64,000 bases of DNA from Perna viridis (lineage: Eukaryota), in NCBI GenBank assembly GCA_037379345.1, contig CM074517.1, positions 40,537,691-40,601,690 on the forward strand, in the 5' to 3' direction. The position numbers and the translations under genes were made by a program. The notes below the pieces were generated by a model. It was not told where the DNA came from and searched no databases. It saw nothing but the letters and a program-made list of their open reading frames with translations. Every line of letters starts with the position of its first letter. The stretch's first letter is position 1. Below are positions 1 to 64,000 of this stretch, one piece after another.

Positions 1-916
1 CATGAAATTAGCAAATGCATGAACATGGAAAATTTAATGGATACAGTCCAAAAATATGGCAAAAACAGGTTTCTTTGGTTAAATATGATAGAAAAGATTA
101 AAGATCAATAAGTATCTAATTGCAATGAAGAGCATACATTTTTCATAATAATACCATTTTCTCTTTCGGTTTGATATTTTTAGCTCCAAGCTACCATCTT
201 TGTATTAAAAAAATAAGACAGAATATATTGCCACATCATATTGAATAAAATAGAGAAAAAAAATATCTCAGGTTTAAAAGGCCTAGAATGTAAAATAGAA
301 TTTCTTACTCATCTTCCGAGCTACATGTCCCATTTGTATATACATGTACTTTGTTTATCTGGTCCACACATGTATGTCAAACAAAATATTTCAAATAAAT
401 GAATTAAATGATATTGAAGTTCTTTTAAAAATGCAGTGGAATTATGGGGAATGTTCTATATAATGTTGAGTTGCAAAGATTCAGGTGATATTGGCTTTGC
501 CCTATGCTATTTACGGATACAAAAATCATTTAATTATATAAAGCCATCAAAACACATGGATATAAATTACAAAATGATATCAATGGTAAAACAAAATGAA
601 GTACCATGCTCATGCATTTTCAGCTACATATAACATAAACAGAATTTCACACTATACATTTGAAAGTCAAAGCTACTTTAAATCTGTACAATTCCAAGAT
701 TTGTTTATAATTTTGACAACAAATACCATAATCACAACGAAGTTGTCCAGGGAAACTTGTGATTATCAAGTAGCTTTGATTTCCGTAACAACAAAAATAT
801 CTGGTATCTCATGTCATGCTAAAAATAAATTTCAAGTCAGCTGTGGGTGTCACATGACAAACTACTGTCATGCCTTGTACAACATTGAAGTCACATGGGT
901 ATCACATGTCCAATAC

Positions 917-3900
917 CTGTGAACCAGAAGAACGTTTGATTGAACAAAGATCATCATATATCTTTTCTTCCTTGTCTCCATGCTGAAATTCTGCCTCATC
1001 AGGCATATCATGATCCCTAGAAGGAGCAAATTAAAGCATAGAAAAGACCCAGTAAAACCGCTGTAGATTCCCCCTGTACTTTTCAGTCAAACAAATATAA
1101 TGCCATTGATTTTCAAATTAATAAAAATACATATATGTACCAACATAATCAGAATGTGATCCTGTCTGCAAAATACACATTTAAGCCAAAGTCTTCCTGA
1201 CTGAATGTAGAGAAACAGACTTACGGACAAAAACATCTTTATGTTCAAAACACCCAACCCAACTAGCAGGATATCTAATTATGAAAATATGGAAGTAACT
1301 ACCAATCATAAAAAACGTACTGTAATTTTTAGTGCATTAAGAAAATGGATAAATTGAATATGCAAAATACATGGTGTACAGGGGTTGAATTCATTCATGG
1401 TTCATTCTTACATTTTGCGATAGATATCTATTATACAGCTTAAACATCCAAACAAACTTTATTTTCATTTAAGTTGGTATAGCAACTGGAAATAGTCAGA
1501 CCCTGCGAATTCTTTACCTTTCAGTTTAACGCCTATGATAAATTTGTTAAAACTTACATGGCCATTTCTGGCAGGCGACCATAGATATCCTCTTCATCTT
1601 CTGTAAAACGTCTGGAAGATTGTCTGTGACTAGGGGCATCAGTGGGAAACCCTCTGAAAAATGTATTGGCAATGTATGAACAAAAACACATAATATTTTA
1701 ACCATAGATAGAGTTTTGATAAAAAAAGATTTAGATACTCACATTACCATCTTCACTGAATTTTTAAATTGCTGTCCAAACCGCTCACTTAGTACCTTAA
1801 TTTATAGATTTTTAATTGCAAGGTTCACATATTCAGGTTATATATATATTTGACAGTAACATAAGAATTGATTTAAACAGCATTGTATAAGAATATTTGT
1901 CTTCAACAATCTTAATTTAACAGAGGCAAACTAGAAATCATTGAGCAGGAATTCATCTCTGTGGGCCCCGCCATGGCAATTAAGCCATATTTATGAATTT
2001 GATTTAGGTGATCAACTCATATGCTGAATATCAAAAGCCCATTTCAAAAGACAAAAAAGTTACAGCCTGGACAATGGTTTGTCATGGAAAAAACAGGAAT
2101 TTGACCAGGAGGTCAAAGTTCAAGGTCAAGGCCAATATTCATCTCTTTAAGTGTTCTACCCACATGCAAAATATCAAAGCCTACATCGAGAGCCCAGACA
2201 AGATTGGTAACACAGACGGACAACGCACGAACAGACAGAAAGTGTGATCACTATAGGGCCCTATAGATACCCTAATAACTATATACTGACTGCTGAAATG
2301 TTTACAGTAACATCAGTTTGAGACAGTTCAATACAAGATTGATGGCACGAAAAAAAAAAATCACCTGCTTAAATCAACTCATAAAACAACATTTAGCTGT
2401 CTGTGGAAATTAAATGATATAAGAGCACTGAAATTTGAGCAAGCTACATGTCAAATTGTCCATCAATTGAGATCTTCTTGTATTATAGCTGTCTTAATGA
2501 CTTATGACTAAAGTGCATGTACTTGTTATATAGGCAACTATAACTCATTATGTACACTTTACTTTTATAATACAGTAAAACCTATCTTAACCAAACCCCT
2601 TGTTGGACATAAGTATTAGTCTCTAAAAATCAGACAGAAAGTGATTCATGCATGTCAAAAAACCCACGGAATTCACTTTTATTTTTAATCAGAATCAGTT
2701 TCAGACCACATAATCAGCTTTTGGTCTTTCATTTGGGTGTTGCCCTTTTGAAATAAAATTTACATAGACTGTACATGAAATTAGCACTTTGCAAGAGTTA
2801 TCATTCTTGATTTTGTTCAATTTGTTTGATTTTTGTGGGAGATAAATGTATGATTTTCTGAAAAATAAAGATCTAAATATGGAAAGGACAACTGTTAGGT
2901 AAAAGATAGCATATGTAGATTGAACAAGCATTGTTTGTTTGGTGGGTTTTCCTTCACTGTGAATCACTTTAAAATAGACGGTGTCTAAATTTTATATGGA
3001 CTGGTAATTAAAAATTTAGACAGATGCATGGTTTACCAAGATACAAAGTGCAACTGAACAGCCATAACAGACTTTAAAATGTCTGGTTTTAGACAGGTTT
3101 TGGGATTATTCAGAGTTCATTTAAAACAGGTTTCACTGTATTGAAGACAGTTTTTACAGTGAATATCAAATCTAACTGCATAGCTACTAAAATTATGGTA
3201 AGGTTCATAATATAAGTAGTTACAACAACTTACTGTATTTTGGTATTTCTCTGTACTAGATCTGTCTTTGATAACTTTGACAAAGTATGTAAAACCTTTA
3301 AAAAAAATTATGAAAATTATCTACCATCATGCAATTACACAGTATACCGAGAAATTATTGTCAATGCGGCCTTTTTTATCAATTCACAATGGTTCAAGTT
3401 ATGAAAAGGAACACTACAAAAATGTTGCCAAAGACCATGAATGACGCTGCCACTCTGAAAAATCAAACAATTGGTAAACAGGAAGTACATGTAGGTATTT
3501 AATCAAAGTTGAAGTCTCACTTATCAAGCTCCAGTTGCAAACCAAACAATTTAAAATCACCCCTATGAGTAATTTCCAAGTATTTACATTACACAAGCAT
3601 TTTCTGTTTTAACCATGCATAAAATTGCACTAATCACAGTATTCCTAGTGTTAAAATATGTGAATCTTCCATTAAAAAAATATTGATGATACTAATTTAG
3701 CTAAATGGTCAGGGAGAAAACTGTAGGAATGGTCTTGCTTCTTCCATAGAGAAAAAAATATATAAATGCATATAAGGCTCTCCATCTGTAGCATAATATG
3801 GGCTTAATAATAAGACAACACTTCAAAAACTCCTTGTTTTATTTGTCTAACATGAAAAATAGCCACCAATATATTTCTTTCAAAATGAAGATTTTGAAAT

Positions 3901-6900
3901 TCAAAATAACTTATCCAACTTCCTAAGTGTTGGTTTGTGTTATTTTTCATGCAAACCGACATACAATTACAATAGTTAAGGTAATGAAAAGATATGATAT
4001 GCAAGAAAAATAAAATTTCCACATTTTTGCCTTGAAAGGTCCAAATAAAATAATGTTCGTTTCCTGCTACATTACATATCTATTTTTTACCTTACCCTAC
4101 ACATTTTATGGCAAATTTTGGCTCATGCACAATTGAAGTCTAAATTGTTTCCTATTTTCTTAATGTAAATATTAAAAAAAAAATTAAAATGATCTTACTA
4201 CCTCCATGTGCATACTGCAGCTTTTTCTTGCTGTTAGCAGGAAACAAGACTAGTTTTTTGTTTGGCCTCATACTTAACCAACTCTAATTGTACATAAACA
4301 ATGTACTTGATAATGACATTGAATTATCTTAATGCTTATTAAAATTAATCAAAGAATAAAAGTATCTGGTTACATTTTGAAAGGATCAGCTAAAGTTCTA
4401 AACAATGCAGTACACTCAAAAGTTTTTTGTAAGACTCTGTGACCTTACCTAAAATGTAATACGGTTGCGAGTCAGGGGTATGTAATTTTTATTTTCTGTA
4501 TACATGAAAATATAGAAAAGCAAAATTGCCAGTATGGATTCAAAAGTGCACTGGAAAGGAAATGAAATAAATGCTGAAAATTTATTTCACCTACATGTAC
4601 ATGTTTCACAGAATAAAACTAGAAATACTGTGAACAATATCACAAAGAGTATATGCCTGATTCAAATGGAGTTAAATGTTAAATTATCTCCTTTTGGGGT
4701 CTCCAAAAAGTAATTACATTTTCTTAAAAGAGTCAATTTCCTGCTACCCTACTGATATTTTCCCCCTACCTTTAACAATTGAAGGTCATCTGGCTTGAAC
4801 ACTGTAAAAATCTAGATTGTTGCCACATTAACTGAATGTAAAATATTTTTTAAAAAATAAAATAATTTCCTCACCTACCTACCCTATATACACTATTTAA
4901 ACTTGCAGGTACCAAGAAACAAGACTATTATTTTATTTTGCCTAATCCACACCTACATATGATGAACTACTTCAGCAACTTCTAATAAAATTTCTTTCAA
5001 ATCTCTTTTGCAGATTAGGAGCAGTTGCTCTTACAAGGTTTTACTTGTAAGACACTTATGCTGGATTATCCTCTAACAGTAGTTATATTCCTTCTAGCAC
5101 ACCTACATATCATATGATATGATGCCTAACTTTCATACAAAATTAAATCAAATATCTTTTAGTGGTTAAGGAAGAGTTGCACTTACAAGAACAGGGGTTG
5201 CATTTCAGAATTTTTTCCAACTAGATTAATTTAGCAAGTACTGAAAATTTACACTTGCTAAATTTAAGCTTTTTGGGTTACTTCTGGACTTTCCCTTCAT
5301 TACATACATGTACATGTATAGAATTCCACCATCAAATTTTAGCAAGTGGAAATAATTTCTACTAGCAAAATTGAATTTCAACTTGCATTTAGCAAGTATT
5401 TCCCCTTAAATTCGATCACTGAAGAAATGTGGACAGATGGAAAGAAAGACAAGCTGATTCATATGCATCCACCTAACTTTGTTTGCAGGAATATAAAAAG
5501 CTAAACTAATTTTTCAAAACTAATTAAATTTAATCTGACATGGTATAAGGTATATCAATATCTACATGTATCCTGTCTTTTGAACATTTGAACCAAAAAG
5601 GGAAACACTTTATTGATTACATGTTATGACATGTATCTTGGTATTCATTACTATTCATGGTACAATTTCAAGTTATCCAGGAAGTAAAAATACATTTACC
5701 TTCCATCAATAGATAACCTGTTAGTGTTTTCACAATACCAGGTTTAACTATGATCATTTTAATTTTTTTATTCAAAGCAGGAAATACAAGTTTTGTGACT
5801 TAGTAAAGTTTAAAATGCATCAATATTGTACACAATTATTTCGCCCAAGGTCAATAAACATGTAGTACTATGATATGCGATACTGAAATTTACAAAATGT
5901 ATAGCACTGTGCTCTCAAAAACCAAATGGGATATAAAAAGGAAATCAGAGGTTCATATTTCAAGAGTTAAAGGGCCTGGATTTTTTTAGCATCCTAAATA
6001 AAAAGTCCATCAGAACAAAGTGAAAGGTCCACAATAAGGGTAAACATAAAGTATCTTGAGTCCAAGTCCTATGAAATTTCAATGATCCTGTATCAAAAAT
6101 TGAGGGTTCAGGACCTTTGACAAGTGCTAATTTGAATTCCTAACTAATTAGTAATATGTACGTTAGTGTTCACTTTAAGATTTACAGATAGCCTTCTGGT
6201 AACTCCTGAATTTCAATTATAAGCATCGTGCATCTAAAAATTAAAGCATCACATTTGTAATGGACCCTACAGGAAGTTCTTTTTACGATAGCATCCTGGT
6301 AAAAAATAGAGCATCAGGACAATGTGATGCTACATGTATATGGCCCTGAGCAGATCACTGTATGTTTTAATATGGCTATGCAAAATTGTGATCATTTTTG
6401 GAGTAAGATATACAATGTACATTTGTAGATCAACCAATTACAACCAATAATTGGTCAATTACCATTAATCAATAGAAATAAATAATCATTAGATAATTTA
6501 AACCAAATGGACAATACTTTAAATGTTTCACAGGATGCAGCTTAATATAACAGCAGATTGAACTCTGAAAAGTGGTGCAAGTACGTGTATGATCATTACT
6601 GTCTTAATTCAAGTCAAATGCATACACAAATTTTCACAGAAAACCAAGTGTTTATGAACAAGATTGATGACATGGATAACAAACAACAGCACAATACCAT
6701 TATAGGACTGTCACCACAATTTTTGTGGCTGTATAAAAATGCAGACAAACATCTCTGAATTTGAATTGTGATTAAGTTACATTTGACAAAGCAGAGTTTT
6801 ATGGCAAAGAACTAATTCAGCATGTTCAAAAAACCAAAAAAACTCAATTTTTGTTGAAGTCAAACTGTTTGATTACAGACCCTTTTGACTTTTACTAAAG

Positions 6901-8901
6901 GTCTGGACTCTAGGTGGACAGTTTGAAAATAGGCTTCAAAAGACTTCATATCAAATCCCACTGAAATTAGTCAAGAGTATATCATCCGTTAAATGTAATT
7001 AGCTGTTTTTTTCCCCTATAACCCCTAACACATGAACTGATGAATCATCAACTACCCCCTTCAAAAAAAAAAACAGTCTTAAATCTCCTAAGATGGTGAG
7101 GTACCTAAAGTTAAAGTTTCATTCAGAACAATTTACTACAATGTATTTGCTTTCACTTAAATTTTTGCCAAAAAAATTAAATGATGATAGGGAACTACTT
7201 TTGGGGTTTTATTGTGAATATGGTTAAAAAATTGAGGCATCTTTTACAAACATCTATGAAAAAAGACCTGACCTGAAAGTCTAGAAATTATTTTCAGTTG
7301 CCCTTATTTACGCACCTTCCTAAAGTCTTTCACATCAAACAGATCAGGAGGATCAAACAAATCTTGGTCTTTCAGTCCAAATGTGTATTTACATGTCGAC
7401 AGGAAAGTCCTAATGTTCTTCAGACATAAAAACTGAAAAGCAGAAAAAGTTATTAATGTAGTACAGTGTGTTACATGAAAAAGTTTCTTCACTACAAGTG
7501 TACACACACATTGTATATATTATGGCTTATGCAGATCTAGCTTTATGAGTACCAATTAGGAAGTGAAAATTGACAAAATCAGAAGTCATAATACATCAGC
7601 AGGATTTGAAACTTGCCAATGGCCCTTAAATTTGGTGTGGGCTACTATAATTTCTACGTGATTGTACATATTTGGCTACCAAAATCCAAGAAGTGGGCTA
7701 CTAAGCAAAAATTTTAGATTAAATCATGTCAATGTATAATGTACATGTACATTCATGTAATAAAAAAAAAATATGATGATTTAATCCTGAATTTCATTCT
7801 GATGAAAATAAGTTTGTACATATACATATACATGCATATACAGAGCTGCATGTGTTTGCATAGTTAAGACTTTCGAACTAAATACAATAGTATTACAGTT
7901 AAAGGATTTTATATCTAAAATGCCTAATTTAAGTTGAAATATAGTTCTTTCATGTGCTTAGCTCCATATGTGATAATACATGTGTAGATTATTTTTACTG
8001 ACAAAATATGGTCTACTAAACCATGACCTTGTTTTGTTAACTTTAAAAATATCTGATGATTCTGCACATGCTCCAATAAATTGTATGGAGGCATGAATAA
8101 CAGAATAATTTTAATTGTTCATTTTTTTTCAAATTAAAGATCAATGTATTCTGACTATTTTTACAATCACTTTTAATTAATAGTTAAAGGAAAACATCTT
8201 CATCAGTTGATTCTTTTCTTAGTATATTAGAAATATTTCTATGAATCGAGCCTAATTTTACTTTCATTACAACCGATGTGACTCTGCACCAAAATATAGG
8301 ACTCAAAGACTGTACATTTGTACTTGTAAGACTTCTCTTTTTATCCGGAAAACACTGTGTAATAAATAACTATACACTCTCTCAAACAGTCCATTGTTTA
8401 ATAAAAAGCAAAATATTGTATAACAAATAATTAAATAAGGACTCACAGTCAGTAGGACTTGAACAGTGGAATAAATATAATGCCAAAACACAATTAGAAA
8501 GCTACAGAGTCTGAAGCAGGAAGTGAAACGTCAAAAATAAAAATCCACTTGGCTTGGTTCCAGAAATCTTTATGTGATTTCAATAAAATAAAATAATCTC
8601 AGTCATGAATAAAAACCATGAGTACTGACCACAGTTAAACGAGTTATTAGTTTAGCAGTAATCGTTATTGTTTAAGTTCAAATTCAAAACAAACCTGAGA
8701 AAGTTGAGGTCTTGGACTGAAGTCCTTCAAATCGACTGCATTTGCACTCAAGTTGTTCAACAAATGGCATATCAATACCCCATCTCTAAGAGCTTGTGCT
8801 AAGTCGAATGCAGCAGCATCAGGCCATGTGGCTTTGTGATCATCTGGTAAAATGCGACAACGAACTAGCCAGTTCGCACACTGTCTCCAATCATCCGCCA
8901 T
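917..8901 (-). CDS. VAV: VAV family guanine nucleotide exchange factor, first five coding exons (CH domain + acidic region); continues beyond the left edge
   Basis: Exons 8901-8695 ([12 protein letters not shown]...[14 protein letters not shown]...PQLSQ), 7432-7316 ([11 protein letters not shown]...[10 protein letters not shown]), 3295-3234 ([11 protein letters not shown]...), 1653-1558 (GFPT...EEDIYGRL), 1016-917 (...EEKIYDDLC...). All junctions are GT-AG and phase-consistent; the N-terminus matches the VAV calponin-homology domain. Confidence 0.95.
2571..3140. mobile_element. TA-flanked CAGT...ACTG MITE (Tc1/pogo-like) carrying an internal segment also found at about 32740-32950 and 56225-56530
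   Basis: Ends tacagtaaaacct and aggtttcactgta; internal aaaatcagacagaa..gattcatgca is shared with about 56230. Confidence 0.55.
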
Positions 8902-8904
8902 TTT

Positions 8905-9190
8905 GTCTTCAGAATTAGTTGACCCGGAACTTAACCTTAAATTCATTAATTATCTAGATGACACATGCTTACTTTTTAAGAAAAATCTGTCTTATTTAAT
9001 GGCTACTTTAAACCAATTTTATTTCATTTGTCATTATGCGAAAAAAATTTAATTTCATATCACAGATACGAAAACAATCTAAATAGCTTTACCTTTTATG
9101 TATCCTACTGTAACTTTCTGTTTCCAAAGCTGCAAATTCTTCCTGTTTCACTTCAATTTTTGACTTTTAGACATACACATTGAGGTAACG
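8905..9190. promoter_or_regulatory. Probable bidirectional promoter between VAV and RABEPK, with a candidate non-coding RABEPK exon ending at 9184
   Basis: Divergent genes; ETS-like CCGGAA at about 8924; GAG|GTAACG donor at 9184/9185 on the + strand. TSS not determinable from sequence. Confidence 0.5.
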
Positions 9191-10069
9191 TTTGTTTTAG
9201 ACAAAATACTCTATAGTGTTTCCAGTTTTTAAGTTAAATATTTTAAAGGTACGTCTAAGCGATAACAATAGCCCAAAATTAAATACACCACATGATTCAT
9301 GAATCATTGAAAGTGAAGAGAACAAGCCATTTCTTGTGGTGTCTTCATATTCCCATGTGGAGCATAAAATTTCCCGAAAGTAATGGATTTATACCAATTT
9401 CATAAGATTTTTTGTCTACCCCAATGTTGCACTTGGTCCTTCCCATTTTTTTGGTGGGTTGCTCCATTTATTTTGAAGTTTTGTTTCCTTGGGGATGTTA
9501 TTTCGATTATGGTTATTGTACATGTATGTTTAACTTTGTTGCGTGTGTCTGTTTTCTTTGTCTGGTCACTGTTCTTTGGTTGTGATCTTTTTTTATTACA
9601 ATTCTAGTCCTGGTTTTCCAATGTCACGACTGTACATGTAAACTGACATTTTTCATCCTGGTGGGTTTTTTTGTCGCTTTGACATATTCACCATGTCCAT
9701 TCTCTTGATATGATAATCATTCATGTTATAACCAAATTTTTCAACTGAATATTTGGTGTTCATCATCCATGAAGAAATACATAGAAAAGAATTTAGCAAA
9801 GTAATTAATAAAAAAAAAGATGTCTCAAAAGGACTAAATATATGTTGCTTATATGCTAAAATGTTTTTATATTCTAGTTACAATTTTCAATTCTGTCCCT
9901 TTCCAAAAAGTAAAATAATGTCTGCCTGCTACCTAATCTAATTGGATTTGAACCTTTGAATTTTTCCCAGTTGTAGATCTTACAATATCACTATGTGAAT
10001 GGGAAATATTATAGACTACAAACCATATGATTGTCAACGAAAAGTCTTGTGGTACATCATATACATGTA

Positions 10070-10320
10070 CCTAGCTCACCTTGAGTACAGGAGGTTATGG
10101 ATATACTCCTGACTGAATCATACCAAAAACTTAAAATTTGGTAGTTACCACCCGTCTTCCAAGTGCATGGCACATGAAGATGGAGTGATGACTGGTTGAC
10201 TCAAAATCAGATTAATGTGTCCATATGGGGTGACATGCCTACCAATGTGGGCTGTAACTTCTGTGACCTAACAAATATTAAAAATCTGGAGCAGTGTGTC
10301 TAGTTTAAAGCAGGGTCTGC
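10070..10320 (+). mobile_element. Degenerate core-domain SINE (Meta/MESC-like); reverse copy at about 30170-30300
   Basis: ccaaaaacttaaaatttggta...gactggttgactcaaaatcagattaatgtgtcc resembles molluscan SINE cores (recalled, not searched); aaagcagggtctg is shared in reverse with about 30174. Confidence 0.4.
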
Positions 10321-11348
10321 CTGCTTGTAAATACCTTCTTGTAAAATTACAATCAATCAATCTCTCAAATACTAAATGATAATTGTTAAATTCAATTTGA
10401 GAAGAGGTTAAGGAAAATGGGAAAAATAATATATTCAAGTTAACCCTGACAAAACCTAACCCCAGTAGAATGTTGAACTATAGCAAGGAGTATACGTGTA
10501 GTTAACTTAAGAGAATAGAGTTGATCTTCCATTGTTTATTGACAATCACCTGATGAACTTTCGTAGGAAATTAACTGGACAATTGACAAAGTGATTTATT
10601 ATGAAAGTACTATTGTTTGTGGGTTACTAATTTTTGTGGCTTTCATGGGAAGGCTAATCCACAAAATTTGGTGAAAAGAAGATTTCCATTGATATGTATA
10701 CTGAAAACCTCAAAACCATGAATTCAAGAATCCTTGAACTTGTGTTTCTTCACTATGCCATGAAAATTGGTATTCACGAATTAAAGTACTATCACATTAA
10801 ATACATTAAAGTACGTATGATTAAAAGGTTAAATCTCCATGATAGTTGTTCTGTTAACAACTTTAAAAAAAAAGATTTCATTTGGTACATGTTGTAAATA
10901 CATGTAGTCATTCAATCAGGTGAGGACCAGTTCTATCCCCAAAGTTAATTGTGTTGCTTACTGTAACATATTAAAAAAATGGTCCTATCATTTTGGCAGG
11001 CTTAAAATATTTAAAAAAATATGAAGCTCCAGGCTTGAATATACCTTTTTTTTATTTAACTTCCTCCATGTGTATTTCAAGTATTTTAGATTATTTCAGT
11101 TCAATTTGAAATTTCCTGCCACATCTATCATTGATAACAGGAAATTTTTGTTAGGTTATCTACTTGTTCATGTTGATTTTAACATTCCATTGACAAAAAA
11201 AATCAGACCTCTGCTTTTAACTAGCTGTGTAGTAGATAACTAATATAGTGTTCAATAACTTCCTGAATCACTGTGATGCAGCTCTTTTTGAAGTTCATTG
11301 ATCAAAATAGGTTGTGAAGTGCTAGAATTTATTGATACCTTTGTACCA

Positions 11349-11580
11349 TACCTGTTAACCTTTGGAAGAAATCATGTGGGAGATTCTCCCCTACTGACAC
11401 TGTCTCGTGTGAGTTTTTTTCGTAGACGCAAATTTCTTATGTAAAAATTTAATTACATGTATTTGGTATTTCTCACAGAAAATAGAGCAGTTTTAATAAA
11501 AAAAAAACTTCCCACAAATCTTACATTTTGTGTGGGAGATTCTAAATTTTAGTTGATTTTGTGGGAGGATTAACAGGTAT
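11349..11580. mobile_element. MITE-like element
   Basis: Terminal inverted repeat atacctgttaa / ttaacaggtat; internal tgtgggaga motifs. Confidence 0.5.
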
Positions 11581-13879
11581 GTTAATATGTTTACAGTCAA
11601 ACCTTTGATAGCAACCACCTATATTCATCAATAACCATGTCTTAAACATATGGAAAAACTATGATTCCTATGGAGGTAAAGACAATCTGTCTCTGTATAT
11701 GACCCTGAGTTTTCTCTTCCTTGCAAGGTCCCGTTAAGACCGGCTTGATTGTACATCTGTGCATGAATGTACACTTGGTTGTGTCCTTATTGTATGACTT
11801 ATGATGAACCCTGGTTGACTCAACCCTGTTTGGTAAGAATTGGGATTGATATTACATATGATGAGGACATAACTTTTTGTACATGTATGTTTAAACTGGA
11901 GCAGGTATGGTAGTTAGTTGCTAATAGTCCTTTGTTCATTTGTTTGACATATAATTAGTTTCTATATTACTGTTTTAATGGGAGACCCCAACCTTTTTGA
12001 ACTGTTTTTAGGCATTTTTAATTTTGCAATATTTTTTAACAGTGGCAAGATTTAAAAGGGGGATGGTTGTACTTTAACCCTGCTGCATTTTTTGTGCTTG
12101 TAACAAGTCAGGAATTTCTGGCCTCTGTACTGTATGTGTCATTTCATTTTTACTTTCAGTTTACTGTTGCTGGGGTATTCAGGGGTAACTATTTAGCTGT
12201 ACCTGTCTAAAATGTTATTTTGGGGACAGCTGCAGCCTGCTCTTTAGTGTGAGGGTTTCCTCATTGTTCATTGAAGACCCATGGGTGGCCTGGAGCAGAC
12301 ATTTTTCATCCTGGTGGGGTTGTTGTCTCTTTGACATGTTCACAATATCCATTCTTGTTATACATGTACTCAATAGTACATGTTTCGCATGATGTAATAC
12401 ACAACATAGTGTTTCTGGTAGTTATTGTCTGAGTATTCATTTCATATACTTGGTTACAGGTAGATCATCTATTAATTTTATTATACCTTGGTAATTTCAG
12501 TTTTATTATTCCATTAATTTATTCCTTAATTAAGGAGTGAATGGTATATTGGAATCACCTTGTCTGTCCTATCAAAATTTTACTATAGGAGTTGGTGTAT
12601 ACCCAGCATGGCAACACATACATGTACAATGTCATCATTATTTACATTCTGTCCTCATTGCCAGGCTTATCTGATGATCCTAGCCCCAACCAAATTGTTG
12701 CATCCTACAATTTAAGCAGGGTTTGAAGTTGTGGAAAATTTAAGAAAAAAAAAGCAAAAAATACATTTTTTTCAACAAAAACAAAAAACAAGTTGCAGGA
12801 TGCAAAGTAATTGAAAATACCGAAGTACAAATGTTATATCAATCACATTGTCTGTTCATCTGTCACATTTTCTGTAATAGATTTCTCAGCTTCAATGGCT
12901 TTTGTATGATTTGTTCAGTGTCTCTCCTTTCAAGATTCCTCACTTAACTTCTTCATGTTTAATGTACAACTTACATGTAGTAATTTTTTAAGATGATGCA
13001 TTTTGGAAATTTTCCACTTCTTTGGAGAAAATACTTGGATATTTGGTATGATGCTTTTGCATGATGACTTGTACTGTGTCTCCCCCTTTTCAAGTTCATT
13101 GCATATCTTCTTCCTGTTTATCATAAGACTAATTTTCCAGAAATAGTTAAACGGGAGTATTTTTAGCAAGAAGAAGTGTGAAACCTTCCTAAACCAAACC
13201 TTTTTTTTAAAATTGGCATGGTTTTAACAAGTATTTAGTTTACCAAAGTTCAACATACATTTAAATTTGTTCTCCTCAGACAGATTTTCTAATTATTCAG
13301 GGTTTGGTTTAGTCAGGTTTCACTGTACTGATAAAATCATGTCAATTTACAAGTCATTATGTTTACAGATGAATTACTTACATGTATTTGCTTACTCTCT
13401 GATATGAACATTTTGACATTTAACGCATGCACATTTTCTTTTTGTGTTGTAGGTGAAGAGGGGATGATAAGGTTGTATCAATGAGTAAGGCCAAGTCGTA
13501 TTACGACTCTCCCTACTACATTAATCAAAGATACGAAGATACATCATTGATTATATTTCAACAACAGCAGAGGAAAAAGAGAGACTCTCAAATCGGCTTA
13601 CATAAACGACGTAGCGTAACAGAATCCTCTGCCTCTGGTGGCCATGTTGATTTTGGTCACTATGGAAACACAGGTGTGGTTGCTAAGAAAAAGACCATTC
13701 AAAATTTGAAAACTGATACCAATCCCGTCCAATCAACTGTATGTAGTATTGTTTGATGTAAAATCTTTGCTTGCTGTAAATATTCGTGCTTTTGTATCCT
13801 GGAAATATTCATAAACATTGTGGTATATTTTTGATATTATAAGCTTTGCTGTACTGAACTTGACATATCAGTTTTAGGA

Positions 13880-16747
13880 ATGGAGCTACATCCATATTTA
13901 GAAGCAGACACCATTCCAAATCATGATCTCTGGTATGTTTTGTCCACTGTTGGAGATTGCCCTTCAATTCGTGTTGGTCATACTTGTACATACATGAAAG
14001 GAAAATCAGAAAGTGATAATGGAAAGTTATATGTTATTGGTGGGGCTAACCCCAGTGGAGCTTTCTGTGATACTTTCATTCTTGATTTGAATACATGTCA
14101 GTGGGATATAGTTGATTTGCCAGGCTTTAGAGCTCGCTATGAACATGCTGCTTTTATTCCTCCAAGTTCTCATGATAAAATTTTTATATTCGGTGGTGCT
14201 GATAACACAGGCAATATGAATGATATACAAATTTTGGACACCTCCAAAAATACTTGGACAACTGCCAAGGTTTCTGGTACACCCCCAACTCCCAGAACAT
14301 TCCACACAAATTCTTTGGTTGGGGACAAATTCATTGTATACAGTGGAGGACATACTCAAGCAGAACCTGTTCAGGATAGACAAGTGCATTTTTTTGATAC
14401 AGTGACTATGACATGGTCAACCAGAGTTATAAAAGGAGATGCACCCAAACCTCGTCATGGTCATGTAATGGTGCCGGTTGGAGAAAACCTTCTTTATTTA
14501 CATGGAGGAATGGCAAGGTCATCATTTTTTGATGATTTCCATTGCTTTGACCTTACAAAAAATTCATGGTCCCACATTAAGAATAAGAAAGTGTATCCTC
14601 CTGCTAGAGCTGGACATAGTGGAACCTCCGTGGGAGGTATGCTGTTTATTTGTGGTGGAATGAACAGAGATGGGGCACTAGATGATATGTATAGATTTGA
14701 TACAAGTAAGTGACTTAGAAAATAATGAAACTGTATTATTTTTTTTCACTGTTGCTAGTTTTCATGGATTCTGTTAAATGAACACATTTGCAGGTATTAA
14801 CTTTTTATGATATGAATAATAAAATAATAATTGTTTCATAGTGTGTGAAGTCAAATTTGTGGTTTTTAGGGGGTTGTTTTTATTGCGTATTTGTCCATCA
14901 TGGAAAAGAGAAATATTTATTCACTGTGAACATCATTATATATTACCTGTTATGTTTTACATACATGTAGAAGTATTTACACTTGTGAATGCCATTGAAG
15001 AAAATAATATATATTCCCATTGTTTATGTACTGAATTCTCCTTCAACTTAAAGATAAATGATGTCACAATTTAAAATTACATTGTTTCATTGACATCAAA
15101 AGGATATTCGGAAACAACTTTGGGGTCATTTAGAGCAAAATGACAAGTGTGAATTCATATATTGAAGTCATAATACACAACAAAATCTGACTTGCAACTA
15201 ACATGAAAACAAAAAATATTTTCGTCTGCAGTAAGAAAAAGAAGAGGGACCAATAGTACTGAAGAGTATTATGAACTCTGCATTATAGAATTTAATATGC
15301 TTGCTAGAAGCTTACAACATGATTTTGATAGTGATAATTACAAGGTAATTTTAAAAGTGCAATTCATCCCCAAGTATATACTTGTTTTATAATGATGATT
15401 GAATGATTTTAATGTTTACCTTTATTTTTCAACAGCCTGTAAAACTTGGTGTAAGATAGAGTTGGCAGGCCCAGCACCAGCTTGTCGTTTAGACTTTGGC
15501 ATGTGTTCAGTAGAACTTAGCAGAGATGTTCCTCCGTCGAGTAGTGAGAATGGGGATATCTTAGAAACATCCCGCCATGCTCAAGACATGTTAGAACTTG
15601 CCATGAAACCAGGTAGTGCTAGTTCTAGAAGCAGTAGTAATGTAGGAAGTGCCAACTCAAGGGATAGGCAGTTACTTGGAAGTGATAACTCAAGATCTGG
15701 TAGTCGGCAAGTTGGTAGTGCAGGGTCAAGAGAAAGCTTTCATGAATATAATTATGGTTGGTATCATGGTTGAATGGACTGTTGTAGCTATATAATGTTT
15801 CTTTTTTATAAAGTTTTTTCTCCTGTTTTAGCTTATGTTTTTTTTTTTTGTTTTGGTTCGTATAAGTCTATTTAAAAAAAAAAGAATTAAAATAATATTA
15901 TGTGGAATTATATGCGTATTTTCTTTCTACTTGTATAGAAAATAGTATAATGTATCATATTACCCAATATGAAGAACACCGAAAAATAGAACCCCCATAT
16001 ATTTTTAATGGTGAGAATTTTGATCTCTTTGATTTCAGTATATGCTAATGCCTAAAGTAAACATAAAGCTAATGGGCCAAATATTTATTATCAGTATGCT
16101 AACTGCATTAAATAAATATATGCAATTACAACAATCAACAAAAGGAGAGATAACCCCCTAAGTTGGACATATTAAGATGTTCAGCAATAACATTTAAAAC
16201 ACCTGTAACAGCCACCCATTAAATAATACTACTAGGGTTAGAAAGGGTTGGCCCCAACCTGGTTTGAGGGCAAGCAAAATTTGTGTTATGTTTGGCTGCC
16301 ATTTATATCAAGTCATTTCAATATGGTATAGACTATTACCAAAATCAGTTTTATACCTACAAATGTTTGTTATTGTTGTACCTGTGTCTACATTAAACCT
16401 TTAATTAATATCTTGTGTTATTTATAGTATGTACAAAATACATAAAAAACTTGAATCAGAAATACAAAACAGTAATGCAAATAAAAACAATGTCATAAAA
16501 CATTTTCTTCAAATTTGTGTCTTTTTTACTACTAGAGAGCTCCAGTACAGGCAATGATATCCAGACCTTAGAGGAAGGAGATAACCTCTCAGATGAGGAG
16601 GAAACACCAAGAGCAGAGGGTGCCTCCTCAAGTGTATTCCAAGAGTTCATAAAACCAAAACATACAATGAAAATGGTCCTAATACATGGAGGGATGGACA
16701 CAGAAGGAGAAATATTTGATGACACTCTAGTTTATCTGGTAGAATGA
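13880..16747 (+). CDS. RABEPK: Rab9 effector protein with kelch motifs (p40)
   Basis: Exons 13880-14705, 15436-15756 and 16536-16747 join in phase. Kelch repeats (RVGHTC..GGANP, RYEHAA, RTFH, RHGH, RAGH) and C-terminal GGMDTEGEIFDD match RABEPK. Confidence 0.93.
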
Positions 16748-17171
16748 ACTGTATCTGTTTGAATGAATGTCACACAGCTGATTTTTTTGAAAGTCCCTTT
16801 TTTTTTTTAACTTAAAAAGAATAGAATTGAGTTATAGGACAAAATGAGTGATGTTGGCTCTTAGTAGTCACGAAAATTAACCCTATATTCACACGCTTTG
16901 TATACTAACACAACGAACTGGTGTGATACAATAAACACAGAGCTGTTTTGGGAAACACAATGAATATAGCACTATAGAGGTAATGTTTATCAGATCATGG
17001 AGTTTGATATGCCCAGGATCCATTATGTCTCTATTCTAACAAGACATGCTTCAAAGCTCTTTAGACCACAGCTGTGGTAAAAAATGTGATAAACACATGA
17101 CCAACATTTTGTGCAACTCATAGCTGTGTCTATTAAAAAATATGAAGAAACTAGTGCTATTAGAATTTGTA

Positions 17172-17303
17172 AAAAATCACGGAAACTCCATTTCAACATT
17201 GTTTTACCACAGGCTGGCCATTTATGTCGTTATTAAAAACCATGTGATATAAATAGCCAGCCTGTTGTAAAACATTGATAAAATAGAGTTTCGATGATTT
17301 ATT
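17172..17303. repeat. Inverted repeat (arms about 55 bp) downstream of the RABEPK stop codon
   Basis: aaatcacggaaactcc..tgttttaccacaggctggccattta / taaatagccagcctgttgtaaaaca..gagtttcgatgattt. Confidence 0.75.
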
Positions 17304-20300
17304 TCTTTATTATCATTGACTCCGTAGTGCCTTGTTCATTGTGTAGTCCCAAACAGCTCCACATTCATTGTGTCGCTCTGGTTCGTTGTGTTGGATATCC
17401 AGCATGATTAAATAGATGGAGATGAAATTTATCAAATAAGGGCTGAATTCAATTTGAAATTTGTAAAATTCTAAAATTATTGTGGTATAGTTCAGCACTT
17501 GTATAAACCAAACCTGAATTGTGTATGAGAATAAATTACAAACCTATAAAACAATTAAGCTTCATTTAAAACAAGTGAATTTTGCAAATAAATTAGAATT
17601 TAAAACTGCTAAAATGGTAATGGTAAATTATTTCTGAATTTCCAGAATCATAATTAGACTTGATATAACACCAATATGAACATCTGTTACTGTAAACTGA
17701 TGTTTAACATTATCAATTCAAATTTCTTATTATTTATTTTCGCTACTTACAATCTATCTAGTGGTAAAGGGATCTACATGGGGCAATATATTTTTGTGAA
17801 TTTTTTTCTGCTTGCCAAATCAGAAAGAATAAATTGCATAAAAATAAGTAAGAGATGTTATAAATATATATTGTGAGAGTTTGTAGACTGATGTAAGCTT
17901 TCAAGTTCCAGGTACAATAATGTACATTGTGTTTTTCCTTGCATGTGTTCAATGATTATAGTGGACAATAGTGTACAATGAAAGTTGAATACTCGTAATG
18001 TCATATCATTCCAAAACAAAGCAGCTTGGCTACAATGAACTTTGACCTCATTTTTGTTTTTGTTTTTGTTTTTTTTTGCTATGATTTTATCTTTGCCTTT
18101 TATCTTAGCATTTAGATGAGAGTGTTAGTACTTTTTGTTTGTGAATGTGTGAGGCGATTTGAAATTTTCGGTTTATTTATAACAATTTTTTTAGCCAAGA
18201 TCAAATGAAAGATCTTTTTGTTTGGTGTTAAAATAAAAAGAAGTTAGGCTCTGTCTGAAGGAAAAAAAATCAATCAGAATCATTTCTTCAAGATAAGATT
18301 TTTACCTACCAGTATTTCTTTCTACTAACAATAGAAGGAATTATTTGATACTGTTTATTAAATTTTTAAGTTGAAATATTTCTAAAGTGATTAATAAGAA
18401 GGAGTTAGTAATTGTAGATATTGGCTTTGTTTAGTATCCAATACTTTTTGCACTATGTAGCTATTAAAATAATTCAGTTATAATGCAGTGCATAGGATAA
18501 ATATGTATCATTTTAAGTACCATTCTATGTAAGAATCAGGCAATGGGTGGCACATCATTGCTGTCTGTGACATAGATATTTTTTACCACCATTTAACAGT
18601 AGACTAGTGCGTTTCAACTAAATTTGACCTATCAATATCTTAAAAAGACAAACGTTACAAACACTGATGACTATTTTTGGAAGTTATGAGGTATAAATAC
18701 TTGGACTATACAATAAAATCTCTGTATTTGTTTTTTTTTTTCATGTGCCATCTCTCGCACACATTTTGCCCGATTTGTAGATAGAAAGACACTTAAAAAT
18801 GAATGAACTGCTTGATTGTTTGTCTCATGTTTGTGTTACACATTGTTGTATTGTCAAATGACTTACAGACTTTTAGTGGTAGCTGTGAACATGTGCTTAC
18901 TTGAATTTGTGTGGTAAGCCTGTTAGGAACAGCTTGTAGTAATCAAAAGACCTTTTCAGTGTAGATTTTTTACTCTATTTTTTTTTTTTTTTTGTTCCAT
19001 ATCGTATTAATAGTTTTTCTTTTACTATACATCAATCAAAACCTATTATGTTCTTTTGTTTTATATCATGCCAACAAAAATTGCTTCAACAAGATCTTAA
19101 ATTGTCCTGTTTCTTGTAAGGCTAAAATAAAAATATGTGTGTTTACTGTAAAATTTGAATTTCCAGAAATTTTGTCCCGGATCTGTAACCCAACAAAATA
19201 TTATTGTACAAAATGGTGATCTCGGGTGGTTCAAAAAATCAATAATAAAATCAACCATATTTTTAGCAGGTGACAGTAAACATACATATTTTATTTTTTG
19301 GCCTAACCTTGACTGCCTTATGGACTCCATGATGAAAAAATATAATCTGCCCCAAAATATGTCCTCATTGAAAGAAATGCATGTACCAGTATCAATTTAC
19401 TAATTTCATATCTGTTAACCTTTTGAATGCTCAGAGAGGGAGATCTCCTTCTTTTCAGCTTTTGGAAGAGGGAGAATTAGCATGACAAACTTTTTTGCAG
19501 AAAAGGATAATTTTGCTAGAAATGGAAGTAAAAAGATGAGACAAAGATATAAAATCTTTGATAATCTTGTTAATCTACTAAGGATTTCTAATCAAAATCT
19601 GAGTAATTAGTACAACAAAAGGATTAATTATTTGTTATTTCTCAATGAATATTATGTTACATTTACATTACATTCCAGTGGCGGATCCATAAAAAATTTG
19701 GGGATGGTCCTAAATGAATGTCATTTTCCGAGAAATGCTTTGTATGCTGGTCATGTGCACAGACCATGTGCAATTATTAAAGACACCTGTAATAGATTGT
19801 CTAGTCACTCTAAGAGCTGTAATTTTACGAAGGTAGACATATGAGGCCAACATATCCTTCTGATCAAAAACACTGAGGGACCCTATACGTAGAAACAAGT
19901 GATACAAATTTATTTATTTATTTATGGTTTGGAATGAAAAAGTTCTGAAGAAGCAAGGATTGTTAAAGTCTACTTTAGACACCCCCGGTAAAAATTGGTA
20001 TTTCTGCTCATTGTTGAGTTAAGGTTTGCTAGCCAAAGTACCAGCACCATATTTAGCAGTGGTTGTTCAGATGGTTTTGACAGTCAAATACTAGGTAAAC
20101 CATATTGATCTCTATGCTGCCAATTTGACACCTCGGGATCAAGTATTACTATGAAAGATTAATTAAATAATTACGACTGCACTATGAGAAAATAACACCA
20201 TGAAAAAATGAGGTTCGACAAGGGGGTGATCTAGTGCAGTGTTGGACCACCCCCTGGATCTCCCACTGTATTCATATAAATTTTATAAGCCATTTAGAAC

Positions 20301-20939
20301 ACATTTTATGTAACATTTCTGCTAAGTGGGAGATTTTGGGGACACAAATTTGTGAAAGAGGGAGATTAGTGTCTCCCATGTGGAAGACTTTCTCAAAGAC
20401 AGAGATTGACCCTAAATGAGGGAGGGTTAAAAGTATGTTTGATTTTGGAAAGAAAACGCCAGCTGAATCAGAGAATTATTATACCCCCACTCAATGTGTG
20501 GAAGGTATATTGGAATCACCTTGACTGTCCATTATTACGTCAGTCTGTTCGTCCAAATATTTGTTGCTATTATCTTGGCTGCAGATTCATGGATTTCAAA
20601 TTTGATGTTTGGCTTCATATGGATAGAGCATATATTGTAAGTAATTTTGGTTAGTTTTTGTTCTCAACTTTCTGTAAAAGTGGGTATGCATAGCATGACA
20701 ATTTGTGCAACTTCATGGTTTGTACAGTTGCAAATCATAGAGTACGGTTTTAGGGTTGGGCCCCCCTTTTTTTATTAAAAAAAAGTTTATTTTGTACCAA
20801 ATTGGGGCAAAAATGAGCAAATGATAGCTTGGAATCTCCATTTTTATGAATTTCTCAATTTGCTCCTGTTCTAAAGGCCTAATTTTGGATTCAAAAGAGT
20901 TAAAATACAAAAATCTATTTAGTGCATAGTTTTCTATCA

Positions 20940-23900
20940 TCAGTCTTCAAAGTGAACACCATTTCTATCCTCTCTTTGTTCAGAACTTTCTATTGAATCA
21001 TCCAGTGAATCGCTGTGATACGAGTCTTCTGATTCATACTGAGGCTCTTCATCACATCCTGTAAATGCTATCAAACTCTCTGGGTTTGATTTAAGACTTT
21101 TGATCATTCGCTTTAGCTCATCTTTGGTAAATTTTAATGCATTTGTATCTGATTCCATTAGAATGTTTTGTTTTTGCAGAAAAAAGTTTGGAAAAAAGTT
21201 TGCTTGTAGCTGCTTTTGTATTGTCTTCAGTACCCCTATCAACCAGTCTTGTCTCAGATGGAGTTTTCCAAGACTTTGTCTGTACTGAAAAAATATGGCA
21301 TGATTTATTACTCGGTTCGTAATTGTATGAAGACAAAACACATGTGCTTCCTTTAAAGCATTTATAAGAATTATCAGATCCTCAAATGTTTTGTTAGGTC
21401 TCAAATTGTTGAGAAAAGCAAATGCTCTATCTTCAATTTGCCCTATGTGAACACCCCAAGTAATTTCAATACTTGGACTACAACGCCTTTCCCTTGACCA
21501 CCTTTCCAGTCTGGCCTCTAAAAACAGAATTTCATCCCCTGACTTAATTTCATTTTGAATGCCATGTAAAAACTTTGATTGGTCCTCATTATGGGGTCTC
21601 CTGCTAGGAATTGGTGCTATTAAGTTAACTTGTCTTGGAACTTCATTCAGTGGAATACAAGGGACAAGGTTTATCTTGTAGTTTTCTTGTGGGTCTAGTC
21701 CAATTATATGGGTCCAAACTGTTCCATCACTGGCCAAGCTGGTCTCTAGATAGGCATATTGCTGTGTTCTTTTGTTTTCTACCTCCATACTCTCACAGGC
21801 TTTGGATAATCCTTGAAAACAGTACAGTGAAAGTTATGTTTAAGCTAGATATATGCATCTTTATGATACATTATGCTGGGAAGTTAGTAAAGATAGGCTG
21901 ATTGTAACCCAAATGTTAAAGTAAAAGACATAAAAATTACATAATTTGTTATATCAAGAATGAAGAAGAAACAAATTTTGGCCTCAAGGTAAGGTTAAAG
22001 TTCACCAGCTGTCTCCCTACTTAACTCAGTATCAAAAACCTAATCTTATAAAAAAAAAAAAAACAAACAAAAACAAAAAAAAACCAAATATTTTACAAGT
22101 GGGACATAATTTGTCCCATAAACCGTAAACCAACTGTTACAAACGGACAGACTGACTGGTCATTTGTATAACCACTTGAGGTATTGGTTTCTTAAAAGTT
22201 TTACGTCCACTATAGTTGCTATATGCTATTATTGTTTATTTTCACGACCTTGGCCGTTATGATGCTGGTTTTATCTGATTTACTTAACAACTAAGCTACG
22301 GTAATCATTGCTTCGGGTCTTTTTACAAATGGCAGACTGTCGATAACAATGGTTATTTGCTGCATTTATCTGACTTAAGAATGTTAGTACAGTTGTACTA
22401 CATATTGGTAAATAGGCAACAAATCTAGTAGCCGTCATTTTGTTGTTAATGATGTTATGTGTGATCGCTGAGGGAGATGTCCCGTTGATTTTTATTGAGA
22501 TAAATATATATCCAATTAAAACAAGTACTATCTTTGAAAAAAAGATAGCCGACGCAGTAAAATTTTGTTCTTTTTTACTTCTAAGTTTCTACATTTCTTT
22601 CAAGAAAATAACACATCGCACGCAATTTTTAAGATTCCAATTAAGTTTTCTTCGAACGCAATTCCAAAATTTCGATACAGATTCTTCGAACGCAATTCCA
22701 AAATTTCGATACAGATTCTTCGAACGCCACTAAGTTATCAGTATTTGGCCAATCTGGGAAACGAATTGCGATCAGGTGACTTTGTGTTTCCATATAAGAG
22801 CGTCCTTGAGGTTAAAGGGTAAAAAGCGAAGCTATACCGACTGCGTCGGAAAAAGAACCAAAACTGAATAAAAATCAGTATCTGACTGGCGTTAGCTATT
22901 TACATTTAGCGAAAAATAGGTAAACAGGCAACGAATCTAGTAGCTGTCAAGCTAATTGTTAATGATGTTATGGGTGATCGCTGAGGGAGATGTCCCGTTG
23001 ATTTTTTTAGATGAATATATATCCAATTGAAAAGAGAACCAAATCTGAAAAAAAATCAGTATCTGACTGGCGTACGCTTAAATTTTTTTTACAAAACGAA
23101 AAATTCGGGCCAAGAAAATATCCGGGATAACTTGAACAATATCTACCCACCGTACCCACATTTAAGTATGGTTACAGCCTGTAATGTTTTAAATTTCGAC
23201 TGGATTTTAAAATAACATATTTTAACTTTTACAGTATCCAAATCTAAATTGCGATCTTAGCAAAACATATGACTCACCTTTGTTAAACCAACATAATACA
23301 AACTCTGGTCTAAGGTAGCCATCGGAATCCATACAGTACCCCCAGTCGTTGACTACATTCAGCTTCTCTTCTTTAGTCAGCTTGTCATTTACTTGGACTA
23401 GTATTCTATGAGCTGGCAGGTCTCCTAAAGACCTATACACAATCTGCAGTAAATAAGCTTTCGTACCTATAGTTGCCGTGCCGATGAGGCTAAATACTAG
23501 TAAAAGAGCTTATATATGTACACCCAATGAACGATGCACTTAGTAAAAAAAAACAATACTTATCTCAAATATGAAAGAAATTGCATCTTTAATATGTATA
23601 ACTAATACAAAGTCATAGGAGCGAAACTAATTCTACACAGACGGACGTACAGACATGCAGTCGTTGAGTTGCATTTCCATTGCTCGGCAATCGAGAGATG
23701 TGATATACATGTACTATAATAAACATACACAAATCTTAGCGCTTGTCTATCTATTAAGCGGAATATGCAGAACTTTAGATCGATCGTTGCATCACCGAAT
23801 GATTCTAACAAAAGTGTCGCGAAAAAGAAAAGAAAACCGAGCTAATCAGAGTCATGTAATGCTTTGAATTGGAATGGAAACTATGTCATACCTTACAAAA

Positions 23901-24253
23901 AAAAAAACTTGTCTTAAGCTTACCCGAAAGGAGTTCATCCGAACTGGTTTTCGTAAAGGCACCAAACCTACGTAGACATTTTTATCAACAGCTCTGAAAT
24001 CGACTATTTCAGGAGTCTCTTCTGTATTCCTGACGTACTTCGGGTATAACCATTCACTATCAAAAGCGGCTTCAATAATATTAGTAGCCAGATATAAGGC
24101 GGATTTATATGCTTTTTCTTTGATCTGGGTCACAGATGCTCTTTTATCCTTTAGAACTTTTTGAATGTAGTCATCTAGTTGGGGTTCAGGACTTTTTGAT
24201 CGGTTGTTTCCGTCAATGTCCGACAGATCAAAATCTTCTTCTAACCAGGACAT
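20940..24253 (-). CDS. Mab-21/cGAS-like (cGLR-fold) nucleotidyltransferase-domain protein, catalytic motifs degenerate; at least 455 aa, 5' end uncertain
   Basis: Exon A 24253-23924 (ends CGG|GTAAGC, phase 0), exon B 23443-23278 (TTTACTGCAG| acceptor, ends AAAG|GTGAGT, phase 1) and exon C 21811-20940 (TTTTCAAG| acceptor, phase 1) join into one ORF. Mab-21-like motifs: DGYLRPEFVLCWF, INLVPCI, WGVHIGQIE, LQANFFPNFFLQKQNIL. The frame stays open upstream to about 24345; a candidate short first exon ATG AAG TGC CG|GTAAGA lies near 24760-24772. Confidence 0.8.
22648..22727. repeat. 34-bp tandem repeat, 2.3 copies
   Basis: ttcttcgaacgcaattccaaaatttcgatacaga at 22648, 22682 and 22716. Confidence 0.9.
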
Positions 24254-27200
24254 GGTATCTGGCGGTTTCCGGTAGCTGTACTTCGGGGTAAGGTAGCCAC
24301 TGCTCCTTACATGACTGTAGTTAGGACGACTTACAGGTGCTGACTTTTGAACAAAAGAATAAATATTGCTTTATTATGTTTCTTTTTACATGGTAAACTT
24401 AAATCTTATGAGACTTATTATGTTTTCTTGTAACAACCATTTATAATTTTTGATCAAATCGTTACTTATGCCTTTACTCCAAAGATTGAAAACCGGAATT
24501 TTCATATGACTATCCACTACAAGTGGAAAGTATGTGTCTACCACGCACATTACTCTTCCCATTCTCTTATCGCTAATGCAGTTTGTTTTGCTTGGATTAT
24601 AACCAACTAATAAAGTAAACTAATAGGTAACAACTGCGCGGAGCTCATAGATAACTGTTTTTGTGGATTGACGTCTTCGTTATCATAGATTATCAAAATA
24701 AGCTTTATATGAAAGAAGAAAGTATCACTATGTCTTTATGAAAGAAAAATGATAATCTTACCGGCACTTCATTGGAATCCTAGCTTAATCAACACTTCTA
24801 AACGACTTTCGATTTTCAGTTACGTAAATCAATCATTCAGTTTGCTTAAAACATATTCAATAGTGTAAAGATCAAACACTTACCATTTTAATAATATGGA
24901 CCTAAATTCTAATCAATTTGTTCATTAATATACGGTCTAGAAGTAAAGAAATAAACATGTTAGAATGGAAGACTCATAAGGATAGGGTATCTAAGATCAC
25001 TGGGTCATATAATATGAAAACAATACCCTAAATTAGTGCCAGAATGAACAAGACGGGTAATACGATATAATTAAAAACAATTAGAGGTAAACATTTACAA
25101 ACTGAGCACATTATTGTCTACACAAGTCGATTGTAGGTTGTGATTTAAAGAACTTTAGGTCTGGTATTCGGTAAAATGTTAATGTGGTCGTAAGGGGTGG
25201 GTTTTAAATCAGTTCCATCTTGATTTAGGGTTTATGGTCCACTGCATGGCCGAATATGTTAAAAAGTCAAATTATCAGAATCAATGGGGGGGGGGGGGGG
25301 GCGGGACGTACACACTCCAAACATAATCTTGTTAAGTCATAGGTAAGGCAGTGTAAAAAACAGCGGACCCCAAAATTTTCAAGGTTGGGGGAGGGGGGAC
25401 TTAGGGTCAAATTTTGTGTTTAAATATGCATCAAATTCAATAATGTTGATAATACAATGCTCAATAACAAATATGCTTATTCGTGTCATTTTTCTGTGAA
25501 CCGTGTTACTTTCTGAGTATTTTCAATGGTTTCACATAAAAAAATATCACAATTAGAAAATTTTGAAAATGCTCTCATTGATTCGTCTCTTGGAGTATGT
25601 GCCCCATTTGACTTCAAATCCTGCCAATATCTCTATTTTCACATCAAATTTCGGACTTACAATCAATTTTAAGAAATTTGATAACAGGTGTTTCTCAATT
25701 CAAAATCCAGTGACAATTCGTGCAATATTTAAACTTTAAAGATGAACAGAAGGAACGCAGCATAATACGACCGCAACATGTTGAACTCCGTTCATTTAGG
25801 GCAAGTGTGGACACAATATGTGTTTGGCACACTTAAGCATATGGTCTTACACTTCAGTATAAACACGACAACTGGTTTGGATACCATAAAGCATAAAATT
25901 TGAATTTAAGGGTTCTAATCAAGAACCTTTGCCTTCGATCCCGTAAGAAATGTAAATCTGCCAAAAGAATGTAAGCAGGAATTTTCATAAGGAATCCAAT
26001 GATCAGACCAAAATAAAAAAAAGTTGGGTGTGGTCCAATTTTGTACCTCTTTAACTCCAAAGCAGTTAAAAATATGTCTACCATGATAAACTTTTAAAAG
26101 AGAATTCCAAAGGAACACATTGACATCTGAATCATCAAAATAAGATTACCAATAAATTTTTTCGAACAATCATAATGAAAACACCTATTTTCAAAAAGGG
26201 ATCGAAACCCTAAAGATACAGAACCAGTACCGTGTCCCTAGGAACATTGCGCAGACGACGACAGGATGATACCAATTAACATCTGCAAATTGTTTTGCAA
26301 TTGTATAAAAAAAAAAATGAATCTGAACTTCTCATTAATATGCACAATCATCGTTTGTAGTTTTAATTTGCTATATTCTTTTTCATGAGATTCAGCTCAG
26401 AAGTTTTAAAGGAAAATAAAAAAGTGAAATTGCACGCATTTTCATGCTACGCATACCGCCACTCGTACAGGAAGCCGATATCCGAGAGTAACAACAATCC
26501 TTAACAATATACGGCCAATTTATATGAAGCCACACACCAAATTTGAAATCAATCCACCCGTAAAGTCAAACAATACAGGAAGTTGATATCAGACGGCACA
26601 CAAAATTTCTGACGACATCTGGGCTAACTATATAAAGCCAAACATCAAATTCAAAATTAATCCTTCCATTGGGAGCCGAGATTTTGTGATAAAAATTTTC
26701 CCTATCATTCCATATAGTGAAAATGGCAAAGTCCAATGAAACAGGAAGTTGATATTAGACATCACACAATTTGTCACTGTATATATATATTACTATTAAG
26801 GTTGAATGGCAACAGGTGTAATTATTATTATGTCTTCCCATCCCCAGATGGGGGAAATTACTTAAGTGTGAATTCTTGTTCTCCTCATATAAAAGATTGT
26901 CCAGGCCATAATATTTTCGTCATATTTTGTATGTAGGTAATATGGAGACATGGTGCCTACAAAAGTTTGTGCCCTTCGACCTTAAGGGCAAATAAATGAT
27001 AGTTTAAGCCTATTACTTGACCGATTTTAACTTCTTTATCTTTTGACACAAGCTTTTCATATTTGGCATGTCAATGGGACATATGAAGATGTGTAGCCTA
27101 TCAAATTTGGTGACCTTTGACCTTGACTATTAACCTCAAGGTTAAATAATTGATTTTTTAAGCCAATTTCTTCTCTGGGTCATAACTTTTTCATCTTTTA

Positions 27201-28281
27201 TAGGCTTTAGTGGTTTGAATGTAGGTAGATCATATGAAGACCATGTGTCCCATACTCAGTGACTTTGACCTTTGACCTCAAGGTAAAGTAATGATTTTAA
27301 CCCAATTTCTCTGGCCCATAACTTTATCATAATTTTACAAAAGCTTTTCATATTTTGTATGTAGGAAGGTCATATTTGGACAATATGTCACATCCCAAAG
27401 TTGGTTGTCTTTAACCTTGACGTTTGACCTCAAGGTTTCATTTTTCCATGCAGCAACTTTTCATTTGCCTCAGGCTTTTAATATCTGGTTTTGGGGTATA
27501 TTATGATGGGTATGTGTGTTGCTTCCCAGTTTTATGAATTTTGACATTGACCTTTTGTGTGAATGTCAATTGATAAAAATTAGATTTTCTGTAATTGGGT
27601 GCATCTATGAAAAATAGAACGAGAGACATAAGATTTAGTGTGCTAAAACAGTTCTTCCTAGTTGATGTATCAAATTCAGTTCTCGAAGTATAACATTCTG
27701 TATTTTTTTCCTAATTGTATTTATCTCAGCTCTTAACAATCTTTAACTTTGTCATTCTCTAACACTTTACATTTAGATTTTTTCTAATCAAGACTCAAAA
27801 TCTGTAATGCCTCACTACAGTGAAATCCAAAGAAATCACAAAGAATCCATAGAGGAGAATATCGTGAGTGCCTTGAAGTTTTGTATTCACATGACACAAG
27901 GCAGACATCTGATGAAGTAAAAAAAAGTGCAAATTATAACAAATAATAAAATTCAAGTTTGCAATTATTTAAATCAGAAGTATGTTTCATATCTATATGA
28001 AATGACCATAAGCTTGTGAAGTCATTGAAAGAATACTTCTTGAACCTACAAAAATTTTGGATAAGACAATATGAATCCCACATCTGTATATTTACACCTC
28101 GATCACAAATGGCTATTACTAACATTGATGAAGAAAAAAACTGAAACAACAAGCTACTAAAAAACAACTTTTACTATTTTTTTCTTATGTTGGCTGGTAT
28201 AAAGTAATAAATGTATTTCATGATTTTGTACTCCTTAGCACATAAGTCTCAGATCAAATTATGAAGAATCATGACTAGTGT

Positions 28282-31200
28282 TTATCGCTTGTTGTTACTA
28301 TGTCCTAATCCACGTGACGGAACTTTGTAGTTTGATGCCGCCTGGTATTGCAGGTTGTAGGCCAATGGATGGATCTTAAATCCATACAATCTAAAAATAA
28401 TAAACAGAAACTTGGTGATAAACAATGCATTTTTAATTACATTTTTTACAGTACTTAAAAATTAATAAAACTGTGAGCAACTGTGAACAAAGGTGACTAG
28501 GTGATACTCCCTGCTCAAATATACAAAAACAATTTATTTACAATATGCTGGAATTTTTTATCAACAACATATTTGTCCAATTATGTGGACGCATATTTCA
28601 ACAAACAGGCGGCATTCTAATGGGAACAAATTGTGCTCCTCTACTTGCTGACCTATTTCTTCAGTCTTGAGAGGCTGACTTTATAGCTGATCCGATCAGA
28701 AAGTAAGATCAATGTTTAGTTAGATCCTTTAACCTCAGTTTCTGCTATATACATGATATAATATTGTTAAACAATCCTAGTTTTGGGGATTTGATTCAAC
28801 GCATCTACCCCAAAGAACTTGAGAAAAAGGATACTACAGACACTTTGAAGTCAGCCTCATATATTGATCTACATTTAGAGATTGATGGTAAAGGAAAACG
28901 ATTGACCAAACTTTACAACAAACGTGATGACTTTTCTTTCAGAATTGTCAACTTTCCTTGCATCTGTAGAAACATCCCTTCTGATCCTGCATATTGAGTT
29001 TTCATATCACAACTCATACATTATGCTACAGCTTGCAGTAACTACACAGATTTCTTGTACCCTGCCAGACTTCTTACAATTTTGCTTCTGGAACAGGGTT
29101 ATGTTACTACAAGATATAAGTCATCACCACAGAAAATTTATGGTCGTCATCATGAACTCATGGATTGTTCAGTGTATCCATGTGCGTCATGAAAACTGAT
29201 CTGTTCAATGTGTCATAGTTTTCCTTTCCTCTTCTGCTTTCCCCGGACTTGACTTTTTATGAGTAACTCGACGAGTGTTTCTACCGGTGCACCTGGTCAA
29301 TGCTCCCAATTTTTAGTGGTCTGAGTTGCTCATTTAATTTTGTTACTTTGTATGATTTTAGTTACTTTATGTTCTTTGTTGTGTGTGTCTGTTTTCCATG
29401 TCTGGTATTTGTCCTTGGATTACATTCTTCTGATTTCCACTAGAACCTTGGTTCCCTTGATTACATTTATTAAACCCTATAAGTCATTCAGATGAAAAAC
29501 AATATAAGAAATGCACAATGGCAGCATTTGTGAAAGTTTCATCTAATCCTATTTGTCAGTTTCAGAGGAGTTGCAGACTTCGGACAGATTAAAAGACAGC
29601 ATGATCATTATATGCCTTCTATTTTGCAGAGGGTGTAATAATAATGCAGTAATGATTATTTGAGGATTTATATTAGCCATAATGAATGTTTGGTTAAAAA
29701 GTTAATCAATATTTAACTTATTTTTTGCTACGATTTTATCAAATTCTTTTAAGAATATAAAATATTTCTACTTTAGTATATAAAGGTTGACTCCTATCCA
29801 ACTAAACTAATTTTGGCACTAATGATTTGGATTGACAAAATAACCTACACAGCCTAATGTGCCACACATGAAAATCATATGGTTTTCAACATGGCAATCA
29901 CATGAAATGAGGGTCATATAAATATCATATGTTTTTTTAGGCCAAAATTGACATATGAGAATCATAATCATATGACTATCATATGTAAATTATCATATGA
30001 TTGTCATATGATTACTTTATGATTATCATATGTGGCACATTTGGCTGTGTATGTCCAAAAATAGTAATTTAACTTGCTTTGCTACTGACAAGCTGAACAA
30101 CAGTTTGACTGATTCATTGGCCTATGGCAGAAATATCATGTATTTCAGGCTGAGAACATCTGATCAATAGAACAGACCCTGCTTTGTACTATAAGCAACC
30201 TACAGGTAGGCCTGTTGCAACCATCAGACACATTATTGACTCCATGCCAACAATTTGTCACTTCATGTAAAGGCTGCATGCTTTATGGAGAAGAAGTGAC
30301 TACTTATTTTTAAGTATTTGGATAGTAATTGAATTCATGACATCATGTGCTCTAGGCAAGAATGCTGTTCTAAAATAGTAACTTCTTACTTTGGTACAAA
30401 CTGATTGGCTGGACGTTTTGGTCTGTATTCTGGATGAACCATAAACAGCATGTGGGGGAACCCAGTTCCGAAATAGGAACCATCTGTATGATGGTGCCGT
30501 GATGATTTTGGAGTATATACATCTTGACATTTTGGACAATACAGTTTTACCATGGCTTCTCCAGGTACATCGGATAAGCCTGTGAAAACAGAGAATAAAT
30601 TCATAGACTGAAACAAACAATTTTAAGACCAACCAAAAAAAAAAAAAAAAAAATTGGGGGGATCTAAAGCCCTCCTCCCTCTCTTCTGTGGGTGCCTCAT
30701 TACTTATTGTTATTATTGTACAAACAAGCAATCAGTAGCCAACTTGTCCCCTGCCACTGAGGGTGCCTCATTACTTATTGTTATTATTGTACAAACAAGC
30801 AATTTGTAGCCAACTTGTCCCCTGCCACCACAAACAAAGTTTGAAGTGCAAAAGTCCCATAACTTCAGTAAAATTTATCAAAATCAAATCGGTGGTGCAA
30901 TATGAATCAACTACATATAGTGACTAACAATATCCTTCAGGTCGTTTCCAAGGAGTTTTGTCCACAAGTGTGACAGGATGGAAGGACAGACACATCTATG
31001 GACAATCATATTTCTACATCCTCTTCCGCATTGTGGCGAAGGACAATGAAATGCACCTTACTAACCATTTATCCTGGCTGTACAACGTAAAAAGCACCTT
31101 CATAAACTTTTGGTGGAATAAAAGGGTAAAAACGAATCTCCCTCCCTCCCTGGTTTTCATTTTAAACAAATGGCCTGAGAATCAAGATGTCAATTTTAAA

Positions 31201-34200
31201 TGACCTCTTGTAAACCTTTTCAAAAAGCTTTTCTTTTTTTAATGAAAACAAAAATGCCTATTTGTTTTCATGGTTCCAGAATTGAACAATTCATCCTTTT
31301 GCTTGTACATTGTATAAATTTTTGCTATTTCAAAAACATATGTTTCAACAATTACCTGTGAACAACTGTGTGTGTCAGACCATTGTACACACTCATATCA
31401 GGACAAAATGCTATAAATTTTATGACAAAATAAAAATCCAGTGTCATATTGAATGTTTCTTGACTAAATTTGGTGTCCTACAAATTTAGTGGATACTATT
31501 GTGGATATTATTAATTCATTACAAGTTTATTTTTGTTTTCTCAAGATTTATAATATCTGATCTTGAGGTATCAGAAATTGAGGGCCCAGGTCCTAGCATC
31601 ACTGCTAATTTGAACTCCTGCAGGAATTTCACAACTAATGATGACTAGCAGAGGCTGATCAAGAGATTATCAAAAGAGGAGCTTCTTTGTCGTGGTTCAG
31701 TGATTTCCTATATAATCAACTCAATTTTTCTGATAAGGATTGGGGCTTGGTACCCCTTGGTTCACCTATGACGATGTATCTGTACAATGTATTGACTTAC
31801 CTATTGGTAACATTGGCACATTCTCACAGTAAACTCTTGGACAGTAACCAAAATCACCTTGTTGCCATTTTTCAATCTGAAAGAAAATTTGTCTTCTCAA
31901 ATAAAAGCCGTGTTGTTGTAATCATTTTTATGTAACCTTTTGTCAACATTCTTTATGATGTAAATGTTTCCAGGATGTCTCATTTGCCAGTGGCAGAATC
32001 AGAAAGAGATTTGATGGGTGGTTTTCAAGTGAAGTTCAACGTTACCTTCAATTTGTCCCATTTGTTTCACCCCCAAATCCATACAAAAGTCGAGTTCCAA
32101 CTGATGCTGTGGTTAGTGTCAGCATGGTGAATGAGAGTCTTTGAGCTCTATGACCACGTAGATGCAAGTTTTGAATATTAAACTTTCACATTTAACAAAA
32201 GAAGACAGAATTTCACTATTAACAACTTCTGCACTGTTTGACAAAGTAATACATGATGCCATCATTAAAATTATCACACAAAGACAGTAAAGCATCCCTT
32301 TTCTAAAAACTTTATGTTTTTTTCCCTTTTCTGTATTTCCAGATATATTTTATAAGTGGCCATGTGCATGGACCATGTGTAATTATCAGTTACTGTGTTT
32401 TTTTTTATAATGACATTATCTGATCAGAATAAGAAGCAGAAACTGCAAAAGCAGTAACTTTGAGGATTTAATATTTGAGTCCAGCATCTCTTTCTCACAA
32501 ATTGCAAGAATACTGACATGTTCTCTTGTGCCCCATACCTAGGATAATCAAAAAATTGAAAATTCATATCTGGGACGGAATGAAATTATTTTCTAGAAGC
32601 AAGGATTTTATAGTAGGTAAAAGTTGGCATTTCTGTTAATCACCAAGTTGCAGTTTACATGCAAAATTATTTCGAATTCAGAAACAGCTACAGACCACAA
32701 AACATGTCTTCAATAGAGCATCATTCTGTTGTTGCTTATTTGAGATAAAAAATATTTTGTGTATAAAAATGGCATCTTTTCAAGAGTTATCATTCTTGAT
32801 TTGGTCTGATTTGTTTGATTTTCAATGGGTGATAAATGAACGATTTTATCAAAAATACAGATCTAATGTTACATAAAATATAGTATAAGTAGGCTGAAAA
32901 AAGGTGCCATTTTTTCTTGTGGCTTTTCTACACCATGAATCACCTCTATCATATTTTATACAGAAAGGTACTTAAAAATAATTTATATCTTTTTTTACAA
33001 TTTTTATTATCAACTCTTAATAATAATATCACTCCAGAGTTACAGCAATCATTACTATTACTTACTACAAGCATTCAACCATTTGAGCAATACCTCTGTT
33101 TAGATATATCTAGTATGGATTAACTTGTACAATATTTCTGACCATTACTCACCATCTGATCGATGCCTCTGTTTGTCATGATATATCTAGCATGGATTAA
33201 CTAGTACAATATTTCTGACCATTACTCACCATCTGAGCGATGCCTCTGTTTGTCATGATATATCTAGCATGGATTAACTAGTACAATATTTCTGACCATT
33301 ACTCACCATCTGAGCGATGCCTCTGTTTGTCATGATATATCTAGCATGGATTAACTAGTACAATATTTCTGACCATTACTCACCATCTGAGCGATGCCTC
33401 TGTTTGTCATGATATATCTAGCATGGATTAACTAGTACAATATATCTGACCATTACTCACCATCTGAGCGATGCCTCTGTTTGTCATGATATATCTAGCA
33501 TGGATTAACTAGTACAATATATCTGACCATTACTCACCATCTGAGCGATGCCTCTGTTTGTCATGATATATCTAGCATGGATTAACTAGTACAATATTTC
33601 TGACCATTACTCACCATCTGAGCGATGCCTCTGTTTGTCATGATATATCTAGCATGGATTAACTAGTACAATATTTCTGACCATTACTCACCATCTGAGC
33701 GATGCCTCTGTTTGTCATGATATATCTAGCATGGATTAACCCGTACAACATTTCTGCAGCTTGTTCTATTAAATCACTTTGATTGGGATTGTCTTCAAGT
33801 TCATCATCTACAGGTGAAAGCAAAATTTTACACATTTACCAACCAGTCTATTAGTTATAAAATTAGCATTAATGACAATACTATGTTATGGTCATATCTC
33901 CAATTTGAACCAAATAATGCTGTTACAAGTAGCTTGCATCTAGCAAATCAAATCTAAGCAAGTTATATCCTACCTGGTTATGTCATTGAGGATTACCAAG
34001 AGTTGATTGGTAGAAAGGTCAGAAAGTTCACCCCTTAATCATTAAAAAATGAAAGTTAATATTAATTTAAGCCGCATTTAAAAATCCGAAATTGATACAC
34101 CTGACCCGGATTTAAATACAAAATTTCTCTAGCCATATTAATTTCTACTTACTTTTGATTGCTGAGTGTGACCAATAGCATAAATGATGTATTTTATAAA

Positions 34201-35417
34201 TGCTACACAAAAAAAGTGCCATTGAAACAGAACATGCATTAAGGAGGTAGACCTAGGGTAAGGAACACAACTCTAAAAAATCATTGGAACGTTTGTATTC
34301 AGCATTTTACATCAATCTCATGTAAGCATCAAAGTAACTTGGACTGATTTCATTCTGTTTCAAACAAACCTTTGAGAGGCTTTGGTGAAATTGAATATAA
34401 TACATACATATCACTGATTTCATGAGTTAAGTCCCTTACCCCAAGTCTAACCCATTAAACAACAGTACTGGATATCTCATTTGAAGTTGTAATTGTAAAA
34501 TCAGACATGGTTTTATGGAGCCAACCAAAAAAGTGGAAATTGCTGAAATTGGACGTAAATATTCGGTGAAAAAACAAACTGTAACGATAAATTCCGAATT
34601 TGAAAAAGCAGAAGAAAATTATGTCTGTTAAGTTGACCATATTATATGAAGATTGTATTGTGATATCATTACTGTTACCATATACATGTATTTTACATAC
34701 AGACAACTTTATGTGAAAGTGACTGCAGGTACTAAGAAGAAAATAAAATGTACTGGATAAGGCTTTAATATATACATGTATATACCTGGTTCAAGATCTA
34801 AAATCATATCAAGAGCTTGTCTGTAGTGTGGAACCTGCTCATTAAGTCCAGTCAGATTGAACTTGTCCTGTATATAATCTTCATCTACCTGTAAAAAGAA
34901 CAAATTGCACAGTTTGAATTAGTATTAAGGAGGTAGACCTAGGGTACGGGACACATCTCTTACAAATCATTGGAACATTTGTATTCAGCATGTTACCCTA
35001 GGTCTACTTCCTTAAATTCAACAAGTTCATTCAGTATGTATGGAAACTAAAAACGAATACAAATTGCAAGTAATTTAGATAGACCTGGCTTTGGCTTGTT
35101 CAAATTATGCACCTTTTAGACCTTACAGGTAAATGTATTTAAAACCATCAGCAGTAAATTAGAATAATTTTGCTTTTAGTAAACTTAGCTGCCATGGCTA
35201 CAAAAATGTTACATGTAGATTGAAATTGAATTTCCAAACCATGGGGAACTGAACGCAAACAGTTCATTAAAATAATTTGCTGTTATAGGTAAAAAATAGT
35301 TATGACGAAAACTATTTGGTTAAAAATTTACTTTCCTTTTCTTACCTCACAGAAAAACTCATTTCCTCTTAGACCACAAAACCATGAAATCCATGACACT
35401 TCTTCGGAGCTACTCAT
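28282..35417 (-). CDS. CSNK2B: Casein kinase II subunit beta (221 aa)
   Basis: Exons 35417-35346 ([24 protein letters not shown]), 34888-34786, 33807-33692, 31876-31801, 30579-30390 and 28390-28282 total 666 nt. Zinc-finger motifs CPRVYC...CPKC and [14 protein letters not shown] are present. Confidence 0.97.
28520..29465 (+). mobile_element. Decayed Penelope-like retroelement: RT C-terminal part plus 3' module, in the last CSNK2B intron
   Basis: Interrupted translation [14 protein letters not shown]...[32 protein letters not shown], followed by a 3' module repeated elsewhere in the window. Confidence 0.8.
29846..30051. mobile_element. Palindromic MITE rich in atcatatg motifs
   Basis: TIR tacacagcctaatgtgccaca / tgtggcacatttggctgtgta. 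Confidence 0.65.
30690..30828. repeat. 71-bp tandem duplication
   Basis: gggtgcctcattacttattg...gtcccctgccac at 30690 and 30761. Confidence 0.9.
33124..33739. repeat. 77-bp minisatellite, 8 copies plus a degenerate copy at about 33050-33123, derived from the CSNK2B coding exon 3 / intron junction
   Basis: Unit ctagtacaatatttctgaccattactcaccatctgagcgatgcctctgtttgtcatgatatatctagcatggattaa starts at 33124, 33201, 33278 and so on to 33663. Confidence 0.97.
34239..34458 (+). mobile_element. TTAA-flanked MITE, copy 1 (Kolobok-like)
   Basis: TTAA + TIR GGAGGTAGACCTAGGGTAAGG ... CCCTTACCC-AGTCTA + TTAA. A TTAA TSD with purine-purine 5' ends fits Kolobok rather than piggyBac. Confidence 0.8.
34925..35015 (+). 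mobile_element. TTAA-flanked MITE, copy 2 (internally deleted)
   Basis: Same TIRs and TTAA flanks; short internal part. Confidence 0.8.
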
Positions 35418-35634
35418 CTTTTACTGAAATTCATAAGATGTTAAAATGCCTTAACAAACATATGAAGTATGTGCAATACATTTAAACCTGTCTAAACTGA
35501 ACACTGGATAAACTGGTAACCTGTTTAAACCAAACAGCTGTCCCTTCAAACCAATTTAAATACTTTTTTTAACCTACATGTATGTAAATCAAACATCTGC
35601 CTTTCCCAAAGAAATCACAGTCAAAAAATTAACC

Positions 35635-35856
35635 TTAAGGAGGCAGACCTAGGATAAGGGGCATAGCTCTTGAAATCAGTGGTATGTTTGTATTATATTC
35701 AATTTCACCAAAGCCTAACAAGCTTTCATTTGAAGCAGAATGAAATCAGTCCAAGTTATTTTGATAACATGACATGACATTGATGTAAAATGCTGAATAC
35801 AAACGTTCCAATGATTTGTAAGAGCTGTGTCCCTTACCCTAGGTCTACCACCTTAA
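35635..35856 (-). mobile_element. TTAA-flanked MITE, copy 3 (inverted relative to copy 1)
   Basis: Same TIRs; internal sequence is the reverse complement of copy 1. Confidence 0.8.
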
Positions 35857-38231
35857 GGGGTTAAGTTTAGACATGTTTTGCTGTATATTTTTCCCTTTAA
35901 AAATAGATTTTGATTTAGATTTGGTTTTAAGATCATGTTTGCAGACTTGCAATACATTTTGCTTAACCCCTGAAACATGGGAGAGTAAGGCACAAGTATA
36001 TGTAGTAGACTAGAAATTTCCTTGAGACTCCATGAATTACATTCACATCATTTGTTGTTCCTCATTATAGTGATTTTTTTTTATCTAATCATTATGCACA
36101 GCACAGGCTACTTAAGAAAACCATGAAAAAACTGACTTCTATTTCAGAAACAACAATAGGGACAGGTGGGGAGGGGTCAGGGAGAAGTGAAGAAAAGTTT
36201 ATTGTATGTATAGCCACCATTCAAAAACTTTTTTTTAATTAAACATAATATATGATATTACATACATGTACATTTTTACCTGCAATAAGCAAGTGTTTCT
36301 TTAGATGTTAATTTTCTTTTATGGAGATAAATATTACTTTTTCTTTAAGCCATGGTTTCAAGTACATACAAATTGATACAAAATGTGAAATCTGCACCTG
36401 TAACAACTTTTTCCCATACCCAAATACTATATAGTAGATTTCATCATAAGGGTGCAACACAACTCAAATCTTGGACAACTCAGACCAGGACCACTCGAAC
36501 TGATAAAAAAGACAGCTCAGGCTGTCAAAAAAAAAATAAAGAGCTTTGTTGAATGCAGCAATCCAACTCTGTTAACTTATAGCAGTGTGGACACAATATT
36601 AGTTCTTGACACACTTAATATATAGGTACTACATGTACAAGATTTTTCCAGAATTATGAAAGCTCCGCTCTATTCACTTTCAGTGAGAAAATGGGGACCA
36701 TCTTCATGGTATATATTTTTAATAGTATTTGCACATTTCATAAGAAATTCCAGTATCATCTGTTATTTACATCACTTTGTAACGACCTTCAATAAAACTC
36801 ATAAGTACATTGCATATGAATAAAGCACAATATTTTTTTCGCACTATCATGCTGGCATGTTTCCAGACAATCTTAATAGCATACCTGAGATTTAATTCAA
36901 ATAGAAACTCACCAGCCTTTTAAAATCATCAAAAATAGAAATCCTCATATATTCTTATACTTAATTAGGGACAGATATTCTCAGCTACATCGACACAGAG
37001 GCCGCCAAATAATTTCCAAGGCAAAAATTAGTTCCCACGTTATGCTAAAAATAACAGCCCAGTATTAATTTACAATATTGGACATGCAGTATTGGCAGAA
37101 AATGCATCCTTTGCAGGATAAATGTCTCTTTTTTTTTTTTTTTTACAATTTTCACGTTATATTTGTCAATCTTTAATACCACATGCTAATGTCTCAACCG
37201 CTGTTATATTGTGCCGACGGCTTGGAATAAAGCTGGACAAATCAATTGGTATTGATTTCGGCGATTGGATTAAGAATTTTCACATGTCCTCTGGACTCCC
37301 TTGTGATTTTCTGGGGTCCCAAATGAATTTTGGAGGTCAGTGACCTGGGAGCTCGGATACTAAAGTCCATATTGTGGGCGAAGATCAATGTGATTAACTT
37401 GACCGTGCTGGGTGATTTTTCATCCAGGTCAGTGTTTCTCTGTACATAATTAACAACTGGAATAAACATGTCCCTGCTGGGTGGGTGTAACACTCACATT
37501 TCACTGTGAAAAAATCCAACAAACACCATGTTTCACCGACTAACACGGATTTAAAGCTCCAACTCGAGTGTTAGAGGAACACAAGTCGCTGAGTGTAGTG
37601 TAGATATAAACTGCCATAACATGCACCTGTTTTACAATGTACATGCATATTGGCTTTCAAATAAGTTATATTTCGTATTGGTCTCTGAGGAGTTCATTGA
37701 TAGCATAAATGATATTTACAAGATCATAAATATTGCCAATATGCAACTACAAAATATAGTGACACTGGGGTAGTGACCAAATTTCCCACATTTGGTTTAC
37801 ACTCAAGTCTGATGAACAAAAATGAATAATAAATAACTTATTAGTCATTTTGATACAAAATTGACAAGTAGTAAAGGAATTTTAACCAGCATTTGAACTT
37901 CATATGCATTCAGGGGTCACCATTTACTTCATGTGCATGATTAGTATATTTGGTGAACAAGCTGATTGTTTACACAAAATCTAACACCTGCTGAGAGTTG
38001 TAATTAGCATCAGGTAATAAAATTGTCACTCTCGCCACTTGAACCAATGTTTGGCTTATAGCTCTTAATGTTTTTTTTCTGTACTTTTCAAAGATTTCAG
38101 GTGACAAAATGAGACTGGATTATTTTTGTCATTCTGATTAGTCTTTTGTCAATGACATGATAAGTAGAAGTAAAATTACTGTCATCTTTAGTTCTAGGTT
38201 TTCTCTCGCAGAATAATAACTTGTAGACGAA

Positions 38232-38870
38232 TACTCCTACAACGTAAGAGGTTGGAATTCCGTTCCTCTATACCCCAACCTTTACTTCTGAGTGCCATAT
38301 TGCATAACGCTCATTCTGACATTCTTTGAAATTGGCAGAATTATAGCAAATTACTTATCATTTAAAACGTTTTATACAGTTTCTTTACCATAACACAGGA
38401 GAAGGGGACTAAACTGAATAAAAACAAATGACCTATTCATGAGAAAATCCAGCAATCCTGGAAATCCTTTTTCAGTGTGTAATTCCAGTTGATAAAATTA
38501 CAGATTTCAAAATTTGTGAAACAAACATATCAAATTAACCAACGAATTGCCTATACCAACTTTAAGTTCATTTTGTCAAAAATATATTGTATTCCATAAA
38601 ATTAGTGACCTAATTCAAAATTGCAGGTCATTTTGACAACTGTCTTCATTACATATGTTTTCTAGGTATTTAACAAATACATAGGATTTTTATCGTTCGA
38701 TTTCTGGTAGGTTCAACTTCTTTTATGTGAATAAAAGACCTTAAGTATTTTAAAACACACGTTTAGCTAATTAACATTTGCGGTGGATTTCAACATGTCA
38801 GATGCTAGATGTTATGATGGCCCCAAATCAGAAAATAGCTTGCCAGACAACCTCTAGCATTGCTTGAATA
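38232..38870 (+). mobile_element. Non-autonomous TIR element with 9-bp TSD (MULE-like), copy 1
   Basis: Imperfect TIR TACTCCnnCAAnGnnAGAGGTTG; flanks gtagacgaa / gtagatgaa; highly similar to 39831-40502. Confidence 0.75.
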
Positions 38871-39149
38871 GTAGATGAATGAACTTATTTGTTGGTTTGG
38901 TTATAACTTCTTCATTACATGTGAAACCTGCAGCCTATAAACTAAACTTGGCCTTCCTTATGTTTAAATATTTCAAAATATCAGATTTAATTTCTAGGGC
39001 TACACAACTTGACTTGAGGTGTATTTAGGAGAGTTCAAGTACGTGGTTTTTATATGATTGTTGACGGTTCGCATTCAGTAATAGAGGAAGCTATTTTATC
39101 TAATTATACAGGCCGACGGGGATCTAATATTAGAACAGTGGTAACTTTA

Positions 39150-39530
39150 AGATGTTACCCTTAAACCAGAAAAGGTAAAAATTCTGAGACTCCAAGGACC
39201 GAGTCGAAATACGACGTAAAACATAAAGGGTAAAATAACCTGTCTACCAGCCAAATCTCTTCACCTTTCCACTTCCGGTAGTCTTTTGTTCTGCAGTGAC
39301 GAATATTAAAAAAAACACACAAAATATCATTGAGTATTATTCTATTCATAATGGAAAGAATGAAACAAAATAAAACAAAGATAATGAGCTGCACAGGGAG
39401 TCATACTTTTTTTCTGATGGAACATTTATTCTGTGCTGAGCAGATGTGCATGTGGTCCAACCGAAGACCGAAATGGCGGGAACAATATATAGCTATTAGT
39501 TTTATTTTTACAAAGCCACACATTAGGTAA
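39150..39530. promoter_or_regulatory. Probable bidirectional promoter or first non-coding exons of CSNK2B and POLE3
   Basis: Locally CpG-rich patch between divergent genes; ETS motif ACTTCCGG at about 39271; YY1-like AAATGGCG at about 39471; + strand donor TAG|GTAATG at 39526/39527; minus-strand donor candidate at about 39158. Confidence 0.55.
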
Positions 39531-39830
39531 TGATTTATCATTTTCATCAAATCCAAGCTAGAAAATATAGTGGTCAGTATTTTTGTTCCATTTTTATTAA
39601 AACGTAACGGACCTGGGTCACCCAAATGTGTAACTGGTTACTCAGTTAATTTACAACAATACAATGCATTAAAACAAGGATTAAGAAAAAAAAACCAAAC
39701 AAACAAACAAAAAACAAAACAAAAACTATAAAAACAGTAAAATCATTTTGTTTTGTAATATTGTAATGTAGCAGTGACTTTCTCTCACAGCAGTTGGATA
39801 ACTAGAACTCACTTGGTTAACTCTCCTTAC

Positions 39831-40502
39831 TACTCCTACAACGTAAGTGGTTGGAATTCCGTTCCTCCATACCCCAACCTCTTATATTGCATAACGCTCG
39901 TTCCGCCATTCCTCGAAATTGGCTGAATTACAGTAAACTATTTTCCATTTAAAAGGTTTTATACAGTTTCTTGACAATTACATGGGAGAAGGTGACTAAA
40001 CTAAAGAAAAATCAATGACCTACCTGATGAGAAAATCCAGCAATCCTGGAATTCCTTTGTAAAAGCAGTTAAAAGGAACTTCATATTTGGTTTTTAGCCT
40101 TTTGAGTGTGTAATTCCGGTTGATAAAATTATGGATTTTAAAATTTGGGAAACGAACATATCAAATTAACCAACGAATTGCCTTTACCAACTTTAAGTTC
40201 ATTTTGTCAAAAATATATTGTATTCCATAAAATTAGTGACCTAATTCAAAATTGCAGGTCATTTTGACAACCGTCTTCATTACATATGTTTTTCTAGGTA
40301 TTAAACAAATACATAGGATTTTTATCGTTCAATTTCTGGTAGGTTCAACTTCTTGTATGTGAATAAAAGACCTTAAGTATTTTAAAACACACGTTTAGCT
40401 AATTAACATTTGCGGTGGATTTCAACATGTCAGATGCTAGATGTTATGATGGCACCAAGTCAGAAAATAGCTTGCCAGACAACCTCTGGCATTGCTGGAG
40501 TA
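39831..40502 (+). mobile_element. Non-autonomous TIR element with 10-bp TSD (MULE-like), copy 2
   Basis: TACTCC...GGAGTA ends; perfect TSD ctctccttac at 39821-39830 and 40503-40512. Confidence 0.8.
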
Positions 40503-42775
40503 CTCTCCTTACTAGCTTACAGTGCCAGAGCTAGTACTGTTGTGAATCATGTATTGAAATCTACACGGCGACACTTGCCTCACCTCAAGACTCATATTCT
40601 TTATATCCACCACCAAATGGTGACTTACTTGTACTTACCACTGTCACTATTTGTGTGGGAGCCCAAAAGTATCCAAATTTTTAAAGGCAAATTATTAAAA
40701 ACAATTTTTAATCCATGATTCAAGTAAGTAGTGAATCAGATTTGTTTTGCTATAAAGTAACCTGAAACGAACAATTTGATTAATTTGAAGGCCACTGAAA
40801 TGTTTTGTTTTTTGTTTTGGTGCTGAGGACTATTTCATGTGAAAACCTACATAGACATTTACAAATGTTAGAAGGTACACATACAGATGCATACGATAAC
40901 CCTTGGCTACCACTGTACACTTACTATTCTTTAATATACCATCAAGTTTTTTCAGTTAGTGTTTAATGCAAGATGCATTCTGCAACTGTATCAGACAGGA
41001 ATCATAGAGAAGAATTTGTGTGCGTGTTCATTTAGAGTATGTATTCCCCATGCAGTTTTTGGTGGTTGTAAAAAAAGTGTCTTTTAGTGCAATCATTATG
41101 TTTCAGAGCTGTTTGGTCAGACATTTCTGGTACATGCCATTGACACATTTATTCTCCAAATGCTGTAATGTCGAAGTTATGCTTTTAATGGACACTTGAT
41201 TTTCAGAAATGCTGTACCAAATACATGTATCTGTTTAGGGAAATTTGTATGTGTTCTGTAGTAAACAGTGACTCTCCCCATGTTTATTGTTTTGATTAGG
41301 CACGTTGCTTACTGAATTGCTCGTAAGATAACTTTTAAATATAAGATAGCACATCTATGAAACCAGTTCCTTTCTTTATTAAATCTTAAGGTTCTAGAAA
41401 CAGAGGACGCTTACCCTACCAGTGCACCTGGTCCATGCTCCCAGTTTTTAGTGGAGTCTGAGTTGCTAATTTACTTTTGTTACTTTATATGTATTATTTT
41501 AGTTACTTTATGTTCTCTGTCATGTTTGTCTGTTTTCCATGTCTGGTCTTTGTCCCTGGATTAAAGTCTTTTGATTTTTGCTAGGATCTTTGTTCCCTTA
41601 ATTACTCTTTGTTTCCAAGTATGGTACTGCTTTTCTAATTCATGGGTATGATTTCACATGTTTTTAGTATTTAAAGCTATCTTCAGTCATTATTTACATG
41701 TAGAAACTTTTTACTCTTTGGTTTCTCCAATTATGCTTTACTGCTGTGACATTTGGGGAAATGAATTACTTCTAAAGAATACATCAAATCACCTTGAAAA
41801 ATTCCATACTAAATTTATTAAAGAACTACTTTGAGTTAACTGTAAATCTTGCAACTATGCTTGTCATGCAGAGCTATGTAGATTGCCCCTGCCATGTAAA
41901 ATTAATTTTTCAATCTTTGGATTTCTAAATCACATTCATTCCAGTAATACTCTTTTATACCAAAATCTTTATATTACAAAGGATTCAAACACTTGGACAA
42001 CTAATACCAAAAGGTCACTAGATACCTTGGGCTTTGGCTATTTAATGAATAACCCAAGTGCACTAAAAATAAAGTTACCAATGATTAAACAAAGAATATC
42101 AGGTCAATATTTACAAGAACAAAAGTCATACATGTATATCAGTAATTTTTCAAAATGATCTTTTTATAGGAAACTTAATAGGTCTGGAACTAGACCAAAT
42201 TATATAGATGATTTGTCTAAACTGGCTGCGAGATCCATGATATCCAAAAAAAAAAAAGAATTAGCTCTCATCAGCTTATGATTGAGAGAGGAAGACACCT
42301 CATTATTCCAAAAGACAATAGAATATGCCCCGTATGCCATATTAACATTGATGACGAATAACATTTCTTATTTGAGTGTGATCTATACAACACACTAAGA
42401 GATGAACTAAAACTGAAAATTTCTTTTTGATATGAAAACTTTGATACGTTTAATATTATAAAAAACTAAGTATATTGTTTAACAGTAAAAATCCTAAATT
42501 ACTGAGGTTGTCTTCCAATTTCATATCAGATTGCATGGAAAAAAGAAAAAGTCTTATCAATTGATATATAAATTGTATTTTCATAACCGTTTATAACTTC
42601 AATTCAGTAAGCTACATTTGTAACTACTATACATTATATACATGTATAACACATGTTCAATATGTTCATTTCATGTAATTTTAAGATTGGCCAAAACCAC
42701 TTACTGTAATTGTGTTAGAGCTAAATGAAATATTTGTATTTGTATTTGTACTGTGTTCTTCCGTGAGAGAGACCC

Positions 42776-43009
42776 TGTTTTGTTGACATTTTGAATCATA
42801 ATACATGTGAGGCGAGAGTAGGCAGAGCTTGTTGCTTTTCAAACAGAACAGAGCAGAAGCAATTTTTTTAAACCAGGAATCTAACAGAATATTTCACAAT
42901 TCTGCTGAAAAATTATGTGTCCACTACCTTTCCGTTCCAAAAGTAACAAGCTCCACCTACTCTCGCCTCACATGTACAATGCATTAGGATTCAAAATGTC
43001 AACAAAACA
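42776..43009. repeat. Inverted repeat (arms about 75 bp), probable fold-back MITE
   Basis: tgttttgttgacattttgaatc..catgtgaggcgagagtagg / cctactctcgcctcacatg..gattcaaaatgtcaacaaaaca. Confidence 0.85.
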
Positions 43010-43330
43010 TGATCTTATATGGAAAATGATCAAAACTTCAATAAAAAATGTAATTTTTGTAGCAAATATTGTATCAGGAAAATGATTCTGGAATTGAATT
43101 AGGTAGGTGTGACATGCACAATTTCAACTTGAAAGTCGTAACAAGTGGTTGAAGGGCAGTTCTTTGCGGTACCGCTGAATCACCAACTTTTTGTATGGTA
43201 CATTGTTCTGACCCCATCCCAACATATTAATATCCAATTAAAAAAGGGAAGGGTTGCAGGGTCAGAGGAAATTCAGACTGGGCCCCTATATACTCAAGTA
43301 ATATACTTTCAGGTTGATACATAATTGAAA

Positions 43331-46300
43331 ATGGCAGAACGTCCAGAAGATTTGAATCTACCAAATGCTGTTGTTACCAGAATTATAAAAGATGCTGTAA
43401 GTAATAATTTAAATCTTAGGGACTCCTAGTAGAATTTAGTGTTGCAGCTTAAATGTTAAAAAGATAATTTATTTGTAATACTTGTAGTCTTGTGCCACAT
43501 TCTGGACTTTCTTGTTTACTGTATTCATTGAAGTTATTTCCTTTCTTTTTCATTGTGTGGTCTCTAAAGAATTAAATGTATACATGTATCTGATTTTTGT
43601 TTATTAAATACTATGAACAGTGTTAAGCAGTAAATGTTTAAGTTCAAATGTTCAATCTGAAACAATAAGACGTTCAAATTTAGCTATTCACTATAGCCTA
43701 TAACCACTACAGAAGTTGATTGACTGTCAGTCTGAAACAATAAGACACATTCAAATTTAGCTATTCTAGTTTAAATTTGGACAAGTTCATCTTCAGGAAA
43801 ATTGGTGTCCACATGATAACCAGATAGACAAGCTCTCTGAGAGGAAACACCTACATGTACAGTAGAAAATGTCCTCTCACTTGCTACAGAAGTAGCCTGA
43901 ACTGCAAGAGACATATTTTTAACAATTTTTGATGTCGGAGGGAATTTTGCTTCTTTAGCTTTCAGCCATAAAAGAGGATCAGAGATAATTTTAGTATTTC
44001 GTTGGTTTCTGTATGTGTTGAATTTGGGCATCAACACTTTCAAATCAGGATAGAATCTTTGTTCCCTTGATTACTTTTTTCCAGGTTTGGTAATAAAAAT
44101 GTCCTTTCCATTCATGTCCAGGAAGCCAAAATGTTTCCATACTGCTGATCGGAATGACGAAAGAGGGTCAACTAACTTTTGTCGATCCTGTAATCCCCCT
44201 TTAGCTTTGACAACTTCAGCGGTATCCAATGGAACAGCCATTGTTTCCTTAACGACGAAACAAATTTAAAATGTTAATTTCCAGAACTTCCTGGATAAAA
44301 CCTGACCCAAAATATGAATCTAAAGTACAGAAAATCGAACTGGACAGAAAAAAATCACAGTTTACCGAATCTTCGATGAATCGTTTCACCTCTGACCGTC
44401 AACCAAAATTTTAATTTCTCCACTCTTCACAGTTAATTCATGCTCTTCACTTGGACTCCACCGCAATAAAAACTAGGATACAATTCCTCCATTTCTATAC
44501 TTTTCAATATTTATATCTGTCCATTACATTTTTTGTTATTAAAGTGCTAGAACCATGAAATAAACATAATGTTTCATCTGTTACCAAACTAGATGAAGAA
44601 AACATCCAAGCATCGAAAAATTGAAAGACCCCCTGGAGAAGATATGGAGGAAAATACAACCACAAACACAACCACTCCCACATCAATAACCGCAACTATA
44701 CAGGAGAAAAATCTTGCCTTTTTTTAGGACATTATGGAAACTAAATAATAAATTAGAAGTCAAAACCACCTAGAATACCTCACAAGATGTAAAGACATTG
44801 ATACAGTTCCTAAAACCCTATGATGTAACATCAAACCGCAGGTCCCAGACACCAACTCGTGTTTTTTTTTTTAATTAAATGGGAAAGAGCTTAAATCAAA
44901 TTTGGTCAAGAATTAGTCAACCTTTTAAAAGAATACTGGTTTGAAAGACGTAACACAATTAAAGAACAGATAACAGAAATGGAAAAAAGAACCTCATCAA
45001 ACTGCCCTCTGAGGAAGAAATGAACCACATCCAGCAACTCATGCTGAGTTTCAATTGACAAAGAAATAAAAAATATGGCCACAAGAAAATCACAATAATT
45101 CCTCACATATATATTCATGATATGGCCACACTCTCGCGAGGCGCCACATGCCTTCAAAATAAGCCTGAAACTGTACCATTAATCAATCCAATTCACCCTG
45201 GAAACAAGCGACACTGAAATTAATTTTCTCGACACGATTATAAAAATTGACAGTGGCAACCTCATCACAAGCCTGTACACTAACACAACATAACTTCAAC
45301 TACAGATTAAGTACAATTAGTTGAAAATCTAAAGAAATATTCAGACTAATCGGTTTAGTAGACTATAGTGAACAGAATTACTCAACCACTGAAAATCCAA
45401 GAAGATACTCAGACTATGCCCAATTAGAACATTACAGGGACAATACGCCATTAATCCCTAGCTCAGATGAAAGTATTGCCACTATATGCGTCATTGAACC
45501 TGAAGCTCCAAAGGAATGCAGCACCAACACCATCTATGGAATATTCAAAACCACATGATAACTCTTGTTTAATTATTTTATTCTTATTATGAACAGTAAT
45601 TTACATACATTTGTACATTTCATTCCAATTTCAATCTCAGCCAGTCTATAATGTCACAGTAAATAAACTGTAAACATTGTACTTCAATGAACTAAATTTG
45701 TATAAATGTCCTGACAATTCCACAGTAAGTGGTGAAACATATCGACATAATAAAATAATTTCCTTGCAGTAACTATGATGTTGTCTTTTTATTGTTTATA
45801 GATGTACCTTGGTATAAAAACATGATTAGTTAACTACAGACAATCTTTGAAATGATGACTCCACTGCAGGGAATGGAGACACTGCGACTCCACTCATAAT
45901 ATCTCCATTGTGGAATGTGGAGAAATTAAGTGTTGACAGGAGTGATGTAGTTCAGTTTATGTAAATTAATATGTATATAAAGACCGCCTGTCTTATTTGA
46001 CCAGAAATTTGCTCTCTGGGATAAGCTTGGGAATTTAAAGCTGGTAGCTTGTGATCTGTTAAACAAAATTTTACCTAAAAGTTTGGTAGCCCATCTTAAA
46101 GTCAAGTAGTCATAGATTATAAAAGCATTAATGGGTAAAAAACAAGTACATGTATATATGTGGTATACACTATTACGCATACATGTAGCTGTTAATGTTA
46201 CCCTACCATTGCACATGGTCCATGCTCCTAGTTTTTAGTGGAGTTGGGAGTTGCTCATTTACTTATGTTTTTTTTGTACATCATGTACACATGTTATTTT

Positions 46301-49300
46301 GTGTTCTTTGTTGTGTGTATCTATTTCCCTTGTCTATCCTTGGATTATGTTCTTATTTATCAGTTTAAATTTTGGTTACCTTGATTTCCCTTGGCAGATC
46401 CTTTGTAGATCTAAGAACTTTGACATTAAATTATGCTCTATGGATTGCCAATCTTTATGTAGTACCTGTGTTAAAGGTCTCAAATTCAGGGATTTGCAAA
46501 TCATTTTCATAATACATGTATCTGAAGTAGCATAAACAGGTGTTAAGAAAAAATAGAAAATAACACAGCACTATAATGACATAAGTAATTTTATGCATGA
46601 GGCTATAAAAAGTGGAAAAATGTTGTGCTAAATTTGTATATTATTATCAAAGCATTTAAGTAAGCGTGCTGTTATTGTACAGACATGATTTTGGCTTTTT
46701 AGCGGAATTCCGCAATTTCAAATCTGGATTTTACTGTTACGATTCTTTTTTACTGTATATTCATTTCCGATTCTGCCAATTTCCACTTTGTTTGTAGACC
46801 TCGTAAAGTCATCTCTGATTGTAGATTTAGTGCAACAAAGAATTAAAAAAGAAAGAATGTTTATGGAATAAAAAAAAGACCATCATTTTTTATAAGCTCA
46901 CCTGGCCAAAGGCCAAGTGAGCGTATGCCATCACTGGGCGTCTGTCGTCGTCGTCATTGTGGACAAATTTTAAAAAATCTTCTCTCTGAAACTACTGGAC
47001 TGACAGGTTTTAAACTGGCATGATTGTTCCTTAGGGTGTCCTGCACAAAATGATCATTGGGATTTTTGATCCATGAAAAAACATGGCCGCTGTTACTAAA
47101 AATAGAACATGGGAGACAGAAGGCAGATTTCAAAAACCGTTGCCTTTAGCAAATTTCTGCTTAGTAGTAATGTTCAGCATCATGAGACGGACCTATGCCA
47201 CGATTTTCAAAACGATTGTTCAACTGATGTAGGAGTTACGGCCCCTGAAACAGTTTTTTTTTGCATTTTTCACATGTGCATCTTTGAAAATATTCCTCTC
47301 AAAATCCATAGCACAGAATTCAATGTAAATTGGAATTTATTTTCCTTAGGATATCCCACGCAAAATGACTTTTGGGATTGTTGATTCATGAAAAAACATG
47401 GCTGCTGTTACTAAAAATAGAACGTAGGAGTTAGATGGCAGTTTTTTGCAAATAACTCGTTGCCTTTAGCAAATTTCTTTATGGGTAATATTGTTCAGCA
47501 TCATGAGATGGACCTATGCCAAAATTTTCAAAACGATTGGTCAACTGATGTAGGAGTTACGGCCCCTGAAACAGTTTTTTTTTGCATTTTTCGCATGTGC
47601 CACTTTGAAAATCTTCTTAAAATCCATAGCACAGAATTCAATGAAAGTTGGCATTTATGCTCTTTAGGGTATCCCACACCTAATGAATGTTGGTATCGTT
47701 GATTCATGAAAAAACATGGCTGCCATTACTAAAAATAGAACATAGGGGTCAGATGGGAGTTTCTGGAAATAACTCAAAAACTGTTGCCTTTAGCAAATTT
47801 CTGGCAAGGGTAATAAGGGTAAAATTATTACGCATCATGAGAAATTGACCAAAACCATTCATTGACTAATGTAGGAGTTACGACCCCGGAAACAAGTTTT
47901 TTTGTTGTTTTTTTTTTTTTGCATATACAACTTTGAAAATCTTCTCTGAAACCATTTAAGATCATTGAATGAAAATAAGCATAATAGTTCTTAAGTGTAT
48001 TGTGCTCAAAATGACTTAATTTTAATCCATGAATAGATATGGCTGCCTATACTAAAAATGGAACTTAGGGGTCATAAGAGGGGTCAAAAATTGTTGCCTT
48101 TAGCAAAATTCTGGTTCAGGTCATGAAAATGCTATGAAAAGCATTTCTTGCATTTGACAATTTAGTTGATTTTAACTTAGCCTGTCTCATTCCTCAAGTT
48201 TTTCAAATAAGCAAATGGTTAACCAGGTGAGCGATTCAGGCTCTCTTGAGCCTCTAGTTTGAACTGTTTGATGCATGCACAATCCTGCCAAAAGACATAT
48301 GTTAAGGACTTAAAAAATAAATTGTGAAAAATATGTGTAAAAATATCATGGTAAACATTCTTTCCAATTGGTTTCTTGATTGGAAGACATATGTACATAT
48401 ATTTCATATGATTTCAGAAAGATATACTTTTAAATGTTTTTACAATAAAAAAAAATATATATATTTTAAAACCTGAGTCTGATGAGGTACACAGTGTACA
48501 CTTATGCAATATTTTCTATGTATCTTCAAGCTCCATGCAACCCGTGCAGGTCAATCAATCAATCAAGCACCACACAGTGGCAGACGTTCGTTTCCTCTCT
48601 TAATAACCACTGCAGACAGACCTTTAAAAATTCTGTGTTATTCAAATCCTACATCATTTTGACAATGGGAGAACATAGTGGAAAATCATTTACTTTTTCC
48701 CAGCTTTGCAAGATTCTTGCATTTTCTGAGAGGGCTGGCTTCTATAGTGAATTTCGAACGTCAGACGCTATTCAAAGCCGCAATTTTATACCCTCACTCA
48801 ATATGTGGTTGGTATATTAGAATCAGACATTATGTCCATAAATTTTTTGGTGACAAAAATTTTGGCTCCCACAGGACAGATTGGTTTCAAATTTGGTATA
48901 ATATATGGCTTTATATTATTTAGATAGTTCACACATTGTATGCAGTTTGATTACTGTCTGATATCAACCTCCTGTTATGGAGACTTTTCCATTTTTCACT
49001 GTAATGAATAATATAGAAATTTTAGTCACAAAAACCTAACTTTCTAGTGGGATTTATTGATTTCAAATTTGTTATTCTTCTCTGTTTCACTGTTACTTTT
49101 TTTTTCCTTCAGATTCCAGAAGGTGTAAATATTTCAAAAGAAGCTCGTCTAGCTATATCTAAAGCAGCCAGTGTGTTTGTGTTGTATGCAACATCATGGT
49201 ACGTATGTACACGTCTTGTATATCATTTTGCTGACCTGATTAAATTATATAAGGTTTTTTTATGGGGTTTCTGACAGATTACCTGTGTATTTTAATTTTT

Positions 49301-49398
49301 TGTTATGTTTTGCCCTTGTCAGTGTTCTCGAAAGTCTTTTTGCCCATAGTTTCTTTTCCTCATCATCCCCCTTTTTATTGGCATAATTTTTGTCTTTC

Positions 49399-49488
<90 letters not shown>

Positions 49489-52400
49489 TGAGGCTGTCTT
49501 GTATACTTTGAATGGTCCTTAAATTTGTTAGGTAACAATTTTCTTGGGTTGTCACATTCATTGGTTCATTGATTTTCTTCTTTGACTCCAATGCATGGAT
49601 AGACTTACTGATGATCTGTGTCTTTCAATCACTGTAACATGTAGTGGATGCATCATCTCTAAAATGACTTACAGGATTCTGTTCATATTTTGATTGATTT
49701 ATTGTAATGATGTTTAAATGTACACACATGATGTACTATACTGCTGTTTTGATACAGTAATTTTATTGGACTCACTCATTAACTTAGAGTAGACTATAAT
49801 CAATGTTTCTCAATCAGTCATGTGGTACTCATTAATTGTAATTGTAATCAGTTTCAAATCTGAATAACAGAGCCTGTGGATGTACCTAGAGTAGGCTATT
49901 ATCAATGTTTCTCAAATCTGAATAACAGAGCCTGTGGATGTACCTAGAGTAGGCTATTATCAATGTTTCTCAAATCTGAATAACAGAGCCTGTGGATGTA
50001 CCTTGAGTAGGCTATTATCAATGTTTCTCAAATCTGAATAACAGAGCCTGTGGATGTACCTAGAGTAGGCTATTATCAATGTTTCTCAAATCTGAATAAC
50101 AGAGCCTGTGGATGTACCTAGAGTAGGCTATTATCAATGTTTCTCAAATCTGAATAACAGAGCCTGTGGATGTACCTAGAGTAGGCTATTATCAATGTTT
50201 CTCAAATCTGAATAACAGAGCCTGTGGATGTACCTTGAGTAGGCTATTATCAATGTTTCTCAAATCTGAATAACAGAGCCTGTGGATGTACCTAGAGTAG
50301 GCTATTATCAATGTTTCTCAAATCTCAATAAGAGAGCCTGTGGATGTATCTCCTTTTAAACTGCTTGGCACACATAAAGTCTCAATAACCACTTCAGAGT
50401 CTTCCAAAATTTTCCTTAATTTAGATGTTAAAAAAGTAGTTTTCAAAGTTTCACTGTGAATTCCCAGGACAAATGACATCTTAAAAATGCATACCATTGT
50501 AAAGCTGGAAAAATAAGGCTTACAAAGTCAGTATGCTAATGGTACAATGATTGTAGAAGTTTTTCACTTTAATAACTAATACTGAAAATCCACATTTTTA
50601 GGTCACCTGGCCAAAGGCCATGTGAGCTATTGCCATCACTTGGCGTCCGTTGTCATTGTTGTTAACAATTATACAAAAGTCTTCTCCTCTGAAACTACAT
50701 GACGGATTAGAACCAAACTTGGTGTAAATGTTCCTTGGGGTATCCTGCATAGAACTGATGTGGGGATTTTTGATTAGGTTTAAGCCAAATTTGTATACCA
50801 AAGTCTTTGTTAAGTCCGTGCACGGTTATTGTTGATTTAGTGCATTAAAAATTATTTAAAAAAAAAACTACTTAAGCATGAAAAATTACAATTTTGATTC
50901 AAAGCAGCCAATTTTTAGCTCACCTTGCCAAAGGCCAGGTGAGCTATTGTCATCACTTGGCTTCCATTGTTGGTGTCCGTGGTCCGTTGTCATTAACCCT
51001 TTTTCAGAACTATTCTCCTCTGACACTACTTGACCAATTAAGACCAATCTTGGTATGAATGTTCCTTGGGTTATTTTGCATAAAACTGATATGGAGATTT
51101 TTGATTTGTCGAAAAAAAATGTCTGCCGTTACTAAAGATAGAACGTAAGGGTCAGACAGAAGTTTTTCGCATATATCTCCAAAACAGTAAGGTTTAACCA
51201 AATTCTGACATGGATAAAAGTGTTCAGCATGATGAGATCTATCTGTGGTCAAATTTTCATTGTAATATGTTAAGCCATGTGGGAGTTATTGCCTTTTTTC
51301 GATGTTTTTTGCTATTTTTGATGTTATTTCTTTCAAAAATCTTATCTTCTCCTCTGGCACTACATGGCCAATTAGAACCCAAACTTGGTATGAATGTTCC
51401 TTGGGAAATTTCATAGAACTGATGTGGGGATTTTTGATCTGTGGAAAAACATTGCTGCTGTTACTAAAAATAGAACAAAGGGGTCAGTCAGTCAGATGTT
51501 TTTCTCATATATATCTCCAAAACTGTTAGGTTTAGCCAAATTCTTTCAGTTGCTGAAATGATCTTTATTGTAAGGCCCAAAAAAGTCTCCATGGGATCAT
51601 TTTATACAGTTTTCAGCCAATATCTTGAAAGCTTTGATGGATAGAATGAAACTTTCAGATTAAAAAATAAATAAAATAAATGTATATAATTTCCATTTTC
51701 AGTGCAAATAATCTTGCTTTGAAAGGCAAGAGAAAGACAATATCAGCCAATGATGTGGTCAACTCAATGGATGACATGGAATTTGAACAGTTTATTGAAC
51801 CACTTAAACAGGTTTTAGAAGGTATAGTATCAAAATAAGGTTAATTAATGTCTTTCTAGGACGTCAAGAAAAAATTTTTGTTGATTTTTGGGGTTCATCA
51901 CTTCCATGGAAGTATCTGTAGAGAAAAGCTACTAAGAAAGTTATGATAAATCAGTGGTATTGTTGTCTTTAAAAAACTACCCCATCCTCCTTTGATTGGG
52001 AAAATATGCATCATTTTTTAAAACTGGATTATTTAGGATGAATGTACAAAAATTTTAGTTAGTAGTTAAAAGAGGATAACATGTCATAAATGATTAATTA
52101 GTGTGATTTTAAGGAGAAACCCCACATGTAGCTAACAATGGGGAAATAATTGATTTTATTTGGAATAATTTTTAGCCATTATTTTTCACAAATTGGGACA
52201 CTTTCATTAAGGGAAACAGCCTTATTTCACAGGTAATTTAAGGCAGATATCACTGTAAATTACAGCAAGTAATATAGCTAACTTTAGGGAATAGATTATG
52301 TCTTCCCTTGATTGAATGGTCCTCACTGAATGATGTGATGAATACATGTAGTTAATTGGACAAATAACAGATATTTAAACTTTGTGTGATATATATAAAA

Positions 52401-53404
52401 AAGTACTTTAAGGAGGTAGACCTAGGGTTAGGGACACAACTCTTAAAAATCATTTGAACGTTTGTATGCAGCATTTTACATCCATATTAAGTAAGCATCT
52501 AATTAACTTGGATTGATTTTTTTCTGCTTCAAACAAAAGTTTGAGAGGCTTTGGTAAAATTGAATATGATTTCACTGATTTCAAGTCATGTCCCTTACCC
52601 TAGGTCGACCACCTTAATTTAAGTTTGATAGAAGGTTTAAATCTCTGTCAGTAGTCCAGTTAATTACCTGAGGCAGTTCACCAGGGGAGCGTAATTGGAA
52701 AGACCAACTGATTTCCTGCAGTCAACTATATTGTGTAAATAAATTTATTATGTTCAATATTCAAAATGCTTTTTCTAGAAATTTCTTCTTTCAGTCTTAA
52801 GTTTTCTTGAGGTTTTATTCTTATTACTTTTTACTTAAGGAGGTAGACCTAGGTAAGGAACATAACTCTTGAAATCAGTGATTTGTTTGTTTCATATTTA
52901 ATTTCACCAAAGCCTATCAAGCTTTTATTTGAAACCGAATAAAATCAGTGTAAGTTACATTGATGCTTACATGACATTGATGTAAAATGCTGAATACAAA
53001 TGTTCCAATGATTTGTAAGAGTTACATGTATATCCCTTACCCAAGGTCTACTTCCTTAAATGAAGCAATATTAGTTTGATGACTTGCATAATCTCAGTTT
53101 TGCAAAATCTTTCATTCCAGATACATGTATAACATAAGTTGAATTTGAGAAAAAAAATCATCTCATTATAAGTTGAATTTGAGAAAGAAAAAAAAGGATG
53201 TATCAAAAATTTTTCTGAAATTTTACAGAATACAGAAAAGAACAGAAATCAAAGAAGGATGCAGCATCAGAAAGGAAGAAGAAGGCCAAGGAAGATGAAG
53301 AGAAAGTGGCAGCAGAATCAGAAGGAGAAGAACAGGCTGAGCCTATGGAGGAAGAAGATACACCTGTTGGCAGTGTAGTGACAATCTCAGATGAAGACAG
53401 TTAA
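43331..53404 (+). CDS. POLE3: DNA polymerase epsilon subunit 3 / CHRAC17 (histone-fold, 148 aa)
   Basis: Exons 43331-43396 ([22 protein letters not shown]), 49113-49198 ([28 protein letters not shown]), 51703-51821 and 53229-53404 (acidic tail, TAA); phases are consistent. Confidence 0.96.
43780..44040 (-). mobile_element. hAT transposase remnant (C-terminal dimerisation domain)
   Basis: DPLLWLK...KFP...[16 protein letters not shown]...QRACLS is a degraded hAT/ZBED1-type motif. Confidence 0.8.
44440..45790 (+). mobile_element. Second Penelope-like element remnant with terminal hammerhead motif
   Basis: Fragments [17 protein letters not shown] (about 44765) and [32 protein letters not shown] (about 45187-45281); hammerhead-like motif at 45706-45748. 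Confidence 0.7.
45706..45748 (+). ncRNA. Degenerate minimal type I hammerhead ribozyme
   Basis: Stem I ATGTC/GACAT, core CTGACAA (consensus CTGAnGA), stem II CCAC-agtaa-GTGG, then GAAAC-AT-ATC. Confidence 0.6.
46893..48259 (+). mobile_element. Helentron-associated non-autonomous element (HINE-like) with internal tandem repeats of about 315 bp
   Basis: Subterminal IR GCTCACCTGG / CCAGGTGAGC, (GTC)n tract, repeats of aaaaacatggctgctgttactaaaaatagaac at about 47077, 47392, 47710 and 48035, and 3' hairpin AGGCTC-tctt-GAGCCT. Confidence 0.75.
49406..49487. repeat. (TG)n microsatellite, about 40 units
   Basis: Direct reading of the sequence. Confidence 0.98.
49855..50348. repeat. 58-bp minisatellite, about 8.5 copies, in POLE3 intron 2
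   Basis: Unit caaatctgaataacagagcctgtggatgtacctagagtaggctattatcaatgtttct, period 58. Confidence 0.95.
50595..51660 (+). mobile_element. Two truncated copies of a related HINE-like element
   Basis: Starts tttttag(g/c)tcacct(g/t)gccaaaggcca at about 50595 and about 50914; shared internal sequence. Confidence 0.7.
52408..52617 (+). mobile_element. TTAA-flanked MITE, copy 4
   Basis: Same TIRs and TTAA flanks; internal sequence as in copy 1. Confidence 0.8.
52835..53059 (-). mobile_element. TTAA-flanked MITE, copy 5 (inverted relative to copy 4)
   Basis: Same TIRs and TTAA flanks; reverse orientation. Confidence 0.8.
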
Positions 53405-56400
53405 TCTGTTTCACAATTACCCCCTCCCCCATTGGCAGTCTGGTGATGATCTCTATTGACAAGATATAATTTATTGTGGTTTAAAAGTCACTTTTTTTAG
53501 TAACTGCTACCATTGTGGTTCTTGAACATTTCATGCGAGGGAAACAACCCGTACACCAGACTGACTGGTGGGCTGTTTTATGTGTGGAATCATAAGATCA
53601 AGTGAAGTTTTTCTTTAACTCATTTAGTACATGTATACCCAAATGAATTGAAAAAAATAATGAAGAGTCCAATAATTTTAGTTTATACTAAAAATATTTA
53701 ATGTTCTGCCTTTCTTAAATGAGGTAGTGAACCAGTCTGTTCGGTTTGTGAGTTATTTACTTTTATATAAAATGTCTAAAAACCATTAGTTGGAAAAAAA
53801 GGATTGGTGACATCACTATTATAATTTTTGATGATTGATGTTATTTTGTATCCTACAGTGTTTGTCTAATCCAACATCTTCTTTAATGCATATTGAAAAA
53901 ATGTTGATGGAAAAAGATTCTTTTTACAATAATACCTATATAGTCTAATATCAATGTTTCAGTTTGTTAACATGGAAACTTTCTACACAGTTATATTTCT
54001 TCTATTTTTGTTACAAGATGTCTAACAATATTTTAAGACTGATGGTAAGAATCAAACATGAACCTAAGCCTAGGCTCAAAGCAGGTTTAATTGAAAAAAT
54101 CATTAAATTAAATTTGGATTCACTGTTTACAATAACATACAACCAGACATTTTGCTTATAAAGAAATTCGTCCAAAAAAAAAAAGAATTGTCAGATTAGA
54201 AAACTCTAAGTATAGCTGGTACATTTTTATCATCATCATTATTATTTCATGTAACTTTTGTGTTTTGTGAAAATATCTGCACATTAAAAGATATGCCTAA
54301 TGATCATCAAGTATAGCAAAACTATTTTGATGATATTTTCATATATTTATGACTTTGAAAGGCCTGTATCATGTTTTCAGTTTGAACTGTAGTATTTTCC
54401 ACTGTTTCTAATTTTATTAAGAGTACTGGAGCAGGTAAAGAAAAAATCTTTTTCAAATGTATTTGCATCGTTGGAAAACCACGGCTGATTCCGACAATGA
54501 TGTAATGTTCAAGGTAGATTACCCACATTACATTTATTTTGAAATATGTATGTATGTGCATTGCAAACAATACAAGCCATTTTTTATATTGTACATGTAG
54601 GTTTCTTATTTTAAGCCTAGCACCGCATTATCTTGTCAGCAGTTCTATCTGTTTTCAAGATTTAAAGGTCCTCGACTTATCTCAGTTTCAGATCAATGGT
54701 CTATTTGAGGAAAAGCAAAAGTCTTCCATAAAGTGTCAATGACATGGGTTGAAGGTCATGGACCAAGGGCATATAAAATTTCATTGGTCTTGGGTCACAA
54801 ATTGAGGGCTCTTCATCTTGGACTTATACTAATTAGAAATCTTAGTCATAGGTTGTTAAATCTGAAATGTACTTTATTGGTTTGTATTAATAATTGGGTT
54901 GTATATTGGTATGGCGCTGTTGTCGTCGTCCGTGTCATTTTCGTTTGTAGACACTTGGTTATTAGTTGGTTTATCATTATGAAATTATATACCTAAATTT
55001 CAAAGCACAAAAGAAAGGTTTGTATTGAATTTGGGGGATTATGGCCCCAATTGTTTTAGAATTAGGGACCAAAAAAGGGCAAAACAAGCATTTCATAGAA
55101 TTTAACTGTATAGCTCTAATAAAAGCATGGGAATGTCTATGATATTGTTCCACAATATTCAACACCACAATAGTTCAGACTTCCGATTGATTTTTGGGGT
55201 AAAGAACTTTCAGAAATTGGGGCCAAGAAGTAGACCAGAAACATGCATTTTCTTGGTGTTTGGACAATATTAACTTGACTATTAGTGAATGAATCTTTTT
55301 GATTATTAGAAGGTGCCATACCACAAAATGAAGATTGGGATTGATTTTTGGGGTTGTGACTGGAGCCAAGAATTAGGGGACAGAAACAAACATTTTTTTC
55401 CTGATTTCTTGGCCATAGCTTGATTATTTCTGGTCTGAATTTGAATTTTTGTTCGTTAAATCTTTATGAAAGTTCTTGCCTGTGTTTTTCAAGCAAATTT
55501 TGGAATGAATAGCTTTTAAATTATAAGGAGCCACGCCCAATAAATCATCTTTTTATTTTTGGTGTGATTTTGAAGATTTTTTAAAAATTAGATTCCACAT
55601 GAAAATTCCTGACTGAATTTTCAATCAGATTTCAGATATTTCTTCCGTTTTTCCAGTTATAAGACATTAAAGGGGACTAATATTGTGTCCACACTTGCTT
55701 CAAGTGAACAGAGTTTAACTGGCTGTGTTTGCATCATGCTGTTTTCTGTGAAGCTTGTTATTTATTCCTCTAATGAAAGTGTCTATTTATTCTCATATCT
55801 CTGTAAGCACAAGTACCCCTAAACCACTCTACAATGGATTTTAGTCAATTTTTATAGAAAGGTTAGGTGTCATGAAGATAGGCATGAAGAAAATTCATTC
55901 TTGACAGCTGTCTGCTAAGGTAGAATATCTAACTTCAGAAAACCTTAGTAATTCAACTCCTCGTAAACTGCTCAGTGGGTTTTGATGAAGGTTGAACTTC
56001 ATATGTATGTGATAGATGTGCAAAAAGGAAGATAATTATTGTTCGATGCCTTCAAAGGGAGATAGTACAACTTAAGGGTTTAACATGTTAAAAACCTTGT
56101 GTAAAAGTCCTAGACAGATCATTGGATTAAGATTAAGTTTTGTAGGAAGATTTTGCATCACATGTAGATGTAGCAATGAAGGTAACTGCATGGGCTTCTT
56201 TTATCCACCTTAAATAGCAGTCTTAATAAAAATCAGACAGAAGGAGATTCATGCACGTCAAAACCTAATGAACTGACATTTCTTGTTCAAAAACAATTAT
56301 TGATCACATATTCAGTCTTAGTTTTTCATTTGGTTGTTGAATTTAATGAGAGTTTTATGTATAAATATGTATGATTTTCTCAAAAATGCAGATCTGAATA

Positions 56401-56617
56401 TAGAAATGATTATCATTCTGTAAAAATATAGCATATGTAGACTGAAAAAGCAGTTTGTTTGCTGGGTTTTTCTACACCATGAATTACTTTACCATTGACA
56501 GTGTCTGAATTTTTTTTGTGGACTGGTACTTAAATCCACTTGAAATAAGGATTTTCTTGAGAGATTGATGACAGTTTTCTAGTAAGATACATTATTACCA
56601 TGATTTTGTCTTTAGTG

Positions 56618-57754
56618 AACAAGAGGCTCCCAGGAGCCTGAATCGCTCGTGGTTGAATTTTGCCTTTCAAGGGCAATAAATTAAACAAGAAGTCCAACAA
56701 TTTTGACTCAAGAAAACTTCGATAGGACTTATCATAAGGATCATTTCGGTAAATGAAAGTCTAAATCTATCATAGTTTTCAAGACATTGGCTGAAAACTT
56801 AAAAAAAAACCCTGTCATTTTCCCCAGTCAAGGGCAATAACTCTTATAAAGCATCTGACAAATTTTATGCCTGAAGACTTGTAGTCCTAAAAATAAGGAT
56901 CATTTCAGCTATTGAAAGAATTCACCGAAACCTAACCGTTATGGAGATATATGTGAAAAACTACTGTCTGACCCCTATGTTCTATTTTTAGTAACAGTGG
57001 CCATGTTTTTCGACGGATAAAAAAAAAACCCACTTCAATTCTATGCAGGATACCCCAAGGAACACTTATACTGAGTTTTGTTTCAATTTGGAAAATAGTG
57101 TCAGAGGAGAAGATTTTTGGAAGAAATAACATTAAAAATAGCAAAAAACTTTAAAAAAGGACAATAACTCCAACATGGCTTAATAGATTCAAATGAAAAT
57201 TTGACGCAGATAGATATCATCATGCTGAACACTTTTACCCTTTCAGAATGGGCTAAACCTAACCGTTTTGGAGATATATGTGAAAAACTATTGTCTGACC
57301 CCTATATTCTATTTTTAGTAACGGCAGCCATGCTTTTGACGGATCAAAAATTCCCCACATCAGTTTTATGCAGGATACCCCAAGGAACATTCATACCAAG
57401 TTTGGTTCCAACTGGTCAAGTAGTGTCAGAGGAGATTTTTGAAAGAAATAACATTAAAAATAGCCCAAAAAAAAAAAAAAAAAAACCTCGAAAAAGGGCA
57501 ATAACTCCAACGTGGCTGAACAGATTAAAATGAAAATTTGACCGCTGATAGATCTCATTATGCTGAACACTTATACCCCTGTAACCGTTTTGGAGATAAA
57601 TTTGAGAAACTACTGTCTGACCCCTATGTTCAATTTTTAGTAACCGAGGCCATTTTTTTTCGACGGATCAAAAATACAATTTGAAAAATTGTTAACGAAG
57701 ACGGACGCCAAGTGGTGGCAACAGCTCACATGGCCTTCGGCCAGGTTAGCTAAT
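56618..57754 (-). mobile_element. HINE-like element, reverse orientation
   Basis: Hairpin aggctc-ccag-gagcct at the left end and ggccaggttagctaa at the right end; internal part is the reverse complement of 50914-51660. Confidence 0.75.
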
Positions 57755-58247
57755 AAAAAACGACATTTTTGTGTTGGGTTCTTGTAAGGGTTTCCAACTA
57801 AGGTGGGTTACGTTCCTTTGAAAAACTTGCTAAAATGGTTTGCATTTCGTAAAAATGAAAAACAACTGTTAAGAGGAAGAATTTTCTGCCTTGGGATGAG
57901 GTCCTTCTGTACCTATACACCCAGCTGTATGACATTATGGGAAACCTTAAAATATCTGTTGTCGTATATATTTATTTTACAATATTTACATATTTTAATA
58001 CATGAACTAGCTATGATAAATGCATAAGATAAAACAAAAAACACACATTTTGGAGCTGGAGTACAAATCTTGAGAGATGTGTCTTTAAATAATGTCATTT
58101 TCCCAAGTGCCTAACAAATAGGCAATTAATTTTGGGCAGCTAATGAAACATACAAACTAATTCTTCTGTTATCTAAAATTAAATTTGGATTTACAGACAT
58201 AGTTTACAGTATTTCAGTCAGAACCGTCAGTGCATCTTCATTAAGAT

Positions 58248-63991
<5,744 letters not shown>

Positions 63992-64000
63992 CTGTAGAAT

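What the first reader, a model, noticed from the sequence alone, without database searches (positions are those of the whole stretch)
20940..24345. Hidden cGAS-like (Mab-21 fold) gene that looks like an intact pseudoenzyme
Seen: three ORF-track fragments (23852-24253, 23222-23440, 20940-21788) join through canonical, phase-matched splice sites into one uninterrupted protein of at least 455 aa. Structural Mab-21 motifs are kept (GYLxP..V..WF, xLVPCI, W....E, FPNFF...NIL). Known: active cGAS/cGLR enzymes need the G[G/S]...[E/D]h[E/D] motif and a third Asp in the DLVP strand. By eye, the first motif reads ...IVDFRAVDKNVYVGLVPL (no GS, no EFD) and the third Asp is Asn (INLVP). Inference: a maintained, catalytically dead cGLR. 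It could be a nucleotide or ligand sensor, a decoy or dominant-negative regulator of cGLR-STING signalling, or a scaffold analogous to MiD49/51.
Basis: partly seen in the sequence, partly recalled or inferred. Interest (0 to 1): 0.8.

Follow-up and report, generated by a model that had tools for sequence, protein, structure and literature searches.

The report
Catalytically dead cGAS-like mussel gene
A real, spliced and expressed mussel gene encodes a protein with the full cGAS/Mab-21 fold that has lost every residue needed for catalysis; all bivalves keep it under strong selection, so it most likely acts by binding something.

Summary
The three minus-strand ORF pieces join at exactly the predicted GT-AG sites. 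RNA contigs from three studies carry those joins, and a DNA run does not. The RNA also shows a fourth, 5' exon that ends in the true start codon (24886-24884). The product is therefore 487 aa, not 455. Mytilus edulis has the same four-exon layout.

The protein falls below Pfam's Mab-21 cut-offs and has no sequence hit in the PDB. An AlphaFold model of the 65-74% identical M. edulis orthologue (pLDDT 85.6) nevertheless superposes on human MAB21L1 (Z 31.9), a coral cGLR (28.9), human cGAS (27.9) and MiD51 (26.3). The window's own last exon, folded alone, gives the same hit list.

- **Catalytic residues:** profile alignments to canonical cGLRs of the same genome put Asn at the third catalytic Asp with high confidence. 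The strand that should carry the acidic pair has no acidic residue in any register, and there is no G[GS] loop.
- **Conservation:** the family occurs in 1-2 copies across bivalves, its tree follows the species tree, and pN/pS is about 0.23-0.28 with synonymous sites saturated.

This is a maintained, non-catalytic Mab-21 protein and not a cGLR in the strict sense. Its function is inferred only. This scan holds no earlier finding of it on other DNA.

The parts
24884..24956 (-). Exon 0 (minimum extent): 5' UTR ending in the start codon ATG at 24886-24884, followed by donor GTAAGT
   Evidence: RNA contigs X5 record 16 and X8 record 20 join 24884 to 24346. An in-frame TAG lies upstream at 24904-24902. 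The M. edulis first exon also ends in ATG followed by GTAAGT.
24347..24883 (-). Intron 0. It starts GT but ends AA (24348-24347); a canonical AG lies 3 nt further on, also in frame.
   Evidence: Unexplained; see the notebook entry.
23924..24346 (-). Exon 1 (141 codons): conserved N-terminal extension, acidic N-terminal segment, spine helix and the first strands of the NTase lobe
   Evidence: 72-74% identical to M. edulis P0001.
23969..23980 (-). Codons for N-V-Y-V, the strand that carries [DE]h[DE] in active cGLRs; no acidic residue
   Evidence: hhalign in two registers. This is strand E127-134 of the model. Canonical paralogues of the same genome have EFD here.
23444..23923 (-). Intron 1 (GTAAGC...CAG)
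23278..23443 (-). Exon 2 (55 codons plus 1 base): strands and helices of the NTase lobe, including the family motif LRPxxVLxWFN
21812..23277 (-). Intron 2 (GTGAGT...AAG), holding a duplication of about 512 nt and a very high-copy repeat at about 22519-22854
   Evidence: (DNA word depth about 46,000 in 22461-22854).
20940..21811 (-). Exon 3: rest of the NTase lobe, the C-terminal helical lobe (Mab-21_C), an acidic Ser-rich tail and the stop codon at 20942-20940
   Evidence: Pfam Mab-21_C 18.6 bits. AF2 model of this piece alone: pLDDT 79.9. Its 50 best listed Foldseek matches are all Mab-21-family structures.
21669..21671 (-). AAC codon: Asn at the position of the third catalytic Asp (I-N-L-V-P against I-D-L-[AV]-P in canonical paralogues)
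   Evidence: hhalign confidence 0.8-0.9. In the family alignment this column is Asn in all rows that cover it except two with Ser (P0012, P0018), and never Asp or Glu.
19934..20939 (-). 3' UTR (minimum extent)
   Evidence: RNA contig X8 record 20 runs continuously from 19934 to 21810.

Best explanation
A four-exon, minus-strand, expressed gene (transcript at least 24956-19934) encodes a soluble 487-aa protein with the complete bilobal cGAS/Mab-21 architecture: spine helix, nucleotidyltransferase lobe and helical lobe. The G[GS] activation loop, both acidic residues of the metal-binding strand and the third catalytic Asp are all replaced, so it cannot make a nucleotide signal by the cGAS mechanism. 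It belongs to a bivalve-wide, low-copy orthologous family that has kept this dead configuration under strong purifying selection.

Shown here: gene structure, expression, fold, loss of the catalytic motif, conservation.

Inferred: it works without catalysis, using the retained cleft or surface of the Mab-21 cage to bind a partner (a protein, or possibly a nucleotide as MiD51 and MAB21L1 do). The disordered acidic Ser-rich N- and C-terminal tails could serve as regulatory or interaction segments. Its stable copy number points to a conserved cellular or developmental role. I put about 55% on that, about 25% on regulation of cGLR-STING or kinase signalling, and leave the rest open.
For: - **Gene model and expression:** splice joins appear in RNA contigs of three studies and are absent from DNA. 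Exon-by-exon collinearity with M. edulis P0001 is 74/64/66%, with identical intron positions including the exon that ends in ATG.
- **Fold:** the AF2 model of orthologue P0001 has pLDDT 85.6 and pTM 0.82. VIA-align gives Z 31.9, rmsd 2.7 A over 334 residues to MAB21L1, Z 28.9 to Sp-cGLR1, 27.9 to human cGAS and 26.3 to MiD51. Foldseek gives E 3e-16. The window's exon-3 product alone folds at pLDDT 79.9 with the same hit list.
- **Homology:** hhalign of the family against canonical Mab-21 proteins of the same genome gives probability 95.4%, E 1.9e-8 and 92.8% with a 10-sequence profile. phmmer links P0001 to P0029 at E 1.4e-11, and P0029 passes both Pfam cut-offs. A profile search of the PDB returns almost only Mab-21 proteins. 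27 of 30 ESM Atlas neighbours are Mab-21 clusters.
- **Dead site:** Asn stands at the third Asp. The second strand is N-V-Y-V. No G[SG]x8-20[DE]x[DE] occurs in the core of any family member, whereas the 10 canonical paralogues whose full-length frames were extracted from the same genome keep G[SG]...EFD; the four of them in alignment A4 keep D at the third site.
- **Selection and conservation:** pN 0.197 against pS 0.870 versus M. edulis, and 0.233 against 0.828 versus a third mytilid mRNA. Orthologues occur in Pinctada, Pecten, Crassostrea, Potamilus and Mactra. The tree follows bivalve phylogeny. The gene is single-copy in its own genome.
- **Solubility:** no membrane-spanning segment; the maximum 19-residue hydropathy is 1.49, inside a core helix.
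Against: - No biochemical evidence of any kind exists, and no partner or ligand is known.
- The full-length fold was predicted for the M. edulis orthologue, because the window's exons were not joined. Only exon 3 of the window was folded directly.
- The register of the second strand is uncertain by one residue (hhalign confidence 0.3-0.4) and the G[GS] region aligns poorly (0.1-0.2). 'No acidic dyad' therefore rests on the strand having no acidic residue at all, not on a fixed residue-to-residue map.
- Contigs cannot give expression level, tissue or induction, so an immune role is not excluded.
- Heteroconch and unionid members carry one Asp at the first position of that strand.
Confidence: 0.8

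Rival explanations
1. An immune regulator: a dead cGLR that acts as a decoy, dominant-negative or adaptor in cGLR-STING or IKK/TBK1 signalling. It would bind the nucleic acid, the cyclic dinucleotide or the kinase without making a signal. This is one of the first reader's options.
For: The genome holds at least 37 canonical Mab-21/cGLR matches, so there is a pathway to regulate. The fold is shared with cGLRs at Z 27-29. Shrimp Mab21 proteins that make no cGAMP activate IKK-epsilon by direct binding (PMC12928593), which is a precedent for non-catalytic Mab-21 immune signalling.
Against: Immune cGLRs in bivalves occur as large lineage-specific expansions (PMC9980059). This gene is present in 1-2 copies, with a tree that mirrors the species tree over the whole class and strong purifying selection. 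The best structural match is the developmental protein MAB21L1. RNA contigs carry it in the runs of at least five studies; their sampling conditions are coded and unknown to me.
Confidence: 0.2
2. A still active nucleotidyltransferase that uses non-canonical catalytic residues.
For: The cage and cleft are intact at high model confidence. Conserved polar residues exist near the core, for example the H-R pair in exon 2 and the D-G-T turn. Heteroconch members keep one Asp at the start of the second strand.
Against: All three carboxylates and the G[GS] loop are missing in the window and in every pteriomorph member. Two-metal catalysis in this fold needs them, and PMC9980059 reports that mutating the motif abolishes synthesis in four cGLRs.
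Confidence: 0.04
3. A decaying pseudogene, or a chance chain of ORFs.
For: Pfam scores are below the cut-offs and no sequence hit exists in the PDB.
Against: The frame is intact over 487 codons. Spliced RNA is seen in three studies. pN/pS is about 0.23-0.28 with saturated pS. Intact orthologues span Bivalvia. The model is confident and matches the Mab-21 fold.
Confidence: 0.01

Closest known systems
MAB21L1 / MAB21L2 (human MAB21L1, PDB 5eog and 5eom)
   Same: Best structural match: Z 31.9, rmsd 2.7 A, 334 of 348 residues. Both are soluble, have no G[GS] loop and lack an acidic residue at the third catalytic position (Gln in the mussel's own MAB21L orthologue L004, Asn here). Both are low-copy and strongly conserved.
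   Different: Not an orthologue. The same genome has a true MAB21L gene (L004, E 9.5e-201 to 5eog), whereas this family has no phmmer hit in the PDB at all. MAB21L keeps the E-F-E pair on the second strand; here it is N-V-Y-V. This family adds disordered acidic N- and C-terminal tails.
cGAS-like receptors (cGLRs) as defined by Li et al. 2023 (PMC9980059), e.g. Sp-cGLR1 (PDB 8gjy), Tc-cGLR (7lt2), cGAS
   Same: Same bilobal cage over both lobes: Z 28.9 and 27.9, hhalign probability 95% over 316 columns. Shared C-terminal lobe motifs, including the P-x-[FY]-F...N-[LI]-[FL] helix end.
   Different: The defining active-site motif is absent. The family is not expanded. No zinc-thumb motif was seen in the sequence by eye; this was not tested.
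MiD49 / MiD51 (MIEF2 / MIEF1)
   Same: A catalytically inert Mab-21 fold used as a receptor or scaffold; Z 26.3.
   Different: MiD49 and MiD51 are anchored in the mitochondrial outer membrane by an N-terminal transmembrane helix (my own knowledge). This protein has no hydrophobic segment. No specific sequence relationship was found: profile E 0.07-0.1, C-terminal lobe only.
Shrimp LvMab21-1/2/3 (PMC12928593)
   Same: Invertebrate Mab-21 proteins reported to signal without binding nucleic acid or making cGAMP, through protein-protein contact with IKK-epsilon. This is a functional precedent.
   Different: No sequence comparison was made here. The shrimp proteins are immune-linked; nothing links the mussel gene to immunity yet.

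Membership tests
Mab-21 / cGAS superfamily (Pfam PF03281 + PF20266) | Sequence match to the Pfam Mab-21 and Mab-21_C models above the gathering score (24.1 bits) | tested here: not met
   Window exon 3: Mab-21_C 18.6 bits. Orthologue P0001: Mab-21 17.6 bits and Mab-21_C 16.2 bits, collinear but both below the cut-off. The six-frame Pfam scan of the whole genome lists at least 37 Mab-21 matches, and this gene is not among them.
Mab-21 / cGAS superfamily (Pfam PF03281 + PF20266) | Homology shown by profile or transitive search | tested here: met
   hhalign probability 95.4%, E 1.9e-8 over 316 columns to canonical members of the same genome. phmmer E 1.4e-11 to P0029, which passes both Pfam cut-offs. 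Profile hits in the PDB are nearly all Mab-21 proteins.
Mab-21 / cGAS superfamily (Pfam PF03281 + PF20266) | Bilobal fold: spine helix, NTase alpha/beta lobe and helical lobe | tested here: met
   AF2 pLDDT 85.6 and pTM 0.82 for the orthologue. Z 31.9, 28.9, 27.9 and 26.3 to MAB21L1, cGLR, cGAS and MiD51, covering model residues about 47-454. The window's exon-3 model gives the same families.
cGLR (Li et al. 2023, PMC9980059) | Active-site motif h[QT]GS x8-20 [DE]h[DE]h x50-90 h[DE]h | tested here: not met
   No regex match in the window's exons or in the core of any family member. The aligned positions read T-P or E-A for GS, N-V-Y-V for the dyad strand and Asn for the third acid.
cGLR (Li et al. 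2023, PMC9980059) | Homology across both the NTase core and the C-terminal helix bundle | tested here: met
   The hhalign alignment spans query residues 79-426.
cGLR (Li et al. 2023, PMC9980059) | [quoted passage not shown] | tested here: met
   Z 28.9 to Sp-cGLR1 (8gjy) and Z 27.9 to human cGAS.
cGLR (Li et al. 2023, PMC9980059) | Ligand-activated synthesis of a nucleotide second messenger | not testable with these tools
   Needs recombinant protein and NTP assays.
MAB21L1/2 orthogroup | High sequence identity to vertebrate MAB21L1 | tested here: not met
   P0001 has no PDB hit at E <= 10. The genome's real orthologue L004 scores E 9.5e-201 to 5eog.
MiD49 / MiD51 | N-terminal transmembrane anchor | tested here: not met
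   The maximum 19-residue Kyte-Doolittle mean in exon 1 is 0.63. The N-terminal 55 residues of the model are disordered and polar.
MiD49 / MiD51 | ADP/GDP-binding pocket residues | not tested
   No residue-level structural alignment or model coordinates were available.

The most novel reading that the evidence does not exclude
A class-wide, single-copy 'pseudo-cGLR' of bivalves acts as a fixed hub or brake for their greatly expanded cGLR-STING network. It would do this by sequestering a cyclic dinucleotide or by docking a TBK1/IKK-type kinase, as the shrimp Mab21 proteins do. That would be a conserved non-catalytic component of invertebrate nucleotide immunity.
Probability: 0.12. Interest if true: 0.65.

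Novelty: new member of a known kind. Interest (0 to 1): 0.38.

Why it matters
Bivalves hold the largest known cGLR repertoires, and surveys of that family keep only proteins with an intact active site. This gene shows what such filters and Pfam cut-offs leave out: an old, well-conserved, expressed Mab-21 protein that cannot be an enzyme. It adds a lophotrochozoan example to the short list of non-catalytic Mab-21 proteins (MAB21L1-3, MiD49/51). It is a tractable single-copy candidate for asking what the cGAS cage does when it is not making a signal. It is also a practical annotation point, since every orthologue in public databases is labelled 'uncharacterized' or 'hypothetical'.

Tried and rejected
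- **Pfam, exon by exon:** gave only one sub-threshold Mab-21_C hit.
- **phmmer of the orthologue against PDB sequences:** found nothing.
- **Word-based protein search with exon 3:** found only four close mytilid relatives, so the exhaustive search was used.
- **tblastx of the M. edulis flanks against the window:** found no shared neighbours, so synteny is neither supported nor refuted.
- **Rfam scan of the whole window:** found nothing.
- **Jukes-Cantor dS:** could not be computed because pS exceeds 0.75. pN/pS is therefore reported as an upper bound on omega.
- **Model coordinates:** not available to scripts, so the triad could not be mapped in 3D. I used two hhalign profiles plus the model's strand order instead.
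- **Joined protein:** Full-length steps used the natural orthologue P0001, and codon counts were summed per exon.
- **Pseudogene reading:** rejected.
- **MAB21L orthology:** rejected.
- **MiD-type membrane anchoring:** rejected.
Full report
**Observation**

Reading the sequence:
- Exon 1 ends at 23924 before GTAAGC.
- Exon 2 is 23443-23278, between a CAG acceptor and a GTGAGT donor.
- Exon 3 starts at 21811 after an AAG acceptor and runs to the stop at 20942-20940.
- The lengths are 330, 166 and 872 nt, with a Gly codon split across the last junction.

**Transcripts**

Fourteen runs guessed to be RNA hold 37-46% of the sampled words of the stretch. The coding exons are about 40% of the stretch, which fits spliced RNA.

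I laid three of those runs, from three studies, and one DNA run on 19900-25800.
- Each RNA run has a single contig lying on ...-21810, 23277-23443 and 23924-..., with nothing between the pieces.
- The DNA run is collinear through the introns. The predicted junctions are therefore real and RNA-specific.

Two of the RNA contigs continue from 24346 to 24884-24956. This is a fourth, 5' exon.
- Its last three bases are an ATG in an AAAATG context, followed by GTAAGT, and in frame with the ORF. An in-frame TAG lies upstream.
- The annotated Mytilus edulis gene has the same arrangement: a first exon ending in ATG followed by GTAAGT, then an acceptor. Its N-terminal 34 residues align with the window's open frame upstream of 24253.
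- The likely product is therefore 487 aa.
- The 3' UTR reaches at least 19934.

One oddity remains. The intron-0 acceptor used in the contigs is preceded by AA and not AG. A canonical AG lies 3 nt downstream and is also in frame (note).

**Orthology and selection**

The three exon translations align end to end with M. edulis protein P0001 at 74, 64 and 66% identity. The exon ends fall at the same residues and the intron positions are the same in the M. edulis genome.

An exhaustive phmmer search with P0001 against 1.84 billion cluster representatives found only 49 proteins.
- The full-length ones come from Pinctada (two), Pecten, Crassostrea, Potamilus and Mactra. All are named 'uncharacterized' or 'hypothetical'.
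- A maximum-likelihood tree puts the window with the mytilids (100/100). It separates pteriomorphs from unionid plus heterodont members, as the species tree does.
- The window's genome (723 Mb) has one copy.

Codon counts were made exon by exon and then summed. They give pN 0.197 and pS 0.870 against M. edulis, and 0.233 and 0.828 against a third mytilid mRNA. Synonymous sites are saturated, so omega is well below 0.25. This is not a decaying gene.

**Fold**

Sequence tools alone barely detect the family.
- Pfam gives 16-19 bits for Mab-21 and Mab-21_C against a cut-off of 24.1.
- There is no phmmer hit in the PDB.
- The six-frame Pfam scan of the genome lists at least 37 Mab-21 matches, and this gene is not among them.

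Deeper methods agree with one another.
- A family profile finds almost only Mab-21 proteins in the PDB.
- ESM Atlas neighbours are Mab-21 clusters.
- phmmer links P0001 at E 1.4e-11 to an Owenia protein that passes both Pfam cut-offs.
- hhalign against canonical Mab-21 proteins of the same genome gives probability 95.4% over 316 columns.

The window's exons may not be joined, so I folded the natural orthologue P0001 with a 30-sequence alignment. The result was pLDDT 85.6 and pTM 0.82, with block-mean pLDDT mostly above 90 (lowest blocks 82-89) between residues 61 and 450.

| Match | VIA-align Z |
|---|---|
| Human MAB21L1 (rmsd 2.7 A, 334 of 348 residues) | 31.9 |
| Coral Sp-cGLR1 | 28.9 |
| Human cGAS 161-522 | 27.9 |
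| MiD51 | 26.3 |

These values are; Foldseek gives E 3e-16. The window's own exon-3 product, folded alone, gives pLDDT 79.9, the same order of helices and strands, and only Mab-21-family structures among the 50 best listed matches.

**Catalytic site**

Li et al. (PMC9980059) define cGLRs by the motif h[QT]GS x8-20 [DE]h[DE]h x50-90 h[DE]h. Of the ten canonical paralogues extracted from this genome, nine carry GS and one GG, each followed by EFD. The four of them in alignment A4 also keep Asp at the third site (I-D-L-[AV]-P, or V-D-I-V-L in L012).

In the gene under study:
- **Third acid:** it aligns to Asn (I-N-L-V-P; codon 21671-21669) with hhalign confidence 0.8-0.9, in two independent profiles.
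- **Second strand:** it reads N-V-Y-V-G-L-V-P (strand E127-134 of the model). The two profiles differ by one residue in register, at confidence 0.3-0.4. No Asp or Glu lies in the strand at all, so the dyad is absent in either register.
- **G[GS] motif:** none exists in the core of any family member. The segment that should form the first strand and loop is coil in the model.
- **Family-wide:** the third position is Asn in all rows that cover it except two with Ser, and never acidic.

**What it is not**

- It is not the MAB21L orthologue. The genome has one (L004, E 9.5e-201 to 5eog).
- It has no membrane anchor, so it is not MiD-like in topology.
- It fails the first cGLR criterion, so I file it as a Mab-21-fold pseudoenzyme and not as a cGLR.

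**How it probably works (inference)**

The cage is kept at high confidence, and several family-specific motifs are strongly conserved. These include L-R-P-x-x-V-L-x-W-F-N, the D-G-T turn, P-I-P-x-R-R-P-Y and the P-x-F-F...N-L-L helix end. Meanwhile the chemistry is gone. That pattern fits a binding role, either for a protein partner or for a nucleotide held without turnover as in MiD51 and MAB21L1.

The first 55 or so residues and the last 30 or so are disordered, acidic and Ser-rich. They could be regulatory.

Low copy number, a species-tree-like phylogeny and strong constraint contrast with the expanded canonical cGLRs (PMC9980059). This makes a conserved cellular or developmental role more likely than a decoy in an arms race. 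The shrimp Mab21-IKK-epsilon precedent (PMC12928593) keeps an immune adaptor role open.

**Novelty and score**

Non-catalytic Mab-21 proteins are known, so this is a new member of a known kind. It is a bivalve-wide orthogroup that standard domain cut-offs miss. Interest is moderate.

**Limits**

- Contigs give presence, not expression level.

Noticed in passing
window 24344-24348 and 24882-24886 (minus strand): The intron-0 acceptor used in two RNA contigs is preceded by AA, not AG. A canonical AG lies 3 nt downstream and is also in frame. M. edulis has CAG at the homologous site. This is either a GT-AA intron or a polymorphic NAGNAG-type tandem acceptor.
   Followed up: partly
window 22404-23078, inside intron 2: A duplication of about 512 nt (88-90% identical blocks) is interrupted by a very high-copy element at about 22519-22854. 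DNA word depth there is about 46,000 against about 30 around it, and the element is also abundant in RNA runs. It includes a perfect 34-nt tandem pair at 22648-22715. No Rfam family matches.
   Followed up: partly
window 13880-14713 (+), with a further open frame at 15399-15773 (+): A large exon encodes a Kelch beta-propeller (Pfam Kelch_KLHDC2_KLHL20_DRC7, 204.5 bits). This is a neighbouring gene on the opposite strand, about 4 kb beyond the end of the Mab-21-like 3' UTR.
   Followed up: partly
G000 C9:35376705-35396379 (L005, L006) and other contigs: The same genome has at least 37 Pfam Mab-21 matches. They include a small cluster on C9 with one copy broken by two stops (L006) and many open frames of 850-950 aa in which the cGLR domain follows a long N-terminal region. 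Ten extracted frames keep G[SG]...[DN]EFD.
   Followed up: partly
relatives P0012, P0014, P0017, P0018 (N-terminal 40 residues): Unionid and heterodont members share an acidic D-D-R-W-x-x-F motif near the N-terminus. From memory this resembles the WxxF-acidic motifs that bind the AP-2 appendage. Pteriomorph members, including the window, have S-W-[LM]-[ED]-[ED]-D instead. This is a lead only.
   Followed up: no
window 917-53404 and 33050-33807 (earlier notes s1-753548 and s1-753478): Other first-stage notes on this window propose a proto-MHC-like gene block containing this cGAS-like gene, and a CK2-beta exon-end minisatellite. I tested neither.
   Followed up: no
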